This document shows positions 1-64,000 of a stretch of DNA of 64,000 bases, one piece after another. The stretch spans positions 25,449 through 89,448 of the forward strand of contig JBHLOI010000009.1 in NCBI GenBank assembly GCA_048940645.1. The letters are read 5' to 3'. The stretch comes from Promethearchaeota archaeon (lineage in GTDB: Archaea; Asgardarchaeota; Lokiarchaeia; Sigyniarchaeales; SOKP01). Position numbers and translations under genes: made by a program. The notes beneath the pieces were generated by a model. That model worked only from the letters and a program-made list of their open reading frames with translations. It ran no database searches and was not told the origin of the DNA. Within the stretch, counting starts at the first letter, position 1. Each line of letters opens with the position of its first letter.

Positions 1-597
1 TACATAATCAGCTCTTTGAATCAGTTCTTCAACATCACAATGAGCTCCTGGAGCTGTATCAAAAATAATAACATCATACTTTTCAAGTTTATCTATTAAA
101 AATTTATCTATTTTCTCCATTAAAGCTTTCACAATAACAGTCGATCTAGCTTCTGATGGTTTTAATTCACCGATTAGCAAATCAATATTATTAACTCTCG
201 AAGTATAAATCAAACCAATTACTCTTGAATCTGCTATTATGGCCTCTGTTGGGCAAATTTTAAAACATAATTTACATCCAGAGCAAACATTCAATACGGG
301 AATTGGAATAGCATCTTTAATATGCAATAAAGCATGAGATATACAATTTTCAGCGCATATCCCGCACTTGGTACATTTAATTTCATTAATGGTGGGTTCA
401 AAAAAAGTTACTTCGCTAGGATTCTCAAGCTTTCCATTCATTAATAGATATGTATTGGGATTTTCAACATCTCCATCAACTAGTAATACATTGAATCCGC
501 GATTTTTGAATAATGTGGCTAAATTTACAGCTACTAAAGTCTTTCCAGTACCTCCTTTCCCACCAGTAATACAAATAATTTTTGGCTTTTTTAACAT
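1..597 (-). CDS. MinD-family P-loop ATPase with inserted 4Fe-4S ferredoxin domain (COG1149), 3' end beyond window
   Basis: Not in the ORF track; translated by hand from ATG at 597: MLKKPKIICITGGKGGTGKT (deviant Walker A), DGDVENPN, CTKCGICAENC and CSGCKLCFKICP ferredoxin motifs, DTAPGAHC. Confidence 0.93.
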   Translation of the reverse strand, partial: MLKKPKIICITGGKGGTGKTLVAVNLATLFKNRGFNVLLVDGDVENPNTYLLMNGKLENPSEVTFFEPTINEIKCTKCGICAENCISHALLHIKDAIPIPVLNVCSGCKLCFKICPTEAIIADSRVIGLIYTSRVNNIDLLIGELKPSEARSTVIVKALMEKIDKFLIDKLEKYDVIIFDTAPGAHCDVEELIQRADYV

Positions 598-642
598 GAT
601 ATTAATTATCTAAACTAGAATTAGTATAACTCAGAATTGACT

Positions 643-1074
643 TCAATTTCTAGGCCCCATACCTCGACCACCGCCCGCACCTCTTCTCGCTCCCATTCCA
701 TGATGGGGTGAAACATTTGCAGAAGTAGTCAATTGTAATTTACGGTTAATATACAAATCTACAATATCTTTTACCGTAATCACTTGATCAGGCGCTTGAT
801 AAATTTTTATATTCAAAGAACTTAGAGATTGAGCTGCATTAGGACCTAAAAAACCAACTATTACTTCATTAGCCCCATTATTCCCAACAAGTTGTGCTGC
901 TTGTATACCTGCTCCCCCCATTGCTTCTGCTGCCGGATTTGGAACTGCTCTAACTTCTTTAATTTCTTTATTTTCAATAGTAACAAAAGTAAAACTTGGA
1001 CATCTTCCAAACCGGGGATTCATTTGCTCATTCAATCCTCCAATTCCATTTGAGGGTACTGCAATTATAACCAT
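643..1074 (-). CDS. NifB/NifX-family (COG1433) Fe-Mo cofactor-binding-like protein with Gly/Arg-rich tail
   Basis: RFGRCPSF, GGAGIQAAQ and GFLGPNA motifs; tail GMGARRGAGGGRGMG. Confidence 0.9.
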   Translation of the reverse strand: MVIIAVPSNGIGGLNEQMNPRFGRCPSFTFVTIENKEIKEVRAVPNPAAEAMGGAGIQAAQLVGNNGANEVIVGFLGPNAAQSLSSLNIKIYQAPDQVITVKDIVDLYINRKLQLTTSANVSPHHGMGARRGAGGGRGMGPRN

Positions 1075-1135
1075 TCTTTATTTAAACCTCATTTTTTTAA
1101 TTAATTTTTTATAATTTTACATTAATAATTAAGAT

Positions 1136-1543
1136 TTAATGGTGATGATGTTTATAATTATCATCAGCCTCGGTGTGAATCTTCTCAACACCATATCCTT
1201 TACCACCACCTGGAGTGCAAAGGCTGACACCACCCATCGTCTTAATTTCGCCATTCAAAATTCTTTTAATTACATCGTCAATAGTCCCTTGAACCCCTAC
1301 GATAACATTTATCCCATATTGTTCAAAAAAATCTCTTGCTCTATGACCCATTCCCCCAGCAATCATATAATTTGCTCCATGTTTGTTCACAAATTCAGGA
1401 ATACTCCCAACAATATGTCCGGGATTAGGAAATTCCTCTCTCTTTACTAATTTATCATTTTCAATACTAATAAAAGTAAATGTTGGAGCTCTGCCAAAAT
1501 GCGCACTAACTTGATTAGAGTCAGTACTTATTGCGATTTTCAT
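1136..1543 (-). CDS. NifB/NifX-family protein with His-rich C-terminus
   Basis: MKIAIS...VSAHFGRAPTF, NPGH, AGGMG; ends KHHHH; GAGGTGA RBS upstream. Confidence 0.9.
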   Translation of the reverse strand: MKIAISTDSNQVSAHFGRAPTFTFISIENDKLVKREEFPNPGHIVGSIPEFVNKHGANYMIAGGMGHRARDFFEQYGINVIVGVQGTIDDVIKRILNGEIKTMGGVSLCTPGGGKGYGVEKIHTEADDNYKHHHH

Positions 1544-1576
1544 ATACTTATCACCTCAAAAGTTATTATAATTATA

Positions 1577-1951
1577 TTAATGACCCCTACACATTGGACC
1601 AGTTACCGGTTCTAATTTTCCTTGTAATAAAAGTTCAATATTGTCTTTCAAATTGCCATTTACACCTTTATGAAGTCGAATATTATATTGAATAAACCCC
1701 ATATAAGGTCTACCTCCAATACCCCCTACAATCATTTCAGTAACTTCCTTTTTTACCATATTAATGACTGGTTCCATACAACCTCCATGTCCTTGATTTT
1801 CTATAGAAAAAGCTTTTTTATAACTATTTGCATCATCGATTTCAATCCCGACAAAGTAATTACAGTGACCAAAATGCTCAGATATGTGATCGATTAAATC
1901 TGGTCCATTAGAAGGAATTGCTATTATTCTATTCATACTTATTCTTTTCAC
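1577..1951 (-). CDS. NifB/NifX-family protein
   Basis: ISEHFGHC, HGGC, VGGIGGRP, C-terminal CRGH. Start may be the internal ATG at 1936. Confidence 0.88.
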   Translation of the reverse strand: MKRISMNRIIAIPSNGPDLIDHISEHFGHCNYFVGIEIDDANSYKKAFSIENQGHGGCMEPVINMVKKEVTEMIVGGIGGRPYMGFIQYNIRLHKGVNGNLKDNIELLLQGKLEPVTGPMCRGH

Positions 1952-1973
1952 ATTTTTAGATTTTTTGATAAAA

Positions 1974-1987
1974 TGAATAATTATTCA
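1974..1987. promoter_or_regulatory. Palindromic operator TGAATAATTATTCA just downstream of the minus-strand BRE/TATA of the NifX operon
   Basis: Perfect 14-bp palindrome; the minus strand reads GAAAATG-TTTATATA (about 1996-2010) about 8 nt before it; motif recurs at 3993, 9589 and 17973. Confidence 0.65.
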
Positions 1988-2053
1988 AAATTACTTATAT
2001 AAACATTTTCTAATTTAAAAACTTAATCTTAATTGTTTAGAATAAAATTTGAA

Positions 2054-2346
2054 TTGTTTTTACACTTTGGTGTATCTACTTTTAATAAAAATTTCATAGT
2101 TTCTGGAAACATAATGGATAAAAATCTACTAAAGATTTTAATAACTTTGGGTAAAATATCATAAGTGATTTCCTAACTGGAGTTTTAATCATCAAAGAAG
2201 AATTGAAATGTTTTGATATTTATTCAAAAGAATTAGTTTTAAAGATAGAATATATTTATAAATATATATTAAAAGACCGGAATGAAGATTTTAATATTTT
2301 CGGTCAGGTGGAAGATATTGTGAATAAGATTTTCTCAAAGCATTAA
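2054..2346 (+). pseudogene. Degraded remnant resembling the C-terminal half of an Asgard longin/roadblock-like domain
   Basis: Open frame 2155-2346 lacking a start at its 5' end (IISDFLTGVLIIKEELK...KIEYIYKYILKDRNEDFNIFGQVEDIVNKIF*); joins upstream MDKNLLKILITLGK if one A is added to the run at 2153-2156. Confidence 0.4.
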
Positions 2347-2366
2347 ATAAATGCTCGTGATTCTAT

Positions 2367-2735
2367 ATGGATGCAAGTAAAAAAGAAAATAATCTGGAGG
2401 ATATTAATCAATTAGTTATTTTCATTTTTTGGTTAAAATTTTCATTTGGGATTATTGGAGGCATTTTACACTATAGTATACAAAAGGTTTTATTTGAAAA
2501 AGTTCTTTTTTATATTCCGGATTTACTAAGGGGCTTTATACTATTTATTGAAATTTTTGGATATATATCTCTTTTCCATATTTTATTCTATCTAATAATA
2601 AGATTCTCTAAAACTTATTTTACAAAAGGAAAGCATGTGAAATTCAGCAATTGGCGATTGGCATTTAAGTCTTCAGGTATCTTCTTCGCAATATTTTTAA
2701 TTAGTGGTAGTTTATCCTTTTATATTGGATTTTAA
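2367..2735 (+). CDS. Hypothetical 3-TM membrane protein
   Basis: ORF with three hydrophobic segments; GTGA upstream. Confidence 0.7.
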   Translation: MDASKKENNLEDINQLVIFIFWLKFSFGIIGGILHYSIQKVLFEKVLFYIPDLLRGFILFIEIFGYISLFHILFYLIIRFSKTYFTKGKHVKFSNWRLAFKSSGIFFAIFLISGSLSFYIGF

Positions 2736-2757
2736 ACAATTTTGGTACAGATTTTAG

Positions 2758-3984
2758 ATGCAAAAAAGAATTAAGCTCATAATAGTGGTTATAATTGCAA
2801 TATACATTATTATATCAATAGTTTCATTCATAGTACTGCCCTCCTTTATGCCAATTAAGAATCCTATGGATGTGGACTATATATCAGAAGGAGAATATGC
2901 AGGGAATTACTTGGTTTCTGACGTTTCTGGTCCAGCGCGAATTATTGATGCTTCTGGAAAAGAAAAATGGCACACAAATCTAAATGGTGATTTTATTCAC
3001 GACTGTGATATGCTACCCAATGGAAATATATTAATAGCTGATATTTCGTACGATAGGGTAATAGAGGTAGATATAGATAACTCATCTTCCATTTTGTGGT
3101 CCTGGGATGCACGTAATCCATTGGATATTAATTGGACTTTATTTGCTTATGAACAGGGATGGGATGAAATTGATTATACACCTGAAATTAGTTTTTTTGG
3201 GATATATTGGACTCATTTAAATGATGTTGATTTTATTAATGGTTCTCAATTTGGACGGAATTATAATTCAATCCTAATATCATTAAGAAATTTCGATTTA
3301 GTCTTAGAAGTTAACTATAGTGAGACAAAGGAAGTAATTTGGTGGTATGGAGAACCTGGTAACTATTCACTTCTAAATCATCAACACAATCCAGATCGTT
3401 ATGAAAATGGTAATACTGTAATATGTGATTCTGGAAACGAAAGAATTATCGAAATTAATACTACTTCTAAAGAAGTTGTGTGGGAATTAAAAGACATCTA
3501 TCCGTATGGAAAATTCAGATGGGTAAGAGACTGCGATGATATAGGCGATAATAAAAGATTAATTACAGATTCAGGTAATAATCGTTTATTAGTTTATGAT
3601 ATGAATTCTATGAAGATTGTCCGAGAAATAAAATCCCCCTTTTTTTCTAATCCTTATGAAGCAGATTTATTAGAAGATGGAAGACTTATAGTTAGCGGCC
3701 TAACGACAGGCACAATAATAATCATGAATTTTGATACTGGAGAAATATATGGCTTGATAGGATTTCCAAATTATTGGGTTCTTCCAATTTCAATAATTAT
3801 TGGGGTAATGATTTATCATTTTGCACAATTTATTAATGCACTGAAAAGAAGTAATAAAAGAAATATTAGGAAATTAATAGATTTTCAAGTGTATAAAAGA
3901 ATAATCTATATTATTTGTGGAGTCATAAGTTTATTCTTCTTTACCACAATAATCGCATTCCTATTGATGCTGTTTTTTGGATAA
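2758..3984 (+). CDS. Membrane-anchored arylsulfotransferase (ASST)-like beta-propeller protein
   Basis: HDCDMLPNGN, WTHLNDVD, LISLRN, HQHNPD and WVRDCD motifs; N-terminal TM and two C-terminal TMs. Confidence 0.8.
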   Translation: MQKRIKLIIVVIIAIYIIISIVSFIVLPSFMPIKNPMDVDYISEGEYAGNYLVSDVSGPARIIDASGKEKWHTNLNGDFIHDCDMLPNGNILIADISYDRVIEVDIDNSSSILWSWDARNPLDINWTLFAYEQGWDEIDYTPEISFFGIYWTHLNDVDFINGSQFGRNYNSILISLRNFDLVLEVNYSETKEVIWWYGEPGNYSLLNHQHNPDRYENGNTVICDSGNERIIEINTTSKEVVWELKDIYPYGKFRWVRDCDDIGDNKRLITDSGNNRLLVYDMNSMKIVREIKSPFFSNPYEADLLEDGRLIVSGLTTGTIIIMNFDTGEIYGLIGFPNYWVLPISIIIGVMIYHFAQFINALKRSNKRNIRKLIDFQVYKRIIYIICGVISLFFFTTIIAFLLMLFFG

Positions 3985-3992
3985 CAAAATTA

Positions 3993-4006
3993 AGAATAAT
4001 TATTCA
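3993..4006. promoter_or_regulatory. Operator-like palindrome AGAATAATTATTCA upstream of mrp
   Basis: 13/14 match to the 1974 palindrome; 3991-4020 is nearly identical to 17971-18000. Confidence 0.55.
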
Positions 4007-4175
4007 AAAATTTTTTATAATATTTTTCATTTGATACTTGTGAAAATATAATTTAAATCTTGTTGGAGTTTTCAAAATATTAAGAATAAATTAAAGGACT
4101 TTAATGATTCCTTAATTATTATAATAAAAAATTAAGAAAAGAAGTTAAAAATCTAAAATTAGATGAGTATAGATT

Positions 4176-5045
4176 ATGGAAGAAAATGAAATTCCTGATA
4201 TCGATTTGAAAGAAACTATCCAAGAGTCCCAGCAAGAAATTTTGGATGAACGCATGGAAAATATAAGAAAAAATATGGAAAAAATCAAGCATAAAATAGT
4301 GATTATTTCGGGAAAGGGTGGTGTCGGTAAGACCACTGTGGCTGTAAATCTTGCTATGAGTCTAGCAAGTATAGGTTTGAGAGTAGGTTTATTAGATGTG
4401 GATATTACTGGACCTAATGTAAATAAGATGCTTGGAATTAACCCTGAAATCAGGCCACGGGTTGATCCTGAGGCAAAAAAATTTTATCCTGTAAATGGGC
4501 CACTAAATATAAAAGTAATGAGTATGGCATTTTTAACACAAAACAGTGATACTCCAGTTATTTGGAGAGGTCCAATGAAGATGGGAGCCGTACGGCAGTT
4601 TCTTGGTGATGCAGTATGGGGCGAACTTGATTATTTAATTTGTGATCTACCACCTGGTACTTCTGATGAGACTTTAGATATTTTGCAATTAATACCTGAT
4701 GAAAATATAGTTGTTGTATCCACACCTCAAGAGGTGGCTCTCATGGATGCAAGAAAAACCATAGCGATGGCACAAACAATGCAGAGAAAGGTTCTGGGAA
4801 TTATTGAGAATATGTCTGGTTTTAAATGTCCTCATTGTAATAATTATGTTGATCTTTATCCCCCAGGGGGAGCTGAAAAAGCTTCTAGAGATTTTGGGAT
4901 TACTCTTTTAGGAAAAATACCATTTGAAACTGAAATTAGTCAACAAGGAGACCAAGGGTTACCATTTGTTTTAAAGAATCCGGAAAATGAAAGTGCAAAA
5001 GCGTTTAAATCAGTTGTTAAAAAAATTAGGGAAACTTTAGAATAA
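4176..5045 (+). CDS. mrp: Mrp/NBP35 (ApbC) Fe-S cluster carrier ATPase
   Basis: SGKGGVGKTT, DVDITGP, WRGPMK, DLPPGTSD, ENMS-x3-CPHC. Confidence 0.95.
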   Translation: MEENEIPDIDLKETIQESQQEILDERMENIRKNMEKIKHKIVIISGKGGVGKTTVAVNLAMSLASIGLRVGLLDVDITGPNVNKMLGINPEIRPRVDPEAKKFYPVNGPLNIKVMSMAFLTQNSDTPVIWRGPMKMGAVRQFLGDAVWGELDYLICDLPPGTSDETLDILQLIPDENIVVVSTPQEVALMDARKTIAMAQTMQRKVLGIIENMSGFKCPHCNNYVDLYPPGGAEKASRDFGITLLGKIPFETEISQQGDQGLPFVLKNPENESAKAFKSVVKKIRETLE

Positions 5046-5194
5046 AATCTTTTTCTATTCTTCCCACTTTTGTTTTTCAAATAATTTATGTCCTTTTAAT
5101 AACAAGACTTCAGAAATTCTGCAATTTAAAACTTTTCACGCTATATATACTAATTCTATAAATATGAAAACAGTTTAAAAGGATTAATATTATT

Positions 5195-5728
5195 ATGTTA
5201 TTGCATTTTTTGAAATCATCTAATTACAAGTTAAGGGATTTAAAAATTAGTTTAGAAATTGAAACTGAAGTTTCAAAATTATTAAAAGGAATTGTTATTT
5301 GTAAAGAAACTGGGGTATATTTATTAGATTTAATTTTAGATTCAGAAATTAATCCCGTTTTACTCTCTTCCTTTGTTGGAGCACTCTCTCTATTTGGAGA
5401 GGAGAATATGGGAAAAATCCAAGAGATTACCATTAAAGGCTTGGATATACAGATGATAATTGTGAATAAGCATAACCTTATTTTAATTGCAATAATGGAT
5501 AAGGAATTTCTGAAACACGATATTCGAAAAGAAGCCGAAAAATCATTAGATATGTTTTATTCTCTTTATAAGAATGAAATCGATGAGTGTGTTGATGTAT
5601 GTATGTTTGATTCATTTAAAAAAATCTTATATAAGCAAATTAAAGAATATTTTGAAAAAATTAAAGGTTCAGGAGATTTTGGATTTTTCACAGAAGCGAT
5701 TACACGTATGAGAAACCATGAAGAATAA
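5195..5728 (+). CDS. Longin/roadblock-like domain protein
   Basis: GIVICKETGVYLLD, NPVLLSSFVGAL-x2-F, IQEITI and F-x3-Y C-terminal helix pattern typical of Asgard longin-like domains; exact start uncertain. Confidence 0.65.
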   Translation: MLLHFLKSSNYKLRDLKISLEIETEVSKLLKGIVICKETGVYLLDLILDSEINPVLLSSFVGALSLFGEENMGKIQEITIKGLDIQMIIVNKHNLILIAIMDKEFLKHDIRKEAEKSLDMFYSLYKNEIDECVDVCMFDSFKKILYKQIKEYFEKIKGSGDFGFFTEAITRMRNHEE

Positions 5729-5818
5729 TCTACAAAGTGTAAATATTCGCCATCTTGATTAAAAATTAGATGGGTTTTTTTTAATTTTTGAAAGTTTTAA
5801 TAATAAAAAAAAATAAAG

Positions 5819-7162
5819 TTATAATTCTGCTATAGCTTTTTGTTTTGCTACTTTCTCCTCCTCTGTAAGTTTGACTTCTCCTCTTTTAACGAAAAACATT
5901 AGGATTAATGCAATTATGAGAAAGACGGCAGCATTTAATACTAGAGTATAAGGTGGACTAATTAATGGATTATTAAATAGGTCAGTAAGGCTCCCCAATA
6001 TATAAGGCCCTGTAATGGCTGCTAAAAAACTAAAAAAGTAATAAATACCTGTATATGTGCCTACTTTTTCATTTGTAGGAGCTAATTCCCATATGATAAC
6101 AATTGAATTAACATTAACAAAAGACCAACCTATTCCTCCAATGGCTAAAAATATAATTATGAAAAGTAAACCATCTGCTCTCATATTCCATCCAATAAAG
6201 AAAATTAAAATTAAACATATTATCATTGTTGTCAATCCTATTTTGATCGCATTTCTCCTACCAACTTTTCCCGCTATTATCGCGAATGGATAAGCAAATA
6301 TTATGATAGGTAATGCTACAAAAAAAGCCAAAAATCCTGAGACATCTTCACTTTGCAACAAAACATTTGTACCATATATAGTAAGCAGTGCTGCTAATCC
6401 TTGAAAAGCGACAAAGTAAAAGAAAATTGCTAATCCCATTATTAGAGTACTTTTATCTTCTTCTTTTAATACATCCTTAAAACTTGTAATTATACTTGGC
6501 TTCTTCTTTGCTTCCTTGACTTTTTCCCCTTCTAATTGTTCTCTCTCGAGTAATGCTTTATAGCTATATGATTCCTTTTCATCTACCTTCCATATCAATA
6601 TAAATAAAGACACCACCATTAAAACTGAAACTATAATAAAAGCACCTTGTAATGTTATTAATCCTGCAACTAAGCTTAATCCATATCCAATTACTCCTCC
6701 AAGTCCTCCCAACATATTAATAATCGCATTTCCTTTGCTCCTATGTATAGGTTCAATAAAATCTGGCATTAATGAAACAGCTTGTGATCTATAAAATCCC
6801 ATAGCAATACCAAAAAACACTATCCAAATTGTTAATAGTGGTAAATTGTTTTCTCCTGTTGGAATTAAAGCAAAAAAAATCGCACCAGCAGGTATACCAA
6901 TTATAATATAAGGCATCCGTCTTCCAAACCTAGAACGCGTATTATCAGAAATCGAACCCATAATGGGTTGAAGGATAACACCAATTATATTATCAATTGC
7001 CATCCATATTCCTACAAGACTTAAAAGGGTTAAAATGCTTTCTAATAGCTTACTCACTCTTGCATTATATAAACTCCATGCTACTTCAGTGGTAAAAAAA
7101 GCTAAAGCTATGAAAAAGGTCAATTTAATATTGAATTTTTCCTTAGGTTTAGTTTCAGACAT
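5819..7162 (-). CDS. MFS transporter (maltose/sucrose-like)
   Basis: 12 TM pattern; QPIMGSISDNTRSRFGRRMPY motif A. Confidence 0.92.
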   Translation of the reverse strand: MSETKPKEKFNIKLTFFIALAFFTTEVAWSLYNARVSKLLESILTLLSLVGIWMAIDNIIGVILQPIMGSISDNTRSRFGRRMPYIIIGIPAGAIFFALIPTGENNLPLLTIWIVFFGIAMGFYRSQAVSLMPDFIEPIHRSKGNAIINMLGGLGGVIGYGLSLVAGLITLQGAFIIVSVLMVVSLFILIWKVDEKESYSYKALLEREQLEGEKVKEAKKKPSIITSFKDVLKEEDKSTLIMGLAIFFYFVAFQGLAALLTIYGTNVLLQSEDVSGFLAFFVALPIIIFAYPFAIIAGKVGRRNAIKIGLTTMIICLILIFFIGWNMRADGLLFIIIFLAIGGIGWSFVNVNSIVIIWELAPTNEKVGTYTGIYYFFSFLAAITGPYILGSLTDLFNNPLISPPYTLVLNAAVFLIIALILMFFVKRGEVKLTEEEKVAKQKAIAEL

Positions 7163-7294
7163 TTTTTCTCAAAATTTATAATTTAAATTTAAGATTTTAA
7201 AAATAGATTATTTTTTGCTGTTTAAAAAAATTTATAATTTTAATAAAGATCAATCCTCAAAAAAATAGTATAAAAAAAATAAGAAATAAAAAAA

Positions 7295-7447
7295 TTATAA
7301 TTCAATTTCGATTTTAATATGCTTTATTTCTTCAGGAATCTTCTTGGCTGATTTTAAATAGCCTAGGATTATATTTTTTAGCATAGATTCCATTAGTTCG
7401 TTTAATGGGATATCTTTCTCATTAATTTCTAAATTTACAGAGCTCAT
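7295..7447 (-). CDS. 50-aa protein resembling the stand-alone C-terminal domain of archaeal MobB
   Basis: Below the ORF-track cut-off; MSSVNLEINEKDIPLNELMESMLKNIILGYLKSAKKIPEEIKHIKIEIEL* fits the V-x-L-x-(V/I)N-x-K-x-IPLN...I-x-I-x-I pattern. Confidence 0.7.
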   Translation of the reverse strand: MSSVNLEINEKDIPLNELMESMLKNIILGYLKSAKKIPEEIKHIKIEIEL

Positions 7448-7528
7448 AATATCTAAACTGCTACTTTAGCTTAAAAATCTTAAGTTTATTTTTTATTGAT
7501 TTATTTATTGAATTACAATTTGCTATTT

Positions 7529-8527
7529 TTAAAATGCATAAGGCTTGCTTAAAGCTTGTTTAAAAATAATTGGTTTGAGCATATTGATTAACGGTTCAAA
7601 AACTTCCTCCTTAAAGAAGTAATATCCCTTCTTAAGTAAAATGAGATATAAAGGAGAAGGAGTAGAATCTAATAATATCCTCTTAAATAAGAAATAATAT
7701 TTTGATCTTTGAAAAATTAACTGATCCTTAATGTCATCCCCTAAATTATTATCTTTCTGAATTTTATTATTAAATTTAATGAAATATGGCATAATTTGTC
7801 TTATAAGCTCTTTGGATTCTTTTTCTTTATAGTATGAACCAATAATGAGCGAATTTTGATCTAGAACTAGCATGCCAGAACAATTTATTTTATTGCAAAA
7901 TTCACTTATAGTTTTTTTAATTAATTGTGTTTTTGGGTATAATTTTAATAGGATCTCTGATACTGTAAATATTATTGAGGGTAAATTATAGATAGAGGTT
8001 ATATAGAAAGATAGCTTTTTGTAATAAGTTTCCTCATGAATTTTCTGTTTTAATTTACTAATAATTTCATCCCAATTTTCTTTAATATCTTCAGGGAAAT
8101 CAGGATCATATTTATGAAAAAATATATTAATAGGGGGGTTTATTTTTAACGCGTAAAATTGGTCAATTACATCTTTTAAATAACTGATAGCTTCAGGAAT
8201 TCTTTCCTCATTTTGGATATCTATCACGAAGATTGCAATCTCAGTATTATCAAAATACATATTTGGATTTCTTAAGTAAGAAATTCGGTAAGTATCTTGC
8301 CCTCCCAAATCCCATTCACTTATTTCAATATCCAAAAAATCAAAAATTCTTCTTTGTGCTCCTTTTGTTGGTGAGATTACAGCAATTTTGGAAAATTCCT
8401 TCTTTAAAGTTAAAATTATTGAGGTTTTCCCTGCAGTATCTAATCCTGTAAAAAGAATTTTTCTAGCTCTATCATTTTCTTCTTTTAAGTATTCCATTTT
8501 CAGATTCCTCCTAAATAAAGAATACAA
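7529..8527 (-). CDS. Rag/Gtr-like small GTPase fused to a C-terminal roadblock-like domain
   Basis: G1 GLDTAGKTS, G2 PT, G3 WDLGGQ, G4 HKYD (Rag-type HKxD), G5 TSI; C-terminal GMLVLDQNSLIIGSY. Probable start is the ATG at 8497. Confidence 0.88.
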   Translation of the reverse strand: MYSLFRRNLKMEYLKEENDRARKILFTGLDTAGKTSIILTLKKEFSKIAVISPTKGAQRRIFDFLDIEISEWDLGGQDTYRISYLRNPNMYFDNTEIAIFVIDIQNEERIPEAISYLKDVIDQFYALKINPPINIFFHKYDPDFPEDIKENWDEIISKLKQKIHEETYYKKLSFYITSIYNLPSIIFTVSEILLKLYPKTQLIKKTISEFCNKINCSGMLVLDQNSLIIGSYYKEKESKELIRQIMPYFIKFNNKIQKDNNLGDDIKDQLIFQRSKYYFLFKRILLDSTPSPLYLILLKKGYYFFKEEVFEPLINMLKPIIFKQALSKPYAF

Positions 8528-8607
8528 AATCGTTTAAATAAAATTATATTATTTAGGTGACAATATTTAATTGAATTTCATAAATATACAATTATTTCTA
8601 TCTGTTT

Positions 8608-8642
8608 TAAATAGACAATTTTAAGAGATAAATAGACAATTT
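8608..8642. repeat. Direct repeat TAAATAGACAATTT x2 with 21-bp period upstream of the GTPase gene
   Basis: Exact 14-mers at 8608-8621 and 8629-8642; variant TAAATATACAATT at 8581. Confidence 0.6.
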
Positions 8643-8720
8643 GCTTAGAACTTAATTTCTAAACGATGTCTAAATCTACCCTTTAACTTAAAAACTTTGA
8701 GCTTACTTTTTATTGATTTT

Positions 8721-9107
8721 TTAAACAAGGGTTGAATTCAAATGTTCTAATGCAATTCTAACCTCAGGAGTAATGTGATGTTCAATTTTACAACAAATCT
8801 CATTTAACTTTAAATCGTCTTTTAAATTTAAGATATTTTTGAAGAACTTTTTTAATTCTTTATTTTTTCTTAGGATACTTTGAGCAACCTTTTTACCTTT
8901 AACTGTTAAGTGTATTGATTTTCTTGGACGCCAAATAATAAAACCTTCATTTTTCAGTTTATAGAGCATCTCAGTAACAGACGAAGGTTTAACTTTCAAA
9001 AATTCAGCAATCTCTGAATTTAAAACCCATCCACCCTTTTTTTTTTTAGAAATAAGATAGATTGCTTTTAAGTAATTTTCGTGGCTTTCTTTATAATCCT
9101 TATACAT
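8721..9107 (-). CDS. DtxR/MntR-family metal-dependent transcriptional regulator (no FeoA domain)
   Basis: ENYLKAIY, IAEFLKVKPSSVTEML, LTVKG, CKIEH. Confidence 0.92.
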   Translation of the reverse strand: MYKDYKESHENYLKAIYLISKKKKGGWVLNSEIAEFLKVKPSSVTEMLYKLKNEGFIIWRPRKSIHLTVKGKKVAQSILRKNKELKKFFKNILNLKDDLKLNEICCKIEHHITPEVRIALEHLNSTLV

Positions 9108-9161
9108 TATATTGTTTGGAACTCCTTTATCCTAAATAGAAAAATATAATAATAAAAAATA

Positions 9162-9539
9162 TTATTCTTTTAACTCTAAATCCTCAATCCTTTTTGCGAT
9201 ATCTTCGATTGCGTTTTTAATTTCATTCATTTCAGATTCCATATACTCTTTTTCCTGCTTTAACATAGTTAATTGGTCTTTTTGACTTAATACTGGAGCA
9301 GGTGTATATACTGAAGGAGCTATTGTATATGGTTGATAAAGAGGAACTCCTCCTCTCCACCTTCCCCAATAACCTCTCCCACGACCTCTCCCCCACCCCA
9401 TACCTCTTCCCCAGCCTCTTCCTAAGCCCATACCATATCCTTTAGTATATCCGGGTGTACTATAACCTGCACAATAACCTAATACCCTTCCTGTCATTGG
9501 ACCTTCTCCCCTCGGACCAGTTCTATCTCCACCAGGCAT
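9162..9539 (-). CDS. DUF5320-family protein
   Basis: MPGGDRTGP-x-G-x-GPMTGR-x-LGYCAG, RG-rich linker, C-terminal coiled coil. Confidence 0.9.
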   Translation of the reverse strand: MPGGDRTGPRGEGPMTGRVLGYCAGYSTPGYTKGYGMGLGRGWGRGMGWGRGRGRGYWGRWRGGVPLYQPYTIAPSVYTPAPVLSQKDQLTMLKQEKEYMESEMNEIKNAIEDIAKRIEDLELKE

Positions 9540-9588
9540 TTTTTATATCATCTCTATTTTTTTAATTTTATTGTTGTTTTTATTATTT

Positions 9589-9602
9589 TGAATAAATATT
9601 CA
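9589..9602. promoter_or_regulatory. Operator-like palindrome TGAATAAATATTCA in the DUF5320/MBL divergent region
   Basis: TGAATA-AA-TATTCA inverted repeat matching the 1974 motif. Confidence 0.55.
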
Positions 9603-9647
9603 TATATTATCCTAAGTAATTATTATAAAATAAATTATTTAAATATT

Positions 9648-10364
9648 ATGAATAATAATTCATTATTTGCAGAACTTATGAATAAAGATCCATCTTTTAA
9701 AATTAGGATTAATTTTGATAATAAATGTTCCGAAATAGGGTTTTTAACTGGTTTTGGGTTTTCAGCTTTAATTTATAGTTATTCTACGCGGGACTATTTA
9801 CTATTTGACACAGGAGGAAACGGAAAGATTCTAATTCATAATATTAATCAGTTTAAAATTAATATTGTATTAATTAAAAAAGTCATAATTTCTCATAATC
9901 ACCATGATCACACCGGAGGTTTATTCGATATATATAATGCAAATAAAAATATTGAAGTTTATGTACCCTTTAATGATTTGAATTCTTTTAGGAAAGCTTT
10001 TTCAGGGCTTTTAGTTCATGGTGTATTAGGCATGACAGAAATTGAAGATAATATATTTTCTTCGGGTCAATTTACGGGAAGTTTTATTTCAGAACATTGT
10101 TTAATTTTAAGATTAAAAAATAATGAATTGATCTTATTAGTAGGATGTAGTCATCCAGGTTTAGAGAAATTTATTTTAAAAGCGCGAGAATTAGGTTCAA
10201 TAAAAGGAATAATTGGAGGTTTTCATGGGTTTCAAAATTTATCATATTTAGAAGGAACTGAATTTATTGGAGCTTGTCATTGTACGCAACATATAGAGTT
10301 AATTAAACAAAAGTTTCCTAAGGCATTCTATAAGGTATGTGTAGGTACCACATTAATCTTTTAA
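9648..10364 (+). CDS. MBL-fold metallo-hydrolase (COG1237)
   Basis: LLFDTG, SHNHHDHTGG, GCSHPG, GGFH, CHCT. The track's start at 9588 overlaps the operator; ATG at 9648 or 9678 is more likely. Confidence 0.9.
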   Translation: MNNNSLFAELMNKDPSFKIRINFDNKCSEIGFLTGFGFSALIYSYSTRDYLLFDTGGNGKILIHNINQFKINIVLIKKVIISHNHHDHTGGLFDIYNANKNIEVYVPFNDLNSFRKAFSGLLVHGVLGMTEIEDNIFSSGQFTGSFISEHCLILRLKNNELILLVGCSHPGLEKFILKARELGSIKGIIGGFHGFQNLSYLEGTEFIGACHCTQHIELIKQKFPKAFYKVCVGTTLIF

Positions 10365-10579
10365 CTCTTTTCTGATATCGCCATTAGAAAAGATATTATC
10401 AGGATAAATTTCTCTATCATATCTCACACACTTTTCACTAAATAATTTCTTCCTTTGGCAGTAATTTTGATAATTATATATTTTTAAAGGAATAGGATCA
10501 ATTTCAAGTGATCTCTCTAATTGCCTGTTTGATACCAGTCCGCATAAAGGAGTGTCTTTTTTATAGATAAAGGACACAA
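10353..10579 (-). CDS. Small Cys-rich hypothetical protein, possibly frameshifted at its start
   Basis: C...YC...C-x-RY pattern; adding one T near 10570 gives TTG-CPF.. and completes a four-Cys motif. Confidence 0.4.
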
Positions 10580-10692
10580 ATTAGACTTGAACTTTTTTGT
10601 GACACTTCAGTAAATCGGAGTGTATTATAATCGTAAAAAATAAAATAATATTATTATATAAAACATTTTTGCTGAAAACGTAGAGTATTTTC

Positions 10693-13092
10693 CTAAAATT
10701 TGAGTTCTAAACGATCTATGATATCGTTTTGGATAGGTGTCCCAAGATCGATGAAAGTAGCATTATATCCTCCAACTTTTACAATTAAGTCTGGATAATT
10801 TTCGGGATGTTTTTGAGCATCTTTAAGTGTGTCTGTTGATACTACAGTAGGTTGAATTTGCATTCCTCCAGAATCGAAATAAGATTTTAATAGATTATAA
10901 AATTTCTCAATATTTTCTTCATTTTGTAAATTCTGAGGATGGATTCGCACATTCACAGCAACTCCATTTGTGGCATTTTCATAATTTAATTTTGCTAATG
11001 AATTCAAAATCGAGGTGATTCCGTTTTTTTCTACTTTATTTACTGGAGATAAACTATTTGATAGAGCTTGCATTGCTTTTCTTCCATCAGCAGTTGGTTG
11101 GGTGAAAAAACCTTCCATAACATGAATACCCATAGAATAAGCCCCTGCGTTATATCTACCTCCTCTTATGGGTTCATGTCTGGTTACTTCTGACGTAAAT
11201 AGGTTCCATAATTTTATAGCTAAAACATCAATTTCCTCTTTATCATTTCCCCATTTATCATATTTATTAATTAATTTCTGTCGAAACTCTTCTTGGCCTT
11301 CGAAGTTATTATTCAGAATTTCTACTAATTCAGGTAAAGTCAACAACTTTTCTTCATAAACGACATTTTTTATATTATAGAAAGAATCAACTAAGGTGGC
11401 AAACCCATAAGCCGTGATCGATGAATAATTATATTTTGCTCCTCCACAAACATAGTCTTTTCCACTTTCCAAACAACCATCTAAAGTAGCTGATATAAAA
11501 GGGTGTTGCATATATTTCATAGCCTCTTGATCTCCAATTTCAGCAATCTTTTTGCTTCTTTCAATATTATATCGAAGTTGTTTAATAAAAGCGGTATATA
11601 AATCGTCAAATGTAGAAAAATCTGAGATATCACCTGTTTGTAGGCCAGCAATAGTTTTTGACATATTATTATAACCATTATTTAATGTTAATTCTAGTAC
11701 ACCAGGTAGATTCAAAAACATACGCGCTGTGGCAGCAAAACTATTTCCTTGACCTGTAGGTTCAACACATCCAATTAGTACATAATCTCGAGCATCCTCT
11801 AGACTATAACCACCCTTTATTAAAGCAGGAATAATTATATCATCATTATAAAATGCAATTCCAGAAGTGTGTCTAAATAATTTGATAGCTTCTTTAAAAA
11901 AATCTTTTGGAGTATTTTTATGAATTCTTACGGACAAATCAGTCGTAAGAACCTTAATATTTTTATAAGCTTCAAGGAATAAATATGAAATTTCATTTGT
12001 TGCATCATTCCCTTGTGTATCCATTCCAGATATCGTAATTGTTTGAGTATTTTGACCAAGGGCATTGGCTACCATTGTAAAATCAGTAGGTAATAGAGTC
12101 ACGTTCCACGTTAGCTTTAAATTTAATTCCTCTATTAACTCTAAGGCTAAATCACGAGTTAAAACGCCTGATTCGATATCGTTTTCATAATATGGCCGTA
12201 GGATCTGATCTAAACGTCCTAATGCAACAACACTTCTCTGATAAATAATATTAAAAATATTCTGGGTAAACCAAATAAATTGAACAGCTTCATAAAAAGA
12301 TGTTGGAGGTTCTGAACAGAATTTATTCATCATTTTTCCAATTACTTCTAATTCACTGCTACGATTTTCATTTAATTCTGCCTTAGCCATAGAAAAAGCT
12401 AAATCTGCAAACCTTTTAGAAAAAACTATAGCAGCTTTATAATATATCTTTATTGCTTCATAGAAATCATATTTTTCTTGAAAATCTTTATCATTCTTAT
12501 TTAATTTAGCTTGATATAATTTAGCTTTTTCAATAATTCCCTTATATCCTAAATTTAATACTTTTTTATATCCTGCGCATAAATGACCTTCTGTAGGACC
12601 TACTTGTATGGCAATATTAGGAGCTAATGAAGAAACTATTCCTGTTCCAGTTATAAGCTCTTCTTCAAGGAGTCTCTTATTGATTCTACCCCCAATAAGT
12701 GCTTTATCCTTCCAAAAAGGGATAATTTCTAATAAATCCTCAATTTCTTTTTCCTCTATAAAAAAAGGTTGAAGTTTTCTTCTTGCTAATTTCTTAAATG
12801 TTATTTTTTTCTCTAGACTATTATCATATCTTTGTAGGTCTAAATTGACTTTTTCACCTAGATTCTTGCTAGTTTCATTTCCAACCAACAATTCATTCTG
12901 TCTAATGAAAATCGTCATATTTCTTAATGTATGGGCTACTGATTTCGCTCTTTTAATGACTTCAGAGTCATTTGGATTTCTTTTATAAATTTCAGTAAAA
13001 AATTTCATGCGTTCAATGCATAATTCATACTTACTTGATAAGAGGTCTTCTTTTAATCTATTAATTCGCTCAGAATTAGTTGTAGTATCCAT
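10693..13092 (-). CDS. Glycyl-radical enzyme (PFL2/eliminase-like)
   Basis: ELLVG, GRLDQ, Cys-loop IGCVEP, PTADGR, C-terminal Gly-loop DLIVKVGGYNATF. Confidence 0.93.
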   Translation of the reverse strand: MDTTTNSERINRLKEDLLSSKYELCIERMKFFTEIYKRNPNDSEVIKRAKSVAHTLRNMTIFIRQNELLVGNETSKNLGEKVNLDLQRYDNSLEKKITFKKLARRKLQPFFIEEKEIEDLLEIIPFWKDKALIGGRINKRLLEEELITGTGIVSSLAPNIAIQVGPTEGHLCAGYKKVLNLGYKGIIEKAKLYQAKLNKNDKDFQEKYDFYEAIKIYYKAAIVFSKRFADLAFSMAKAELNENRSSELEVIGKMMNKFCSEPPTSFYEAVQFIWFTQNIFNIIYQRSVVALGRLDQILRPYYENDIESGVLTRDLALELIEELNLKLTWNVTLLPTDFTMVANALGQNTQTITISGMDTQGNDATNEISYLFLEAYKNIKVLTTDLSVRIHKNTPKDFFKEAIKLFRHTSGIAFYNDDIIIPALIKGGYSLEDARDYVLIGCVEPTGQGNSFAATARMFLNLPGVLELTLNNGYNNMSKTIAGLQTGDISDFSTFDDLYTAFIKQLRYNIERSKKIAEIGDQEAMKYMQHPFISATLDGCLESGKDYVCGGAKYNYSSITAYGFATLVDSFYNIKNVVYEEKLLTLPELVEILNNNFEGQEEFRQKLINKYDKWGNDKEEIDVLAIKLWNLFTSEVTRHEPIRGGRYNAGAYSMGIHVMEGFFTQPTADGRKAMQALSNSLSPVNKVEKNGITSILNSLAKLNYENATNGVAVNVRIHPQNLQNEENIEKFYNLLKSYFDSGGMQIQPTVVSTDTLKDAQKHPENYPDLIVKVGGYNATFIDLGTPIQNDIIDRLELKF

Positions 13093-13214
13093 ATTTTGAC
13101 TCCTTGAAAAAATTATCAGATTTTTATTTTATTATCTTAATTCTATAAAAATTTTAAAATTTTAAAAGATAAGTCCTTAATAAAATTACTCATACAATTA
13201 GTGATCTATAAAAT

Positions 13215-14066
13215 TTGAAAGAAATCAAAAACAAAACAGCAGTAATCACAGGTGCAGGAAGTGGGATCGGCCGAGCGCTTGCTATTAAATGCGCTCAAGA
13301 GGGTATGAAAGTAGTACTTGCTGATATTAATGAGAAAAGCCTAGAAAGGGTCAAAAGAAAAATCCAAAGAGCGCGAGGAGAAGTTTTAACTATAAAAACT
13401 GATGTTTCAAAATATAATGAAGTTGAAAATTTAGCTCAAAAGACAATTGAAAATTATAAATTAATTCATTTATTAATCAATAATGCTGGTGTAGCAATAC
13501 CACGGCTTGCTTGGCAATATACTGTAAATGATTGGGAATGGGTATTAGGGGTAAACTTATGGGGTGTAATTTATGGTATTCGCGTTTTTGTACCGATCAT
13601 GCTTCAGCAGGAAATTGAATGTCATATTGTGAATACCGCTTCTATAGAAGGTTTAGGTTCCATTGGTCCTGGAGGTGCAACATATAGCGTTTCTAAGCAT
13701 GGAATAGTTGCCCTTTCTGAGGTATTAAAGTATAACCTTGAGGAAATTGGAGCAAAAATTAATGTTTCTGTATTATGTCCTGGATTAGTTGATACAAAAA
13801 TCTTTACATCTGAATTAAACCGTCCTAAGGAGTATCAAATCAAAGAAATCAAGAAGATCGACATCCACGATCGAGATAGAGAAGTAGAGATGTACCGGAA
13901 AATATTGACAGAATCGCCTATGATATCACCTGAACAGGTGGCAGATGATGTATTTCAAGCCATCAGACAGCAAAAATTTTATATTTTAACGCATACTCAA
14001 CCTATTATTAAAGATCTAATAAAGGAGCGAGTGAATGCTATTTTAAGAGCATTTGATGAGCAATGA
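13215..14066 (+). CDS. Short-chain dehydrogenase/reductase
   Basis: TGAGSGIG, NNAG, YSVSK catalytic motif. Confidence 0.95.
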   Translation: MKEIKNKTAVITGAGSGIGRALAIKCAQEGMKVVLADINEKSLERVKRKIQRARGEVLTIKTDVSKYNEVENLAQKTIENYKLIHLLINNAGVAIPRLAWQYTVNDWEWVLGVNLWGVIYGIRVFVPIMLQQEIECHIVNTASIEGLGSIGPGGATYSVSKHGIVALSEVLKYNLEEIGAKINVSVLCPGLVDTKIFTSELNRPKEYQIKEIKKIDIHDRDREVEMYRKILTESPMISPEQVADDVFQAIRQQKFYILTHTQPIIKDLIKERVNAILRAFDEQ

Positions 14067-14138
14067 GTAAAAAAACACAGATTCTTTTCTTTGTCTGAAT
14101 TATATTATTATAATTTATAAATTAAAAAGTGATTAAAT

Positions 14139-14993
14139 ATGAATTTTAAAACTATTAAATTTGAATTAAAAGAAAATGGAATAGGGTTATTAACTTTAAA
14201 TAGACCTGAAAAGCTGAATGCTATGTCCTTTCAGATGATTGAAGATTTGAATCAATTATTTGATCATTTGGTAATAAATTTAGATTGTCGTGTGTTAATT
14301 TTGAAAGCTGAGGGAAGAGCTTTTTGTGCTGGTTTGGATTTAAAAGAATCAACAATCTTACAATCGAAAAAAAAACCACAAGAATTAAAGGAGAAATTTT
14401 TCTTCATTAATGTCCCAGAAAAGGATACAATAAAAGCCAAGATGTATGCTCAATGGTATACTAGTCAACTTATAGTTAAGATGCGGAAAATCTCCCAACC
14501 AATCATAGCATTAATTAATGGTCCAGCATCAGGAGCAGGTTTTGCATTTGCTTTAGCAGCCGATATACGAATAGCTGGTCAAAAAGCGCGATTTAATAAT
14601 GCATTTATTAATATTGGTTTTTCTGGTTCTGATTTAGCAAGTAGTTATCATCTCCCTAGACTTATTGGGATGTCAAGAGCAGCAGAAATACTCTATACTG
14701 GTCGCTTTATTAGTGCCGAGGAAGCAGAAAAAATAGGATTAGTATCTAAAGTTGTCGATGATACCGCGTTATTAAATGCTGCTATTGATTTAGCTGAAGA
14801 ATTACTTAAGAAGAGTCCCCTAGGATTACGTATGACTAAGCAAGCTATTAATTTATCCCTTGATTCTCCAAGTTTAGAAACCATGATCCAATTAGAAAAT
14901 CGCACCCAAATGTTATGCTCGGTTTCTGATGATTTAATGGAAGGGGTGCAATCTTTTTTCGAAAAGAGAGACCCAAAATATCCCTTAAAGTGA
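14139..14993 (+). CDS. Enoyl-CoA hydratase/isomerase (crotonase) family, paralog 1
   Basis: LNRPEKLNA, AFCAGLDL, LALAADIRIA-like, EKRDP. Confidence 0.93.
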   Translation: MNFKTIKFELKENGIGLLTLNRPEKLNAMSFQMIEDLNQLFDHLVINLDCRVLILKAEGRAFCAGLDLKESTILQSKKKPQELKEKFFFINVPEKDTIKAKMYAQWYTSQLIVKMRKISQPIIALINGPASGAGFAFALAADIRIAGQKARFNNAFINIGFSGSDLASSYHLPRLIGMSRAAEILYTGRFISAEEAEKIGLVSKVVDDTALLNAAIDLAEELLKKSPLGLRMTKQAINLSLDSPSLETMIQLENRTQMLCSVSDDLMEGVQSFFEKRDPKYPLK

Positions 14994-15023
14994 TTAACTC
15001 TTTATTATTTTTCATTTCATAAG

Positions 15024-15926
15024 ATGAATCCCGAAAAAATTTATCAAGAGCTTAAAAGTAAACTAATAGAAGATTCAGAAGCAATTGAATTACTGATTAC
15101 ATTGCTAGAATCTAGTGAGGATATAAATCTTAGAATTAGAAGTTTAGAGATTTTAAGCAAAATAGATCTTGTTAATCTTAGAATTTTTAAAATTCTGGAG
15201 AATCTTCTTATTTCAGATGAAAATGAAATAATAAGATCGATTGCTGCAGAAATTATAACGAATTGTTACATGGATAAAAGCTTAAAATCATTAAAATGGG
15301 TCATTATAAATGATGAATCTCCAATTTTGCTTAAAAAGATTAAACAACTAATTGAGAATAAAGATCTAAATTACTCTAAAGCTTTGTTAGAGGAATATCA
15401 TAATAAACTAAAGAAGATAGCCTCCATATACAGAATTAATTTTGAAGAATTACAGCTACTTTTAGATCTAAATATAAAATTAAATGGTCAAAATTTATAT
15501 CAAATGGATGCAATATTCAGCTTTATCTATGACAATAATTTTATGTGTGCTATAAAAAAGGGGCATATTAATGAATTAAGTATGTCATTATATAATGAAT
15601 TACCTACTAGTGTTGGATATTTATCTAGATTAGAACATTTAAATCTCAGCTGTAATTATTTAAGTGAATTGCCAAGTTCCTTATCAAACCTTAAACTACT
15701 TAAAACTCTTGATTTAAGCTGGAATAATTTTACTAATTTCCCGGAAGTAATAAAAAAGGTACAATCTATCGAAATACTCGATTTTAGTAATAATAATGTG
15801 GAGAAATTACCTCCATGGATAAACTTTTTAAACAATTTAATTTTTCTAAATGTAGAAAATAATAATATTGAAAAGATTCCTGAATCAATAAGATATTTAA
15901 AAAAGTTGAAATTTTTTTATTATTAA
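15024..15926 (+). CDS. HEAT-like N-terminus plus leucine-rich-repeat protein
   Basis: FKILENLLISDEN-x-IIR helical repeat; several LxxLxLxxN repeats in the C-terminal third. Confidence 0.85.
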   Translation: MNPEKIYQELKSKLIEDSEAIELLITLLESSEDINLRIRSLEILSKIDLVNLRIFKILENLLISDENEIIRSIAAEIITNCYMDKSLKSLKWVIINDESPILLKKIKQLIENKDLNYSKALLEEYHNKLKKIASIYRINFEELQLLLDLNIKLNGQNLYQMDAIFSFIYDNNFMCAIKKGHINELSMSLYNELPTSVGYLSRLEHLNLSCNYLSELPSSLSNLKLLKTLDLSWNNFTNFPEVIKKVQSIEILDFSNNNVEKLPPWINFLNNLIFLNVENNNIEKIPESIRYLKKLKFFYY

Positions 15927-16046
15927 CAATAATTCAGAAGCAAAACCTCGCTTGTTTTTTTTATCCAAGAATAAAAAATATACTTTAAGTAAATTTTAAT
16001 TCACGCCATATTTTAGTTATAATAATTAATATTAAAGAGATTTAAA

Positions 16047-16892
16047 ATGGATTTCAAGACTATTAAATTTGAGTTAATGGAAAATGGAATAGGCATAGTT
16101 AGTTTAAACAGACCAGAAAAATTAAATGCTATTTCCTTCCAAATGGAAGAGGATTTGCATAACTTACTAGATGCATTAATGGTTAACTTAAATTGTCGGG
16201 TTCTTATCTTTAAGGGAGAAGGGAGAGCATTTTGCTCTGGTACTGATCTCCAGGAAGGCTTGATCTTAAATTCTAAAAAAACACCTCTAGGATATGAAAC
16301 CTTTCATTATCTTAATATCCATGAACCTGTAAAAAGGAAACTATACCATCAATGGAGAATTAGTCAAATTTATGTAAAGATGAGGAAAATAAGTCAACCA
16401 ATAATAGCTATAATACAAGGAGCCGCAGCAGGAGGGGGATTTGGGTTTGCTATGGCATCTGATATACGAATAGCAAGCGAAGATGCAAAATTCATTAACG
16501 CTTCAATTAATATTGGACTATCGGGGGCTGATACAGGTGGTAGCTATTTTCTTCCACGATTAATTGGAATGTCTAAGGCAGCAGAAATCCTATATACTGG
16601 TAGAGTTATTGCTGGAAAAGAGGCTGCAGATATTGGTTTAGTATTTAAAGTTGTTAAAACAGAGGAGCTTTTGAATTCAGCACTTAAAATTGCTGAAGAG
16701 ATGTTGAAGAAAAGTCCCTTAGGATTACGTATGACTAAACAAGCTATTAATTTATCAATGGATTCTCCAAGTTTGGAAAATATTTTACAATTAGAAAATA
16801 ACTCGATTGTTTTAACATTTAGTTCAAAAGATATAAATGAAGCTTCAAGTGCTTTCTTCGAGAAAAGGGACCCTAAATATCCCTTGCTATAA
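16047..16892 (+). CDS. Enoyl-CoA hydratase/isomerase family, paralog 2
   Basis: Same motifs as 14139-14993 and closely similar sequence. Confidence 0.93.
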   Translation: MDFKTIKFELMENGIGIVSLNRPEKLNAISFQMEEDLHNLLDALMVNLNCRVLIFKGEGRAFCSGTDLQEGLILNSKKTPLGYETFHYLNIHEPVKRKLYHQWRISQIYVKMRKISQPIIAIIQGAAAGGGFGFAMASDIRIASEDAKFINASINIGLSGADTGGSYFLPRLIGMSKAAEILYTGRVIAGKEAADIGLVFKVVKTEELLNSALKIAEEMLKKSPLGLRMTKQAINLSMDSPSLENILQLENNSIVLTFSSKDINEASSAFFEKRDPKYPLL

Positions 16893-16908
16893 AAAAAAAA
16901 GATAATAA

Positions 16909-17346
16909 TTATTGATATATATCATAGGAATCTTTTTCCTTTTTCTCATGGTCTTCTTTTTTTTTCATGAATTCTTTTAATAATTTACTCCCCGTCTCAT
17001 CACGTTTAAGTACCAGCTGAGTAAGTATATTTTGTTTCCTTTGGAGTTCAAGTAATGTATTTGCAATATGATTCATTAATTCAAATTGAATATGACACAT
17101 ATTTCGTTTCTCTTCTTCTCCACATTCTTCGCAATATTCTGCACATGAACGCCAATCTTGAAAAAATAAATCTATGTTTACATCCTCTACAGATAGCATA
17201 TACTTTTCGCATTCTTCACAGTTTTTATCAGCCTTAATTTTTAAATCGTGAATTAGCTTTTTTATAGTTTCAATTAACTTCCATTTTTCTGTTTCAGAAA
17301 GTTCTATAAATTCCTTTTCAGTTAAATCTACTATTTCTTCAGTCAT
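16909..17346 (-). CDS. Hypothetical Cys-rich coiled-coil protein
   Basis: CEEC, CAEYCEEC and CH motifs within a helical, charged sequence; AGGT RBS. Confidence 0.7.
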   Translation of the reverse strand: MTEEIVDLTEKEFIELSETEKWKLIETIKKLIHDLKIKADKNCEECEKYMLSVEDVNIDLFFQDWRSCAEYCEECGEEEKRNMCHIQFELMNHIANTLLELQRKQNILTQLVLKRDETGSKLLKEFMKKKEDHEKKEKDSYDIYQ

Positions 17347-17445
17347 TCTAATTTACCTTTGTAATGTGCCTATTATTATAAATGTATAATAATAGGATGA
17401 GATTTAAATTTTATAAGAAAATAAAAAAAGAGAATAATAAATATT

Positions 17446-17955
17446 CTACTTTCTGATTTGAACTTTTGGACGGATTGGAGAAGCTCCACCAAAATTGGTA
17501 ATAACAGGGCAATGAGTAAATACCTTGTCCATTAATTCATTAATTTTTTCTTCTGGAGCATCAGCTTTAATTCTTATCACAGGTTCCAATTTATCGTAAC
17601 CCGCAAGTTTATTATCGTCAATTCCAAAAATTGCTCCAAGATTGATATGCCCACGAGAAAAGACTTTCAGTTCTTGGATATCGATATCCATAATTTTGGC
17701 CCAAAATTTAGTAACTGCTATAATACAAGCACCAATAGAAGATAGAATTACTAATAAGGGAGAAGGTCCTTTATTTGTTCCATCTAATCCACCAGGAGCA
17801 TCTATAAGTAGTTCAAAAGGCTCTCCGGCAGGATTCCCCATTTTACAGTTTACTTGCATACCATCAGAGAGCATTTCACATTCAATATTAAAGTTTTTCT
17901 CCCCTGCGTTCCAATCAACATTAATAGCTTCATATGTCTCTTTAAAACTTGGCAT
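17446..17955 (-). CDS. OsmC/Ohr-family protein
   Basis: DAPGGLDG-x3-GPSP, GAC and CPV Cys pair. Confidence 0.9.
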   Translation of the reverse strand: MPSFKETYEAINVDWNAGEKNFNIECEMLSDGMQVNCKMGNPAGEPFELLIDAPGGLDGTNKGPSPLLVILSSIGACIIAVTKFWAKIMDIDIQELKVFSRGHINLGAIFGIDDNKLAGYDKLEPVIRIKADAPEEKINELMDKVFTHCPVITNFGGASPIRPKVQIRK

Positions 17956-17972
17956 TTTTGATCACTTTTTAA

Positions 17973-17986
17973 AGAATAATTATTCA
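17973..17986. promoter_or_regulatory. Operator-like palindrome AGAATAATTATTCA between the TATA box and start of the osmC-like gene
   Basis: Minus-strand TTATATAA at about 17993-18000, palindrome immediately downstream; same geometry as 1974. Confidence 0.6.
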
Positions 17987-18178
17987 AAATTTTTATATAA
18001 GATAAATAAACATTGTTTTTAAAATTGTTGATAGAATTAATTTACATTTTTTAACCTAAATTTACTGATTTTTCTTTTAAGATTTTTGAATTGATTATAA
18101 TCTAAAAGGACAATTTTTATGACTATTATTATTATATTTAGGTTAATAATGAGAAATTACAATTTTGGGTAGATAATA

Positions 18179-18691
18179 ATGGAAAAAAAACCAGTATCTG
18201 AATCTAAAGTTGAAATTGCCCAAGTGATGTATCCAGAACATGCAAATCCCGCTGGGAATGTTCATGGAGGGCATATTCTCAAATTAATAGATCAAGCAGG
18301 AGCTATTGTGGCTGCTCGGCATACGCATAAAAATGTCGTAACAGCGAGCGTTGATAGTATGTCATTTATATCTCCAGCATATGTGGGAAATTTAGTATTC
18401 GCGAAAGCATCGCTAAATTATGTTGGTAGAACTTCTATGGAAGTAGGAGTCAGGGTTGAAGCAGAATGTTTAAAGACAGGTAGACATACGCATATTGCAT
18501 CAGCTTATCTAACTTTCGTAGCTTTAAATCAAGAAGATAATCCCATTCCAATCCCTCGACTCATAACCGAAACTGAAGAAGAAAAAAGACGTCATGAGGA
18601 GGCAAAAAAAAGGAGAGAAAATAGGATGACAAAAAGAAAAGCGCATAAACAACCCCAAGAACCTTGTATAGTAAGACCTGAAAAGTTATAG
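18179..18691 (+). CDS. Hotdog-fold acyl-CoA thioesterase (YciA-like)
   Basis: HANPAGNVHGG, VTASVD, VGRTSMEVGV. Confidence 0.93.
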   Translation: MEKKPVSESKVEIAQVMYPEHANPAGNVHGGHILKLIDQAGAIVAARHTHKNVVTASVDSMSFISPAYVGNLVFAKASLNYVGRTSMEVGVRVEAECLKTGRHTHIASAYLTFVALNQEDNPIPIPRLITETEEEKRRHEEAKKRRENRMTKRKAHKQPQEPCIVRPEKL

Positions 18692-18849
18692 AAACTTGAA
18701 AAACCTCTATCCACATATTTTTAATTTTTAATATAAAATTCTCTCTTCGACAAGAAAATTGACTCCAAACCTTTTTAAAATAATTTACATATTTTATATT
18801 TTATATAATTTTGTCTAATCCAATAATAAGTTTTTACTGGTGAGAATAT

Positions 18850-20892
18850 TTGAAAAGAAAATTCATTTATTTATTTTTAATATTCATTCTCTCTCTTAAT
18901 ATGACCCTTATTTTTCCTAATAACACTATGAATGAACCTTTTACAAATTCTAACATACCAGAAGAAGGGGTATTTCGATTATCTTCGATAAACGAATGGG
19001 ATTCTGATGGAAAAGAAATATGTACAGCAGTTTATAATCAAACAAATCCTCAAATATGCTATGATGGGGCAGGGGGTGCTATTATTATATGGGAAGATTT
19101 AAGAAATCCGGTTACACAGAAGGATATCTATGCTCAAAAAATTGATTCAAATGGAAATAAGTTATGGGACAATAATGGAGAAGCTGTATGTACGTCAATT
19201 ACATCTCAAATAAATCCTCAAATTTGTAGTGATGGAAATGGAGGAGCAATTATAACATGGCAGGATTTTAGAAGTGCCACTGATTTCGATATTTATACTC
19301 AAAGCATCGATTCCAATGGAAATATAAAATGGAATATTAATTGTATTCCCATTTGCACTTCGGAAAATAACCAATATGCTCCCCAAATTTGCATTGATGG
19401 AGTCGGGGGCGCTATTATAACATGGTATGATAATAGAAGTGGTGACTTTGATATTTATGCTCAACGAATTGATATCGATGGAAATATAAAATGGAATCCT
19501 AATGGTACTTTAATTTGTACAGAGATAAATGACCAATCATTACCTCAGATTTGCAGTGATGAAAACGGAGGAGCAATTATTACATGGCAAGATTATAGAA
19601 ATGGTGTTCCTGCATTTGCTGATATATATTCTCAAAAAATAAATTCAACTGGAGAAGTGAAATGGACTATTAATGGAGAAGCTATATGCACAGAGAATGG
19701 AGTTCAAGCTAATGCTCAATTATGTAGTGATAAAACTGGAGGGGCAATTATTACCTGGCAGGATTTTAGGAATTTTGCAGATTATGATATTTATGTTCAA
19801 AGGGTTAATTCTACAGGTAGTGTGAAATGGGTTATTGAGGGGTTAACTATCTGTGCTGCAAGTGATGACCAAGAGAATCCAAAGTTATGCACAGATGGAA
19901 TTGGAGGTGCTATAATTACATGGGAAGATTATAGAGATGGTATAGATTATGATCTATATGCCCAAATGGCTAATTCCAACGGAAATATTACATGGATACC
20001 TAATGGGGTAGTCATTTGCACCATAGCCAATGATCAAACTAATCCTCAAATTTGTAGTGATGGAGGTGGAGGTGCTATTATAACATGGCAAGATTATAGA
20101 AGCGCTATAAACTATGATATTTACTCTCAGCGAGTAAATACTAACGGGAATATGACATGGACTGAAAATGGTGCTCCTATATGTACTTCAAACAATGATC
20201 AAAAAAACCCTCAAATTTGTGTCGATGGAACTGGAGGAGCAATTATTAGTTGGCAAGATTACAGATATGGATCAGATTACGATATTTTCGCTCAAAATAT
20301 AAAGAATGAAGCACCATTTAGTATTTGGGATTTCTTAATAGAATATGGTTTATATATTGGTATCGGTATAGCTTTACTTGCTCTTATTACTGCTATTGCT
20401 CTTCGAAGGAAATCAATAAAAGGGAGGAGACTCCGTGTATTTATTAGTCATGCTGTGGCTGATTTTGAGGTATATAAAATTAAAGAAATAGCTGAATATT
20501 TAGAGAAACAAAAGGAAATATCCGATGTATATTATTGTGAAGAGGATCTTGTAGGTAATATTGATGATTGGATGAAGAGGACTGTACCTCGTTGTCAACT
20601 TTTAATCTTTTTTTCCTCCGATAATTCTTTAAAATCAAGAGATTGTATGAATGAATTAAAACTAGCACGAAAATATAATATTCAAATCACCCCAATTTTA
20701 GGAACTAATCTAAGATGGGAAGATCTAGAAGGACTAAATATTAACAGAGAACTTGGAATGGTATACGATCCAGCTGAATTTGATAAGTTTCGCAAGGATC
20801 TGAATAACTATGTCTTAAAATTTAAAGAAGACTTAGAAAAAGAAATCCTTGAAAAAAAAGAAGGAAGGAAAGAGAAGAAAATGAAAACCTAA
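18850..20892 (+). CDS. Single-pass receptor-like protein: signal peptide, 8 beta-propeller-like repeats, TM helix, cytoplasmic TIR domain
   Basis: Eight ~55-aa repeats (ICT-x4-Q-x2-PQIC-x-DG-x-GGAIITWQD-x-R...DIYAQ); TM GLYIGIGIALLALITAIAL then RRK; TIR VFISHA ... SRDCMNEL-x2-A ... ITPI. Confidence 0.88.
   Translation: MKRKFIYLFLIFILSLNMTLIFPNNTMNEPFTNSNIPEEGVFRLSSINEWDSDGKEICTAVYNQTNPQICYDGAGGAIIIWEDLRNPVTQKDIYAQKIDSNGNKLWDNNGEAVCTSITSQINPQICSDGNGGAIITWQDFRSATDFDIYTQSIDSNGNIKWNINCIPICTSENNQYAPQICIDGVGGAIITWYDNRSGDFDIYAQRIDIDGNIKWNPNGTLICTEINDQSLPQICSDENGGAIITWQDYRNGVPAFADIYSQKINSTGEVKWTINGEAICTENGVQANAQLCSDKTGGAIITWQDFRNFADYDIYVQRVNSTGSVKWVIEGLTICAASDDQENPKLCTDGIGGAIITWEDYRDGIDYDLYAQMANSNGNITWIPNGVVICTIANDQTNPQICSDGGGGAIITWQDYRSAINYDIYSQRVNTNGNMTWTENGAPICTSNNDQKNPQICVDGTGGAIISWQDYRYGSDYDIFAQNIKNEAPFSIWDFLIEYGLYIGIGIALLALITAIALRRKSIKGRRLRVFISHAVADFEVYKIKEIAEYLEKQKEISDVYYCEEDLVGNIDDWMKRTVPRCQLLIFFSSDNSLKSRDCMNELKLARKYNIQITPILGTNLRWEDLEGLNINRELGMVYDPAEFDKFRKDLNNYVLKFKEDLEKEILEKKEGRKEKKMKT
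18997..20300 (+). repeat. Intragenic tandem repeat, 8 x about 165 bp
   Basis: GGAII motif occurs eight times at ~55-aa spacing. Confidence 0.85.
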
Positions 20893-21044
20893 TTAAGATA
20901 TAATTTTTTTTACTTTTTTTCGACATTTTAACAGTTTTGTTAATTAGTATCACTAATAAAGTAAGAAAATTGCTTAAATCTTAAAAAAAAATCTTCTTCT
21001 GGTAAAAATATGGGAAATATAAAATAAAAATTAGATTTTGTTTT

Positions 21045-22772
21045 TTAAAAAATACCTGCATCTTTGAGAATTTTCTTATGATCAAATGCTAAGTCCATAG
21101 TTCTAATCTTATCAATTGGGATTGTTTCAGCTGAAACTGCATCATCTCCACCTGCCATTCTTGAAAGATCTCGTACAAGGCGACATTTGAATGCTGTCGA
21201 TACGATTTTACCTCGGGGATCACGTCCTTTCTGATCATATACTCCAATCTTATCAATAATTTCTACGACAAGATTAGTCTCTTCTCTAACTTCTCTGATT
21301 ATTGCTTGTTCAGGATCTTCGTTATATTTAATAAAACCACCGGGGAGTGCATACTTTCCTTTAAAAGGGGCATACTTTCTTTTAATTAATATTATATTTT
21401 GATTATCATCTTGAATAACCGCATCAGCTGTATATCCATATTCCGAGGACTTGGATTTTATTCTGCTATAAATAAAATATCCTATTGTTATAATTAAGAA
21501 AATTCCCAAAATTACCGAAATAATTAAATGCATTAATACAGATCCAGGGTCTAAAGCACTTACGCTTGAAGCAATTCTAATTGCATTTACATAATCTATT
21601 ATAAATCCTGCACCTAATATGACTTGTAAGTAATATAAAGCTTTTTTAGTTCTTTTTTGGATTGCTTCGCTCCTTTTAATATATAATTCCTGCATTGAAT
21701 CATAAAGCATTTTGAATTTTTCATTTGTTCTATTAATAATTACTTCCAAACGGAATTTTCTTATCAAATGCGTTAAAACTCTTGTATAATGTTGACGTGG
21801 GTTCCAATCTAATTCACTATAGATAAGACTCATCTTCGTTTGAATCATCCCCCTTAAAAACCTAAGATTCTTAGTTTTCTCCTCGATCTTTTGTAAACTC
21901 ATAAATACGTCGGAATAGCGTTTCATAAATAAAACGTCAAGTGAATTATTGATTGACATTAAAGCGAAAAGAACAGCCCTCATCTTAGGGGTAGGTTCTA
22001 AGATATGGTCTTTTATATATGGAAACTCTGTTTCATAATTTCTTTCTACCATATAAATGAATCCAGAATTTCTTTTAATATAGTGTAATTCAGATAAGCG
22101 ATTAGATAGATTTTTTTTAACTCTTCTTTCAAAATAGTTCTCGCTATAATCACCCCATTGACCTGCATATACCTGAGTCCAATATCCGAGAGCCTCCTTA
22201 TATCTATCTATACTTTCCTCATTCCATTGAACTTCCATAGGTAGGGTTTTATTAGAGATAACGAAAACGTATATCGGACTTTCTGTATCAAGAAGAAGGA
22301 ACTGATTTTCTCTCTTTTTTCCAAATTTTTTAAGGATATCAATCGTTATAAAGGGAATCTGTTGAATCAAGTCCGATGTAATTTTTTCTTTCTTATATGG
22401 CTCATTTTTATAGTATTCGACTTCTAACTTGAAATAACCAAGTGTATTATAGACTAAATCTCTATTATCTTCAGTATACGGGTTATTTTCATCAGTATAA
22501 GGGAAATTTTGAAAAAATGGCTCCCAATCGCACTCAATTGAAATAGAATTGGCCATTTCCCTCAATATCTGCTTTTTTTCTTCAGCATAAGGATATTTTT
22601 CTAAATATATAAATGCTTTCTTAAGATCATTTTCATTTAGGTTTTTTAATCTCTCCAATAAAAGAGCTTCTATTTCTTCTGCCTTAGTTTCTCCAATGAA
22701 CTCGTTTGTATTAATAAACGCACTAATATACCAGAATTCTTTTGCATAAACAAACCGTAACTTTTCTTCCAT
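21045..22772 (-). CDS. CorA/RMD1-like two-TM membrane protein fused to a C-terminal ADP-ribose-type Nudix hydrolase
   Basis: Large soluble N-domain, long amphipathic stalk into two TMs, then TADAVI..LIKR..PFKG-x-YALPGGF, Nudix box G-x5-E-x7-REVREE, RDPR and LAFDH (COG1051/NrtR-type). Confidence 0.8.
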   Translation of the reverse strand: MEEKLRFVYAKEFWYISAFINTNEFIGETKAEEIEALLLERLKNLNENDLKKAFIYLEKYPYAEEKKQILREMANSISIECDWEPFFQNFPYTDENNPYTEDNRDLVYNTLGYFKLEVEYYKNEPYKKEKITSDLIQQIPFITIDILKKFGKKRENQFLLLDTESPIYVFVISNKTLPMEVQWNEESIDRYKEALGYWTQVYAGQWGDYSENYFERRVKKNLSNRLSELHYIKRNSGFIYMVERNYETEFPYIKDHILEPTPKMRAVLFALMSINNSLDVLFMKRYSDVFMSLQKIEEKTKNLRFLRGMIQTKMSLIYSELDWNPRQHYTRVLTHLIRKFRLEVIINRTNEKFKMLYDSMQELYIKRSEAIQKRTKKALYYLQVILGAGFIIDYVNAIRIASSVSALDPGSVLMHLIISVILGIFLIITIGYFIYSRIKSKSSEYGYTADAVIQDDNQNIILIKRKYAPFKGKYALPGGFIKYNEDPEQAIIREVREETNLVVEIIDKIGVYDQKGRDPRGKIVSTAFKCRLVRDLSRMAGGDDAVSAETIPIDKIRTMDLAFDHKKILKDAGIF

Positions 22773-22966
22773 TCTCTTTTGCCCTCATTTTATTTACATG
22801 AGATAAAGTTGTTAAATTATAATTATACTGTTATATTATTTATTACTTTTTTTTTAATAAAAATAATATTAGTTATCAATTTAAATTAAGATTTTATTAC
22901 TGATTTTTATAAAACTTTTATATAAAAACGGATAAGGATATTTTATATAAAAAAAAGGTAATTGAA

Positions 22967-24325
22967 ATGAATGAAGTAAAAAAATCTCCCAAGTTAAAAC
23001 GTAAAGTTTCTCTATTTGCATTGACTATATATGGAGTGGGTAATGTACTTGGAGCAGGAATTTATGCATTAATTGGACAAGTTGTAGGGATAACGGGCAA
23101 TCTTTCATGGCTAGCATTTATTTTAGCAGCTATTACTGGTGCATTTACAGGACTATCTTATGCTGAACTTTCAGCTATGTATCCTAAGAGTGCAGCCGAA
23201 TTTGTTTATACAGAAGAAGCATTTAAAGTGCGAATTTTATCATTTATTTTAGGATGGATCATCATCTTTTCAGGTATATTTTCTGCCGCTACGGTTGCAC
23301 TGGGTTTTGCTGGATATATCTCAGAGATATTGGGATTTGATTTGGCAATTATAAAAATTATATTCGCTATTGCTTTAATCCTCGAATTGAGCATTATCAA
23401 CTTTATTGGTATAAAAACTTCCACCTGGACAAATGTCATATTTACATTAATAGAAGCTTTCGGTTTAATATTCATAATTGTTATTGGTATCCCAAAATTT
23501 GGTACTGTAAATTATTATGAATTGCCCACCCTTTCAGTTATGCCTATCTTATCTGCAGTAGCGTTAATATTTTTTGCATATATAGGCTTTGAAGATATTG
23601 CTAATATTGCTGAGGAGGTTAAAGAACCCCAAAGGAATCTTCCTAAGGGTATAATATATTCCATAATAATTACTACAGTACTGTATTGCCTAACAGCTCT
23701 CTCAGTTGTTAGTATCGCACCATATAGTGATATTGCCAATTCTGAAGCTCCATTGAATTATGTTGCTAGAGTTGCTATAGGCCCCATAGGAGGAATAATA
23801 ATGTCTATTATAGCATTATTTGCTACTGCGAATACAGTTTTAATAATGTTAATTGTAACTTCAAGAATGATGTATGGAATGGCAAGAGATAAAGCATTAC
23901 CAGAATCTTTATGCAAAATCTCACGAACATACAGAACTCCAACTATCTCGGTTCTACTGACAATGATATTTGCAATTATTCCTGTCTTTTTCGGAGATAT
24001 TGAAATTGTGGCACAAGCTACTGTTTTTGGAGTCTTAATTACCTTCTTCTTAGTAAATATTAGCTTAATTGCATTGAGAAGAAGTCGACCAGACGCTGAA
24101 AGACCGTTCAAATTGAAGCCATCTATTAGTTGGGTTCCATTAGTTGCCTTATTTGGAGCTATAATATGTCTATCATTATTATTTACATTTAATTGGCTGA
24201 TAGTTTTAATTCAAATAATAATAATTGCATGTGGAATAGTTGTTTTCTATGTCATGAAATATGTAACAAAGATAGAAACAAAAGCTTTATCAAAAATTCA
24301 AGCAAAAAGTACTACAAATAAATAA
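22967..24325 (+). CDS. APC-family amino acid permease
   Basis: GAGIY, YAELS, FAYIGFE, AEEVKEP, RPFK; 12 TMs. Confidence 0.94.
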   Translation: MNEVKKSPKLKRKVSLFALTIYGVGNVLGAGIYALIGQVVGITGNLSWLAFILAAITGAFTGLSYAELSAMYPKSAAEFVYTEEAFKVRILSFILGWIIIFSGIFSAATVALGFAGYISEILGFDLAIIKIIFAIALILELSIINFIGIKTSTWTNVIFTLIEAFGLIFIIVIGIPKFGTVNYYELPTLSVMPILSAVALIFFAYIGFEDIANIAEEVKEPQRNLPKGIIYSIIITTVLYCLTALSVVSIAPYSDIANSEAPLNYVARVAIGPIGGIIMSIIALFATANTVLIMLIVTSRMMYGMARDKALPESLCKISRTYRTPTISVLLTMIFAIIPVFFGDIEIVAQATVFGVLITFFLVNISLIALRRSRPDAERPFKLKPSISWVPLVALFGAIICLSLLFTFNWLIVLIQIIIIACGIVVFYVMKYVTKIETKALSKIQAKSTTNK

Positions 24326-24391
24326 TCACTTTTTTCTTTTTAGAAATAGGAATTCTAAAGATTTTTAAAAGAAAATTTTGATATTATTTTT

Positions 24392-25141
24392 ATGACCTAT
24401 ACATCATTTAATAACTATATTTTACCAATATTCTTCTATTATATTGGCCTTATTGTTTTCAGTATCATTATGACAGTATTAATGATAAAGAAGTGGAGAG
24501 AGCGAAAAGTAAACCCCCCATTTTATCTTTCTATCGTATTTGCCTTATTTACAGTTGCATTAATAGCTCTTACTATTGGCTTAGGTGAAGCGGTAGTAAC
24601 TCGTTTTTTTAAAGAAATATATAGAATATCCTTACCAGTTGCCTATAGTGTTATTATCATAGCAGATATTTTTTTATTTATTTTTGGGAAAGAAATTACC
24701 AATAAAGGTAAAAATGCATTAATTCCTTTAATTGTTCTTGGAGCCGCTATAATTGCCATTTTATTCCTTCCCTGGAACTGGTGGGGTGTCCCTCCTGAAG
24801 ATTATGCTGGGCAGCTAAACATCCGTCTTTACTCAACGCTTTCTGTCATCCTTTACTCGTATGTTATTTACATCTTCATCGCAATGGTTTGTATAAAAGC
24901 AAGAAAACAAGCAAAAGAGGCTAAAGTAAAAGCAGGTTTGACACTCCTATTTTTATCTATGATTTCTATGATAGCATTCTTTTTAATGTTTATTTTTGAT
25001 ACTTTACTTATCACATTAGTAAATCATCCCGGTTATTCTGAATTCGTTTACATTGCTTGGATTTTCGCGATTTTGTTTTTCGTGTTTACGTATCTGTCAT
25101 TGATCATGCCAAAATGGCTTGTAGACAGGATTGAAAAATAA
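24392..25141 (+). CDS. 7-TM membrane protein of unknown function
   Basis: Seven hydrophobic helices ending in MPKWL; no soluble output domain. Confidence 0.75.
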   Translation: MTYTSFNNYILPIFFYYIGLIVFSIIMTVLMIKKWRERKVNPPFYLSIVFALFTVALIALTIGLGEAVVTRFFKEIYRISLPVAYSVIIIADIFLFIFGKEITNKGKNALIPLIVLGAAIIAILFLPWNWWGVPPEDYAGQLNIRLYSTLSVILYSYVIYIFIAMVCIKARKQAKEAKVKAGLTLLFLSMISMIAFFLMFIFDTLLITLVNHPGYSEFVYIAWIFAILFFVFTYLSLIMPKWLVDRIEK

Positions 25142-25198
25142 TTAATAATTTTTTCTTCATTTTTTTATTTAGTTAACAGCTCGAAATTATTTCTTTAA

Positions 25199-26347
25199 TT
25201 ATTTACTTTCAAGAGCTTCCAGTAGAAAATCCGTTATATATTTGATTTCCTTATCAGATTGAGTTTTATAGTTTACATAACGATAATTAAATACACATAG
25301 AGGACAGGAACTAATGAGTTCTTTTGTTTTGACTTCTTGAAATATTCTTTTACCAATTTTTATTGAAATAGAGCTGTCTACACCTCGAATTCCTGAACCA
25401 GCGCCACAGCAAGGAGTTTCATTACGATTATTCTTTAATTCATGTATTTTTGAACCTGCTTTTTTCAATAATTCTCTTGGCTCCTTATAAATTGTTCTAT
25501 TTTTTAACTTTCTTCCGGCTCGACAAGGATCGTGATAAGTTAATTCTCTCTTTAAGGTATTAAATTTAATTTTTCCACTTTTTTCTAATTCATCTATAAT
25601 CTCAATTACATGTTTAACATGAATATTCCATCCGTCAACGTATTTAGGGTATACGTTATTAAAAGCATATAAACATCCGCCGCAAGTTACAATAAGATTT
25701 TTAATCTTATTTTTTTTGAATATTTCAAAATTTTCTTCGAAAATCTGCTTAGCAAGTTCTAGTTTTCCAGCAGAATAGACATATTCTCCACAGCATGGTT
25801 CTTTTTCTAATATTTTAAAATTGTAATTACATGTTCTTAGAAATTCATATGAGGTACTCGCGCTTTCTTTTACCCGAAATGAAGACATGCATCCAAGAAA
25901 TAATAAGTTATCTGAATCTTTTTTCTCAAAAATTTCATTTTCTCTATAATTCTTAGGAAGCCAATTTAACCTTTCGTTTGGATCTCCATTAACAGAATTA
26001 TGCGAATCTTCGATTCCTTTTATGATTTTATTATGAATGTCCAATGGGCCTACATTTTTTTCTATAAGTTTTATTTTGGAAGAATGAATAATTTCAGAAA
26101 TCTCAATGTTTTGCTCACAAAAAAGATTACATAAACCACATAAAGTACACGTATAGATGCTATGGAGGTCCTCTTGAGTAATATTTTCATTAGTATAAAT
26201 TTTATGCGCAATTTTAAGCCTTCCATTCGGTGATTGGAGTTCATTCTGGGTTACATTATAAGTTTCACATACTTCCATACAGCTTTTACAGTCTACACAA
26301 GATTCTATTTTTTCTAAAGTATATTTGTCATCCATACTATAATCCAA
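25199..26347 (-). CDS. HdrD/GlpC-like Fe-S oxidoreductase with CCG domains
   Basis: Two CxxCxxCxxxC motifs, CCGE, YHDPC, CCGAG, CPLC. Confidence 0.92.
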   Translation of the reverse strand: MDYSMDDKYTLEKIESCVDCKSCMEVCETYNVTQNELQSPNGRLKIAHKIYTNENITQEDLHSIYTCTLCGLCNLFCEQNIEISEIIHSSKIKLIEKNVGPLDIHNKIIKGIEDSHNSVNGDPNERLNWLPKNYRENEIFEKKDSDNLLFLGCMSSFRVKESASTSYEFLRTCNYNFKILEKEPCCGEYVYSAGKLELAKQIFEENFEIFKKNKIKNLIVTCGGCLYAFNNVYPKYVDGWNIHVKHVIEIIDELEKSGKIKFNTLKRELTYHDPCRAGRKLKNRTIYKEPRELLKKAGSKIHELKNNRNETPCCGAGSGIRGVDSSISIKIGKRIFQEVKTKELISSCPLCVFNYRYVNYKTQSDKEIKYITDFLLEALESK

Positions 26348-26482
26348 ATTTTAATTTAATAAAATATTTTTCTTAATTTCGAGTTAAATAAACTAAATTT
26401 TTTTTACATAATTATAAACATTTTTAAACAATTACATCATAATTTTAATTTAAAAGAAATTCAATTAATAGGGTTTATCTAA

Positions 26483-29400
26483 ATGTCAAAGAAGAGATTC
26501 ATTATTCTATGTCTAATGGTTGTTCTATTTTTAAGTTGTAATTTTACTCTGAATATGGTTAATTTTGAGAATAAAATGATTTTTCAAAAAGAGCTTTGTC
26601 TTAAAAGTTCTGGTTACTGGGTTCTTAATAGTATTATTATCGATGATACAGGGGGAGGAGATTACCTATGGATAACAGCAGCAGCTGAAGATTGGTGTAG
26701 CGGTAGTGGCACATGGAATAACCCTTACGTAATTGAGAATGTCACATTTAATGCTAACAATGCAGGTAGTGGCTTATTAATTCGTAACTCAAATAAATAT
26801 TTTATAGTCAGAAATTGTACTTTTCATAATTCAGGTTCTTTCACAGGGGAATATAACGATGCAGGGCTTAGTCTAAATAATACTAAGAATGGTAAACTTA
26901 TCGATAATGAATGCTCATTTAATAATGGATATGGAATCTCCTTAGATTGGAATAGCGATAATAATACTGTTGAAGGAAATATCCTAAAAAATAATTCAAT
27001 TGATGGGGCGATTTTAAGATATAGTTATAACATTACTTTTTCAAGAAATACCGCAATATTTAATGTTGGAACTGGAATTACTACACTTGGAGCTAATAAT
27101 TCTAAAATTTTTCAAAATACAGCTATATATAATCAGGCTGGTATATGTATTGCTAGTGGGAGTAAAAATATTACAGTATCTGATAATATTATAAGGCATA
27201 ATACAATTGAGGGACTCTATTTAAGGGTAGGATCTACGAATAATACGTTTAAAAATAATCTAATATCATATAATGGCTTAGGCAACGGGTATGGGATAGG
27301 ACTAAGAATGGATGGCACCACTTTTAATAAAATCTTAAATAATGATATAAAAGACAATAGGAACGGGATTGAAATGCTTACTTATGATAATAATCATCAT
27401 AATATCATCTTTAATAATGAAATAGAAGATAATGAACTATATGGATTAAGTATCCAAAATGGCAGTAATGATAATCTTATATATGGGAATCTTTTTAGTA
27501 ATAGTCCAAATAATGCTTTTGACAATGGAGCTAATAACAGTTGGGACAATGGAGTCTTAGGGAATTGTTGGGATGATTATAATGGCACTGGTCCATATAT
27601 CATTTGGGGGAATGCAGGGAGTCAAGATAATTTTCCAATGTTTAACAATTACAATATTCCAGGTGATATTGGTATTATTCCCTTAAATCAGACTATTAAA
27701 ATCGGTTTAATTAATGATATGAATCATATAACTGGAAAAGATACTTTGAAGGGAGCTAACTTGGCAGCCAAAGAAGTCAATGAAGCTGGTGGAGTCTTAA
27801 TTAATGGTTCTATCTTCTATATAGGTCTTACGTCACATAATACTTTTGAGTATGAAATACCTCTTAATATAAATAACGGAGTTAACGCTGTCTATAATAT
27901 GATTTCTAATTACAATCCAGATTTTATTATTGGAGGAACACAATATGATGCAGTAAATGCATACACTGAAACTATTATGGATGCTAAAATTCCATTTATT
28001 TCAACAGGATGTAGTTTAAATACTCTTACTCAAAATGTAATAGATAATTATAATCGGTATAAATATTTTTTCAGGGCAATGATTAATGCTTCACAAATAT
28101 TCACAGAACTAATGAACTTTCAAGCATACCTAACTAACTATTTAAGTAGTCCATCAATTTTAAATAGACCAATTAATAAAATAGCATTTCTTTATGAAGA
28201 TTTATATTATTATTCTAATCTTATGAACACACTAAAAACTTATTTACCTATAGTTGGGATAGAAATTGTAAAAGAGATTAAGTATGACTCAAGCACTAGT
28301 AAAAGTGAATTTGAACAATATTGGAATGAAATAGATAATGCAGGAGCTCAGCTTACGTTAGTAGGTTCTTTTTTTTCAGACAAGGTAAAGATAATCAGTG
28401 AAACTTATGGTGAAATTAAACCTAGATGCTTATTATTTAGTACATATTATAATTCGACGAAAGAATATTGGGATGGAAGCAATGGAAAATGTCAATATGA
28501 AATTTCCTATCAAAGTATCTATAACATTTCTAGAACTTCGCTAACAAAACCTTTTTGGAATAATTTTATAAATGAATATAACCATGAACCCACGTTCCAC
28601 AGTGCGAGTGCATACAATGCCATTTATCTTATCGTAAATGCAACTAAAGACAGTCAATCGTGGAGTGCTGATAAAATAGTAGGTAGCTTAGAAAAAATTA
28701 ATACATCCAATTCCTTTCCTGGAGTTTGTGGACATATAGCTTTTAAATCTTCTCATGGGATTTATAATGCTTTAGGCTATGGTTCAGGTTTAATGTGCCA
28801 ATGGCAATCAGGTGGAACTAAAGTAGTAATTCCAAATGGGAATTTGATTTATTCTGATTCCTTAGCAACTGGAAGTTTAGAAACCCCTGATTGGGGAATT
28901 AATATTCGTTTTACAATAAATTCTCCCAGTAAAAATAATGTATTTGCTGAGTTCTCCCCAGATTTTAATATTGAGATTTTAGATGCAGTAGACAAAATCT
29001 GGTACACGTTAAATTCTGGATCAGAAAAATATTTTATAACGAATAATGAAACAATTGATCAAACAGCTTGGATGGCTTTATCTGATGGGGTTGTCAAGAT
29101 TACGTTTTATTCTAATGAGACTTCAGGAGAAATCTATAGGAGATTTGTTCATGTAATAAAAGACACTGAACCTCCGCAAGTTACAATAGAACCTATGGAT
29201 ACCACTACATTTGGAAGTGAAGCACCTACGATAATACTCAATATTCAGGATACGTCTAATATAACAGAAAGTTATTATAGCTTAGATGGAGGAGTAACAA
29301 AAATACCATTTACCGGCAATGAAGTTACAATTAATCAAACGCTCTGGGATGTGTTAGGAGAAGGAATAGTAACAATTAGTTTTTACATTATCGATTCAGT

Positions 29401-30697
29401 TGGTAAGGAAACCATTGTATACGTAGATGTTTATAAAGATTTACCAGGTGATGACTTTCTCTTATATATTATTATAGGTGTTATAGCTCTTGGTTTAGGA
29501 GTTGTGAGTACTATTGTTTATACCCAATATAGAAGAAAAAAGAGAAGAAGAACTGAATGGATTAAACTTAAAAAGAAAAAGGGCTTAATCTCACCAGAAT
29601 TAGCTGAAGGTAAAAACTTAATTTTTATAAGTTATGCAACAACAGATTCAGACCTATTCCAAATCCCATTAATTACCGATATTTTAGTCCAATACCCCGA
29701 GATCGATGATATACTTTATTGGGAATCCGATATGCATGATGACATTTATGAATATATGGACGATAACCTAAAACTCTGTTCTGTTTTCCTTCTGTTTTGT
29801 TCACAAAATTCCCTCTATTCGGAACCTGTTAAAATGGAATGGCGTTCAGCGTTAAAATTAGATAAGAAAATAATTCCCATTTTCATTAATCCAAATGATA
29901 TTCCCCCATTATTAACTACCAAATTAGGTGTGCAATTTAATGAAAGTGAAGTTTATGATTCAATAGAAGCAATATACCAAATGCTTCTCAAAAAGCTGGA
30001 AATAGTTTCTACTAGAGAATTTTGTAAATATTTAATTCCAAAAATGGTTTCCGACCAATATTTTGAAGAAAAAACAGCAGTAATGGTGAAAAAAGATATT
30101 GAAATTGAAAGCGATAATACTATTGATGATCTACAAATACAATTTATTTCAATTTTAGAAAAGAATAACTTTCAATTTCTCAAAAAACCAATAGAAATTG
30201 AAGAAATAGAGAAATCAGAATCCCATTTAATATCTCTAAGATTTTTTGCTGAAGATAAATTTGAAAAACTAGAAATTGGATTAACTGCTACTATTCAAAA
30301 AGTTGAAGATTATAAGAATAAAATTTATCTTAGAGTCATGGGGAATAGAGAATGGATGGTAAATGAAATTTTAAGCGATCTTGCTAATAAATCATATCCA
30401 TTAAAAACTGTCACTGAATTATTAAGAGAATATTCAGAAAAAATTGATAATTTCATAGATCATATAGACAATCTTGAAGAATTTCTTAGAAAAAATCTTG
30501 GTCCAGAAATTGAGGAAATTGAAGAAACAATATATCAATATTTAAGTAAGCAAATTGAAAAAGACGATTTTATAAAGAAAGGGCTCCAAATTCTTGGAAA
30601 GCGATTTATACTAGTTTTCATAGAAAATTTACCAAAAATACTTCATGAAAAGGAAGAGTTAGAAGATAAAGGCAAGGAGATTGACATTCAACTTTAA
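26483..30697 (+). CDS. Single-pass receptor-like protein: signal peptide, NosD/CASH beta-helix, type-I periplasmic-binding (Venus-flytrap) domain, Ig-like domains, TM helix, TIR, C-terminal domain
   Basis: GSGT-x2-NPYVIE plus Asn-ladder repeats; IKIGL..GANLAAKEVNEAGG (LivJ-like); two Ig-like units; TM FLLYIIIGVIALGLGVVSTIVY then RRKKRRR; TIR IFISYA ... SEPVKMEW-x2-A ... KIIPIF. Confidence 0.88.
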   Translation: MSKKRFIILCLMVVLFLSCNFTLNMVNFENKMIFQKELCLKSSGYWVLNSIIIDDTGGGDYLWITAAAEDWCSGSGTWNNPYVIENVTFNANNAGSGLLIRNSNKYFIVRNCTFHNSGSFTGEYNDAGLSLNNTKNGKLIDNECSFNNGYGISLDWNSDNNTVEGNILKNNSIDGAILRYSYNITFSRNTAIFNVGTGITTLGANNSKIFQNTAIYNQAGICIASGSKNITVSDNIIRHNTIEGLYLRVGSTNNTFKNNLISYNGLGNGYGIGLRMDGTTFNKILNNDIKDNRNGIEMLTYDNNHHNIIFNNEIEDNELYGLSIQNGSNDNLIYGNLFSNSPNNAFDNGANNSWDNGVLGNCWDDYNGTGPYIIWGNAGSQDNFPMFNNYNIPGDIGIIPLNQTIKIGLINDMNHITGKDTLKGANLAAKEVNEAGGVLINGSIFYIGLTSHNTFEYEIPLNINNGVNAVYNMISNYNPDFIIGGTQYDAVNAYTETIMDAKIPFISTGCSLNTLTQNVIDNYNRYKYFFRAMINASQIFTELMNFQAYLTNYLSSPSILNRPINKIAFLYEDLYYYSNLMNTLKTYLPIVGIEIVKEIKYDSSTSKSEFEQYWNEIDNAGAQLTLVGSFFSDKVKIISETYGEIKPRCLLFSTYYNSTKEYWDGSNGKCQYEISYQSIYNISRTSLTKPFWNNFINEYNHEPTFHSASAYNAIYLIVNATKDSQSWSADKIVGSLEKINTSNSFPGVCGHIAFKSSHGIYNALGYGSGLMCQWQSGGTKVVIPNGNLIYSDSLATGSLETPDWGINIRFTINSPSKNNVFAEFSPDFNIEILDAVDKIWYTLNSGSEKYFITNNETIDQTAWMALSDGVVKITFYSNETSGEIYRRFVHVIKDTEPPQVTIEPMDTTTFGSEAPTIILNIQDTSNITESYYSLDGGVTKIPFTGNEVTINQTLWDVLGEGIVTISFYIIDSVGKETIVYVDVYKDLPGDDFLLYIIIGVIALGLGVVSTIVYTQYRRKKRRRTEWIKLKKKKGLISPELAEGKNLIFISYATTDSDLFQIPLITDILVQYPEIDDILYWESDMHDDIYEYMDDNLKLCSVFLLFCSQNSLYSEPVKMEWRSALKLDKKIIPIFINPNDIPPLLTTKLGVQFNESEVYDSIEAIYQMLLKKLEIVSTREFCKYLIPKMVSDQYFEEKTAVMVKKDIEIESDNTIDDLQIQFISILEKNNFQFLKKPIEIEEIEKSESHLISLRFFAEDKFEKLEIGLTATIQKVEDYKNKIYLRVMGNREWMVNEILSDLANKSYPLKTVTELLREYSEKIDNFIDHIDNLEEFLRKNLGPEIEEIEETIYQYLSKQIEKDDFIKKGLQILGKRFILVFIENLPKILHEKEELEDKGKEIDIQL

Positions 30698-30756
30698 AAA
30701 TCTATATGACTAATTCTTTATTTTTTTTCTTTAATTATTTGAACCTAATTTCTCAC

Positions 30757-31512
30757 TTATTCCCAAAAATCCTTGATTTCATTAATATTTTTATATCCAA
30801 CTACGTTATCTCTTATGAAAATATCGAAAGGCAAATCTTTTTTTCTATATTTTCTAGTAATTTTTAGTAAAATTGCGTGTTCCGGGATGTGATATATTTC
30901 TTTATATTTTTCTCCGACGCCATCAGAATATTGATATTGTTGGAGGACAAATGTACCTCTAAATTTATATTTCTTGAGGAAGGTAATAATTTTGTGAATA
31001 TCTTCTGGTTTCAATAATTTTTCCACATATGTCGTTCTTATTTCAAAATCAATCTCATTTCGATTGTTAATTATATTAAACGTCTCAATAATAAGTTCAG
31101 GGTTTATATCAACACCAGTAATTTTTTCTAATCTGATTTTCTTTAATGGTCCTTTCAAGTCTAAGGAAACTCTACTGATATAGGGAAGTAATTTTGTAAT
31201 TAGAGCTGGCTTTGTTCCATTTGTGTCTATATTAATGTATCTACCAATTTTTTGGATTTCCTTACAAAGAGCGATTATATCTTTTTGAAGGGTTGGTTCA
31301 CCTCCAGTAATACTTACAGCGCTCACTAATAAATTACTCTTAACATGTTCTAGTATTTCACTAACTTTCATATCTTTACCTACATTAAGATTCAATAGAT
31401 ATTTATTATGACAGAATTCACATTTTAAATTACAGCCAACTGTAAAAATTACCATTGAGGATTTCTCTGGAATGTCTTTTGTAGATATATCAATAATTCC
31501 CCCAACTCTCAT
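30757..31512 (-). CDS. Radical SAM glycyl-radical activase-like protein (anaerobic RNR-activating type)
   Basis: GCNLKCEFCHN, ITGGEPT, DTNG, LDLK, EIRTT. Confidence 0.9.
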   Translation of the reverse strand: MRVGGIIDISTKDIPEKSSMVIFTVGCNLKCEFCHNKYLLNLNVGKDMKVSEILEHVKSNLLVSAVSITGGEPTLQKDIIALCKEIQKIGRYINIDTNGTKPALITKLLPYISRVSLDLKGPLKKIRLEKITGVDINPELIIETFNIINNRNEIDFEIRTTYVEKLLKPEDIHKIITFLKKYKFRGTFVLQQYQYSDGVGEKYKEIYHIPEHAILLKITRKYRKKDLPFDIFIRDNVVGYKNINEIKDFWE

Positions 31513-31521
31513 ATAAAACCT

Positions 31522-32418
31522 CTAAAAATTCTCTCGAATAAAATTCTCTATTTCAAATAATGTTAGTTCAAAAGGTCTAGGAGACTCCATTTTTAATGAT
31601 GTCAAGGCAGCTGAAAATTTTAAGGATTCTTCTGGATTCTTTGATATTCTAGATCCTAAATAACTAATAAAAGCTGTGTCTCCTCTGCCGGTCCTTCCTA
31701 CTATTGTTTTATTCTTCCATGGAAAAAAATATATATCATCTAAAGCGTTTACTGTGATTCCTTTCTGATGAGTTGCTAGTATTTCTTGAGGACCATAAGT
31801 TCGTAATTCTATTAAAGCATCATTAATATTATTTTGTTTAGTAAGGATATTAGCTTCTTTCTGATCAATCTTGAGATAATCTACTTTTGACAAAATAATT
31901 TCTTTTTCTTTTTCTAACAAATCTTTATAATAAACATTATCATTGTCTCTGAATCGCATAAATCCTTGAATGTCTAATGCTAACTTTCCTCTATATCTTT
32001 TTTTAAGAATACTTAATAATTTAAAATTGACTTCTCCATCCATTATAGGACCTATAACAAACATTTTTGGATTGATATTAGGAATGTTTTCTTTCTTAAA
32101 TGGCCCTGCAAAGCCTAATAATTTATAATCCCTAAATTCGATATTTTTCGAAGAATAAATATTCCATAGACCTGAAGTCTCGTTAGAAGGATAAGCAAAA
32201 TATACGATTCCTTTTTTTTTAAAGGTTTCTAAAATAGGGAAATCTTCTTTTTTCAATAGCGTTATAATTGATACTTTTAATCCCATATGACTTCCAGCAA
32301 TTCCTCCGTAATAAACAGCACCACCTATTGACTCTCTACTTATACCATCCACTTCAATGATATCTTTAGCAATGTGTCCCAATATTGTAATATCAGAATC
32401 AATTCTATCTTTATGCAT
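31522..32418 (-). CDS. PfkB-family carbohydrate kinase
   Basis: GHIAKD, IGGAVYY, DIQG, GRTGRGD. Confidence 0.88.
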   Translation of the reverse strand: MHKDRIDSDITILGHIAKDIIEVDGISRESIGGAVYYGGIAGSHMGLKVSIITLLKKEDFPILETFKKKGIVYFAYPSNETSGLWNIYSSKNIEFRDYKLLGFAGPFKKENIPNINPKMFVIGPIMDGEVNFKLLSILKKRYRGKLALDIQGFMRFRDNDNVYYKDLLEKEKEIILSKVDYLKIDQKEANILTKQNNINDALIELRTYGPQEILATHQKGITVNALDDIYFFPWKNKTIVGRTGRGDTAFISYLGSRISKNPEESLKFSAALTSLKMESPRPFELTLFEIENFIRENF

Positions 32419-32637
32419 AATAATAATTAAAATAATTGATTAAAGATTTAAGAAATTATCTAAGTTTGGTATCAAATGTTTTAGATAAGATTTATGATTT
32501 ACTAAAATAGTCTTTTTAACCGTTAGAATCAAAATATAAAGAAGAGTAGACTTTTTTAGCCAAATATATTAGATTAGACAATTTTTATCTAATTACTAAA
32601 TTTAAAAAGTAGATCTTATAAAAAATACTGTTAAGAT

Positions 32638-32841
32638 TTATTCATATATTAATAATGAACTTGGCTTATTGTTAATAAAGCTCATAATAATTCGTTCTTC
32701 AATTTCATGAAGTTTTAATTTTTCTACTTTATTACAATTCCAATCATAACATTTTCTATCATTTTTATATACCACACCACAATGAATTGTGTGATATGAA
32801 CCATCAGCATATTCTTTGCCACAAACTAAACATTTTTTCAT
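32638..32841 (-). CDS. Small putative zinc-finger protein
   Basis: CLVCG, HCG and C-x4-C motifs. Confidence 0.6.
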   Translation of the reverse strand: MKKCLVCGKEYADGSYHTIHCGVVYKNDRKCYDWNCNKVEKLKLHEIEERIIMSFINNKPSSLLIYE

Positions 32842-33161
32842 TTTTTTTTCACATTCATTAAAAAAATTTTTAATTTTTTTTTTCTTACTATAATTAATAG
32901 TATCATAGTTTCTTATTTAAACCTTCCCATTAAATTCCCCACTTATCATAAAATATAAATATTAAATGTAAATCGACAAAAAAATAAAATCTACATAACT
33001 ACTTTGAACAAAAGTTGCTTTAAAAATATTATTACTGAACAATGTTCAATTTTTAAAAGGTCTTATTTAATATTTATGGTTAAATTTTGAAAAATGTTTA
33101 GAATAAATAATGAAAGTTGATGAATTTTTAATTAAAATTTCACTTGTTGATAATAAATCTA

Positions 33162-33893
33162 TTAATAATCACTTAGAGTTTGGATTAACGCTTTAACAAA
33201 GGTATTTACAAACATTTTGCACCTCTCAAAGTTCACTCTAAGTTCTTTGGCGATTTCAATTTGAATAGCATTGATCTTATCTTTATTGTAAAATTGGCGG
33301 GTAATATATCCACCAGAGTAAGGTAAGTTATAATTTGTCAAAGTTAAACCATTGTCAACTAAAAATCTTCTTGATATTTCTTGTTCTAACTGGAAATAAC
33401 CCCAATATTTATCACAATCTTCCTTATCTGATTCTTGAAATAATGATAGGCTATTTCCAAAAAGATGACCAAAAATAATTTCTGGATAATCTCTTTCTGG
33501 TTTGGAAAAGCCATGAATGTCGAGAATTAGACATCGATCATAAGTAGACACACATTCTAGGACAAATTTAATCAATTGATCGTGATATGCATGATATATA
33601 TTACGAGCTTCATCTGAAGATTGATTAAATGCCATTTGAGAATGAGCAGGGCGATTAAGATCTATTTTACTTCTATGTACTTTATTTAAGATATAAAATA
33701 TACTAACATTTAATTTTTGTTTTTTAAATTCATGGATTATTTGTTTTGCTATAAAATATGTGTTTTTATCAGGAATCCGAGGTCCTTGTAATTTATCTGG
33801 TATTCTTCTTGGTTTTTTAAAACCTCCATGCGTACAAGATAAAATTATGGGTGATGTGCCTATTGAAATTTCAAAATACCGTTTCAAATCCAT
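33162..33893 (-). CDS. N-formylglutamate amidohydrolase-like Zn hydrolase
   Basis: SCTHGG, R-x3-DLNR, YH, LDIHG, YSGGYIT, AIQIE. Confidence 0.85.
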   Translation of the reverse strand: MDLKRYFEISIGTSPIILSCTHGGFKKPRRIPDKLQGPRIPDKNTYFIAKQIIHEFKKQKLNVSIFYILNKVHRSKIDLNRPAHSQMAFNQSSDEARNIYHAYHDQLIKFVLECVSTYDRCLILDIHGFSKPERDYPEIIFGHLFGNSLSLFQESDKEDCDKYWGYFQLEQEISRRFLVDNGLTLTNYNLPYSGGYITRQFYNKDKINAIQIEIAKELRVNFERCKMFVNTFVKALIQTLSDY

Positions 33894-34125
33894 TTTGATT
33901 AAAGTTTTATTATCTATTTTAATTTGGTGAAATAAAATGAGGAATTATTCTTTTATTTTTTTATGTCGCTAAGCTGTTTTTATAAATCGTCAATAAGATG
34001 GCAAATTTTCGCTATGGGATTATAAAATATTTTCATAACCTTTTTTAACTGTAATAATTTTTCATAATTACAATTTAGTAAAATTTGTAACTACTATTTA
34101 ATTAAAGAGTTAGGTAAGGGATATA

Positions 34126-34413
34126 ATGGCTATTGATGATCTTATTAGTTTCTTGAAGAAAAAGGGTTTTAGAGATACATTGACAGTGCTAACTCAATTT
34201 AAGAATTTCAAGGTTGATAAACACACCTTTTATAGTGAATTGAATAAATTTAGCTATTACAATTCTTTTTTCCGCGTCAAAGATGATCTAATTGATAAAG
34301 GATTAATCGAAATTGAGCAAAACAATAAAAAGAAATACGTAAAGCTGACTGAAAAAGGTTTAGATGTATACAATAGATTGGTTGAAATTAATAAATTGAT
34401 AAATTCCAGATAG
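34126..34413 (+). CDS. Winged-helix DNA-binding protein
   Basis: L-x2-KGLI...VKLTEKG wing motif. Confidence 0.8.
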   Translation: MAIDDLISFLKKKGFRDTLTVLTQFKNFKVDKHTFYSELNKFSYYNSFFRVKDDLIDKGLIEIEQNNKKKYVKLTEKGLDVYNRLVEINKLINSR

Positions 34414-34505
34414 CACTGAAACGTATTTATCCAGTCAAATATTTTGACATCATTTTTTTAAATTTCCTTTATTTTTTCATTAAAAATAATAAAAAAAATC
34501 AATTT

Positions 34506-35156
34506 GTGTCTAATAATAGAATTATGATACTTAAAAAACTTGTAGTTGGACCCCTATCAACTAATTGCTATGTTTTTGGTTCAGATGAAATAAATGAAGT
34601 GGTTATAATTGATCCTGGGGGTGATAGTGATCGAATTATTGAAACTGTTGAGAAATTTAAAGCAAAACCTATCGCTGTATTACTCACTCATACTCATTTT
34701 GATCATATATTGAAACTCGGAAAAATATTGCGTCATTTTAAAGTTCCGTTAATGTATAATAAAAGGGAATTTGATTCAAAGGTTTTTACTCAAAAAGAAG
34801 CAGATAAATGGTTAGTTGAGGGAGATACCATAAAAATTGGTGAACTAAATCTGCACGTATTAGAAACACCAGGACATTCTCCCGGATCTTTATGTTTCTA
34901 CTCAGATGATGTAAAAATGTACAAGGAATCAAAGATAGACGGAATTATCTTTTCAGGGGATTTAATATTTCGAAGAAGCATTGGGAGGTCTGATATCAAT
35001 GGTGGTGACCCTAATCAATTATTTGAAAGTATTAAAAATAAGATAATGTATAATAAGGCTTTCACTGATAACTTTTTAATTTTTCCGGGTCATATGGGTA
35101 TAACATCTATAAAAGATGAACGCAAGTTGAATATGTTTAAAAATTACTTTCTTTAG
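34506..35156 (+). CDS. MBL-fold hydrolase (glyoxalase II-like)
   Basis: IIDPG, THTHFDH, TPGHSPG, FSGD, PGH; likely start is the ATG at 34524. Confidence 0.92.
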   Translation: MSNNRIMILKKLVVGPLSTNCYVFGSDEINEVVIIDPGGDSDRIIETVEKFKAKPIAVLLTHTHFDHILKLGKILRHFKVPLMYNKREFDSKVFTQKEADKWLVEGDTIKIGELNLHVLETPGHSPGSLCFYSDDVKMYKESKIDGIIFSGDLIFRRSIGRSDINGGDPNQLFESIKNKIMYNKAFTDNFLIFPGHMGITSIKDERKLNMFKNYFL

Positions 35157-35289
35157 TGACTTTTAGCTTTTTCTTTACAAATTTTTTTAAATATTACCTT
35201 AATAAATAAGATGATAATTTTTTAAGTACATAATATATTATATTATTAAAAATTAGTTTTCAATTAGGATTAATTGAGTGTAGATTGAT

Positions 35290-35574
35290 TTGATTAATAG
35301 AAGCGAAGTTAAAGCTATAATTCGTAGGTTTGAGGAGCGAGAAGGTATTAGGGGAGTTATCATCTGTGACTCAACAGGGTTACCCATAGATTCAAATATG
35401 GATATTAACATAACTGAAGAGGTAGCAGCTTATGTAACATCCTTGATTGGAAAAGGAAAACAAGTGGTTGATGCATTAAAGGAAGGTTCTCTAAAATTTA
35501 TAAGATTAGAGACATCTAAGGGTGAAACTATGGTAGCATTAGAGAGCAATTTAATTCTAATCATATTAAAATAA
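35290..35574 (+). CDS. Roadblock/LC7 protein (dynein light chain roadblock-like)
   Basis: EGIRGVIICDSTGLPIDSNM ... LKFIRLETSKGETMVA. Confidence 0.9.
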   Translation: MINRSEVKAIIRRFEEREGIRGVIICDSTGLPIDSNMDINITEEVAAYVTSLIGKGKQVVDALKEGSLKFIRLETSKGETMVALESNLILIILK

Positions 35575-35812
35575 TCTCTGGGATTTTTTTTTAATTTTAA
35601 ATTCTTCATACTATCGTTATTAAAATTATCTGAAAATTCTTAATTATTTAACGAAATTATTGATGAATTGTTATTTCGATTTTCCTTTTTTATATATTTG
35701 ATAAATTTAAATTTCTTTGAATTATATATATATTTAAGAAAAATTCTCCACTCAATTTAGAAAGGTATAACTAATTTTATAATAATTAAAAAGGAATAAA
35801 AGTTGAATATAG

Positions 35813-36163
35813 ATGGACAAAAAAGTAATTGAACAGAAGTTAGCAGAATTAATGGATATCATACCTGAGTGTGAAGGATTAATTGCTGCAGATGCGAATG
35901 GTAAAGTTATTATTGGTCAAACTATAACTGAGACGGATCACAACGCTATAGCAAAAGCATGTACAAGCATTATAAAAGAGTCAAATACACTGGGAAAGGA
36001 TATTAGTAAAGGTAAATTAAAAACCACTACTATCGAATTGGATGAGGGGTTTGCAGTTTTAGTAGGATCAGATGCGTTAATTTTAATTGCACTCGCTGGA
36101 CTTGATGGTCGAGCTTCATTAAGTCTTTTAAAACGTAATTTGATTTCAATTTTAAATCTTTAA
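35813..36163 (+). CDS. Roadblock/LC7 (MglB-like) protein
   Basis: EGLIAADANGKVI, GKLKTTTIE, extra C-terminal helix. Confidence 0.85.
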   Translation: MDKKVIEQKLAELMDIIPECEGLIAADANGKVIIGQTITETDHNAIAKACTSIIKESNTLGKDISKGKLKTTTIELDEGFAVLVGSDALILIALAGLDGRASLSLLKRNLISILNL

Positions 36164-36214
36164 TAAAAATATCCTCTTTTTTTAAAATAAAAAAAATAAG
36201 GAATTATTAATAGT

Positions 36215-39200
36215 TTAATTTTTCTTTTTTTCTTTAAGACCTTTTTCTTCTAATAGAGAATCAAGATCAGTTTTTTCAGTTTTCTCTTTTTTCTTTATAT
36301 CCGTAACTTTGACATATCTTCCTCGTTTACGTTTCTTCTTTTTTGGTTCCTCAACTGGGGTTTCTATTCGTTTTATCAGTTTTCTCATGATAGTATACAT
36401 AATTATCCAGAATAAAACTATAACACTAATAATTATAAAAGTTAATAATGAATTAATATAATCCATTAAGGGTATATCAAATACTTCAAAAGTAGCTGAA
36501 GCTAAAAATGTTAAATTCTCACCTGTTAGAATATTATGAGCATCAATAGAGACATTAAAAATTATTTGGTTCATGGCAGGAACATCAATTTCGACAATAA
36601 TCATTGTTGATTCATTTGGTCTTAATCGATTTAATTCAAGATAATTAATTCCAACGATTCTACTTGGTAGAGTAGGCTGGGTGATAATTGATATATTTGA
36701 TGCAGGGATAGATAACTGAGAATCTCCCGTATTTAAAATGTTAATACTTATTGTGGCTTTTCTATTTCTGAATAAAAGGGGTGTATCTTTACGGATAGAT
36801 AATGTGAGGTCATTAATTTCTCGATATAAAACAACAGTTACATTTTGAGAGTTGCTTAAGGTATAAATATCTCCTGACCAGGTTAATCTAAATATCAATT
36901 GATCTTCTTCATTTAAGGTTAATGTATCAATCTCAAAATTAATATTACCTTCATTGCTAGAAAATTGAGAAGAAATTTGTTCCCATGAACTATCACCAAA
37001 ATATTGAAGGGTAACATTCTTAAATGGAATAGCCTCTCCAAATTCAGTTGTTAGAAAGGCGCTAAGATTAAAAGTCTGACCTCGAATAGGTGTTATGGGA
37101 TTTACTGTGATATTTGAAAATTTACTATTTTCTTTTAAAGTAAATGATGCAATAAAATCATTATAACTACTCACATAATTTTCATCGAAAATATTGACAA
37201 CAAATGTTGTTTGATTGGGTAAATAGATGCATTCCTCTCGTTCAAAGGGTTTTAATATATTTGCACCCGTAATTTCTCTATTATATTTTAAAGCCAGTAA
37301 GTAACCTTCAAAATCATTTTGAGTACTATTAACTATCAAGGCATAATTCTCACTTCTGTATAGCCCCAATTCGACATCTTCATTTCCATATTTAATAATA
37401 ATTGTTAGCTTAGTCATCACTCCGCCTTTTCTTACAGGTGCGTTAATGCCCTGCCAGATTCCATCATTCTCTAAATGTGGGATAGTGAGGTCTAGCACAA
37501 ACTCTTGAGTATCTTGACCTAGAGGATATCCTTTCAATTTTAATGTTTTATAGCTTGAGGTAGCTTCGTCAATAATCCAATCCTCTTTTGCTAGTGAGAC
37601 TAATTGTGCTTTAACTTTTACATCAACATCACTTAGTTCAAACATATTTTGAAGAGAAACATTCACCCTAATTTGTTCGTCAGGGTTTAGAATAGTTTCA
37701 TTTTGGAGAAAACTGTTTAATTTAATTGGAATTTCTATATTTCCTATCTCAAAATTAAATACTTGGTTAATATTATAATTTTGAACAGGATAATAATTAG
37801 GTCTATCTGTCACATTAACAGTTCCTATAAGGATAGAATAATCTGTGTATACTTCATCTACAGTACCATTAAGAATATTTTGATTTAAGGTGGGATAATA
37901 AACACAATCATCCATTTCTACATTATAAGTATCAATATATAGTTTGAGCTTTTTACAGCCAATAGCAGAACCATTAGTCCAAAAAAATCCTAAATAATAA
38001 TTTCCGAAATAATTTAAAGTATTTCTGATTTGTAGAAGTGTATCATTATTAAAGTCATACCTTAACACATCACCCTTTATAATACCGGTTAAATCATCTC
38101 TTTCTCCACCTGGATACTCCCCACCAGGGATTTCAGGGTAGAACAATATTACATTAGCATCCCCGTCCTGTGGAGGATTACCATTTATATTTTGAATATC
38201 AACACTAGCTGTCATATCGTCTCCAAACATAAATCCGTTTGTTTCCCAAAAAATTCCACCATAATTAATGAAGCTATGCATTTCATAAATAAGATTTGGA
38301 CTTGTTAATTCTATAGTATAAGTTCCAGAATTTGCGTTCACTAAAGTTTTATTTACTATAGTTTTATCATATCCTAATTTGTATATATCATCCGATTCTC
38401 CCTCAGTTTTATAATATAACTCATCCCCAATTGGATTAGTTAAATTATGCGCATCGTAAGCACTCGGATATATAAACCAGAACTCAAGGAAATTCCAATC
38501 ATCAAAATTAGAATGGATTAAACTTAAATCAAAACTTAAAGTCCACTCAGGTGGTAAATCATAACTCACATTATATAGAGTTGTTGTAGATTCAATCCAG
38601 TAAGCTTTAACAGAGTATGTTACATTGAATTTAAATCCGTTAGTTATAGTTTTATTCCAATTAAGATCGACTCTAAAATTATTTGGAGGAATAGCACTTA
38701 TAGGTACAGTAAAGTCATTTTTCCATTGTCCTAAGCCCCAAGTTAAATACGAACTAACATTATATGGAGCAGAACTATCCACTTGATCTTCTATAGTGAT
38801 ATTTTGAATATTTAAATTATCATCTTCAGAATTCCAAAAATCTGAGGGCATATACCCCCTAGTAACATTGATTCTAAATGAAGATGCATCTAAACGCTCA
38901 GAGATATAAGGAAATAATGATGGAACAGTTTTCCGAGCAATATTCCAAACTATACCATTATCAGAGACTCTCAATTGATGATCAACATTATTATTAGGAT
39001 CACCAAATGTGAATCGAGGTATTGTTACTAAACTATATACTTTTTCTGGTCGATTTGACTTAATTACAATAAAGTAATTATATAATTTCAAATTTAGTGT
39101 ATTAGCTCTATTGAATTTGAAATAAGTTAAATTATCCTCATTGTATCCTGAAATAGCAATAGAATCTATCATTCTATTATAATTTGGTTTTATATTATTT

Positions 39201-40309
39201 GTTCTAAGATTAAATTGAGTTCTGACTATAGTATCATTTGCCTCATATAAGGAAATATTTAACTCAGTACTAGCGGCTAAACTAACATTTAATGTACGCA
39301 CCCAAGCATAAAATCCATTTACTGTTGATTGTTTACCCTTTAAGTCAAATTCTAAAGCAACATAGTTATTATTGGTAATATCCAAATCAAATGCATAAAT
39401 AGCAGAGATATCGAGTTCAGCTAGATAAACAATATACTCCTCCACAGTTGATCTTTCGAAATAAAATTGTAAATAATTAACCTCTGAGAGATCTATGAAA
39501 TCTAAATTTTCATTTATGATTTTCTCCTCGAAATCTTGAAGACCTAAACTGCTATTAATGAATATTGGTTTTGTTACATTCTTCCAACTTGAATCTGAGA
39601 TATCATACACTTTTAATGTTAAGTGTGTATTTAATGTGGATCTTAAAGTAAATGAATTAATAAATCCTAAAATGAATGTCCTATTGAAATCCAAATATAT
39701 TGAAGGACTTCCGCTTAAAAATGATGTTCCTGTAAAATTAACTGCCACAGTAAAATTTACTACTCCACTTGACGCATTAAATTGAATATCAGTTGAGGGA
39801 TTATCATCGATTAATTTATTAAGATCTAAAGAATTAAGATTGTTTCCCGTATTTAGTGTTATTTTAGAGGTATCTTCATCATATTCGAATTTAATAAAAT
39901 TTCTTGCATCCAAAGCATTAGTATTTTCAAGAGTATAATCGGTTGTATAATTGTTCTGAAAGGTAAAGTTAAAATTTCCATATGAAAGATATGCTGTATC
40001 TGTATCAGATAATGATGGAATTTCAAAATATTGCTCATTATCAATAGTAAAGGAATTATTTATCGCATATATTCTTGCATCTTGAGGATCTCCTGATCCT
40101 GTTATGTAATAATCTGATAAATAACCATCTGAGCTAGAAGGTAAATCTTCTTCTTGATTATAAATTATATTATTTTGGTTAGATCTATCATTATAAAGAT
40201 TATTTGGATAAACTTGAATACTTGTTAAAATTATTAAAAAAATGAATAAACTTACAAAAAATATTCTTTTCAATTTCTTATTTCGATGTATCAATAAAAA
40301 CAACCGCAT
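36215..40309 (-). CDS. Large secreted/surface glycoprotein with Ig-like domains and a C-terminal TM anchor
   Basis: N-terminal signal/TM, beta-rich body with many N-x-S/T sequons, NTGD CARDB-like unit, C-terminal TM and Lys/Arg-rich tail. Confidence 0.8.
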   Translation of the reverse strand: MRLFLLIHRNKKLKRIFFVSLFIFLIILTSIQVYPNNLYNDRSNQNNIIYNQEEDLPSSSDGYLSDYYITGSGDPQDARIYAINNSFTIDNEQYFEIPSLSDTDTAYLSYGNFNFTFQNNYTTDYTLENTNALDARNFIKFEYDEDTSKITLNTGNNLNSLDLNKLIDDNPSTDIQFNASSGVVNFTVAVNFTGTSFLSGSPSIYLDFNRTFILGFINSFTLRSTLNTHLTLKVYDISDSSWKNVTKPIFINSSLGLQDFEEKIINENLDFIDLSEVNYLQFYFERSTVEEYIVYLAELDISAIYAFDLDITNNNYVALEFDLKGKQSTVNGFYAWVRTLNVSLAASTELNISLYEANDTIVRTQFNLRTNNIKPNYNRMIDSIAISGYNEDNLTYFKFNRANTLNLKLYNYFIVIKSNRPEKVYSLVTIPRFTFGDPNNNVDHQLRVSDNGIVWNIARKTVPSLFPYISERLDASSFRINVTRGYMPSDFWNSEDDNLNIQNITIEDQVDSSAPYNVSSYLTWGLGQWKNDFTVPISAIPPNNFRVDLNWNKTITNGFKFNVTYSVKAYWIESTTTLYNVSYDLPPEWTLSFDLSLIHSNFDDWNFLEFWFIYPSAYDAHNLTNPIGDELYYKTEGESDDIYKLGYDKTIVNKTLVNANSGTYTIELTSPNLIYEMHSFINYGGIFWETNGFMFGDDMTASVDIQNINGNPPQDGDANVILFYPEIPGGEYPGGERDDLTGIIKGDVLRYDFNNDTLLQIRNTLNYFGNYYLGFFWTNGSAIGCKKLKLYIDTYNVEMDDCVYYPTLNQNILNGTVDEVYTDYSILIGTVNVTDRPNYYPVQNYNINQVFNFEIGNIEIPIKLNSFLQNETILNPDEQIRVNVSLQNMFELSDVDVKVKAQLVSLAKEDWIIDEATSSYKTLKLKGYPLGQDTQEFVLDLTIPHLENDGIWQGINAPVRKGGVMTKLTIIIKYGNEDVELGLYRSENYALIVNSTQNDFEGYLLALKYNREITGANILKPFEREECIYLPNQTTFVVNIFDENYVSSYNDFIASFTLKENSKFSNITVNPITPIRGQTFNLSAFLTTEFGEAIPFKNVTLQYFGDSSWEQISSQFSSNEGNINFEIDTLTLNEEDQLIFRLTWSGDIYTLSNSQNVTVVLYREINDLTLSIRKDTPLLFRNRKATISINILNTGDSQLSIPASNISIITQPTLPSRIVGINYLELNRLRPNESTMIIVEIDVPAMNQIIFNVSIDAHNILTGENLTFLASATFEVFDIPLMDYINSLLTFIIISVIVLFWIIMYTIMRKLIKRIETPVEEPKKKKRKRGRYVKVTDIKKKEKTEKTDLDSLLEEKGLKEKKKN

Positions 40310-40465
40310 ATCTCAAATTTTTTAGTTATAAAATAATTTAAAAATATTAAAATTTGCCAATTTTTTTTAACTTTATTACCTAATATTGCAAAATGACTTA
40401 ATATTATAAAATGTTTAAATTTCTTTTTATTCTAAAAATATTAATAAACAAAATTAAGAGTAAAA

Positions 40466-41818
40466 ATGACAGAGGATTTAATTTTAAATGAAATTGAAAA
40501 AAATAAAGAAGAGTATATAAATTTTTTAAGAGAAATAATACAAACGGATTCGTATAATCCTCCTGGAAACGAAAAAAATGTTGCAATAAAGATTCAAGAT
40601 TATTTAAAATCCAATGGAATAAAATCCGAGATTTTTCCGTTTGGTGAAAATAGAGCGAATTTAATTGCTTATCTTAATGATAATTTTCAAGGCAAAAATC
40701 TTTTATATAATGGACATATGGATGTTGTACCTCCTGGTTCTGAAGAGGAGTGGAAATATCCTCCGCTATCTGCATTTGTGAAAAGAAATAAATACCTTTT
40801 TGGAAGAGGAGCTACAGACATGAAAAGCGGATTAGCTGCGATGGTTATTGCTTTAAAAATCCTAAAGAACTTGAATATTAATATTTCAGGAAATTTAATA
40901 TTAAATGCAGTAGCAGATGAAGAAACTGGTGGAAATTTTGGAACTAAATGGTGCTTAGAAAATAAATTAACTCACTTTAAAATTGATTTTACTGTTATAG
41001 GAGAACCTACAGGACTAGATCCCCTACCTAAATCTATTATGTTGGGGGAAAAAGGAAGAGTGGTTGTAAAAATAGTTACACATGGTATTTCTACTCATGC
41101 TTCATGGCCATTTATGGGTAAAAATGCTATTTATATGATGAGTGAAATTATTGAAAAATTAGAGAAATTAGATGAATATATACCACGTATTAAGCCTCCT
41201 TTTAGTATTAACCAACTAAAAAAGTTATTGAGTAATGCCTTTCCTAACGAGGAAATATTTGAAAAGATCTTAGTTGAACAACCTATGCTTCAGAGTATTT
41301 TAAAAGCTCTAACTAATTTTACAAAAAGTTTGACAGTTATACATGGTGGTATTAAGGATAATGTAATCCCAGATAAATGTGAGGCATTTATTGATATGAG
41401 ACTATTACCTGGTCAAAAAGTTGAAAGTATTATTAATGGTTTAAAACGATTGATTAAAGAGGATTTAGGATATGAAATTGCTAATGATTCAAAAAGTAAG
41501 TCTAATGATATTTTTGTGGGTATAGAAATAATTCAACAATCAGAAGGTTCTTTTTGGAAAGATTGGGAAAATAATCAAACATTAGAAGCCTTAAAAAGTA
41601 TTATTGAGGAAATTTATAAGAAAAAGTCATTTTATTTTATATACCCTGCGAGTCAAGATGCTCAATTTATTAGAAATGGAGGCTATTGTCCAGCGACTAT
41701 TTCATTTGGTCCAGGAAGCGGATCATCAGCACATGCAGCTAATGAGTTTGTAGAAATTAAGGACTTCTTAAATTCTATAAAAGTGTACGCTTTGTTTGCG
41801 TATAAATTTATAAAATAA
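40466..41818 (+). CDS. M20 metallo-hydrolase (ArgE/DapE family)
   Basis: GHMDVVP, GRGATDMK, DEE, GEP, AH-x2-NE. Confidence 0.92.
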   Translation: MTEDLILNEIEKNKEEYINFLREIIQTDSYNPPGNEKNVAIKIQDYLKSNGIKSEIFPFGENRANLIAYLNDNFQGKNLLYNGHMDVVPPGSEEEWKYPPLSAFVKRNKYLFGRGATDMKSGLAAMVIALKILKNLNINISGNLILNAVADEETGGNFGTKWCLENKLTHFKIDFTVIGEPTGLDPLPKSIMLGEKGRVVVKIVTHGISTHASWPFMGKNAIYMMSEIIEKLEKLDEYIPRIKPPFSINQLKKLLSNAFPNEEIFEKILVEQPMLQSILKALTNFTKSLTVIHGGIKDNVIPDKCEAFIDMRLLPGQKVESIINGLKRLIKEDLGYEIANDSKSKSNDIFVGIEIIQQSEGSFWKDWENNQTLEALKSIIEEIYKKKSFYFIYPASQDAQFIRNGGYCPATISFGPGSGSSAHAANEFVEIKDFLNSIKVYALFAYKFIK

Positions 41819-41895
41819 GAGGTTTATATGGAAATTTAATATAATTTAATTACTTTGATATAAGTAGGATTAATCATTTAGAAAATAAGAGAACG

Positions 41896-43074
41896 TTGCA
41901 AGATTTCAAAATAGAAGATTCAATTATTCTAATTGACAGTTCAAGATCAATGCTAAGAAGAGACTTTAAACCTAATCGTTTAAATGTAGCATTAAATGCG
42001 GTCACCAATTTTATTCAAGCAAAATTCACCATAGATCCTAAAGATAGAATCGCAATTGTTTGCTTTGGGGATAACACCAAAAGATTATCTCTATTTACAT
42101 ATGATGAGAAGAAATTAGTCGAGTCATTGAAAAAAATTCAAATTTCTGGGAAAGGGATCCTACATGATGGTCTTGCTTTTTCACTTCAACTATTAGTTGC
42201 AGAAATGAGGAAAATAGGGGGTAAAACATATAGAATTTTTATAATTTCAGATAATAAAATACAATACTCTGAAAAAATACTTAAAATTGTGGAGATCGCT
42301 AAAGGATTAGGTGTTTATATTGATTCCTGTCAATTAGGAAAGTCTGATGATTACTCAAAAAGTATCTTGAAAAAAATCGCGAAAATAACTGGTGGACAAT
42401 ATGGATTCTTTAATAATTCTAAGGGATTAGCAAACGCAGGAAGATCATACGCCTCAAAAAAAGAATTTAAGGAGTCAATAGATTATTTTTCACCAAATAA
42501 AGAAAAAAATTTAACTCCCCTATTAAGTGAAATAGCATTATCTCTACGAAGACCTACATTTTTAGATATTAGATTAATGATGAATAATAAGGATCAAATC
42601 GGAGAAAAATGTCAAATTTGTCATTCAATTAAATCACCAATAACTAAGGGGGATTTCTACTCCGAAGGCCGATATTGCCCCTCATGTGATCGCCCAATGC
42701 ACTTGTCTTGCGCAGCAATGTGGGCAAAAAAAACAGAAGAAAAAGAAAATATATTTCGATGTCCTTTCTGTTTCTTCCTTTTAGAATTACCTAAATCCAC
42801 TTCAAAATTAATTGAAGAAAAAGAGGAAAGTGCACCAAAAATAAAATTAATTGATGAAGGAGAATTAAAAACAACAAAAATGAATTTAATGCCTGATGGT
42901 CTTATTCGTCAAATAAATTCGTCATGTTCTTATTGTTATAGTATATTTCTGGGAGATTATAAAGTATATAAATGTGAAAAATGTGGTTCATATTATCATG
43001 AACCATGCTTAGAAAAAATGTATAACGAAATCAAAGGATGTAGAAACTGTGGAGCACAGATTATAAAAGAATAA
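41896..43074 (+). CDS. vWA domain (Rpn10/Ssl1-like) plus two C4HC3 RING-variant zinc fingers
   Basis: IDSSRSM-x3-DFKPNR; CQIC..CPSC-x4-H-x2-C-x3-W..CPFC; CSYC..CEKC-x4-H-x2-C..CRNC. Confidence 0.85.
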   Translation: MQDFKIEDSIILIDSSRSMLRRDFKPNRLNVALNAVTNFIQAKFTIDPKDRIAIVCFGDNTKRLSLFTYDEKKLVESLKKIQISGKGILHDGLAFSLQLLVAEMRKIGGKTYRIFIISDNKIQYSEKILKIVEIAKGLGVYIDSCQLGKSDDYSKSILKKIAKITGGQYGFFNNSKGLANAGRSYASKKEFKESIDYFSPNKEKNLTPLLSEIALSLRRPTFLDIRLMMNNKDQIGEKCQICHSIKSPITKGDFYSEGRYCPSCDRPMHLSCAAMWAKKTEEKENIFRCPFCFFLLELPKSTSKLIEEKEESAPKIKLIDEGELKTTKMNLMPDGLIRQINSSCSYCYSIFLGDYKVYKCEKCGSYYHEPCLEKMYNEIKGCRNCGAQIIKE

Positions 43075-43178
43075 TCAATTTATTTAGAAAAAGCTTCGTA
43101 TGAAAGATTATCTTTTTATTAAAAGTATTTAAGATAATGTTCTTTTTATAATAAAAAGAAAGAAAGGTGATAATTTAC

Positions 43179-45227
43179 TTGTCACAGGCAAAGAAAACTA
43201 AATGGGTAATAACTTCTGCTTGGCCTTATGCGTCTGGACCACCTCATCTTGGAAACTTAATTGGAAGTACATTATCTGCGGATGTATTTGCAAGATTTCT
43301 TAGAATGAAGGGAGATGAAGTAGTATTTGTATCAGGATCAGACTCTCATGGTACACCTGTCGCAGTGGAAGCCAAAAAGCAGGGAATATCAGCTGAAAAA
43401 TTAGCATTGAAAAATCATGAAATAATAAAAGAATTGCATAAAAAGTGGAAAATTTCGCATGATAACTATACTATTACGCATAATCCTACACATATTGAAT
43501 TTGTACAAAATTTTTATTTAGACATTCAAAAAAATGGGTATATATTTGAAAGAGAAATTAAGTCCTTTTATTGTGAAAATGATCGTTTTTTCCTTCCAGA
43601 TAGGTTCATAGAAGGAATTTGCCCTCACTGTGGAGCTGAAAAAGCTAGAGGTGATCAATGTGATAGTTGTCAAAAATTATTAACTCCTCTCGAATTAAAG
43701 AATCCGTATTGCACTATTTGTGGGAACACGCCAGTAGTTCGTAAAACTAAACACTGGTATTTAGATTTTCCTAAACTTCAAAATCAGCTGAAACAATTAA
43801 TAGAAGAGAATAAAATAATTCCACCTAATGCTCGACAAATGTGTTTAAATAGCATTGCAGAAGGATTACCTGAACGATCGATAACGAGAGATTTGGAATG
43901 GGGAATTCCTGCTAAATTTAAGGGTGCGGAAGAAAAAACAATTTATGTCTGGTTTGAGGCAGTTTTAGGTTACGTATCTGCCGTTAAAGAATGGGCAGAA
44001 AAAATTATTAATCAACCAGAAAAGTTTGATTATTTCTGGAAAGATCCCAATACAAAAACAGTATATTTTATCGGTAAAGATAATATTATTTTCCATTTAA
44101 TTGTATTTCCAGGATTATTGATTGCTTATAATGCAGACAAAAAGGATGAAGATAAATTGGTTCTTCCTTATAACGTATCATCAACAGAATGGTTAATGTA
44201 TGAAAATGATAAATTTTCAAAATCCCGAGGAGTTGGAATTTGGATAGATGAAGCTTTAGAACTTGCTCCTCTTGATTTTTGGCGTTTTAATTTACTTTAT
44301 AATCGTCCAGAAACAAGCGATACTTCATTCTTATGGTCTGAATTTGATAATAATATTAAAACTTTAAACGATAATATAGGAAACTTTATCCATAGAACCC
44401 TAACCTTCATTGATAGACAATTTAACAAAACTATTCCAGATAAATTAAAATATGATGATATTGATAAAAAATTCATAGAAAAAATAAATTCAATTGGTAA
44501 AGATGTTAGCGAAAGCTTAGAAAATTTTAGATTAAGGAAAGCATTACGAGATATAGTAAGTTTTGGAAAAGAAGGAAATGTATATTTGAATGATAAAGCT
44601 CCTTGGCATTTAATCAGACAAGATAAAAAAGCAGCAGGACATGTATTTAATATTTGTGCTCAAGCAGTATATGCATTAGCAATTCTATTAAGCCCATTTA
44701 TACCTGATACTTCAGAAAAAGTCTTGTCATATTTAAACACACCAGAATTAAAAAACATTTCTTGGGAAAGTATAAACGAAAATTCTATTAAATCTGGAAC
44801 CAAAATAAGAAAACCTGAGCCCATTTTTCAAAAAGTAGAGATTGAAAAAATAAAAAGTGATTTAAATCAAATAAGAGAAATGAAACTAAAAGGAGGTAAA
44901 AAAGAATTGATATCGTATGATTATTTTAAGAAATTAGATATTAGAGTTGCAAAAGTAGAATCGGTTGAAAAAGTTCCTAAAGCAGATAAATTATATAAAA
45001 TAAATATTGACTTAGGGACAGAAAAAAGAACACTCGTAGCAGGATTAGCTGAACATTATAAGGTAGAAGATTTAATTAATAAGAAAATAGTAGTATTAAC
45101 AAATTTAGAGCCTAGAAAATTACGGGGTATTCAAAGTGAAGGAATGTTGCTTGCAGCAGTTGAGGGAGAAAATGTATCATTATTAATACCTGATAAAGAA
45201 ATCTCATTAGGTGCTAAAATAGAATAA
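43179..45227 (+). CDS. metG: Methionyl-tRNA synthetase with C-terminal tRNA-binding domain
   Basis: HLGN, Zn knuckles, YVWFEA, IGKDN, KFSKS, Trbp111 domain (SEGMLL). GGTGA RBS favours TTG 43179 over the track's GTG 43167. Confidence 0.97.
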   Translation: MSQAKKTKWVITSAWPYASGPPHLGNLIGSTLSADVFARFLRMKGDEVVFVSGSDSHGTPVAVEAKKQGISAEKLALKNHEIIKELHKKWKISHDNYTITHNPTHIEFVQNFYLDIQKNGYIFEREIKSFYCENDRFFLPDRFIEGICPHCGAEKARGDQCDSCQKLLTPLELKNPYCTICGNTPVVRKTKHWYLDFPKLQNQLKQLIEENKIIPPNARQMCLNSIAEGLPERSITRDLEWGIPAKFKGAEEKTIYVWFEAVLGYVSAVKEWAEKIINQPEKFDYFWKDPNTKTVYFIGKDNIIFHLIVFPGLLIAYNADKKDEDKLVLPYNVSSTEWLMYENDKFSKSRGVGIWIDEALELAPLDFWRFNLLYNRPETSDTSFLWSEFDNNIKTLNDNIGNFIHRTLTFIDRQFNKTIPDKLKYDDIDKKFIEKINSIGKDVSESLENFRLRKALRDIVSFGKEGNVYLNDKAPWHLIRQDKKAAGHVFNICAQAVYALAILLSPFIPDTSEKVLSYLNTPELKNISWESINENSIKSGTKIRKPEPIFQKVEIEKIKSDLNQIREMKLKGGKKELISYDYFKKLDIRVAKVESVEKVPKADKLYKINIDLGTEKRTLVAGLAEHYKVEDLINKKIVVLTNLEPRKLRGIQSEGMLLAAVEGENVSLLIPDKEISLGAKIE

Positions 45228-45238
45228 ATAAAATCAAA

Positions 45239-46483
45239 TTATAATTTTAAAGAAAACACAGGATTCAAACGAGCTATAATTTCACCTAATTCTAACTGTA
45301 AAATTTTTAGGATAACATCTCTTCCTCTATATTCAAATTGTAATTCTTTCACATGCCTAACTATTTTCAATTTATTTGTATCTTTTATCAATTCACATAC
45401 AAAATATCGTTGGTCTTTATATTCTAAAACTCTTAATACTTTATTTATATCTGGTAAACTATAACCCCCACCGTGAGCCAGAATATGTGAGTTTCTCAGT
45501 AACTCTAAAAGTTCCAGCTCTTCTGCTCGTTTTATGAAATTATTATTCTTTAATGTTACCTCCGAAAAGTTTTTCTTACCTGTAAATAAATAACATGCCA
45601 TATCAGCCCTTAGAGCTGTAGGAAATATATTTGAATTGATAAAATTACAATTAATATCGGTACAATTAGTACCAAGATACATATTATTGTAATCTTTAAG
45701 GAATTGATGAGGTTGATTACAAATTACTTGATAGTTGCTATTAAATAAATGATTAGCAATAATTTCTCTTTTTAAATTTGAAAATTTTAAAGCTTTTTCA
45801 TTAAATTTTAAATATTGATCAGCATCTGAATCAAGTAAAATATATTGATTACCAAAAATTGTATTTTCTTCTGTTGCAAGTTCTTTTAATGTATTGGAAT
45901 TGTCAACATATAAGCCAATTCCATATTTATCATCTCGAAATTCGGGGGCAGAACCATGGATAAAAAACGTGTATGGGGGTAAGTTTATATCTGATAAATT
46001 TTTTGTTTCAAAACAATTAATAAAATGATTTGATATCCCATAATCCCAATTAATCAAAATATTTTTATGATATAATTCGGTTGATTTAATTTCATCAATA
46101 TTTTTAATAAGATCATATGGATCGGGTAATTCATTTAATCCTCCACATAAAATTCCGCAGCAATTTGGTTTAACATTTAGGAAAATGATTTTTTCATTTC
46201 CAGAACCCCAATTTAATCTGCCACCATATCCTAATCCAGAATTCCATCTGAAATTGTTTCGTGAAATTGTTTCATCGGGAGATGAAATAAATGTTGCTTT
46301 AGGTTCGAATCCATATTTTTGCTGAATGAGATGAAATTGAGCAAGTCCATATTTCATATTTGCTCTACATAATTTAGAAGCTCCATCATTTAATCCTGTT
46401 GAAAAAATAAATTCTTCTGATCGTTCTAGTAATTCCGCTTTATTTAGCTGAGATAAATCCTGAGAAATACTAAAAGTCGCCAT
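45239..46483 (-). CDS. Divergent RtcB-like protein
   Basis: Ordered RtcB-type motifs: PD, NCCG, GISNHF, IHGS, PHQ, AHGGG. Confidence 0.65.
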   Translation of the reverse strand: MATFSISQDLSQLNKAELLERSEEFIFSTGLNDGASKLCRANMKYGLAQFHLIQQKYGFEPKATFISSPDETISRNNFRWNSGLGYGGRLNWGSGNEKIIFLNVKPNCCGILCGGLNELPDPYDLIKNIDEIKSTELYHKNILINWDYGISNHFINCFETKNLSDINLPPYTFFIHGSAPEFRDDKYGIGLYVDNSNTLKELATEENTIFGNQYILLDSDADQYLKFNEKALKFSNLKREIIANHLFNSNYQVICNQPHQFLKDYNNMYLGTNCTDINCNFINSNIFPTALRADMACYLFTGKKNFSEVTLKNNNFIKRAEELELLELLRNSHILAHGGGYSLPDINKVLRVLEYKDQRYFVCELIKDTNKLKIVRHVKELQFEYRGRDVILKILQLELGEIIARLNPVFSLKL

Positions 46484-46608
46484 ATAATGGAAAATTTAAT
46501 TCTTATTAAACCTAATATTAATTAATGACTACTTTGATATATAATATTAATGCATAAACAATGAAAATTAAATGAAACACCTTAAGAAACATTGATAATA
46601 AAAGCATT

Positions 46609-47241
46609 ATGAATAGTGTAAGTAGTCATATCCTTTATGATTCTTTGAAAAGAATTAAAATAGAAGGAGATTTCAATGGTTCAATTATTACTAAATGTAA
46701 TGATGACCCTAATTCGATTATTTTCTCAGATAACATGAAAATCTCATATTCTGAAGGGATATTTATATCGAAAGGGTTAAAGGTGGGTTTTGAAAAGAGT
46801 TATAAGAAAAAATCTGCATTTTGTAAGGTCTTAGATTTTCATTGGGATGAAAATTTATCGAGAATTGAATATTCCGTATTAGTCCCCGATGATATAATGC
46901 AACTCTATTCTGAGGGGCAATTTTCAGATGCGTTTCCTTTCACCTTGAATCTTCTCCACACAGCAGGACTCTTTTTAGATGACTATGAGCTTGGAATTAA
47001 CCATTTGGAATTTTTTAAAGGGGAAATCCTTAAAAATCCTGTTTCTCTTATAATGAATGGAGTTCTAGTTGCAGACAGAGTTGTTATTAATCATAGAGGG
47101 GATCCTGTATTTTACGATTGTCTAATTATTGGAAGGGATGAAAAGGATGATTTAAATATAAGCTATGAACCGCTGACTAACGTCGATGATAAGGTTGTAA
47201 AATATATTATCATTCTGGGTATTGAAGAATTGAAAATTTAA
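46609..47241 (+). CDS. Hypothetical protein
   Basis: 210-aa ORF, probably co-transcribed with the downstream ATPase; no motif recognised. Confidence 0.7.
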   Translation: MNSVSSHILYDSLKRIKIEGDFNGSIITKCNDDPNSIIFSDNMKISYSEGIFISKGLKVGFEKSYKKKSAFCKVLDFHWDENLSRIEYSVLVPDDIMQLYSEGQFSDAFPFTLNLLHTAGLFLDDYELGINHLEFFKGEILKNPVSLIMNGVLVADRVVINHRGDPVFYDCLIIGRDEKDDLNISYEPLTNVDDKVVKYIIILGIEELKI

Positions 47242-47254
47242 GAGTAGGGAGAGA

Positions 47255-48496
47255 ATGTTATTATTTGAAAATCAAAAGGAAGTTTTCCTCAATTTTTTAA
47301 AAACGGGAATTAATCCTTTTGAGAAATTTGTGAGCACCGGTGAGATTAAAGAGGACTTAGGATTAGCAAAATCAAGAATAGATTTATTAGAGTCAATAGT
47401 AAGAATTGTAGAGGATCATGAGAATTTTATACTTCCGATTATTGGAAAAGTAGGAATTGGAAAAACACATCTATATTGGGCATTGAAAAATAGACTGTAC
47501 TATTTTAATACAGTCCATCTTTCGCTTGAAAAAGTTTATAAGAAGTTTTTTTATAACATATATTCAGAGTTTATTGAAACAATTGGGTTAGAACCATTAA
47601 GAAACATAATTAATCAGCTTTGTAATGATTGGGGTGCCTTAGAGAGAAAATACGGCTTTTTTCATGTCGCTAAAATTGAAACTGTCAAAAGTAACGCATT
47701 TAAAAAACTATTAAATAAATTTCAAGAAGGTGAAAAAGTAGCCTTAATTGACGTAATTACAGGTATAACAACTCACCAATTAGATCCCTACAAAAAAATT
47801 GAAGCAGAAAGGTGGTTATTGGGTGAACTGATGAATATTAAGGAATTATCAAGACTTAATCTCATGAATGATCTCAGAAAAAGTAAATATGCTTTTATTA
47901 TGTTAAAGTTACTTATCGAAAATTCAAAATTGGGAACAATTTTTTTTATTGATGATTTTGAGAAAATTATTTCCATTCCAAATCTAATTGAAGAAGATGA
48001 TGAGGAAGGTGAGGTGTTTGATCGAAGTTGGCTTTATGGTAAAAAACCAATACCTAATGAATCGGCTACTAAAAAAGTACTAGAAAAAATACTTAAATTA
48101 CAAAGAATTGAGGATTTACGTATTGTTGTTGTATTAAGAGCCGATAATTCTTTAGAACAATTAAAGAGAAAAATGAGTAGATTGAAAGAACCATTAAAAT
48201 TAGAAGTTTTAGAACCACTGTATCTTGAAACTTTCATCGAAGAGGATATATATGAGTTTTATTTAAAAAATATGGAAAAATACCTTCAAAATTTTAAATA
48301 TTCAACATTTTATGAAGATTATCCTAATTCTTACTTTCCCTTAAACAAAAAAATATTAAGTAGCATCTTCCATAAAGCTAAGGGTAACCCAAGAGAAATT
48401 ACAAAACAATTAATAGAATTGTTTAATAAAATCGTATTTTCTCATGAGAACTTAGAAATTTTATTAAAAAATTATGAGAAATCAAATCAAGATTGA
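47255..48496 (+). CDS. P-loop AAA+-like ATPase (BrxD/DUF2791-like helical insert)
   Basis: NPF, Walker A GKVGIGKT, 'A-x-RWL-x-G' insert, Walker B FFIDDFE, GNPR. Confidence 0.75.
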   Translation: MLLFENQKEVFLNFLKTGINPFEKFVSTGEIKEDLGLAKSRIDLLESIVRIVEDHENFILPIIGKVGIGKTHLYWALKNRLYYFNTVHLSLEKVYKKFFYNIYSEFIETIGLEPLRNIINQLCNDWGALERKYGFFHVAKIETVKSNAFKKLLNKFQEGEKVALIDVITGITTHQLDPYKKIEAERWLLGELMNIKELSRLNLMNDLRKSKYAFIMLKLLIENSKLGTIFFIDDFEKIISIPNLIEEDDEEGEVFDRSWLYGKKPIPNESATKKVLEKILKLQRIEDLRIVVVLRADNSLEQLKRKMSRLKEPLKLEVLEPLYLETFIEEDIYEFYLKNMEKYLQNFKYSTFYEDYPNSYFPLNKKILSSIFHKAKGNPREITKQLIELFNKIVFSHENLEILLKNYEKSNQD

Positions 48497-48499
48497 AAT

Positions 48500-49234
48500 T
48501 TATACTTTTTTAGCTAATATTTTATGGTATGTATCTATTTCATTATAGAATAAAGTTTTGTGGTTTTCAGGCCACTCTGAATCAATAATTTTTTTTCTAA
48601 AGGCTTCTAAATCTATAATCGAATCGAAATATGCAATTAATAAAGACCTTATAGAGTTTTTTTCTAACAAATTGTAATTTTCAGAAGAATTTAACATATT
48701 AAATAACGCATCACCATTTTGATAATGAAATTTTAGGATTATTGTAATACTTTCAACTACCTCTCTATTCGAATGTTCTAAAATGTTTAATAAATTCTTT
48801 AATATTAAATCTGGCAAAAAACCTAGTTTTTCAATTACATTTAAAGCATTATTTTTTATAGGCCAGTAATCTTCAAGTAAAGAATATGCTAAAACGTTAA
48901 TAATTTCGTCTGTCAATTTATTTTGCTTATATAACTTTTTGAATGCTTCAATAATTTCATTTCTTATCCATCTATCAGAGTTAAAATAACTATCAACAAG
49001 AAATTGTAGATATTTAATGTTTAAACTTTCATTTTTTCCAATTTCACCTAATAAAAAGATTAGATTTAACTTGACTTTTCCAAGAACTAAATTATTTGCT
49101 CTTTCAATAAGAAAATCAAAATATCTTAATAAATATTTATTCGGTTGCTTACTTGCTTCAATTAAAAAATCATTAATTAAATTAGTTTTTTCATTTTTTA
49201 CCAATTCTTTAAAAGTCTTATCCAATTTTTCCAT
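48500..49234 (-). CDS. HEAT-repeat protein
   Basis: LGEIG, DRWIRNE, LLEDYWPIK-x2-AL helical repeats. Confidence 0.75.
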   Translation of the reverse strand: MEKLDKTFKELVKNEKTNLINDFLIEASKQPNKYLLRYFDFLIERANNLVLGKVKLNLIFLLGEIGKNESLNIKYLQFLVDSYFNSDRWIRNEIIEAFKKLYKQNKLTDEIINVLAYSLLEDYWPIKNNALNVIEKLGFLPDLILKNLLNILEHSNREVVESITIILKFHYQNGDALFNMLNSSENYNLLEKNSIRSLLIAYFDSIIDLEAFRKKIIDSEWPENHKTLFYNEIDTYHKILAKKV

Positions 49235-49389
49235 ATCTTTTTTATTTGCTAAAAAGTTGTTATAATGCTACGTATTTCTAAAAATCTATGATCTTTTCTT
49301 TTCCACAATGGAAAAAATTATTCTATAAGATTTAAATATTCATATCTTCTTTAATATTAAAATAAATATAATTAAAAAAGGTCAATTTA

Positions 49390-50844
49390 ATGCGTAATAA
49401 AAACAATATTAAGTTGAGTTTAATTTTAATACTTTTTCTGAGTTTATCGGTGATATTAAGTTCTATAATTCTAACTAAAAATGCAATTATTACGCCTATA
49501 AAGAGTCCTATTTATGATAATACATTGAATTTAAAGATTTCTGCTACTTATAATACTTCACTTTATATAAATGATTTACCTGGAAATCCTAATAATTGGA
49601 CCTGGGCAAAAGATCAAGGATATTGTACTGGGGCTGGTACATCTAATGATCCATATATAATTCAAAATGATTTTTTTAATAACACTGGTGGAATAAGTCT
49701 ATCAATTTATAATTCAAGGAAATATTTCAAAATTCTAAATTGCGAATTTACAACTGCATTAATTGGTATTTTCTTACAAAATGCAACTAATGGAATACTC
49801 GAAGGTAATAGTTTTAATGATTATGCATTAGGAATTGATATTGCAAATTGTAGTTTAATTACTTTATTATCAAATGATATTACTCTATGTAGTATGTGGG
49901 GAATAAGCATCGATAATGGCAAATTTATTACTTGTTCTTATAATACATTAACAAAATGTACATTGTTTGCAATCTATGCTAATGATTGTCATGAGAGTTC
50001 GTTTAACAAAAATGAGGTTTTTCAAAATGATAATATAGGATTATATTTTCAAATTTGCACTTCAATTACTATTTCAGAAAACATCTGTAACCATAATCAA
50101 GGAGATGGCATTTACTTACAAAACAGTGATGATATGTTAGTTATTGGGAATACTGCTTACAATAACAGTAATAGTGGCATTAATGTGAATTCAAATGGTA
50201 TAGATTCAAATGAAATTCTCAGTAATATAGTTCATTTCAATAGAAACGATGGAATTACACTTTCTAATAGTGATAATAACACTATAAAAAATAATAATGC
50301 TTATGATAATGGACAATATGGAATATCGCTTAATAGCGGCTCTGGACAAAATGTTTTATTAAATAACTTATTAACAAATAATAATTACAGTGGAATTCGT
50401 CTTTCGGGAAATAGTATGCATAATATTATACTTAAAAATACAGCAAGTTCAAATAAGGAACAGGGGATTTTTTCAGATAGTTGCGATTTTAACGCATATA
50501 CAGAAAACGTAGCAAGCAATAATCACTTAAATGGGATCTACTTGTACGATAGTAATAACAATTTTGTGTCTCAAAATACCGCAAATAATAATGCAATCGG
50601 TTTGAATTTAACTAGTAGTAATAATAATATGATTATCGGAAATGTATTACTTAATAATGTAATATGTATTAGTGAATCAGGGAGTACTGGAAATGTATTC
50701 GCCGAAAATTATTGTGAATTAATTTCAACTCCAGTAATTGATCTAGCGTTAATACTTCTAATATTGAGTATAATCGAAGGAGTTGTAATTGCTGCTTTAG
50801 GATCTCTACTTTTTATAGGAAAGAGAAAAAATAAAAGGGAGTAA
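49390..50844 (+). CDS. Cell-surface NosD/CASH beta-helix protein with C-terminal TM
   Basis: Signal peptide, GAGT-x2-DPYII, many GI-x-L-x2-S-x2-N repeats, TM and short basic tail. Confidence 0.88.
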   Translation: MRNKNNIKLSLILILFLSLSVILSSIILTKNAIITPIKSPIYDNTLNLKISATYNTSLYINDLPGNPNNWTWAKDQGYCTGAGTSNDPYIIQNDFFNNTGGISLSIYNSRKYFKILNCEFTTALIGIFLQNATNGILEGNSFNDYALGIDIANCSLITLLSNDITLCSMWGISIDNGKFITCSYNTLTKCTLFAIYANDCHESSFNKNEVFQNDNIGLYFQICTSITISENICNHNQGDGIYLQNSDDMLVIGNTAYNNSNSGINVNSNGIDSNEILSNIVHFNRNDGITLSNSDNNTIKNNNAYDNGQYGISLNSGSGQNVLLNNLLTNNNYSGIRLSGNSMHNIILKNTASSNKEQGIFSDSCDFNAYTENVASNNHLNGIYLYDSNNNFVSQNTANNNAIGLNLTSSNNNMIIGNVLLNNVICISESGSTGNVFAENYCELISTPVIDLALILLILSIIEGVVIAALGSLLFIGKRKNKRE

Positions 50845-50883
50845 TAATAGTTTAAATCTTACTTTTTTTTTATGTTATGATTT

Positions 50884-51621
50884 TTATTTTACACCGACAA
50901 CTCCAATATAGATAGTAGTCTCATTAATCCCATCGAGCTCTAATAAATCATTCAATTCATCATCATAAATTGCTCCAATAGTGCAAGCACCTAAACCAAG
51001 AGCCTCAGCAACTAAATAAAGATTTTGTCCAATATGACCTGCATCTAAATAAATATAACGATAACATCTTTGCATATATTTCCACTTAGATCTCTCTATA
51101 ATTGCTGTCCATATGAAATTCACCGCTGAATTAAAAGCCATTCTCTGATCTAAACAAGCAGCTTCAACTTGCTGTTTAAAATCACCTTGTTTTAACAATT
51201 CCAACTTATGTTCGGATATACTATAATGAAAAATACCAGGCATGATATCTTTTACATTATTTATTACTGGATAAGTTTCAATTGGGAAAAGTCCCCCCGC
51301 AGAAGGGACAGTTCTGAAAGCAAACTGAGGATATTTGCGAGTAATACCTGAAATTCCGAATAATAATAAACTTAATTCCATTAAGGTTATTGAATCATTA
51401 CTATAGCTTCGAGTTGATTTTCGGTTTTTAATAACATTCCAGAATCTAAGTTCCTCGTTAAACTTAGGAGTAGGTAATTGAATTTTTTCAATAGCATTTT
51501 CATAATATTTGTAAGTTTTAGGCTTATTTTTCCAATTTAGAACATGTTTAGGTAATTTTCCTCGATAATATTTAGATCTTTGCTGAAAAAGATCACCATA
51601 ATTATCACTATTATTATTCAT
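50884..51621 (-). CDS. SagB/ThcOx-family nitroreductase-fold dehydrogenase
   Basis: RKSTR, RTVPSAGGLFP, YRYIYLDAGHIGQN. Confidence 0.92.
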   Translation of the reverse strand: MNNNSDNYGDLFQQRSKYYRGKLPKHVLNWKNKPKTYKYYENAIEKIQLPTPKFNEELRFWNVIKNRKSTRSYSNDSITLMELSLLLFGISGITRKYPQFAFRTVPSAGGLFPIETYPVINNVKDIMPGIFHYSISEHKLELLKQGDFKQQVEAACLDQRMAFNSAVNFIWTAIIERSKWKYMQRCYRYIYLDAGHIGQNLYLVAEALGLGACTIGAIYDDELNDLLELDGINETTIYIGVVGVK

Positions 51622-51709
51622 AAATGACTTGATTATGGCTATTTTAAAAATTTTAACCTTATACTATAAAAAGAACAAGAAATTGAAGAGAAATTACTTT
51701 TATTTACAC

Positions 51710-52285
51710 TTATTTTGGATAACCAATAGGAATAAGATATAAAGGTTCAATATCCTTTGGAAAGTTTAAGACGTCTTTTACTTTTCTATCCTCAAACGCT
51801 CCAATTGGAACTGAGCCTAATCCGAGAGAAACTGCTTCTAAATGCACATTTTGAGCACAGTGTCCTACTTCAATCAGAACATATCTCACACCCCTTTGAC
51901 CATATCCTTGAGTTGTCCTTGAAAATTTAGCACAAATAATAATGTTAAGATACGCTTCAGCAATGAAATTTTGATCCCAACATGCTCTAGCCAATTCCTT
52001 ACTTAAATCTTCCTCAGTAATTATTTCTAAGAGATGTTTCTCTAAATCATAATAAAAATATCCTTTATCTTTTAAGTTAACATAGAGTTCTAATGGATAA
52101 GTAGCCCCTGCTGAAGGAACAGTTCTTTTATAGCCTCTTTTTCCTTGTGCGGACCATAATATCTGTGATATTTTTTCAATTTCAATACTTTTATCTTTAA
52201 AGCTTCTGACACTTTCACGTTCTAAGATGCATTCTTCAATACTTTTTCCTCCTTTTAATTCTGGTTTTGGGAGTAAAATACTTAT
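51710..52285 (-). CDS. SagB/ThcOx-family nitroreductase; full frame longer than the track and lacking a canonical start
   Basis: Frame extends in phase above 51994 (ILLPKP..RESVR..LWSAQG..RTVPSAGATYPLE) up to an in-frame TGA; AGGTGA RBS lies 6 nt before ATA at 52285. Confidence 0.85.
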   Translation of the reverse strand: MSILLPKPELKGGKSIEECILERESVRSFKDKSIEIEKISQILWSAQGKRGYKRTVPSAGATYPLELYVNLKDKGYFYYDLEKHLLEIITEEDLSKELARACWDQNFIAEAYLNIIICAKFSRTTQGYGQRGVRYVLIEVGHCAQNVHLEAVSLGLGSVPIGAFEDRKVKDVLNFPKDIEPLYLIPIGYPK

Positions 52286-52390
52286 TTTTATTCACCTAAT
52301 TTGAATTGTGATATTTTTGTTAAAATATTCATGAACATTTATTTCCTTAATAATAAAAACTTTTTTTACTTATTAAAAAAACTAAGATTT

Positions 52391-52750
52391 ATGAGTGAAC
52401 GAAATGATTTGGAAGAAATGTTTAAAAATTGGAATGAATTAAATCAAAAAGTTCATGGTTCTTTCTCAAAATTTGATTTCTCAGAAGTAAAAGAAATTAG
52501 AAATAAACAAAAAAATATTGAAGATGCGATCTATGAAAATCTAAAAGAAAATGCACCTAAATCTTACAGGGAAATCTTACCCTCAGAGGCAGGAGAAATG
52601 GAGGTAGGATACGATACTGAGGGAAAAAAATTTTATTATGTAATGATTGATCCTAAAAGTGAAGAACAAGATTCCATCAAATTAATAGCATTCACAATCG
52701 ATGTTTCTAAAAATGTTAATATGGTTGAGGATTTTAAAATAGAAGACTAA
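52391..52750 (+). CDS. Hypothetical acidic protein
   Basis: ORF; ATG at 52391 is more plausible than the track's 52301. Confidence 0.7.
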   Translation: MSERNDLEEMFKNWNELNQKVHGSFSKFDFSEVKEIRNKQKNIEDAIYENLKENAPKSYREILPSEAGEMEVGYDTEGKKFYYVMIDPKSEEQDSIKLIAFTIDVSKNVNMVEDFKIED

Positions 52751-52788
52751 AAAATGAGAAAAGTTAAAAATTATTTTATTATTTTTAC

Positions 52789-54336
52789 TTAAAATTTGTC
52801 TGTATCTTCATACCAATCAGGATACCATTGATAATATTCTCTAGGGAATGCTTCTTTTAAGCCTTTATATGATGCTTTTACTAGTACCATTTTTCCCGAA
52901 CGATCCCTGTGAACAGCAATGAGTTTTTGTTCTTCGAGCGATTCTAATATTTTTTTAACAGCGGATCTACCAGCCCCAATATCTTCTCTCACATCGTCAA
53001 TAGTCATATACAAACCTGGATTAACCTTATAATCATGAGCTACGACCTTTAATACATTTTCTTCATTTAATTCCATTCCTTTAAATCTTGATTCTTTTTT
53101 TGATCTAATTGGAGCATTAACTTCATCATTCCATCTTAATCGTATTGGTGCATTATAGGTTGGAAGCATTGAAGAAAACCTATAAACAATCATCTTTTGA
53201 ATTTCAGTGGTTCCAGCGACAATCTCTCCGATTTTGCCTTCCCTAACTAAGCGTTCCATTGGATAAAATTTTGTGAGGCCATCTCCTCCCATCACTTGAA
53301 CAGCTTTGGTACCAGCTTCTCTTATATATTCACCAATTACCCATTTTGCTACAGAGGCATCAATCATTGGCTCAAGACCGTCATCTAATTGTTTAGCACA
53401 GTGGTAAGCAAAAAGCCTTCCCATTCGATATTTGGCAATGATTTCTGCTATCTCATTTTGAATTCCCGGAAACTTATTGGTTGTTTTATTAAATTGAATC
53501 CTTCTTTGAGTATAATAAAATAAAACTTTTGTAACATCGAGTAATGTACCAACAAATACTGCACCTGCTATAAGGCGTTCAAAATTCAAACCTGCCATCA
53601 TAACATTCCAACCCTTGCCAACAGGACCGATTCTATTTTCATCTGGAATCCTTACATCTTCAAAACTTAAGTAACCGTTTGGTACATTATCAAATCCCAC
53701 TAATGGATTTATTTTTTCTAAGTGGAATCCTGGAGTACCTTTTTCTACGATAAAAGAAGTAAGATGTCCGTATTGCTTTCTAAGGCTAGGATCATCAGTA
53801 GTTTTAGCATAAATAAAATAACGATCCGAAACTCCTGCTCCCGTAATATACCGTTTTTTACCGTTTATTACCCACTCATCTCCATCTTTTACAGCAGTAG
53901 TCATAACATTTGCAGCATCAGAACCAGCATAAGGTTCAGTGATACAAACGGCACCTAACCTCTCACCTTTAGCGAATTGCGGTAACCACTTCTCTTTTTG
54001 CTCATCTGATGCGTATCTTAAGATTTGTTCCAATCCTGCTAACATACTAACTACAAATACATGTCCAACTGCATACAATCTACCAAGCTGTTCTGCTACT
54101 ATACAAGACCCAGTTGCACCTAATTCTAATCCACCATATTTTTTTGGAATTCCCGCACCAAAATAACCTTCTTGAGCTACTCTTTTGATTAATGGCCAAG
54201 GAAATTTCTGCTTCCAAAAATAATATTCCGCTTCCTCAAAAAGATCATCTGCGAATTGCTCAACTTTTTTAGCAAACGCTTTTTGATCTTCATTCCACCA
54301 AAAAAAAGGTTCAGACATTTTAATTTTCTCTTTCAA
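52789..54336 (-). CDS. Acyl-CoA dehydrogenase with C-terminal winged-helix extension
   Basis: ITEPYAGSD, NGKK-x-YIT, QVMGG, AGTTEIQ; tail MTIDDVREDIG-x-GR-x2-VKKILESLEEQKLI..ASYKG. Confidence 0.9.
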   Translation of the reverse strand: MKEKIKMSEPFFWWNEDQKAFAKKVEQFADDLFEEAEYYFWKQKFPWPLIKRVAQEGYFGAGIPKKYGGLELGATGSCIVAEQLGRLYAVGHVFVVSMLAGLEQILRYASDEQKEKWLPQFAKGERLGAVCITEPYAGSDAANVMTTAVKDGDEWVINGKKRYITGAGVSDRYFIYAKTTDDPSLRKQYGHLTSFIVEKGTPGFHLEKINPLVGFDNVPNGYLSFEDVRIPDENRIGPVGKGWNVMMAGLNFERLIAGAVFVGTLLDVTKVLFYYTQRRIQFNKTTNKFPGIQNEIAEIIAKYRMGRLFAYHCAKQLDDGLEPMIDASVAKWVIGEYIREAGTKAVQVMGGDGLTKFYPMERLVREGKIGEIVAGTTEIQKMIVYRFSSMLPTYNAPIRLRWNDEVNAPIRSKKESRFKGMELNEENVLKVVAHDYKVNPGLYMTIDDVREDIGAGRSAVKKILESLEEQKLIAVHRDRSGKMVLVKASYKGLKEAFPREYYQWYPDWYEDTDKF

Positions 54337-54480
54337 ATATACCTAATAATTATAATGATAATCTAATGTAATAGTTAATATATCTAAAACTTTCGGATCT
54401 AGTTTTATATTGATTATAAAATAAGGAGAAAAGTATTGTCTTGAATCTTTAAACATAAAAGTCAAATTTTTATCCTAAAT

Positions 54481-55191
54481 TCATTCTTTAATGAGTTTTT
54501 TTATTTTCCTTCTTTCAATACTTATAATAGATACCATAGAAATGAAAATAAACAATATAAAATAGTTCCCAAATGGAATAATGATTATAATCTCTTCTGT
54601 TATAAGTTCCCATCTAAAAATAGTTGTGTTATTTGTTTTTTTTTCAAGAATAGTTGAAATGCCTTGAGAATTAAATGTTGCTTCTATTATTGTAGAATTA
54701 TAATAATCCAAAATTAATTTATTACCATTAATAGTTGAGTTTAAGAATCCTTCTCTAATTATTGCATCACTAATTAAGGTTAAATTAAGTGGAATAGGAA
54801 CAATTAGTAAATATGCCTCTAAATATACAACTTTTGACCAATTCAGAAAATGTAAGGAAGAATTATAAGAAAGATAAAAAGCATTAACATCCTCTAGACT
54901 TTTTGGAATCCAAGCAAAATTATGATAAAACCATAATGTATAATTAACAATCATATATCTATTTCCATTAAGACTCGCATTATAGACATCTGTTGCTGAA
55001 AATCTAATAAATTCAATTTCCTCATAATATGGATCAGTGGCATTTACACTTTTCCATGTTATGCTTTCATCCTTGTCTACTGGAAATGTTGAATCTCCTA
55101 ATGTAGTTTCCCCTAAAGTTATTGTTGAAAAACTACAAAAAATAATTGAAGAAAATAATAATAATACTAAGGTTTTATAAGCAAATTTCAT
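54481..55191 (-). CDS. Secreted protein with C-terminal sorting-type TM anchor
   Basis: Signal peptide; C-terminal IPFGNY, hydrophobic helix, RRKIKK. Confidence 0.75.
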   Translation of the reverse strand: MKFAYKTLVLLLFSSIIFCSFSTITLGETTLGDSTFPVDKDESITWKSVNATDPYYEEIEFIRFSATDVYNASLNGNRYMIVNYTLWFYHNFAWIPKSLEDVNAFYLSYNSSLHFLNWSKVVYLEAYLLIVPIPLNLTLISDAIIREGFLNSTINGNKLILDYYNSTIIEATFNSQGISTILEKKTNNTTIFRWELITEEIIIIIPFGNYFILFIFISMVSIISIERRKIKKLIKE

Positions 55192-55453
55192 GATTTCAAA
55201 CTACTTTATACGGAAACCAATTTATTGTTAATATGTTAAATTTAGATAATGATAAATAACATTTTTAGATATTTAAGTTTTAAAACATGAGTTTATATAT
55301 TGCTAAATATTTGAATTTAATTTAAAAGAACGAAAATTTTAGATTTTTCTAATTAACTCTTATTTAAATAAACCATTGAAAAAGCAATTTTTATAAGTAT
55401 CAAGAAATAAATATTGATCTATAAATTTTAAAAAATCAATGTGAGAAATTTTA

Positions 55454-56869
55454 ATGGAAAGTACTTTTAAAGCTCCTAAGTTTAGTAAAAAAGAACGAGT
55501 GTATTGGGCTTCAGCTAGTTTTGGAGGTGCTTTAATAAACGGGATATACGGTGCACTTATAAACATTTTTTATAATGATTATCTAGGTTTATCCGCAGAA
55601 TCAACAATCGTCTTTTATATACAAATTATATTTTTACTTGTAAATGCGTTTAATGATCCAATATTTGGAATAATTTCAGATCGCTCTAAAGCAAAAAAAG
55701 GAAGAAGAATTCCTTTTATGAGGTATACTGCTCCATTTTTGGGTTTAACGTTTATTCTAATTTGGTTTTCACCTGATATAAGCAGTGGTGTATGGATTGT
55801 GTTCTTATGGATGGTTATTACAACATGCCTTTATGATACAGCTTATACAATTGTTTTTCTTGTTTACTCTTCACTTCTCCCAGAGATCACTGAAGACGAA
55901 CCAGAGAGGAATAAGCTTAAGGTGTTTGCTTCTTTTTTTAACCTTATAGGGATGATATTAGGTTTTATTATCCCGGATATATTTCGAAATATATCAAGAC
56001 CTTTATTACTCACATCAATGATAGTAGTAGGGATTATAGGCTCTGTGACAATAATATTAACAACCTATAAATTTAAAGAACGTCCTGAATTTACTAAAGT
56101 AGACGAACCATTGGGATTAATAGAAGCAATAAAATATACTTTTAAAAGTAAGTCTTTTTTAATTCTGATAACAGCAAACTTTATGGTTATTTTTTTTCAA
56201 TCTAGTATCCTTAGTGCTGTGTTTTGGTTAGCAGACTATATAGTTCAGCAATCTGCTATAGTATTACTAATATTTATATTTATACCATTGCTAATCGGTA
56301 TCTGGTTTACTCCTAAACTGGCTAAAAAATGGGGCGTTGTGAAAAGCAATCAGATTCTTTTGGCTATTGGTGGTATAAGTTTAATCTCATTATTCGTCTT
56401 ATCATACATTATGGTTGAATTTGTTTATCTCTGTCTCACTATTGCAGCAATTGGTTTTGTAGGGCCATTGGTATATCAAGATCTTTTATATGCCCAGGTA
56501 ATCGATGAAGATGAGTTAAAAACAGGAGTACGTCGAGAAGCAGCCTTTTTTGGAATCAATGCTCTAATTACTAAACCCGCACAGAGTATAGCTATAATAG
56601 TTCCTTCAGTGTTACTTAATTTAAGCAACTTTATACCTCATCCGGCTGGAACACCTCCAATTCTAGCACAACCTCCTCAAGCCTTTCTAGCAATAAAACT
56701 CTTTACTTCATTGATCCCTGGTTTTGCCCTTCTTTTAGCAGCTGCTATTTTACTATTTTACCCTTTAAGAGGAGAATACTGGGATAAAATTCAGAAAGAA
56801 ATACTTATATTACATGATAAAAAACATGAAAAATTAAAAGAAATGGAGAATCGTCAAAAAAATCCATAA
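55454..56869 (+). CDS. MFS glycoside-pentoside-hexuronide (MelB-like) transporter
   Basis: NDPIFG-x-ISDR, GRRIPF, DEDELKTG-x-RREA. Confidence 0.92.
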   Translation: MESTFKAPKFSKKERVYWASASFGGALINGIYGALINIFYNDYLGLSAESTIVFYIQIIFLLVNAFNDPIFGIISDRSKAKKGRRIPFMRYTAPFLGLTFILIWFSPDISSGVWIVFLWMVITTCLYDTAYTIVFLVYSSLLPEITEDEPERNKLKVFASFFNLIGMILGFIIPDIFRNISRPLLLTSMIVVGIIGSVTIILTTYKFKERPEFTKVDEPLGLIEAIKYTFKSKSFLILITANFMVIFFQSSILSAVFWLADYIVQQSAIVLLIFIFIPLLIGIWFTPKLAKKWGVVKSNQILLAIGGISLISLFVLSYIMVEFVYLCLTIAAIGFVGPLVYQDLLYAQVIDEDELKTGVRREAAFFGINALITKPAQSIAIIVPSVLLNLSNFIPHPAGTPPILAQPPQAFLAIKLFTSLIPGFALLLAAAILLFYPLRGEYWDKIQKEILILHDKKHEKLKEMENRQKNP

Positions 56870-56901
56870 TTAATTCTTTTTTTATTTAAAAATTTTTTTA
56901 T

Positions 56902-57573
56902 TTAATCGTGATGTCTTAGTGCCTTTTTTTCAAGTTTTTTCGAATAATCTTCCCAAAAATCGTTTTCTCCAGATTTTTTCTTTGAAATTATGAATAGGCA
57001 TGTATCAGCCCCAGCGGGAATTGTATTTTTAAATTCTATTTGATATTCGTTTTTCAAAATCCCCGAGTCTCTAAAAGCATTAACTATTCCTTGTACGAGG
57101 TATCGTTGCACTCTGCAATCAAATGCTTTATATACATCTTGAAGCGGACACCAAATGATGCCAAATGAACATTGTTGTTCATTATCAATACGTGGATTCT
57201 CAATGGAGGTCCATGCTTGGGTATTAATTATGGTAACTAAAAAACTCATTAGTTCAATATCGGAAATATCATCAGGAATTTCTATATTTGATAAAATTTG
57301 ATTTCCCATGTCATATCCAGTTTTAGTTAAAGCATCAATCACAACTTTTTGCCCTTCCGTTCCTAATTTGGTTTCAGCTTCTTTCAAAATATTTAGCACT
57401 GCCATTGCCATAAATAAACCAAATTGTAAAAGTGATGTTGGATCAAAGTCACTACGGTCCAAAACTTCTATTCTAAATCTGTCTATAGCTTTTCTAAAAG
57501 GTTCCCCTAACTTGGTCTTCTCCCACATTGGTTCTTTACGACGAGCACCTTTTAAAATTCCTTTATTTTTCAT
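56902..57573 (-). CDS. ATC-hydrolase/V4R-like protein
   Basis: CP...C...G-x3-C-x-F pattern (WCPL, DCRVQ, IPAGADTC). Confidence 0.65.
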   Translation of the reverse strand: MKNKGILKGARRKEPMWEKTKLGEPFRKAIDRFRIEVLDRSDFDPTSLLQFGLFMAMAVLNILKEAETKLGTEGQKVVIDALTKTGYDMGNQILSNIEIPDDISDIELMSFLVTIINTQAWTSIENPRIDNEQQCSFGIIWCPLQDVYKAFDCRVQRYLVQGIVNAFRDSGILKNEYQIEFKNTIPAGADTCLFIISKKKSGENDFWEDYSKKLEKKALRHHD

Positions 57574-57696
57574 CTTTATATAACCTAAAAATAAGACTTG
57601 TTATTATAATAATTAACATAAAATTTAACAAATTTAGATTATTTAAAAAAATATATAGATAATCTAAAAAATAAATTTTAAAAACATTTGATCTTT

Positions 57697-58443
57697 ATGC
57701 ATGTTCTCGTACTTTTAAGACATGGGGAAAGTATATGGAATAAAGAAAACCGTTTTACAGGTTGGACTGACGTAGATTTAAGCGATAAAGGTATAGAGGA
57801 AGCGAAAAATGCTGGTCAATTATTAAAACAAGAAGGTTTTACCTTTGATATTGCATATACCTCTGTATTAAAGAGAGGAATCAGAACACTTTGGATTGTA
57901 TTGGACGAAATGGATTTAATGTGGATTCCTGTTTATAGACATTGGAGATTAAATGAAAGGCATTATGGAGCATTACAGGGATATTATAAATCAGAAATGG
58001 CAAAAAAATTGGGCGAAGAACAAGTTTTGATTTGGCGGAGAAGTTATGATGTGCCTCCTCCTGCTCTAAAAACCTCTGATCCAAGATATCCCGGAAATGA
58101 TCCTGTATATAAAGAATTGGATCCAAAAGACATTCCAGTAACTGAATGTTTAAAAGATACTGTGGAGCGCTTTTTGCCATATTGGCATGAAGTAATAGCC
58201 CCAGCAGTTAGATCTGGTAAAAGGGTAATCATTTCTGCTCATGGAAATAGCCTAAGAGCTCTTGTTAAATATCTAGATTCTTTATCTGAAGAAGAAGTTG
58301 TGAATTTAGATATCCCCACAGGGATCCCTCTGATATATGAACTTGATGACCAATTAAAACCAATTAAGCATTATTATCTCGGAGATCCAGAAGAGGTTAA
58401 AAAAGCTATTCAAGCGGTTGCAGATCAAGGAAGAGCCCAATAA
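57697..58443 (+). CDS. gpmA: 2,3-bisphosphoglycerate-dependent phosphoglycerate mutase
   Basis: RHGES, FTGW-x-DV, LNERHYG-x-LQG, WRRSY, AHGNSLR, IPTG. Confidence 0.96.
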
Positions 58444-58554
58444 TATTTAAAATATATATAAAAATTAAAAAAAAGGAAATTAATCTAAATTATAATAGAT
58501 AGTTTTAATATAGTTAATTATAGTTTAAATCTAAAAACTTGAAGTGAGAAAAAA

Positions 58555-59109
58555 ATAAAACTCTCTAGAAATAAATCGGAACTTCTTTTTTATTTTATAG
58601 TTTTTTTATTACCTTCGATTGCTTTAATACCAATACCTGTGGTCAAAGCTGAATCATATACTGATGTTACTGTACATATAGCTTATGAGATGATAACCAA
58701 TCATACACAATACCCTAATTTATTAATCCTTGACGTTAGAACACAGTCTGAATATGATGAGAGCCACTTATATAATGCAACCTTGATCCCACATGATGAA
58801 ATTGATGCAAGGATTAGTGAACTTGAACCTTATAATAACTCAGAAATAATTGTATATTGTAGATCGGGTTCTAGAAGTGCGATAGCAAGCCAGAACCTTG
58901 CAGGTAATTACAACTTTACGAAAATTTATAATATGTTAGGGGGAATAACAGAGTGGATTATTGAGGGATATCCTGTTTGGAGAAATAGTAATGGTTTAGA
59001 ACAACCTGAAATAGGGTTTTCATTAAGTTTTTTCATTATGATATTATTCGGAACAATCACTATACTATTAATATATTACAAGAAGCATGACCTAAAACAG
59101 AAGAATTAA
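58555..59109 (+). CDS. Exported rhodanese-domain protein with C-terminal TM anchor
   Basis: LDVR, YCRSGSRS active loop, GG-x3-W; frame extends upstream of GTG 58639 into a signal peptide (IKLSRNK..LLFYFIVFLL..VKA). Confidence 0.85.
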   Translation: MKLSRNKSELLFYFIVFLLPSIALIPIPVVKAESYTDVTVHIAYEMITNHTQYPNLLILDVRTQSEYDESHLYNATLIPHDEIDARISELEPYNNSEIIVYCRSGSRSAIASQNLAGNYNFTKIYNMLGGITEWIIEGYPVWRNSNGLEQPEIGFSLSFFIMILFGTITILLIYYKKHDLKQKN

Positions 59110-59177
59110 GTTTTTCCTTAAAATAAAAGATTTATACAACCAATTTATATTTAAAGCATTAATTGTAATTATCTAAT

Positions 59178-59966
59178 ATGAAAAAACACTCCATAATCGA
59201 TAATGCAGCAGTTTCTAATATTATTTTCTATCCCCAGAAAAGTTCAATTCCTAGTAATCTAGAATCATATATCGACGTTATTAAAGTCAAAGTGGATAAA
59301 GATATTGAAATTGGCGGGTACCTTTATCTTAATGATATAACTCTTCCGACAATATTATTATTTCATGGAAATGGAGAAATTGCTATAGGATATAAATCTA
59401 TTGCCCCTATGTTTTTTGAATGTAATGTGAATTTAGCAGTTATTGATTACAGGGGTTATGGATTCAGTACGGGTGAACCATATTATACATCTCTAATTAC
59501 TGATGCAATACCAATTTATAATGAATTTAAGAAATGGATGGAAAGAAAAGGCTTAAATAATTCCTTATTTATACAAGGACGTTCTCTTGGAAGTGTGTGT
59601 GCTGCTGAGATTGGCGCTAACAATCCTAAGGGTTTAAAAGGAATAATCTTTGAGAGTGGTTTTGCTAGTATTTATAATGTTATGACTCATTTATTTAGAA
59701 TATCAAGTTCAAAATTAACCCCCGTATCCTTAACCGAATATTCAAACGATACGAGAATAAAAAAATTCAAGGTTCCCGTTTTAATTATTCATGGAACTTC
59801 AGATTGGATCATACCCAGTAGTGAAGCTGAGTTAATATATAAAAGTTTACCGGAATCTATTGATAAAAAGTTGATTCTTATTGAAGAAGCTGTGTACAAT
59901 GATCTTCTATTTTATACAGATAAATATTTTGATCCATTAAATGAATTTATTGAAAAATATAAATAA
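59178..59966 (+). CDS. Alpha/beta hydrolase (BEM46/ABHD13-like) with catalytic His apparently lost
   Basis: FHGNGE, DYRGYG, GRSLG, HG-x2-D; the usual GAGHND reads EAVYND. Confidence 0.88.
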   Translation: MKKHSIIDNAAVSNIIFYPQKSSIPSNLESYIDVIKVKVDKDIEIGGYLYLNDITLPTILLFHGNGEIAIGYKSIAPMFFECNVNLAVIDYRGYGFSTGEPYYTSLITDAIPIYNEFKKWMERKGLNNSLFIQGRSLGSVCAAEIGANNPKGLKGIIFESGFASIYNVMTHLFRISSSKLTPVSLTEYSNDTRIKKFKVPVLIIHGTSDWIIPSSEAELIYKSLPESIDKKLILIEEAVYNDLLFYTDKYFDPLNEFIEKYK

Positions 59967-60114
59967 AAATTATATAAGATTATTATCAAGAAAATTATTC
60001 TAAGTATTACTAAACTTCAAATAAGTATTGATAAGAAAGATTTATATAAGAGGAAAAAGCATATTTAATATTAAACCCTTTATCAAAAACTTCTAAGTTA
60101 AGTGAAATTCAATC

Positions 60115-60501
60115 ATGAAAGAACAAATCTCAAAACCATTAAAAATACTCTTCTTAGTTCATTTCTTTATAAGCATCGTCTTTAGCCTAGTCTTCATAAT
60201 ATTCTGGAAACAACATAACGAGCTTTTTGCTTGGGGATACGAAGACCCTATTGCTAGCCGCGCATTTGGAGCTGCATTGGGTGGTTTCGCAGTTAGTTCT
60301 TTATTAGCATGGCGAGAGACTGAATGGCTAAGAGTTAAAATAGTTGTTCAGATGGAACTTGCTTGGATCTCTGCAGGAATCGTAATAATGATTATAAGTA
60401 TTGTTTTTGATACACCATCAGGCATCTTATTCCTTTATCTAGCACTTTTTATAGTATTTCTCGGAGCGTTTACTTGGTTTTATTACCAACAAGAAAAATA
60501 A
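60115..60501 (+). CDS. 4-TM membrane protein
   Basis: Four hydrophobic helices, DP-x3-R-x2-GA motif. Confidence 0.75.
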   Translation: MKEQISKPLKILFLVHFFISIVFSLVFIIFWKQHNELFAWGYEDPIASRAFGAALGGFAVSSLLAWRETEWLRVKIVVQMELAWISAGIVIMIISIVFDTPSGILFLYLALFIVFLGAFTWFYYQQEK

Positions 60502-60610
60502 AAATTTAAAATTCTATCTTTTTTTTCAATTTTTTTACGTAACGGTTTCAGAAAAAATTTTTAAATTCAGACTTAAAAGTAATAAAAAATTAAAAAAAAA
60601 GGATTTATTC

Positions 60611-61243
60611 TTATTTTTTCTTAAGCATATAAACTCCATTCTCAAAAAACCAAAATAGATTTGCAAAGAGAAATAGCCATTCTGTGAAACTTTCTGCTTC
60701 AGGAGCTATACCATGGTTGACACGATTCAATATTAATAGTACTAAATATAATAAAAAGAAAAGAGCCACTATAAAATTAAATATTGCTTGTGCATTTTTG
60801 AATTCTGAAGATTTCCATTCTAAATATGTATAGAGAAATAAGTATAGAATCCCTGTCATGAAGAAGAGTAATTCAAAAATTAAATGCATAATATAAATAG
60901 TGTCTGAGTTAAATATTGCCATACCCATAATTCCAATGGCTGAAAGAACGCCAAGGATACATCCTATCCATGCCCATTTGGAATTTATTCCTTTTTCTTG
61001 TAAATATTGAGTAAAACCTAGCAAGAAAAGTATTATAAAGATTGCTGTAATAAACCAACAGATATTAAAAAATATATGAAGAGAATTCGAAGGAGTTCCT
61101 AAATAGCTTATATGAGTGATAAAAAAGCTGAAATCAGGGTGTACAATCATTGCAGGAATGAGCCCGATGAAAAAGACTACTAAACCTATAAATGCGAAAT
61201 AACTCGCATGAATTTTTTCGTATATTTTATCAATCTTTCTCAT
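60611..61243 (-). CDS. DUF998/Frag1-like membrane protein
   Basis: ISYLG, FN, H in TM4, EW near the C-terminus; 6 TMs. Confidence 0.75.
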   Translation of the reverse strand: MRKIDKIYEKIHASYFAFIGLVVFFIGLIPAMIVHPDFSFFITHISYLGTPSNSLHIFFNICWFITAIFIILFLLGFTQYLQEKGINSKWAWIGCILGVLSAIGIMGMAIFNSDTIYIMHLIFELLFFMTGILYLFLYTYLEWKSSEFKNAQAIFNFIVALFFLLYLVLLILNRVNHGIAPEAESFTEWLFLFANLFWFFENGVYMLKKK

Positions 61244-61349
61244 GAAATTACACTTTTAAATTTTGTAATTTAAAATTATATTTTGTTAAAGACCTATTTA
61301 TACATTTTTCACATTTAATCAAATTGGGAAAAATTATAGGCGTTTAAAA

Positions 61350-61559
61350 TTATCGAAGGAAATATAGAAATTCTTCTGCTAAAGCTTTTTTAAATTCAGG
61401 ATCCTTCTTGTTGAATGGGATATGCTCATTTCCATTATAGATATCTTGTGCTTTTTTATTTTTCATAAATTGAGAAAGAGGGATGAGGATATCTGCAATA
61501 TCCAAATTGTAAGAACAATAATCTTTTTGTAGAATTTTCTTAATAATTTTTGAATACAA
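61350..61559 (-). CDS. Small hypothetical protein
   Basis: AGGTGA RBS 5 nt before the TTG start. Confidence 0.55.
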   Translation of the reverse strand: MYSKIIKKILQKDYCSYNLDIADILIPLSQFMKNKKAQDIYNGNEHIPFNKKDPEFKKALAEEFLYFLR

Positions 61560-61693
61560 TTTTATTCACCTATTTTTATTATTCTTATTTTAGAGCAATA
61601 ATTTATAACCAAAGACTCGACATATTTAGTGATTATATCAAACAATCTATTAAGTACTTTAAAGAAAAAGAATTTTAAAAAACAAGAAAAATC

Positions 61694-62584
61694 TTAAATC
61701 AATTTCCCTTTAGCAACCATGATTGCTTTACCGCCAACCGCAACGTAGTATTTCCCTTCTTTTTTTTCCGCTCTTAATAATAATAACGATCTTCTTCCGA
61801 TTTCATAACCTTGTTCTACTCTAATATTTATATTGTTTTTATTGAAATAATCATGTTTAACTAAATATGCTGCTAAACAACCATTTGCAGAACCCGTTGC
61901 GGGATCTTCTGGTACTCCTAAATAATCAGCAAAAAATCTAACATTTAAATCATTTTCTTGATTATACGTTTCCGGGCTAAATATCAATATTGATTTTGCT
62001 TGTGTATTTTTAATGAGTTCATAATACTTCTTTTTGTTAATATTAGCTTTCTGTACGGCAGCTAATGATTTCAATGGTACGATTATTGTTGGCACTCCAG
62101 TAGATACTTCTTGGATTTTGAAACGATCATCAATATCATCCTCATTAAGATTTATGATTTCTGCTAATAATTCGGGTGAAAAAAATCCATTAAAAGTTGG
62201 TTCTTTATGTTCCATCCAAATTTCAGATAACAAATTGCCTCGGTATTTAAATAATATTGCAATTTGTCCTATTTTTAAATTCATTAGTATTGTTTTTATC
62301 TTTTTTTTGATGAATTCTTCATGAAAGATAAAAGCTGTACCAATAGTAGGATGGCCTGCAAAAGGTATTTCTACCTCAGGAGTAAAAATACGAATACTAA
62401 AGTCTTCTACTGAAGTTATAAAAACTGTTTCAGAGTAATTGATTTCTTTTGCAATTTTTTGCATTTCCTCTGTCGGGATTGTGTCATTACCAACTATAAC
62501 GGCTAATTGGTTACCCTCATATTTACTTTCAGCGAACACATCAACAATATAAAATGTTAATCCATTCAATTGAGCTTCTTTCAT
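61694..62584 (-). CDS. PhzF-family isomerase/epimerase
   Basis: VDVF..GN, SETVF, RIFTP-x2-E-x-PFAGHPT, EDPATGSA. Confidence 0.94.
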   Translation of the reverse strand: MKEAQLNGLTFYIVDVFAESKYEGNQLAVIVGNDTIPTEEMQKIAKEINYSETVFITSVEDFSIRIFTPEVEIPFAGHPTIGTAFIFHEEFIKKKIKTILMNLKIGQIAILFKYRGNLLSEIWMEHKEPTFNGFFSPELLAEIINLNEDDIDDRFKIQEVSTGVPTIIVPLKSLAAVQKANINKKKYYELIKNTQAKSILIFSPETYNQENDLNVRFFADYLGVPEDPATGSANGCLAAYLVKHDYFNKNNINIRVEQGYEIGRRSLLLLRAEKKEGKYYVAVGGKAIMVAKGKLI

Positions 62585-62731
62585 AGTTCAACTCCTTTGA
62601 TTTTAGATTTATTTTAATATGAATTTTTATTTAAAGTTTCTAAGATTTAATATGTAAGTAGGCTATTTTTTAAAATAAAGTTTATTAAAAATCATTTTAT
62701 TGAATAAAGTTTATATTTATATGATAATGAA

Positions 62732-63922
62732 ATGAATTTTGAAGAAGATAATGCTTCCAACTCGAAATTACCAATTAGAAAAAAATTCTCGATAAGAGAA
62801 TTAGGTGGAGCATTTGGAGATTGGGGCACTTTAATTCCGTTTCTCATAGGATATATCTCAATAGTGGGATTAAATCCAGCAGGTATTTTCTTAACCCTCG
62901 GAATAACAAATATAGTCCTAGGTGTAAAATATAATCTCCCTTTACCTGTCCAACCACAAAAAACAATTGGTACAATCGCACTTTCTCAAAAATGGGACCC
63001 AAACCTTGTAATTTCAACAGGATTAGGAACTGGCATTATTTGGACAATATTGGGATTAACAAAGACTCTAAATAGAATTGTTAAAAAAATTCCAATAATT
63101 ACAGTAAGGGGAATTCAACTAGGCTTGGGATTAATTCTTGGCTGGACTGCGATTAGCCTGATTTTTTATGATAACTTATTTGAAATACTACTTGGAATTA
63201 TTTCAATATCTGTAATAATTCTCCTAATAAATAGTAAAAAAGTTCCATCTGCAATTATCCTTGTGTTATTGGGAATTATTATACTCATTTTTACAAATAA
63301 GTTAACCATATCTAATGTTCGATTTTCATTGCCTATATTTGAATTTAATATCCCTCAATGGAATAACTTACTTATAGGTATGGTTCTAGCAGGTATAGCA
63401 CAACTTTTTTTAACGTTAACAAATGTAATGATTGCTACTATTAGTTTGATAAAGGATTTATTTCCTGAAAAGGAGAACGAAATCTCTGCTGACTCTTTAG
63501 CTGTAAACATGGGATTGATGAATTTAATTAATCCTTTTTTAGGAGGGATGCCTTTATGTCATGGTTCAGGTGGTTTAGCGGCACAATATGCTTTCGGTGC
63601 ACGCTCAGGAGGTTCAATGATATTAGAAGGTATTCTTGAAATATTTTTAGGTTTATTCTTTTCAGAAACTCTTTTCTTAATATTTATAGAATTTCCTCAA
63701 GCAATATTTGGTGCAATGCTCTTATATACATCTTATTTACTTGTAAGAATATCATTTAAAGATTATAAGTTGAAATCTTTACCGATAATTATAACTTCTG
63801 GTATGATTTGTATTATTTTCCATATTGTTTTTGAAAATTCCATTATTGGATCCTTTAGTATAACCCTAGGATTTTTTGTAGGTTTAATTTTGTATCTAAT
63901 TTTTTCTAAAAGAATAAACTAG
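62732..63922 (+). CDS. MOT1-family molybdate/sulfate transporter
   Basis: ELGGAFGD-x-GT, PLPVQP-x-K, RGIQLGLG, P-x-CHGSGGLAAQY-x-FGAR. Confidence 0.9.
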   Translation: MNFEEDNASNSKLPIRKKFSIRELGGAFGDWGTLIPFLIGYISIVGLNPAGIFLTLGITNIVLGVKYNLPLPVQPQKTIGTIALSQKWDPNLVISTGLGTGIIWTILGLTKTLNRIVKKIPIITVRGIQLGLGLILGWTAISLIFYDNLFEILLGIISISVIILLINSKKVPSAIILVLLGIIILIFTNKLTISNVRFSLPIFEFNIPQWNNLLIGMVLAGIAQLFLTLTNVMIATISLIKDLFPEKENEISADSLAVNMGLMNLINPFLGGMPLCHGSGGLAAQYAFGARSGGSMILEGILEIFLGLFFSETLFLIFIEFPQAIFGAMLLYTSYLLVRISFKDYKLKSLPIIITSGMICIIFHIVFENSIIGSFSITLGFFVGLILYLIFSKRIN

Positions 63923-64000
63923 GTCTTTTAAAGATCTAATTGATTTTCTATTCATTAAGAAAGATATTTAAGTTTACTTTGATATCCTTATCAAAATTAA

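Follow-up and report, generated by a model that had tools for sequence, protein, structure and literature searches.

Within the window, by which we mean the whole 64,000-nucleotide stretch of Promethearchaeota archaeon DNA analysed here, a gene for a TIR protein (P0001) converges with a gene for a Nudix-bearing membrane protein (P0002). Both ORFs, their convergent layout and the 152-bp gap between them agree with the initial annotation. The features, by position in the window, are:

18850..20892, + strand: P0001 gene (680 aa, TTG start), encoding a signal or anchor, propeller ectodomain, TM helix and cytosolic TIR domain
~20347-20403, + strand: P0001 TM helix (aa ~500-518), followed by RRKSIKGRRLR
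20431..20820, + strand: P0001 TIR domain (aa 528-657), with limits from a TIR HMM built in this analysis
~20653-20655, + strand: conserved Glu of CMNEL in P0001 (about aa 602), an invariant alignment column
20893..21044, no strand: 152-bp spacer between the convergent P0001 and P0002 genes
21045-22772, - strand: P0002 gene (575 aa), encoding a CorA-like part, two TMs and a Nudix domain
21048..21437, - strand: P0002 Nudix domain (aa 446-575), with an intact Gx5Ex7REVxEE box, RDPRG and LAFDH
21447..21749, - strand: P0002 stalk helix/TM1 (aa 342-401), short outer loop and TM2 (aa 409-442), from the AF2 model and TM prediction
21750..22772, - strand: P0002 cytosolic N-terminal domain (aa 1-341), alpha/beta plus helical bundle with a CorA-like fold
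26483..30697, + strand: another TIR gene of receptor type, coding for 1404 aa and placed three genes upstream of the P0002 gene

Because the P0001 and P0002 genes are convergent, they are not co-transcribed. According to Pfam, the nine genes flanking the pair encode a thioesterase, OsmC, an enoyl-CoA hydratase, an amino-acid permease and Fe-S/CCG proteins, and none of the nine carries a Cas domain.

P0001 has the proposed signal peptide, propeller, TM and TIR architecture. A hydrophobic signal or anchor (aa 5-23) precedes an ectodomain of eight “GGAIITWQD” repeats that matches TIGR04275 (beta_prop_Msarc, E 7.5e-12), and a single TM helix leads to a TIR_2 domain (PF13676, aa 530-619, E 4e-8; 34.1 bits against a curated cut-off of 28). 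The 1404-aa protein comprises a signal, a beta-helix (NosD), Peripla_BP_6, a TM helix at aa ~994-1012, TIR_2 at aa 1047-1155 (44 bits, above the cut-off) and a tail of about 230 aa. A 1424-aa protein resembling it is encoded directly divergent from the Nudix gene at another locus, L038. The Glu column is invariant in all 21 TIR domains of these loci. In the profile alignment this residue pairs with the Glu of “WVHKEL” in TIR-1/SARM1, which we take to be the SARM1 catalytic residue, and it also aligns with the corresponding Glu of the TIR-containing chains 9m0n and 8qlo. The catalytic Glu noted at the outset is thus kept throughout, and the TIR-domain genes beside the Nudix gene likely encode NAD+-cleaving enzymes.

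The C-terminal part of P0002 (aa 447-570) matches NUDIX (PF00293, E 2e-18). Its box, GGFIKYNEDPEQAIIREVREETNL, differs from Gx5Ex7REUxEExGU by one change only, the last G to N, and the box is kept intact in both the P0002 clade and its sister clade. The best NCBIfam matches of the domain are NadM-Nudix and the NrtR-type ADPR-responsive repressor NF050029 (E 4e-17 to 5e-13), and its PDB matches include 2qjo/2qjt, 3gz8, 3i9x, 2yyh and 2fml. RDPRG and LAFDH are common to P0002 and 3i9x, and variant forms occur in 2yyh, 2fml and NrtR 3gz8; for NadM 2qjo, where the alignment did not cover the LAFDH stretch, GRSLRG alone was seen. These matches and motifs confirm a Nudix domain of the ADP-ribose (ADPR) type with an intact box, as first described, and we infer that its substrate is ADPR.

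The remainder of P0002 resembles CorA in fold. Two TM helices are predicted, and the AF2 model (pLDDT 86, pTM 0.78; pLDDT 86-87 over the AF2 models made) consists of an alpha/beta domain (residues 1-241), helices at 243-339, a 60-residue helix (342-401) continuing into TM1, and TM2 (409-442). This is the CorA/MIT layout, in which an alpha/beta domain and a helical bundle are followed by a stalk helix continuous with TM1, and TM2 ends the module. All soluble parts of P0002 are on the cytoplasmic side. The only full-length structural matches of the model are CorA, MRS2, ZntB and CmaX, and their scores are moderate (in Foldseek, probability 0.8-0.97, E 3e-3 to 5e-2). VIA comparison with CorA-type structures gave Z 6.5-7.8, a range where helical proteins may match through arrangement alone, at rmsd 7-9 A over 220-240 residues across model residues 8-435. 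“CorA-like” clusters of the ESM-Atlas give TM scores of 0.58-0.67. The suggestion of a CorA-like N-terminal part therefore stands as regards the fold, but not as regards CorA's sequence marks: the GMN (or GxN) signature is absent from the end of TM1, GMN occurs in none of 62 family members, and hmmscan (E <= 1) found no match to Pfam CorA (PF01544) in P0002 residues 1-445. TM1 ends in LGAGFIID, for which the family consensus is LFGAGIxxD. Twelve invariant and about 35 near-invariant residues mark the CorA-fold part and are kept even in Nudix-less forms; in P0002, invariant polar residues cluster densely at aa 198-245.

The Nudix clade containing P0002 has 100% SH-aLRT support. Among the 23 assessable loci, 18, from three genera, have a TIR gene no more than two genes away, and the other five (L034, L035, L039, L041 and L055) have no TIR gene nearby. 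Genomes contain 0 to 23 TIR_2 matches, typically 2-8, and we estimate that chance alone would place a TIR gene within +/-5 kb at about 0.4 loci, so that the observed adjacency is far above this expectation. Chance linkage, which the initial annotation had allowed for in the window, is not what we find: the adjacency of the window's TIR and Nudix genes is not accidental.

The adjacency persists across at least five gene orders and four TIR architectures. In detail, a gene for a small 4-TM protein, a WD40-TIR gene and the Nudix gene follow one another co-directionally with gaps of 56-197 bp in five loci (L043, L044, L045, L051 and L052), and the Nudix gene comes first, before the 4-TM and WD40-TIR genes, in L038 and L040. 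TIR and Nudix genes are divergent in L033, L048 and L036 and convergent in the window, L031, L042, L048 and L050. The commonest and most conserved partner is the cytosolic WD40-TIR with the small 4-TM protein before it, a partner not found in the window's genome. The propeller-TM-TIR protein is thus not the specific conserved partner that had been supposed; it is kept in close relatives only, and the ectodomain is swapped among them. The same syntenic TIR position carries a propeller sensor in the window, a polytopic TM sensor in L033 and an LVIVD/TSP3 sensor in L042. In L036, L038 and L040, an older locus of hexapeptide-transferase, Nudix and nadA genes has taken up TIR genes next to the Nudix gene, on one flank or the other. 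A genome of a different family (G010) encodes a 619-aa homolog with 32% identity that lies between two TIR_2 matches, out of three in that genome. Most TIR-linked loci come from one clade of related genomes in two sister genera, and independent origins of the linkage are few, at least two, plus rearrangements. Conservation in other genomes had been set beforehand as a check on the pairing, and it is found in the 18 clade loci and in G010. As the linkage survives rearrangements and recurs in an independent distant case, the objection that it is not conserved falls away.

The P0002 family is narrow and, in the data sampled, almost confined to Lokiarchaeia, where it occurs in most of the class, mostly in one or two copies per genome. 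In the sister clade none of 35 loci has a TIR neighbour, and TIR is therefore not required for the function of the family. Most sister-clade loci are instead divergent from nadA (NadA E 1e-104), a layout seen in 17 of 20 newly fetched loci and in many others, and this context is apparently the family's older one. In three loci, a Nudix-less homolog has a SIR2_2/ThsA-like protein of 940 aa as its direct neighbour. This neighbour resembles ThsA and pAgo-associated SIR2.

The linkage of TIR with CorA-like/Nudix proteins in Lokiarchaeia points to a previously undescribed module of NAD-derived signalling or clean-up. In the reading we favour, with modest confidence, the TIR-coupled clade of this CorA-fold/Nudix family handles NAD-derived nucleotides, hydrolysing and possibly sensing ADPR-type TIR products at the membrane. 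The family would act on NAD-derived nucleotides, with nadA as its older context, and one clade, including P0002, has become coupled genetically to TIR proteins. Sensor domains, namely the extracellular propeller, beta-helix or PBP of the TM-TIR receptors or the WD40 propeller of the cytosolic form, would switch on the TIR proteins. Active TIR would then cleave NAD+ at the membrane to give ADPR or an ADPR-derived messenger, and the adjacent Nudix-CorA-like protein would hydrolyse this product, ending the signal and protecting the NAD/ADPR pool. The conserved N-domain and the membrane hairpin may in addition allow a bound nucleotide to trigger a response at the membrane, for example ion flux. 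We infer both the NADase activity of the TIR domains and the direction of information flow.

The older and commoner context beside nadA, a gene of NAD biosynthesis, means that metabolic ADPR clearance and NAD homeostasis compete seriously with the TRPM2-like output initially proposed. On this account, which we consider unlikely overall, P0002 would be a housekeeping protein only, a membrane-anchored ADP-ribose pyrophosphatase of NAD turnover that senses no messenger and gates no channel, and its CorA-like part would serve anchoring, regulation or Mg2+ supply. TIR genes would cluster by the family because NAD+-cleaving enzymes yield free ADPR that needs clearance. The intact Nudix box in all members and the metabolic neighbours fit this account, as does the window's genome (G000), whose only family copy, P0002, must also serve any basal role, and NadM-Nudix is an established ADPRase of the NAD pathway (PMC9503650). 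However, a CorA-fold domain of 440 residues with so many fixed positions would be superfluous for a plain ADPRase, the Nudix-less forms beside SIR2 suggest that the N-domain and hairpin have a function of their own tied to NAD-consuming enzymes, and the 56-197 bp co-directional spacing with WD40-TIR resembles co-transcription.

Less probable again is a full pathway in which Toll-like TM-TIR receptors and a cytosolic WD40-TIR of Asgard archaea make ADPR or a derivative that opens a CorA-scaffold pore, the fused Nudix domain both reading and destroying the ligand (a “chanzyme”); gating of a channel by P0002 is speculative. If true, this pathway would be an archaeal functional analogue, on an unrelated scaffold, of the animal axis from NADase through ADPR to TRPM2, and outside CRISPR no nucleotide-gated channel of CorA fold would have been known before it.

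We regard as improbable a Thoeris-like abortive infection system, in which TIR would sense virus, the CorA-like hairpin would kill by disrupting the membrane and Nudix would be an off-switch like NrN. The swapping of TIR sensors at one syntenic position (window, L033 and L042) is the sort of diversification that immune receptors commonly show, the SIR2 neighbour is ThsA-like or pAgo-SIR2-like, and the CRISPR CorA/NrN pair and the TIR-SLATT 2TM systems are precedents. Against this, the pair lies among housekeeping and metabolic genes with no defence-island context, and PADLOC gave no system-level match for P0001 and, for P0002, nothing beyond a generic Nudix candidate (PDC-S07). PADLOC and Pfam found in the pair no ThsB-type TIR with a ThsA effector (SIR2-SLOG or Macro-TM), Pfam scans found no SLOG or Macro domain, and the nine genes around it do not form a cas10-containing locus of the kind that accompanies type III CRISPR CorA effectors. 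Moreover, the family is conserved in one or two copies through most of the class, whereas defence genes are patchy, and the extracellular sensors of TM-TIR proteins suit environmental sensing better than intracellular virus detection.

Least probable, and already disfavoured, is chance or pure synteny, with functionally unrelated TIR and Nudix genes that a few related genomes inherited side by side from a single ancestor: the convergent window pair, the concentration of TIR-linked loci in one clade and the arrays of TIR genes at several sites in these genomes would fit it, but not the 18 loci against about 0.4 expected, the range of gene orders and TIR architectures, the recurrence in G010 or the TIR insertions at both flanks of the Nudix gene in an otherwise stable locus.

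TIR-to-nucleotide-to-effector signalling is a theme common to bacterial, plant and animal immunity. To our knowledge, it is poorly understood in the archaea related to eukaryotes, of which Lokiarchaeia are among the closest. The module defined here, in which receptor-like or WD40-sensor TIR proteins accompany a CorA-fold/Nudix membrane protein, is conserved, can be expressed and assayed, and connects TIR signalling to NAD biosynthesis via nadA. It also provides a second, independent CorA-fold protein coupled to a presumed-ligand-degrading enzyme, the first being CRISPR CorA/NrN. If hydrolysis alone is true, P0002 and its relatives are the sink that Lokiarchaeia dedicate to TIR products; if gating is true, the module has converged with TRPM2.

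Among known systems, the type III CRISPR CorA effector (Bacteroides fragilis Cmr) is obligately paired or fused with an enzyme degrading its activator, SAM-AMP (PMC10600005). P0002 shares with CorA/NrN, DEDD or SAM-AMP lyase systems a membrane protein that has the CorA fold and a large cytosolic domain (ligand-binding in the CRISPR system), the coupling of this protein to a messenger-degrading enzyme, and a separate signal-generating enzyme encoded nearby, putative in our case. However, its fused enzyme is a Nudix domain, not DHH, DEDD or lyase, and since the neighbouring generator is TIR and not Cas10, the expected ligand is ADPR-derived and not SAM-AMP. P0002 further differs in having no cas genes among its annotated neighbours, a nadA-linked, housekeeping-like context for its family and no Pfam-detectable similarity to CorA. 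The TIR-SLATT 2TM systems combine TIR-based nucleotide signalling with a membrane effector (PMC9503650). As in these and Thoeris-TM, a TIR protein with the conserved catalytic Glu is encoded beside a cytoplasm-facing two-TM effector that is predicted to respond to an ADPR derivative, but the P0002 scaffold is CorA-like plus Nudix and not SLOG, Macro or SLATT, the window pair has neither PADLOC Thoeris components nor a defence island, and many TIR partners resemble receptors in having extracellular domains.

NadM-Nudix, an ADPR pyrophosphatase, and NrtR, an ADPR-sensing repressor of NAD genes (COG1051-type), are the best sequence and structure matches of the P0002 Nudix domain and share its RDPRG-type and LAFDH motifs. 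The divergent layout of the sister clade with nadA also recalls NrtR, which lies beside its NAD regulon. In place of an adenylyltransferase or winged-helix DNA-binding domain, P0002 has the CorA-fold membrane module, and its Nudix box is intact whereas that of the aligned NrtR chain is off-consensus. The plant Nudix hydrolase NUDT7 degrades TIR-derived nucleotides and damps TIR immune output (PMC9153377). Unlike the unlinked, soluble plant proteins, the TIR and Nudix proteins of Lokiarchaeia are encoded by neighbouring genes, and the Nudix domain is part of a membrane protein.

Animal TRPM2 is an ADPR-gated six-TM TRP channel with a NUDT9-homology Nudix domain. P0002 is likewise a membrane protein that carries an ADPR-class Nudix domain C-terminally, facing the cytoplasm, and an upstream NAD+-cleaving enzyme would be the source of ADPR. 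The resemblance is one of analogy only, as the two-TM CorA-like hairpin is unrelated to the six-TM TRP scaffold, and because the P0002 Nudix box is intact, hydrolysis is expected rather than pure sensing.

The two genes of the proposed receptor-TIR/ADP-ribose (ADPR)-Nudix pair were reproduced exactly, in coordinates and strands, by ORF calling, and were confirmed to be convergent and 152 bp apart. A second receptor-type TIR gene lies in the window, with three genes between it and the Nudix gene.

Receptor-type TIR and Nudix genes in the window
18850-20892, + strand: P0001, TIR gene, 680 aa
21045-22772, - strand: P0002, Nudix gene, 575 aa
26483-30697, + strand: second receptor-type TIR gene, 1404 aa

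P0001 has a hydrophobic segment at its N-terminus and eight repeats of ~47 residues, each with two Cys and a terminal GGAIITWQD, which match the NCBIfam beta-propeller repeat TIGR04275. The single TM helix leads into a basic stretch, and the TIR_2 domain exceeds the Pfam cut-off. Together, these bear out the propeller-TM-TIR architecture of the initial annotation, and the TIR domain is on the cytoplasmic side. The 1404-aa protein comprises, in order, a signal, a NosD-type beta-helix, a Peripla_BP_6/ANF-receptor ligand-binding domain, a TM helix and TIR_2, and has a C-terminal tail of ~230 aa without assigned function. In locus L038, a 1424-aa relative is the immediate divergent neighbour of the Nudix gene. 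P0002 has two TM helices and a Pfam NUDIX domain (aa 447-570, E 2e-18). Its Nudix box is intact, and RDPRG and LAFDH are present, as first read from the sequence. With two TM helices, and with basic residues ahead of TM1 and behind TM2, the Nudix domain and the region preceding it (the N-domain) are both placed in the cytoplasm. No named match to the 440-residue N-terminal part was found in Pfam, NCBIfam or PADLOC.

Judged by its database matches, which come from Promethearchaeota/Lokiarchaeota MAGs, have 575 ± 3 residues and share 55-91% identity, P0002 is strongly conserved. Full-length homologs occur in roughly 100 of the 161 species-level genomes of the class, some with two paralogs. The family is narrow, as a profile of the N-terminal part matched only 120 clusters among 1.84 billion representatives. 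A quick IQ-TREE search with 62 family members placed P0002 in a clade of 26 rows (clade A; 100% SH-aLRT) from genera g1, g8 and g12. Clade A has a sister clade (clade B). Full-length proteins from other families branch more deeply, and a further clade, on a long branch, consists of ~444-aa proteins with the N-domain and hairpin but no Nudix domain. One of these Nudix-less members had a weak, below-threshold match to CyanoTRADDas_TM (E 0.015). The clade A gene is the sole family copy in the window's genome, G000 (assembly 89.6% complete). No description of this fusion or its gene linkage was found in the literature searched, in which subscription journals were poorly covered.

The best NCBIfam models for the Nudix domain were those of NadM-Nudix bifunctional enzymes and the NrtR-type ADPR-responsive repressor model NF050029. 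The closest solved structures are 2yyh, 3i9x, 2fml, NadM-Nudix 2qjo/2qjt and NrtR 3gz8, the last of which contains ADP-ribose. RDPRG and LAFDH are common to P0002 and 3i9x and take variant forms in 2yyh, 2fml and 3gz8; for NadM 2qjo, only GRSLRG was seen, in an alignment that did not cover the LAFDH stretch. Whereas the Nudix box is off-consensus in NrtR, REVREE is intact in every full-length family member. Given this and the ADPR-type matches, it is straightforward to predict from the sequence that P0002 has an active ADPR-type pyrophosphatase domain.

AlphaFold2 models were built from a 46-sequence alignment (pLDDT 86-87).

Segments of P0002 in the AlphaFold2 model
aa 1-241: alpha/beta domain
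aa 243-339: helical bundle
aa 342-401: 60-residue helix turning into TM1

Beyond TM1, the model has a short loop, TM2 and then the Nudix fold. Foldseek with the full-length model returned Nudix matches only, so the N-terminal part was folded separately for its structure searches. Dozens of CorA chains then topped the Foldseek list (probability 0.8-0.97, E 3e-3 to 5e-2), with low TM-scores. Realignment (VIA) of model residues 8-435 with CorA, MRS2, ZntB and CmaX gave Z 6.5-7.8 over 220-240 residues, and the VIA "wide" search was dominated by matches of two-helix hairpins to residues 365-445. In the ESM Atlas, "CorA-like" clusters matched with TM 0.58-0.67, some of them fused to other C-terminal enzymes. 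The structural similarity to CorA proteins is moderate, and we assign a CorA-like fold to the modelled N-terminal part with moderate confidence. None of the aligned family members has the GMN signature, their TM1 ending in LFGAGIxxD, and Pfam CorA did not match the N-terminal part. Thus, P0002 is not a strict member of the Mg2+-channel family, and we rejected its identity as a CorA Mg2+ channel. The CorA-like scaffold initially suggested is retained as a fold, on moderate structure matches. A complex prediction with residues 286-445 (stalk and TM hairpin, from family alignment A2) in four copies scored 0.00, with the partner poorly folded, and speaks neither for nor against an oligomer. Across the family, Nudix-less forms included, 12 positions of the N-domain are invariant and about 35 nearly so. 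These cluster at aa 198-245 (W198, G204, D208, R217, N221, S223, N224, R225, S227, E228, H230, R234, N235 and S236), which suggests a putative binding site or interface.

The linkage test drew on the ±5 kb surroundings of 80 homologs, in which ORFs were called and TIR domains identified with an HMM derived from these loci. Most clade B genes are divergent from nadA (quinolinate synthase, E 1e-104) across a ~180-bp intergenic region and lie upstream of a hexapeptide transferase gene, a layout that recalls NrtR beside NAD genes. Several clade A genes of genus g12 retain the nadA context (L034, L035). A TIR neighbour was found in 0 of 35 clade B loci, two exceptions aside (L044 and L049), where a clade A gene and its TIR partner are tail-to-tail with a clade B gene. 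In three loci, the gene next to a Nudix-less homolog encodes a 940-aa SIR2_2 protein that resembles ThsA and Argonaute-associated SIR2, and L072 has a SIR2 fragment near such a homolog. The 463-aa protein preceding Nudix-less homologs had no Pfam match. GyrA lies near the Nudix-less/SIR2_2 loci, which are thus not an obvious defence island.

Neighbourhoods with nadA or SIR2
L044:5002-8567 and L049:483-3999: tail-to-tail clade A/B pair, flanked by four-TM and WD40-TIR genes (upstream of A) and by nadA (on the far side of B)
L058:4119-7552 and about 30 other loci (e.g. L095, L100, L107-L114): clade B Nudix-CorA-like gene followed by hexapeptide transferase on one strand, divergent from nadA
L071:5007-9179, L075:1684-5853 and L074:1-2441: Nudix-less homolog with SIR2_2

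Two ~950-aa P-type cation ATPases flank a clade A gene that has no TIR neighbour (L055:1962-10532), and a divergent homolog in genome G010 adjoins a 666-aa P-type ATPase (L080:5066-8867). These neighbours weakly hint at a link to ion transport.

The nadA context would suit a purely metabolic ADPRase, as would the single family copy in G000. However, such an enzyme explains neither the large conserved CorA-fold module nor the Nudix-less forms.

The recurrent clade A partner is a ~1190-1230-aa protein with about 20 WD40 repeats, a C-terminal TIR and no TM helix. Its gene, of which no ortholog was found in G000, usually has a gene for a ~146-aa four-TM protein upstream. Receptor-type TM-TIR genes convergent to the Nudix gene carry differing ectodomains.

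Orders of TIR and Nudix genes
L043, L044, L045, L051, L052: four-TM, WD40-TIR, Nudix, co-directional; TIR-Nudix gap 56-197 bp
L049, L054: truncated versions of this order
L038, L040: Nudix, four-TM, WD40-TIR
L033, L048, L053: TIR and Nudix divergent
L050: TIR and Nudix convergent
Window; L042 and L048; L033: convergent receptor-type TIR with propeller; LVIVD+TSP3; polytopic-TM protein, respectively
L036; L038: receptor-type TIR divergent from Nudix (in L038, the 1424-aa beta-helix protein)

The Nudix gene and a 4HBT thioesterase gene enclose a polytopic-TM/TIR gene in genome G117 (L033:3326-4960) and the propeller-TM-TIR gene in G000: the TIR gene is swapped at a fixed syntenic position. The four-TM protein has weak DUF7144 similarity (L044:637-1077 and relatives, G000:C24:7242-7655). 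Of the 161 genomes, 94 carry one or two paralogs of this family, only one of them TIR-linked; being so widespread, the family was rejected as a module-specific marker. Several Lokiarchaeial genomes have arrays of three tandem ~800-aa TIR-containing ORFs away from the Nudix gene (e.g. G079:C80, G093:C44, G082:C153, G097:C156).

Single-sequence phmmer with the TIR domain found nothing significant in the PDB, and the alignment to PDB chains was made with a profile of 21 TIR domains. The conserved Glu noted initially is kept in all 21 domains of these loci, in the motif CMNEL, VDKEW or VKMEW. The profile places it on the "WVHKEL" Glu of C. elegans TIR-1/SARM1, the catalytic residue of SARM1, and on the corresponding Glu of TIR-containing chains 9m0n and 8qlo. 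NAD+ cleavage by these domains is plausible.

Diversifying TIR sensors would also be expected of a Thoeris-like abortive-infection system, but neither the housekeeping neighbourhood nor the wide, stable distribution of the family fits one. Identity with Thoeris itself was rejected, given the lack of a ThsA-type domain.

Linkage in other genomes, on which the initial annotation had staked its proposal, is conserved. Among the 26 clade A loci, 3 are cut by contig ends, and 18 of the 23 assessable ones have a TIR gene no more than two genes from the Nudix gene, counts that come from related genomes and are not independent samples. From TIR_2 matches per genome (0-23, typically 2-8) and genome sizes, we estimate that chance alone would place a TIR gene within ±5 kb in ~0.4 of the 23. 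In G010, a genome from another family, a 619-aa homolog (only 32% identical) has TIR genes on both sides: one downstream in the same orientation, for a 249-aa protein, and one divergent, for a 320-aa Zn-ribbon-TIR protein. They account for two of that genome's three TIR_2 matches. In L036, L038 and L040, TIR genes are inserted on either side of the Nudix gene within the nadA context, which looks like selection for adjacency rather than inherited accident. Chance adjacency is disfavoured by the observed against the expected counts, by linkage through gene rearrangements and by the G010 case.

The conserved neighbours NadA, TIR and SIR2 all make, consume or cleave NAD+, and the family itself carries an ADPR-class enzyme domain. 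We therefore propose that P0002 and its relatives are membrane-bound proteins that handle NAD-derived nucleotides, clade A being the TIR-coupled form. In the most economical mechanism, the Nudix domain would hydrolyse the TIR product. Sensor domains would activate the TIR proteins to make ADPR or a derivative at the membrane, and its hydrolysis would end the signal and spare the NAD/ADPR pool. More speculatively, the nucleotide may also open or close a pore formed by the CorA-fold module, as suggested by the fold, the conserved N-domain cluster and the survival of Nudix-less forms beside SIR2.

A precedent for a CorA-fold protein with a ligand-degrading enzyme is the type III CRISPR CorA effector, a SAM-AMP-binding protein that has an enzyme degrading SAM-AMP as its obligate partner or fused domain (PMC10600005). 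TIR-SLATT systems (PMC9503650), plant NUDT7 (PMC9153377) and TRPM2, the model for the output first proposed, resemble the P0002 module by analogy, not by membership.

Follow-up and report, generated by a model that had tools for sequence, protein, structure and literature searches.

A candidate exchangeable surface sensor with a conserved TIR domain in an Asgard archaeon

TIR domains are common to bacterial anti-phage systems, plant NLRs, SARM1 and animal TLRs, and the well-studied prokaryotic TIRs sense intracellular events. A gene of a Promethearchaeota archaeon (Asgardarchaeota, Lokiarchaeia) raises two questions: what a TIR domain might do when it is joined through a single membrane segment to a large repetitive ectodomain, and whether such a protein is related to the Toll-like receptors that it resembles in outline. 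We analysed the gene within a window of 64,000 nucleotides (assembly GCA_048940645.1, contig JBHLOI010000009.1, positions 25,449 to 89,448 of the forward strand), and coordinates throughout are those of the window. A first-pass annotation made from the sequence alone had described the protein as a surface receptor of Toll-like architecture; its observation was confirmed overall, and its interpretation is partly supported. Full-text searches of the literature turned up no account of propeller-TM-TIR or LRR-TIR families in Asgard archaea, and what is new here is the narrowness of the TIR subfamily, the cassette swapping of the ectodomain and the recurrent adjacency of TIR and Nudix genes. The features of the locus are collected in Table 1.

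Table 1. Features of the propeller-TM-TIR locus and its surroundings, in window coordinates
Feature	Position	Strand	Basis or remark
Swapped cassette: intergenic region, signal, propeller and TM	18689..20414	+	blastn; same slot of closest relatives lacks DNA homology
TATA-like box TTTATATAA	18800..18808	+	Upstream of gene; read directly from sequence; putative function
Shine-Dalgarno-like GGTGAG	18839..18844	+	5 nt ahead of TTG start
Predicted signal peptide or signal anchor, aa 1-24 (MKRK and hydrophobic core)	18850..18921	+	Kyte-Doolittle peak at aa 4-23; similar N-termini in relatives
Eight-bladed beta-propeller ectodomain, aa 55-484, eight ~55-aa repeats	19012..20301	+	Repeats, AF2 model, structural matches
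Single transmembrane helix, aa ~495-519, GxxxG-like GLYIGIGIA	20332..20406	+	Hydropathy; in the model, a single helix that runs on into the juxtamembrane region
Basic stop-transfer stretch RRKSIKGRRLR, aa 519-529	20404..20436	+	Directly after TM helix
TIR domain, aa 527-640	20428..20769	+	Pfam TIR_2, AF2 pLDDT 93.7, VIA Z to solved TIRs
Glu602 codon, Glu of S-x-D-C-x-x-E-L	20653..20655	+	Invariant, 119/119; aligned to Glu of Cat1 and of TLR2 W-C-x-x-E-L
Long K/E-rich C-terminal helix extending alpha-E, aa 641-680	20770..20889	+	Model helix 152-190; conserved in relatives
Possible partner, 575 aa: N-domain and C-terminal Nudix of ADP-ribose type	21045..22772	-	Convergent, 152 bp away; putative functional link
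Second ectodomain/TM/TIR gene, 1404 aa: beta-helix, PBP type I, Ig-like, TM, TIR, long tail	26483..30697	+	Context; separate gene

The gene is a single open reading frame of 680 aa on the forward strand (18850..20892) that opens with TTG. A 663-aa version of the same frame, with an internal ATG start, is present on four separate public run assemblies, and its recurrence in these independent assemblies excludes an assembly artefact as the origin of the fusion. The start given by the gene caller is the internal ATG at codon 18 (M18), with which the signal peptide would be lost; the TTG at 18850 is favoured over it on account of the GGTGAG just upstream. The relatives also have TTG or GTG starts, together with a K-rich hydrophobic N-terminus. 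Among the matches listed for 16 genomes of the same genus, no other frame has the present length (682 aa).

Hydropathy, with hydrophobic segments at aa 4-23 and ~497-518, the RRKSIKGRR stretch and the TIR_2 match agree in giving the protein an ectodomain, one transmembrane segment and a cytoplasmic TIR, as had been proposed. The first-pass annotation would have been overturned by a C-terminal domain that failed to score as a TIR, or by a topology with that domain outside the cell, and neither is the case: the domain passes the TIR_2 threshold, and the TIR is predicted to be cytoplasmic and the propeller outside, both from the positive-inside charge (K+R content is 20% in the C-terminal part versus 5% in the ectodomain) and from the context of the propeller family, which is extracellular in every homologue checked. 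The linker from the propeller to the membrane is only ~10 aa long, and the TIR begins ~10 aa inside the cell. The ectodomain has 7 N-glycosylation sequons and the cytoplasmic part none; as ~6.5 would be expected by chance, computed from the Asn and Ser/Thr content, their distribution is no evidence of topology.

The first-pass annotation pictured the ectodomain as a Cys-paired and perhaps lectin-like propeller of eight regular repeats. The regularity is borne out by the GGAI anchors (at aa 75, 131, 186, 240, 297, 352, 407 and 462), by the motifs found in each repeat (I-C-T...P-Q-I/L-C, W-x-D-x-R and D-I/L-Y/F) and by a DNA-level periodicity of 162 nt, that is 54 aa, detected with TRF. The propeller also closes as eight blades in the AF2 model (pLDDT 93.5, pTM 0.91), which has 32 strands (8x4) and whose residues 21-460 align to 8-bladed WD40 propellers at Z 29-31. 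Two Cys per repeat are indeed present, 16 in the eight repeats in addition to C165. The proposed pairing is another matter: disulfides within blades are disfavoured by the second Cys of each blade, which is Asgard-specific and absent from ~90% of homologues, and by the predicted strand register, which would place the two Cys of a blade at opposite ends of the hairpin. Nor does a lectin function find a footing, the structural matches being those of propellers in general: Foldseek lists the CV39L and PLL lectins among many propellers, an exhaustive structural aligner ranks 8-bladed WD40s, CylK and BamB above lectins, and no specific functional relative emerges. A sequence search of the PDB with the single protein gave no significant match for either domain, and a PDB search with the ectodomain profile gave no significant match.

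At the level of sequence families, the NCBIfam model TIGR04275 (beta_prop_Msarc) matches four repeat stretches at 44.8 bits versus a cut-off of 85, which makes the ectodomain a relative of that family but not a member of it by the NCBI threshold. The ectodomain has more than 6,800 homologues, secreted or surface-anchored wherever checked, with identities of 39-53% to the more than 80 that were aligned. They belong to an unnamed family of surface-anchored or secreted propeller repeat proteins of bacteria and Asgard archaea, with which the present protein has the blade motif W-x-D-x-R / D-I-Y-A-Q in common. The bacterial homologues carry T9SS, FlgD-Ig or dockerin tails. The Asgard members consist of a signal, a propeller and a C-terminal TM anchor, as here; among the best 120 homologues none carries a TIR, except for a record of the same protein. 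This propeller family occurs only once in the archaeon's own genome.

The C-terminal domain, which the first-pass annotation took for a TIR, scores above the cut-off of 28 for Pfam TIR_2 (PF13676), with 34.1 bits for the full-length sequence and 37.0 when aa 490-680 are scored alone, and in the model it has the flavodoxin-like beta/alpha fold with five strands that is typical of TIRs. Structural comparison places the SPARTA TIR first (VIA Z 15.4, rmsd 2.0 A over 127 residues), with plant RPV1/RUN1 at 14.4-14.7, SARM1 at 14.3, AbTir at 13.6, and MyD88, MAL and Hydra TRR-2 at 12.8-13.9; dozens of TIRs fall at 12-15, and Foldseek matches the MyD88 TIR with an E of 2.5e-5. Among solved structures, Cat1 is the one that the sequence profile matches best (E 0.0034), and the matches to the TIRs of TLR1/2/6/10 are non-significant (E 0.08-0.44).

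The Glu that had been noticed in the SxxCxxEL helix is E602, which is retained throughout the family and in the model lies on the helix between strands 95-100 and 123-128. S596 is likewise invariant across the 119 family sequences; the 24 closest members all have D598, H534 and W623, and E564 and D572 also belong to the invariant polar set. The Trp of the W-x-x-x-E motif of plant, AbTir and Cat1 TIRs is considered important. Here the aromatic residue of that motif is replaced by Asp598, at a position where Cat1 and TLR2 have an aligned Trp, and because an invariant Asp stands in place of the Trp the substrate or the chemistry may differ from those of known NADase TIRs. The role of the Glu equivalent to E602 in TIR domains has been described (PMC7075850). 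Its conservation alone is no proof of catalysis, since it is also kept by TIRs of the TLR1/2/6/10 type, which in animal biology are treated as non-enzymatic (PMC11249213). A two-copy complex prediction for the TIR with its tail scored 0.00 versus a mark of 0.42, a result that speaks neither for nor against binding.

A comparison of the locus with those of the closest relatives separates the outer module from the TIR. A single-protein locus scan returned 7 close loci. In blastn against one of the relatives (L022), homology of 88.6% extends up to 18688, where the upstream 4HBT gene ends, and DNA homology restarts only at 20415-20417 (codon 522, the TM/TIR junction), at 78% for L022 and 84% for L044 and L020. 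The relatives hold a WD40/PQQ propeller in the intervening slot, and the flanking proteins are 88-95% identical to theirs. From the position of the break and of the restart it follows that signal, propeller and TM were exchanged as a cassette, and we conclude from these alignments that recombination at the locus replaced this block and left the TIR and its flanking genes in place, the TIR being the constant part and the outer module the variable part. Since close relatives keep the TIR and differ in the outer module, the protein looks like an exchangeable surface sensor, and the combination of a constant TIR with an outer module that is swapped within one genus points to surface sensing under diversifying pressure. 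The earlier proposal of a surface receptor gains support from this swapping.

The TIR itself belongs to a narrow subfamily of which every named member is Asgard and of which 101 of 119 members match TIR_2. LRR-TIR proteins of the cytoplasm make up most of it. One subgroup is tethered to the membrane and bears unrelated propellers (WD40/PQQ, SBBP, LVIVD or the present repeat) or multi-TM modules; within this subgroup, the closest TIRs (58-72% identity) stand behind WD40/PQQ, SBBP+TSP3 and LVIVD+TSP3 ectodomains, and more distant members behind LVIVD, SBBP and MG2 ectodomains. In the tree, the membrane-tethered TIRs cluster together (31 rows, SH-aLRT 86, with an inner clade of 19 at 99), nested within the LRR-TIR diversity and with the ectodomain types intermixed. 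The TIR of the second ectodomain/TM/TIR gene in the window falls outside the subfamily core, both in the tree and by its 78.8 bits to the subfamily profile. Among the genomes sampled, the subfamily is found in 26 of 43 from two families of one order, including 15 of 16 from the same genus, versus 1 of 158 from the other 25 families of the phylum.

We lean, with modest confidence, towards the reading that this type I membrane protein is an exchangeable surface sensor governing a cytoplasmic NAD-cleaving TIR. The signal peptide is predicted, with high confidence, to bring the eight-bladed propeller to the cell surface, where it sits nearly on the membrane; its binding partner there could be, for example, a virus, a surface polymer or another cell. 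Such contact may then alter the clustering of receptors in the membrane so that TIR domains are brought together, and their assembly, by analogy with other TIRs that keep the Glu, would switch on cleavage of NAD+. The outcome would be either depletion of NAD+, leading to growth arrest or abortive infection, or an ADP-ribose-type signal, which the neighbouring Nudix protein may read or remove. A system this small (ectodomain, TM, TIR and possibly Nudix) allows one to ask whether membrane clustering alone can activate a TIR enzyme.

The Nudix gene can also be given a larger part, with receptor-TIR and Nudix as a two-gene module resembling Thoeris, in which the TIR would make an ADP-ribose-derived signal at the membrane, the Nudix protein would be its dedicated reader, effector or off-switch, and the two together would form the working unit; we regard this as a tentative possibility, somewhat short of an even chance. 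The neighbour matches Pfam NUDIX at 66.9 bits, and its best NCBIfam matches (the Nudix half of NadM-Nudix, and NrtR) are of the type that binds ADP-ribose. TIR genes adjoin this Nudix family, although not always, in four arrangements: convergent, divergent, co-directional and on both sides. The adjacency recurs across relatives, namely in the window, L005, L019, L020/G077, L022, G065, G121, G113 (co-directional) and L024 (divergent); in L024, moreover, NadA is the next gene after Nudix in the same orientation, beside the pair, and at G165:C17, from another family, a 32%-identical Nudix gene stands between TIR genes. The adjacency is, however, mostly part of a block in which OsmC, 4HBT and a permease are conserved too, so that shared ancestry explains much of it, and the two genes do not form one transcript here because they are convergent. 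The Nudix gene is also found by itself: in G104 it is kept (75% identity) with no TIR within ~9 kb, and no TIR is nearby at 11 of 11 loci of a Nudix clade of ~50% identity. Conversely, no Nudix gene adjoins the distant receptor-TIRs, those of Helarchaeota type among them.

Joined to the surface-sensor reading, the Nudix gene would complete an outside-in TIR pathway in Asgard archaea of this order, in which exchangeable propellers sense viruses or partner cells and cluster the membrane-proximal TIR, and a NAD-derived signal is read or terminated by the Nudix protein. We consider the whole chain unlikely to hold as drawn. If it were true, transmembrane TIR signalling would be present in the closest prokaryotic relatives of eukaryotes, built from a TIR subfamily that also yielded many cytoplasmic LRR-TIR sensors.

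It is also rather improbable, in our view, that the protein serves adhesion or recognition at the surface with its TIR as a non-enzymatic scaffold that, like those of animal TLRs, recruits other TIR proteins of the cell (the LRR-TIR, Ras-GTPase-TIR and CHAT-linked ones) through TIR-TIR contacts, its task being recognition of other cells or partners and not defence against viruses. Such a signalling network would be expected to include many TIR proteins, and relatives have up to 14 subfamily matches per genome. The archaeon's own genome has five TIR genes with very different partners (a Ras-like GTPase-TIR, two LRR-TIR, a PBP-TM-TIR and the propeller-TM-TIR), one of the LRR-TIR genes lying directly downstream of a CHAT protease gene. 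The weak matches to the TIRs of TLR1/2/6/10, which have the same Glu without known catalysis, fit a scaffold too, as does the position of the locus outside any defence island. The surface-sensor reading has against it that the immediate neighbours OsmC, 4HBT and an amino-acid permease are not defence genes, that no defence model of PADLOC-DB v2 matches the propeller-TM-TIR protein and that more distant family members have no conserved neighbour; no ThsA, Argonaute or CRISPR partner lies nearby. Against a scaffold stands the set of invariant residues (E602 and S596, with H534, E564, D572 and D598), a pattern more typical of active sites than of contact surfaces. Structurally, moreover, the domain is closest to enzymatic TIRs (SPARTA, plant, SARM1), although scaffold TIRs come within 2 Z units of them. 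A death-domain-type adaptor was unmatched in the archaeon's own genome, but the control likewise matched nowhere.

Among known systems, the enzymatic TIRs (SPARTA TIR-APAZ, AbTir, Cat1, ThsB, RUN1/RPV1 and SARM1) have the fold and the TIR_2 membership in common with the present domain. They are cytosolic and are triggered by nucleic acid, a nucleotide signal or NTPase oligomerisation, whereas the TIR described here is tethered ~10 aa from the TM below a propeller and has the invariant Asp in place of the Trp of W-x-x-x-E. Thoeris is not matched in its components: neither the ThsB_TIR model (PF08937) nor the PADLOC ThsB models match, and the neighbours are 4HBT and Nudix, not ThsA (SIR2 or Macro/SLOG). 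To our knowledge, bacterial 1TM-TIR proteins have no large ectodomain. The premise that prokaryotic TIRs are mostly cytosolic is fair, with the amendment that membrane TIR proteins are already in the defence catalogues, as Rst 2TM_1TM_TIR of DefenseFinder, which is listed for Asgard genomes in a survey of Asgard defence where TIR appears only within system names (PMC11291487). The present protein resembles Rst 2TM_1TM_TIR in having a TM-anchored TIR, but it has a large ectodomain, its neighbour carries a Nudix domain, and PADLOC-DB v2 gives no match.

The closest likeness in outline is to animal TLR and IL-1 receptors, which agree with the present protein in part order and in predicted topology (repeat ectodomain outside, one TM, TIR inside) but have an LRR or Ig ectodomain, whereas here there is a beta-propeller and no LRR or Ig Pfam match. 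That the protein is a direct evolutionary relative, or ancestor-like form, of these receptors is very improbable: the identical part order, the LRR fusions in most members of the TIR subfamily and the marginal profile matches to TLR1/2/6/10 speak for it, but those matches are non-significant, TLRs are a metazoan innovation, the subfamily is concentrated in one order as counted above, the eukaryote-type TIR model PF01582 has no match at E<=1 in this protein and matches 10 of the 119 members only, and LRR-TIR members have no TM or signal while membrane members have no LRR, so that no tested member unites LRR and membrane anchoring. The TLR motifs Box 2 (RDxxPG) and Box 3 (FW), as defined for TLR TIRs (PMC7075850), point the same way, the BB-loop here reading C-E-E-D-L-x-G-N-I-D, in which Box 2 is merely loosely echoed (EEDLVGN), and alpha-E opening with P-x-E-F-x-x-F, from which FW is missing. 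The protein is thus TLR-like in layout only, membership in the TLR/IL-1R family is unsupported by these comparisons, and the suggestion that it bears on the origin of TLR signalling is likewise unsupported. Convergence, which the first-pass annotation had itself allowed for, is the better reading; the propeller-TM-TIR layout would then have been built independently of animal TLRs, and it offers a testable case of receptor-TIR layouts arising by domain shuffling, here convergently with TLRs.

The gene under study (window 18850..20892, forward strand) is a single open frame of 680 codons with a TTG start, and its comparison with related loci indicates that the part encoding the outer module has been exchanged. 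In relatives the gene's slot belongs to a conserved block consisting of orf145, OsmC, 4HBT, receptor-TIR (a family member with ectodomain, TM helix and TIR), Nudix and amino-acid permease. In the closest genome (locus L022) the block proteins are 90-95% identical and the TIR only 70%, and the receptor there has a WD40/PQQ propeller as its ectodomain, without similarity to that of the window gene. The DNA matches that of L022 (88.6%) as far as position 18688, which lies three bases short of the 4HBT stop codon. No homology is seen over 18689-20414, and the match restarts at 20415-20417 (codon 522, within the basic residues that separate TM helix and TIR); from there into the Nudix gene the identity is 78% to L022 and 84% to two further related loci, L044 and L020. 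We therefore conclude that a single block, from the intergenic region through signal peptide and propeller to the TM helix, was replaced and the TIR was kept. The domain fusion is no assembly chimera, because the same gene is found on four separately assembled contigs from four sequencing runs. The propeller is most similar (51-53% identity) to other Asgard proteins, and the full-length ones checked consist of a signal, the propeller, a C-terminal TM anchor and a short basic tail, with no TIR; such anchored TIR-less proteins are the likely kind of donor. In its own genome this propeller is present only once.

In other genomes the slot is occupied by a tandem pair of receptor-TIR genes, one of WD40 and one of LVIVD type, and a further TIR gene, the third, separates OsmC from 4HBT. 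The TIR subfamily occurs in 15 of the 16 same-genus genomes sampled, and among the matches listed there no other lies in an open frame of such length (682 aa). Two same-genus receptor-TIR copies (genome G065, contig C4, 19633-20085; genome G113, contig C80, 10937-11383) have an in-frame stop (TAA or TAG), which suggests pseudogenes or turnover at a variable slot.

The public protein record of the gene has 663 aa and begins at an internal ATG (codon 18). On sequence evidence the TTG is the better start, because it is preceded by a GGTGAG and a TATA-like box, adds the MKRK and hydrophobic core to the protein, and has counterparts in the TTG or GTG starts of orthologous genes, which also continue into a K-rich hydrophobic N-terminus. 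Each of the eight repeats contains the motifs I-C-T, P-Q-I-C, W-x-D-x-R and D-I-Y, and the C-terminal region matches Pfam TIR_2 with 34.1 bits in the whole protein and 37.0 bits on its own (curated cut-off 28). The layout of repeats, TM helix, basic stretch and TIR described in the first-pass annotation is thereby confirmed, and we regard the protein as a real, well-supported membrane propeller-TM-TIR protein of predicted function.

Positions of features in and around the gene and of the other TIR genes in its genome
Feature	Position	Strand	Remarks
GGTGAG	18839-18844	+	precedes TTG start, 5-nt spacer
TATA-like TTTATATAA	18800-18808	+	upstream of TTG start
MKRK and hydrophobic core	aa 4-23		from hydropathy; supplied by TTG start
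Eight repeats	GGAI anchors at aa 75, 131, 186, 240, 297, 352, 407, 462		~55 aa each
Hydrophobic helix (TM)	aa ~497-518		followed by RRKSIKGRR
Nudix gene	21045..22772	-	convergent, downstream; 575 aa, C-terminal Nudix 66.9 bits
Second ectodomain/TM/TIR gene	26483..30697	+	1404 aa; 5.6 kb downstream in the window
Ras/Roc-like small GTPase with C-terminal TIR	L001 283..3332 = G000:C55	+	552 aa; large TPR gene next
LRR-TIR	contig C28 of own genome
LRR-TIR with CHAT gene	L018 4037..8863 = G000:C46	-	same TIR subfamily, 277.7 bits to its alignment A2

The ectodomain model, based on an 82-sequence alignment, has pLDDT 93.5, pTM 0.91 and 32 strands arranged as eight four-stranded blades; in an exhaustive structural comparison its residues 21-460 match eight-bladed WD40 propellers (TBLR1, Rsa4, Fbw7, Cdc4 and the designed Ika8) with Z of 29-31. 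By strand count and these matches, the propeller proposed earlier is predicted to be closed, with eight blades. The structure searches singled out no specific functional relative of it, with lectins, CylK, BamB and TolB all among the matches. The topology with propeller outside and TIR inside the cell, also anticipated in the first pass, is supported as a prediction because basic residues follow the TM helix (K+R content 20% in the C-terminal part vs 5% in the ectodomain), the N-terminus is signal-like, and the contexts of all propeller homologues checked agree (Asgard ones are TM-anchored, and bacterial ones have T9SS sorting, FlgD-Ig or dockerin tails). The N-x-S/T sequons (7 vs 0) are distributed as composition predicts and add nothing on this point.

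The repeats had also been described as Cys-paired. Two Cys motifs are indeed present in each repeat, but a disulfide within the repeat looks unlikely judging from the modelled strand register: the first Cys ends a four-residue strand and the second occupies position seven of the eight-residue strand that follows, so that, if these strands form a hairpin, the two would lie at its opposite ends. The first Cys (I-C-T) is found in ~80% of homologous blades and the second (Q-I-C) in ~10%, V, I, A or T being usual at the latter position. Outside this protein and its four closest relatives, the second Cys occurs in no more than a few scattered blades of three other sequences; three of the four relatives could be confirmed as Asgard, two of them by name and all three by their anchored layout. 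The second Cys is most simply read as a small hydrophobic substitution at a buried site, common to all Asgard-lineage blades.

The model of TM helix, TIR and tail (pLDDT 93.7) begins with one long TM/juxtamembrane helix, which leads into a five-strand beta/alpha domain, and ends in a helix of 39 residues. Its matches to solved TIRs are nearly tied (SPARTA TIR-APAZ, Z 15.4, 2.0 A over 127 residues; plant RPV1/RUN1, 14.4-14.7; SARM1, 14.3; Hydra TRR-2, 13.9; AbTir, 13.6; MyD88, 12.8), and therefore identify the fold as TIR without distinguishing the kind. The sequence subfamily is small and well separated: aa 520-680 as query retrieved 652 proteins at E<=1e-3, 219 of them at E<=1e-10, from 1.84 billion representative proteins, and all named members are Asgard (Promethearchaeota, Hodarchaeota, Heimdallarchaeota or Helarchaeota). 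Among 201 genomes sampled from the phylum it is present in 24 of the 40 that belong to the window's own family, two of three of a sister family and one of 158 from the other 25 families, with as many as 14 matches in one genome.

Hydropathy and Pfam matches divide the members into three architecture classes: i) signal, large ectodomain, one TM helix, basic stretch and TIR, ii) TIR behind three to eight TM helices, and iii) soluble LRR and TIR, to which most members belong (a crude LRR pattern places at least 60 of 119 here, and Pfam 10 of the 10 tested). The class i) ectodomains belong to mutually unrelated families, namely WD40/PQQ (protein P0124), SBBP with TSP3 (P0125), LVIVD with TSP3 (P0127, P0176, P0182, P0159), SBBP/GH43-like (P0181), MG2 (P0165) and the propeller repeat of the window gene. 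The TIR tree, a short and quick maximum-likelihood one (124 TIRs, 136 columns, rooted with a distant TIR of the same genome) in which only the starred branch is to be relied on, groups 31 membrane-tethered TIRs together (SH-aLRT 86; inner clade of 19 at 99) and nests them among LRR-TIRs, with ectodomain types intermixed. A sister clade of the receptor TIRs (P0130-P0145) has the same TIR with 3-8 TM helices and a conserved juxtamembrane F-F-E-L-G-K-R-F-K-R-G; its membrane part matches no Pfam family.

The upstream genes (OsmC-like and 4HBT thioesterase) and the permease are ordinary. In NCBIfam the Nudix protein finds its best matches in NadM-Nudix enzymes (their Nudix half) and in NrtR, a regulator that responds to ADP-ribose. 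Its orthologues at >=70% identity adjoin TIR genes convergently in the window, G077, G065, G121, L005, L019 and L022, co-directionally in G113, and divergently in the related Promethearchaeota locus L024 (4278..8486), where the TIR gene is a short Ig-like/TM/TIR one; here NadA (quinolinate synthase) is the next gene after the Nudix gene and has the same orientation, an arrangement that by gene order ties the Nudix family to NAD metabolism. In G165, from another family, a 32%-identical homologue has TIR genes on both sides. In G104 the Nudix gene is present with no TIR within 9 kb, two further cases are on short contigs, no TIR lies near any of the 11 loci from a Nudix clade of ~50% identity, and the more distant receptor-TIRs have no Nudix neighbour. 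A functional link is plausible because NAD cleavage products are Nudix substrates; it would be facultative, and we consider it less likely than not. Small HTH_34 (PadR-like winged-helix) genes adjoin two different Helarchaeota receptor-TIR genes (L011 5414..5656, L013 10588..10920), which may be coincidence.

Five TIR genes, including the one under study, were found in the genome. The second one in the window encodes a signal, NosD-type beta-helix, type I periplasmic-binding (ANF-receptor-like) domain, Ig-like repeats, TM helix, RRKKRRR, TIR_2 (44 bits) and a tail of ~250 aa; with 78.8 bits to A2, its TIR falls outside the core subfamily. The TIR of the GTPase protein scores 59.6 bits against PADLOC ThsB. 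The gene of the 449-aa LRR-TIR on C46 immediately follows, on the same strand, one for a CHAT (caspase-like) protease of 1147 aa, and the two could be a conflict-system pair.

The directly observed parts and their order, the predicted folds, the Glu invariant at the catalytic position and the exchangeable outer module frame a working model in which the propeller would bind something at the cell surface, binding would alter receptor clustering, and membrane-proximal TIRs would assemble and cleave NAD+, resulting in NAD+ depletion or in an ADP-ribose-type signal possibly handled by the Nudix protein. In the main rival reading the TIR would act as a scaffold without enzymatic activity, in a TIR-TIR network that includes LRR-TIR and GTPase-TIR proteins, both of which the genome encodes. 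Glu602, retained as first reported, is invariant with Ser596 across 119 aligned members and aligns with the Glu of W-C-x-x-E-L in Cat1 and TLR2; bacterial, archaeal, plant and SARM1 TIRs depend on a Glu at this position for their NADase activity (PMC7075850). His534, Glu564, Asp572, Asp598 and Trp623 are additionally invariant in the 24 closest members. Asp598 (window 20641..20643) stands where plant, Cat1 and TLR2 TIRs have the Trp of W-x-x-x-E, and the substrate or product may accordingly differ. That the sensor module is replaced at strain level would suit either an arms race with viruses or recognition of other cells, and we prefer neither.

The protein is a TIR superfamily member (TIR_2) by all testable features. 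Thoeris, SPARTA, CBASS and Pycsar are ruled out by model matches and by neighbours, and full-text searching of the literature found no description of the Asgard family. The suggestion that the protein bears on the origin of TLR-type signalling is not borne out: it shares with TLRs the layout only, whereas it has neither the LRR nor the Ig ectodomain of TLR/IL-1R, lacks Box 2 and Box 3, gives no PF01582 match, reaches profile E-values of 0.08-0.44 against TLR TIRs, and has a narrow archaeal distribution. It is thus no evidence for TLR ancestry. To 2TM_1TM_TIR, the catalogued membrane TIR defence genes, it is similar in outline only. Among TIR-domain sensors, its interest lies in the combination of an exchangeable surface module with an Asgard-specific TIR family.

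Follow-up and report, generated by a model that had tools for sequence, protein, structure and literature searches.

The gene at 21045..22772 on the minus strand of the window (the whole 64,000-nucleotide stretch of Asgard archaeal DNA analysed here) encodes a conserved two-pass membrane protein with a C-terminal Nudix domain, and its family is undescribed. As to function, we tentatively favour a membrane effector that is coupled to TIR/NAD products and carries a built-in hydrolase for the signal. The parts of the gene and the two TIR genes near it are:

18850..20892 (+), receptor-like TIR neighbour of 680 aa, convergent with the gene, 152 bp tail-to-tail
21045..22772 (-), the complete gene (575 aa and a stop codon), comprising an N-body, a membrane hairpin of two helices and a Nudix domain
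22047..22772 (-), alpha/beta N-terminal domain, aa 1-242, with the hallmark region at its end
22053..22181 (-), hallmark motif W..YSGQW.DY...R...NLSNR.SELH.I.RNSGFIY, aa 198-240
21642..22046 (-), helical bundle and long basic stalk helix, aa 243-377 (H243-285, H293-323, H327-339, H342-386), from the AlphaFold model
21570..21641 (-), TM1, aa 378-401, which extends the stalk helix; weakly hydrophobic, no GMN
21540..21569 (-), external loop, short and variable, aa 402-411
21465..21539 (-), TM2, aa 412-436, strongly hydrophobic and poorly conserved
21435..21464 (-), basic linker of ~10 residues from TM2 to the Nudix domain, aa 437-446
21048..21434 (-), Nudix domain of the NadM-Nudix/NrtR (ADP-ribose) type, aa 447-575, with RDPRG, GDDA and LAFDH motifs
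21270..21338 (-), Nudix box GFIKYNEDPEQAIIREVREETNL, aa 479-501
26483..30697 (+), second TIR_2 protein, 1404 aa, 3.7 kb away, with NosD/beta-helix, periplasmic-binding-protein and TIR (nt 29621-29947) parts

The ORF is intact, with an ATG start, 575 codons for amino acids and no internal stops, and both peptides quoted in the first-pass annotation are found in its translation (INRTNEKFKMLYDSMQELYIKRSEAIQKRTKK, aa 346-377; ILGAGFIIDYVN, aa 386-397). That annotation had proposed three parts, namely an N-body, a hairpin and a Nudix domain, and the open frame, the Pfam NUDIX match and the AlphaFold helices bear this out. Pfam returned nothing credible for the protein besides NUDIX, which leaves the N-body of ~377 aa without a Pfam family, and an Rfam search of the window gave no match. 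As had been anticipated, the sole name in public records is "NUDIX hydrolase"; relatives, where the sources name them, are called just "NUDIX" or "8-oxo-dGTP diphosphatase". Because 573 proteins match at E<=0.001, and the best 120 of these are 55-91% identical and nearly all 573-578 aa long, we conclude that the gene is real and under selection. Among orthologues the soluble domains are 70-90% identical.

The distribution of the family is patchy: it is present in 25 of 151 sampled Asgard genomes, and no copy turned up in several genomes of the same family with 98-100% completeness. The N-body-plus-hairpin module also occurs without Nudix in two clades, which indicates that this membrane module can stand on its own and gained the Nudix domain as an addition. 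No common theme was seen among the gene neighbours of the bacterial and Nudix-less members, and a metagenome search recovered no locus for P0133, an MMETSP-derived member. Short contigs that match parts of the ORF at 85-98% identity are present in two runs of RNA libraries, which come from two studies; the runs were picked with the gene's own words and may include DNA, so that they suggest at most weakly that relatives are transcribed.

In the AlphaFold model, one long helix (342-386/388-401) is followed by a second (409-442). The pLDDT is mostly >85 over aa 10-170 of the N-terminal domain and low in the hallmark motif, which is the most conserved region family-wide (mean entropy 1.73 vs 2.6-2.7 in the flanking regions). 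A Kyte-Doolittle plot (19-aa window, cutoff 1.6) has a strong peak at aa 404-439, and TM1 (aa ~378-401) falls under the cutoff because of the Q, D, N and R within it. Lys and Arg residues flank the hairpin (6 in aa 365-385 before TM1 and 3 in aa 437-450 after TM2) and are missing from the loop, so both the N-body and the Nudix domain are predicted to be cytoplasmic; the placement of the two soluble parts on one side in the first-pass annotation thus agrees with the modelled helices and with the charge distribution. Conservation is lowest in the hairpin and loop. Within the hairpin, it is higher in TM1 than in TM2 (entropy 1.29 vs 1.72), and TM1 carries a family-conserved stripe of polar N/Q, G-x-G and D/E.

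The protein had also been described as CorA/RMD1-like. What stands of this description is a resemblance to CorA that consists of layout, a weak hhalign signal and language-model leads; membership by HMM, for either CorA or RMD1, does not stand. In layout, the protein follows CorA/Mrs2/ZntB, with an alpha/beta domain, a long stalk helix that merges with TM1, then TM2 after a short loop, and both ends predicted to be cytoplasmic. When compared with 27 Asgard CorA sequences by hhalign, it gave a probability of 4.5% and a score of 28.1 (22 decoys scored <=22.8), and the alignment is limited to the stalk end, TM1 and TM2, where Q-K-R-T-K-K/TM1/TM2 is in register with N..MK.LT/TM1/TM2 of CorA. For language-model features of two family members, "CorA-like" clusters are among the nearest named ones. 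The Pfam CorA model (PF01544), however, does not match the gene at E<=1 (protein) or E<=10 (genome), whereas it finds a canonical CorA elsewhere in the genome at 3.4e-71, which carries YGMNF. DUF155/RMD1 (PF02582) has no match in the protein at E<=1, and at E<=10 in the genome it matches just two other places. The absence of GMN after TM1, already pointed out in the first-pass annotation, holds throughout: the sequence at the outer end of TM1 is ...LGAGFIIDYVNAIRIA..., and none of 41 aligned family members has the motif, while each of the 27 Asgard CorA control proteins has G-M-N near its C-terminus. The protein further differs from CorA in lacking a conserved outer loop and in having a domain after TM2. 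Three family profiles compared by sequence with solved structures gave nothing meaningful, and Foldseek of the full-length model (pLDDT 78, a poor model for the N-body) against pdb and pdb_via_wide returned Nudix matches only, which does not bear on the fold of the N-body. A model of aa 243-445 in four copies, where CorA is a homopentamer, scored 0.24 vs a mark of 0.42, which is no argument either way about an oligomer. SLATT or another known effector TM domain was considered and rejected, as there was no Pfam or PADLOC match. The earlier suggestion of a ligand-gated channel-enzyme is still an inference.

Pfam NUDIX (PF00293) matches aa 447-570 (nt ~21063-21434) with an E-value of 2.4e-18 and 66.9 bits (cut-off 21.1), and the domain has the Nudix alpha/beta/alpha fold. 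The Nudix box GX5EX7REUXEEXGU is intact, with the catalytic Glu residues present (G-x5-E-x7-REVxEE) and a sole deviation, N for the penultimate G. It is likewise intact in all but a handful of the ~99 family members checked, the degenerate cases being a few divergent members (P0128, P0133 and L110). The best NCBIfam partial matches are NadM-Nudix and NtrR/NrtR, with scores far under the equivalog cut-offs, since the alignment covers the Nudix part alone. In both sequence and fold, the closest relatives are NadM-Nudix ADP-ribose pyrophosphatases and NrtR regulators (PDB 2qjo, 2qjt, 3gz8), with which the domain has RDPRG, GDDA and AFDH motifs in common, as well as two uncharacterised Nudix proteins, 2yyh and 3i9x; RDPRG, GDDA and LAFDH can be aligned with 3i9x, 2qjo and 3gz8. 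Judged from its sequence, the domain is an ADP-ribose-type Nudix enzyme that is apparently active. MutT/8-oxo-dGTPase, the label in some records, was rejected because the closest relatives are of the ADP-ribose type. The NadM-Nudix and NrtR proteins are soluble, and their fusion partner is an adenylyltransferase or a winged-helix DNA-binding domain, whereas here the partner is a membrane module of no known family.

The genomic context offers a possible source for a nucleotide of this kind. The 680-aa neighbour begins with a hydrophobic leader, continues with a repeat ectodomain and a single TM, and has a TIR_2 domain (nt 20437-20706) on the cytoplasmic side; this domain keeps an SxxSxxSxxCxxEL motif with a putative catalytic Glu. 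There are only four TIR_2 matches in the 3.83-Mb genome, one adjacent to the gene and one 3.7 kb off, and across the genus the number of TIR genes per genome is 0-5. A TIR gene lies <=2 genes away in 18 of the 23 loci of the orthologue group; the other five are without one nearby. The TIR neighbours are found on either side of the orthologue, on at least three different synteny backbones, and vary in architecture (WD40-TIR, LVIVD-TIR, TM-TIR, repeat-TIR); from some otherwise identical backbones they are absent. The Glu motif, S..S..(W/C/V)xxE(W/L/I), is kept in 24 of 25 distinct TIR neighbours, and by comparison with plant, SARM1 and bacterial TIRs we take this Glu to be catalytic. The link to TIR genes is limited to one orthologue group of related genomes, and none was seen beside the sister paralogue (~65 loci) or beside distant or bacterial members. 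The sister paralogue is instead head-to-head with the quinolinate synthase gene nadA in 29 loci, nadA being a typical NrtR-regulated gene, and nadA is just downstream of the orthologue in seven loci; since many unrelated housekeeping genes follow one another in the nadA block, this link may be inherited gene order. The remaining flanking genes in the window are metabolic (permease, thioesterase, OsmC, enoyl-CoA hydratase, Hdr-like). PADLOC gave no defence-family match for the N-body, the TIR neighbours, other family members or the partner proteins tested, apart from a generic Nudix candidate family; the protein and its TIR neighbours did not match ThsA/ThsB, the flanks are not a defence island, and no CRISPR/cas genes were seen among the flanking genes scanned.

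In the scenario that we tentatively favour, the gene product would be a membrane-embedded device that faces the cytoplasm and serves an NAD-derived nucleotide pathway. The neighbouring TIR proteins, several of them receptor-like, would cleave NAD+ to ADP-ribose-type nucleotides, which the Nudix domain would bind and hydrolyse. Binding or hydrolysis might then be relayed through the short linker to TM2, TM1 and the stalk of an oligomeric, CorA-shaped body, altering membrane permeability, most likely as a cation flux, and hydrolysis would reset the switch, by the same logic as in type III CRISPR CorA with NrN and TRPM2 with NUDT9-H. This scenario is suggested by the Nudix type (NadM/NrtR) and the intact catalytic box across the family; by the predicted cytoplasmic location of the soluble parts, the short linker, the autonomous membrane module and the conserved polar/Gly/acidic stripe of TM1; by the recurrence of TIR neighbours with the Glu motif despite the few TIR genes per genome; and by the "CorA-like" leads together with the CRISPR CorA/NrN precedent. 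It is weakened by the failure of the CorA and DUF155 HMMs and the weak profile-profile signal, by a hairpin and loop that are least conserved, as for a mere anchor, by the confinement of the TIR link to one orthologue group and its absence from five of 23 loci, by the lack of a PADLOC match and the metabolic flanking genes, and by the strong conservation of the soluble domains, unlike that of typical fast-evolving defence effectors. A narrower version, in which the protein is an ion channel gated by ADP-ribose (or by the TIR product), equipped with a ligand hydrolase and run by neighbouring surface receptors in the style of Toll-like receptors, is unlikely.

Some of the same observations can be read as housekeeping. 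The protein could be a membrane-tethered enzyme of NAD turnover, whose Nudix domain clears ADP-ribose or NAD breakdown products near the membrane, with the N-body as a regulatory or scaffold part, the hairpin as a mere anchor and the TIR neighbours as local gene order. The nearly family-wide Nudix box, the ties of the NadM-Nudix/NrtR subfamily to NAD metabolism, nadA beside both the sister paralogue (29 loci) and the orthologue (seven loci), the poor conservation of hairpin and loop, and a paralogue without TIR neighbours are all consistent with such a role. A plain ADP-ribose pyrophosphatase, however, needs neither a conserved 377-aa body nor a hairpin, and the body-plus-hairpin module survives without Nudix in two clades. 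The gene is moreover accessory (25/151 sampled Asgard genomes), TIR genes of changing type recur alongside it on different backbones in genomes that have 0-5 of them, and the nadA link may be no more than inherited order; we regard this explanation as rather doubtful.

A suicide effector resembling Thoeris, in which a TIR-made nucleotide binds the Nudix domain, mainly a sensor, and drives the formation of membrane-breaching oligomers rather than of a selective channel, would account for the putative catalytic Glu motif in the adjoining TIR genes, the patchy distribution and the degenerate Nudix boxes of P0128, P0133 and L110, which fit binding without catalysis. It also has precedents: known type II Thoeris effectors combine TM helices with an ADP-ribose-binding Macro domain, and many predicted effectors of TIR systems are TM proteins (10.1101/2024.01.03.573942; 10.64898/2025.12.03.692087). 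Yet almost all members retain the catalytic box, the sequence is strongly conserved, PADLOC finds only the generic Nudix candidate family, the surroundings are not a defence island, the TIR partners resemble surface receptors or WD40 scaffolds instead of small ThsB-type sensors, and no Nudix or CorA effector appears in the text of the second preprint (10.64898/2025.12.03.692087), which together make this explanation improbable. Still harder to credit is a divergent CorA/Mrs2/ZntB transporter for Mg2+ or a different divalent cation, regulated through an appended Nudix domain. The CorA-like layout, including a basic tail after TM2, the hhalign register with a score above 22 decoys, a conserved acidic residue near the outer end of TM1 and the language-model leads point towards it, but GMN is absent family-wide, the gene escapes the Pfam CorA model even at E<=10, a canonical CorA (YGMNF) is already present in the genome, the outer loop is variable and without an MPEL-type motif, and an accessory distribution ill suits a core metal transporter.

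The coupled membrane effector that we favour has partial counterparts in other nucleotide-signalling systems. The TRPM2 cation channel reportedly carries a C-terminal NUDT9-H (ADP-ribose Nudix) domain, as Perraud et al. are said to have described in 2001. Common to TRPM2 and the protein here are a cytoplasmic ADP-ribose-type Nudix domain C-terminal to the membrane part and the idea of an ADP-ribose-controlled "chanzyme"; TRPM2, however, is a six-TM tetrameric animal TRP channel with a NUDT9 Nudix domain, whereas here a two-TM hairpin on an unrelated body is joined to a domain of the NadM/NrtR type. With two membrane helices only and no TRP-family match, the protein resembles TRPM2 in logic only. 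CRISPR CorA of type III systems binds SAM-AMP and is paired with the signal-degrading NrN, the two genes being fused in some species (PMC10600005). There, and by prediction here, a large cytoplasmic nucleotide-binding body precedes a two-helix hairpin, the membrane protein is genetically coupled to a signal-destroying enzyme (an NrN/DEDD phosphodiesterase or a SAM-AMP lyase; PMC10600005, PMC12255297), and the signal-generating enzyme is encoded next door. The signal source is Cas10 in that system and putatively TIR here, the hydrolase is of the DHH/DEDD kind there and a C-terminal Nudix domain here, and similarity to CorA can be recognised over the last 172 aa of CRISPR CorA, whereas the protein here shares with CorA only the layout and a weak profile signal. 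With Thoeris, in which the TIR protein ThsB generates a signal that activates an effector, the likeness lies in a TIR gene beside a membrane protein with an ADP-ribose-recognising domain; that domain is an intact Nudix here as opposed to Macro, SLOG or SLATT, and the TIR proteins beside it are large and of receptor-like or WD40 type, with no PADLOC match or defence-island context.

In bacteria, plants and animals alike, immunity and cell-death signalling depend centrally on TIR domains and ADP-ribose-type messengers. The family described here, which comprises ~100 clusters at 50% identity and whose 377-aa body, without a Pfam entry, has been masked by the annotation "NUDIX hydrolase", is a testable candidate for the output arm of such TIR/ADP-ribose-type signalling in archaeal relatives of eukaryotes. 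It would be an independent invention of the design in which a nucleotide-controlled membrane effector is combined with a signal hydrolase, as in CRISPR-CorA/NrN and TRPM2. If the unlikely ion-channel version were true, the protein would parallel animal TRPM2 in function while being built on an unrelated two-TM scaffold, and a full pathway from receptor through NAD-derived second messenger to channel would exist in the archaeal lineage closest to eukaryotes.

The minus-strand ORF at 21045-22772 encodes an uninterrupted 575 aa in a window of ~29% G+C. Among 5.8 billion clustered proteins, 573 match it with E<=0.001, the closest being from Asgard archaea (labelled Promethearchaeota/Lokiarchaeota, Hermod-, Hod-, Thor- and Heimdallarchaeota); among the best 120 of the 573, identity is 55-91% and length is 573-578 aa in almost all. 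Because homologues of this identity are many and nearly constant in length, sequence comparison indicates that the ORF is a real gene under purifying selection. Where source names are given, they are only 'NUDIX' or '8-oxo-dGTP diphosphatase', as the first-pass annotation had predicted.

The sole domain recognised by Pfam is a Nudix domain at aa 447-570, with nothing credible across aa 1-446. An AlphaFold model (38 homologues, pLDDT 78) contains, in order:

aa ~6-180, alpha/beta domain, pLDDT mostly >85
aa 195-237, low-confidence stretch
aa 243-339, helical bundle
aa 342-386, very long helix, carried on as 388-401
short loop between helices 388-401 and 409-442
aa 409-442, second long helix
Nudix fold, after helix 409-442

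Hydropathy is strong at aa 404-439, whereas TM1 (aa ~378-401) falls under the usual cutoff owing to its Q, D, N and R residues. Domain match, modelled helices and hydropathy together bear out the proposed fusion of an N-terminal soluble region, a two-TM hairpin and a C-terminal Nudix domain, with only ~10 residues between TM2 and the last. Since Lys/Arg residues flank the hairpin on both sides and none is in its loop, the two soluble parts should both be cytoplasmic, a predicted topology that agrees with the earlier proposal.

The Nudix box, GFIKYNEDPEQAIIREVREETNL, matches GX5EX7REUXEE. The domain is closest to the NadM-Nudix bifunctional enzymes and to NrtR, an ADP-ribose-responsive regulator; its RDPRG, GDDA and LAFDH motifs align with theirs, and the catalytic box is kept in all but a handful of ~99 non-identical family members (the exceptions include proteins P0128 and P0133 and the member on contig L110). 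On these grounds the best reading is an active ADP-ribose-type pyrophosphatase, its substrate being presumed.

There is a resemblance to CorA in layout: an alpha/beta domain, a stalk helix continuous with TM1, a short loop, TM2 and basic flanks; unlike CorA, the Asgard protein has a Nudix domain after TM2. The Pfam CorA and DUF155 models match neither the protein (E<=1) nor the gene in a search of the genome (E<=10), although the same CorA search recovers a canonical CorA elsewhere at 3e-71. That protein (genome G000, contig C17:202-1062, locus L029; 370-aa frame, YGMNF motif) is the genome's one canonical CorA, so a standard Mg2+ channel is present in any case. Profiles of three family subsets, compared by sequence with solved structures, found none, and a structure search with the full-length model (pLDDT 78) returned Nudix matches only, the N-only model being too poor to judge the fold by. 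Aligned by hhalign with 27 Asgard CorA proteins, the family places its basic stalk end, TM1 and TM2 in the CorA register. The score is 28.1, where 22 decoys (reversed or block-shuffled) reach <=22.8, but the probability is just 4.5%. Clusters automatically named 'CorA-like' are among the nearest named ones in language-model features (0.90-0.91, two family members). The first-pass suggestion of a CorA/RMD1-like protein thus survives as a likeness of layout, with the hhalign signal and language-model leads, and not as a family match: the protein may function as a CorA-shaped module would, but its assignment to CorA or DUF155 is not warranted. The reported lack of the GMN motif holds for every aligned family member examined.

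Among orthologues and paralogues, mean column entropy is lowest in the soluble parts (0.7-0.8), intermediate in TM1 (1.29) and highest in TM2 (1.72) and the loop (2.42). Most members retain a polar N/Q, a G-x-G and an acidic residue in TM1. The best-conserved stretch of the whole family, W..YSGQW.DY...R...NLSNR.SELH.I.RNSGFIY (aa 198-240), falls mostly where the model has low confidence.

Only 97 proteins are recovered when 1.84 billion representatives are scored with a profile of aa 1-445. Because the tree sets the Nudix-fused clade (support 98/91) apart from two clades of 394-456-aa proteins that stop right after TM2, the body plus hairpin reads as an autonomous module to which Nudix was added in one lineage. 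The gene is accessory within Asgard, being found in 25 of 151 sampled genomes, 16 of 25 of its own family and 11 of 12 of its own genus, while several genomes of its family that are 98-100% complete yielded none. Members are mostly Asgard, and a few are on 65-72% G+C contigs of Myxococcota MAGs. More broadly, relatives on 65-73% G+C contigs (L112, L118, L125, L108, L135) come from Myxococcota (Nannocystis, Polyangia, Myxococcales) and Pseudomonadota MAGs, so the family extends beyond Asgard archaea, with possible transfer between them and Myxococcota. Contigs L112 and L125 show the full Nudix fusion; on L108, L118 and L135 the ORF caller gave no family ORF. The family also occurs on contigs L002, L070 and L092, labelled Woesearchaeota, Deferrimicrobium and Nanopelagicaceae, probably through misbinning in the source MAGs. 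G+C is Asgard-like on L070 and L092 (0.31-0.38), and so is the gene order on L092. The 849-aa P0133, whose record is a transcript from MMETSP (marine microbial eukaryotes), has the N-body and hairpin; its Nudix box is degenerate, and each end is extended by a long low-complexity stretch. It could be a homologue from a eukaryote or else contamination, and its nearest relative is P0130.

The gene is flanked by two TIR proteins, its remaining neighbours in the window being metabolic:

18850-20892, plus strand, 680-aa TIR protein, convergent with the gene, 152 bp away
26483-30697, plus strand, 1404-aa TIR protein, on the other side, 3.7 kb away

In layout the 680-aa protein resembles Toll-like receptors: a hydrophobic N-terminal leader is followed by a repeat ectodomain, a single TM and, in the cytoplasm, TIR_2. 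Its ectodomain has ~11 tandem repeats of ~40 aa (consensus ...GGAIITWQD.R....DIY.Q...), and its TIR_2 retains the putative catalytic Glu motif. The 1404-aa protein, the second receptor-like TIR protein <4 kb from the gene, joins NosD/right-handed beta-helix and periplasmic-binding-protein (ANF-receptor-like) domains to TIR_2.

Across the entire 3.83 Mb of the genome TIR_2 is matched only four times, and in the genus each genome has 0-5 TIR genes; a TIR gene nevertheless lies within two genes of the ~575-aa orthologue in 18 of 23 loci from species-representative genomes. The partners are of these types:

~1220-aa WD40-TIR, paired with a 146-aa membrane protein
LVIVD-repeat-TIR
544-aa TM-TIR
the repeat-TIR of the window (680 aa)

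They occur on either side of the orthologue, in at least three synteny backbones, and are absent from some otherwise identical backbones (e.g. L003, L023, L011); 24 of 25 distinct partners retain the motif with the putative catalytic Glu. With partners changing type, side and backbone, such turnover points beyond inherited gene order, although these genomes are related rather than independent. A 138-155-aa multi-pass membrane protein (L005:5220-5663, L012:1507-1944, L019:4846-5310), which has no Pfam or PADLOC match, adjoins a TIR gene at each of the 10 loci in which it was seen (the ~1220-aa WD40-TIR where scanned), and the two look like a pair.

The sister paralogue (~557-563 aa), ~50% identical to the orthologue and at times its tail-to-tail neighbour, has its Nudix box intact. 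None of its ~65 loci has a TIR neighbour; its head-to-head partner is nadA, and both belong to a long conserved block. In loci L066-L137 (e.g. L084:4838-7142) this block comprises a wHTH protein, an LRR protein, divergent nadA, the paralogue, a hexapeptide-repeat transferase (same strand and directly downstream in 37 loci), ThiF, Roadblock/LC7, LSM and two HGD-D subunits. In seven loci nadA is directly downstream of the orthologue. Distant and bacterial members have no context in common.

The protein is membrane-embedded and predicted to face the cytoplasm, and its ADP-ribose-type Nudix domain is probably active. The Nudix type, the domain's fusion with a conserved, autonomous membrane module and the recurrent TIR linkage lead us to propose, tentatively, a device that links the membrane to nucleotides derived from NAD. 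Such a nucleotide would come from the TIR proteins, the Nudix domain would bind and destroy it, and the output, most likely a change in permeability, would fall to the body and hairpin. A plain membrane-tethered NAD-turnover enzyme, which the nadA link and the weak conservation of the hairpin favour, we regard as somewhat less likely. A Thoeris-like suicide effector seems improbable, and a true metal transporter highly improbable.

For the proposed nucleotide-to-membrane device, TRPM2 is an animal analogue. The closest documented logic is that of the CRISPR CorA effector and its signal-degrading NrN, which some species encode as a single fusion (PMC10600005). Full-text literature searches returned no paper describing the architecture of N-body, hairpin and Nudix domain. 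A nucleotide-coupled membrane effector with a signal hydrolase is a design already known; the front domain is undescribed.
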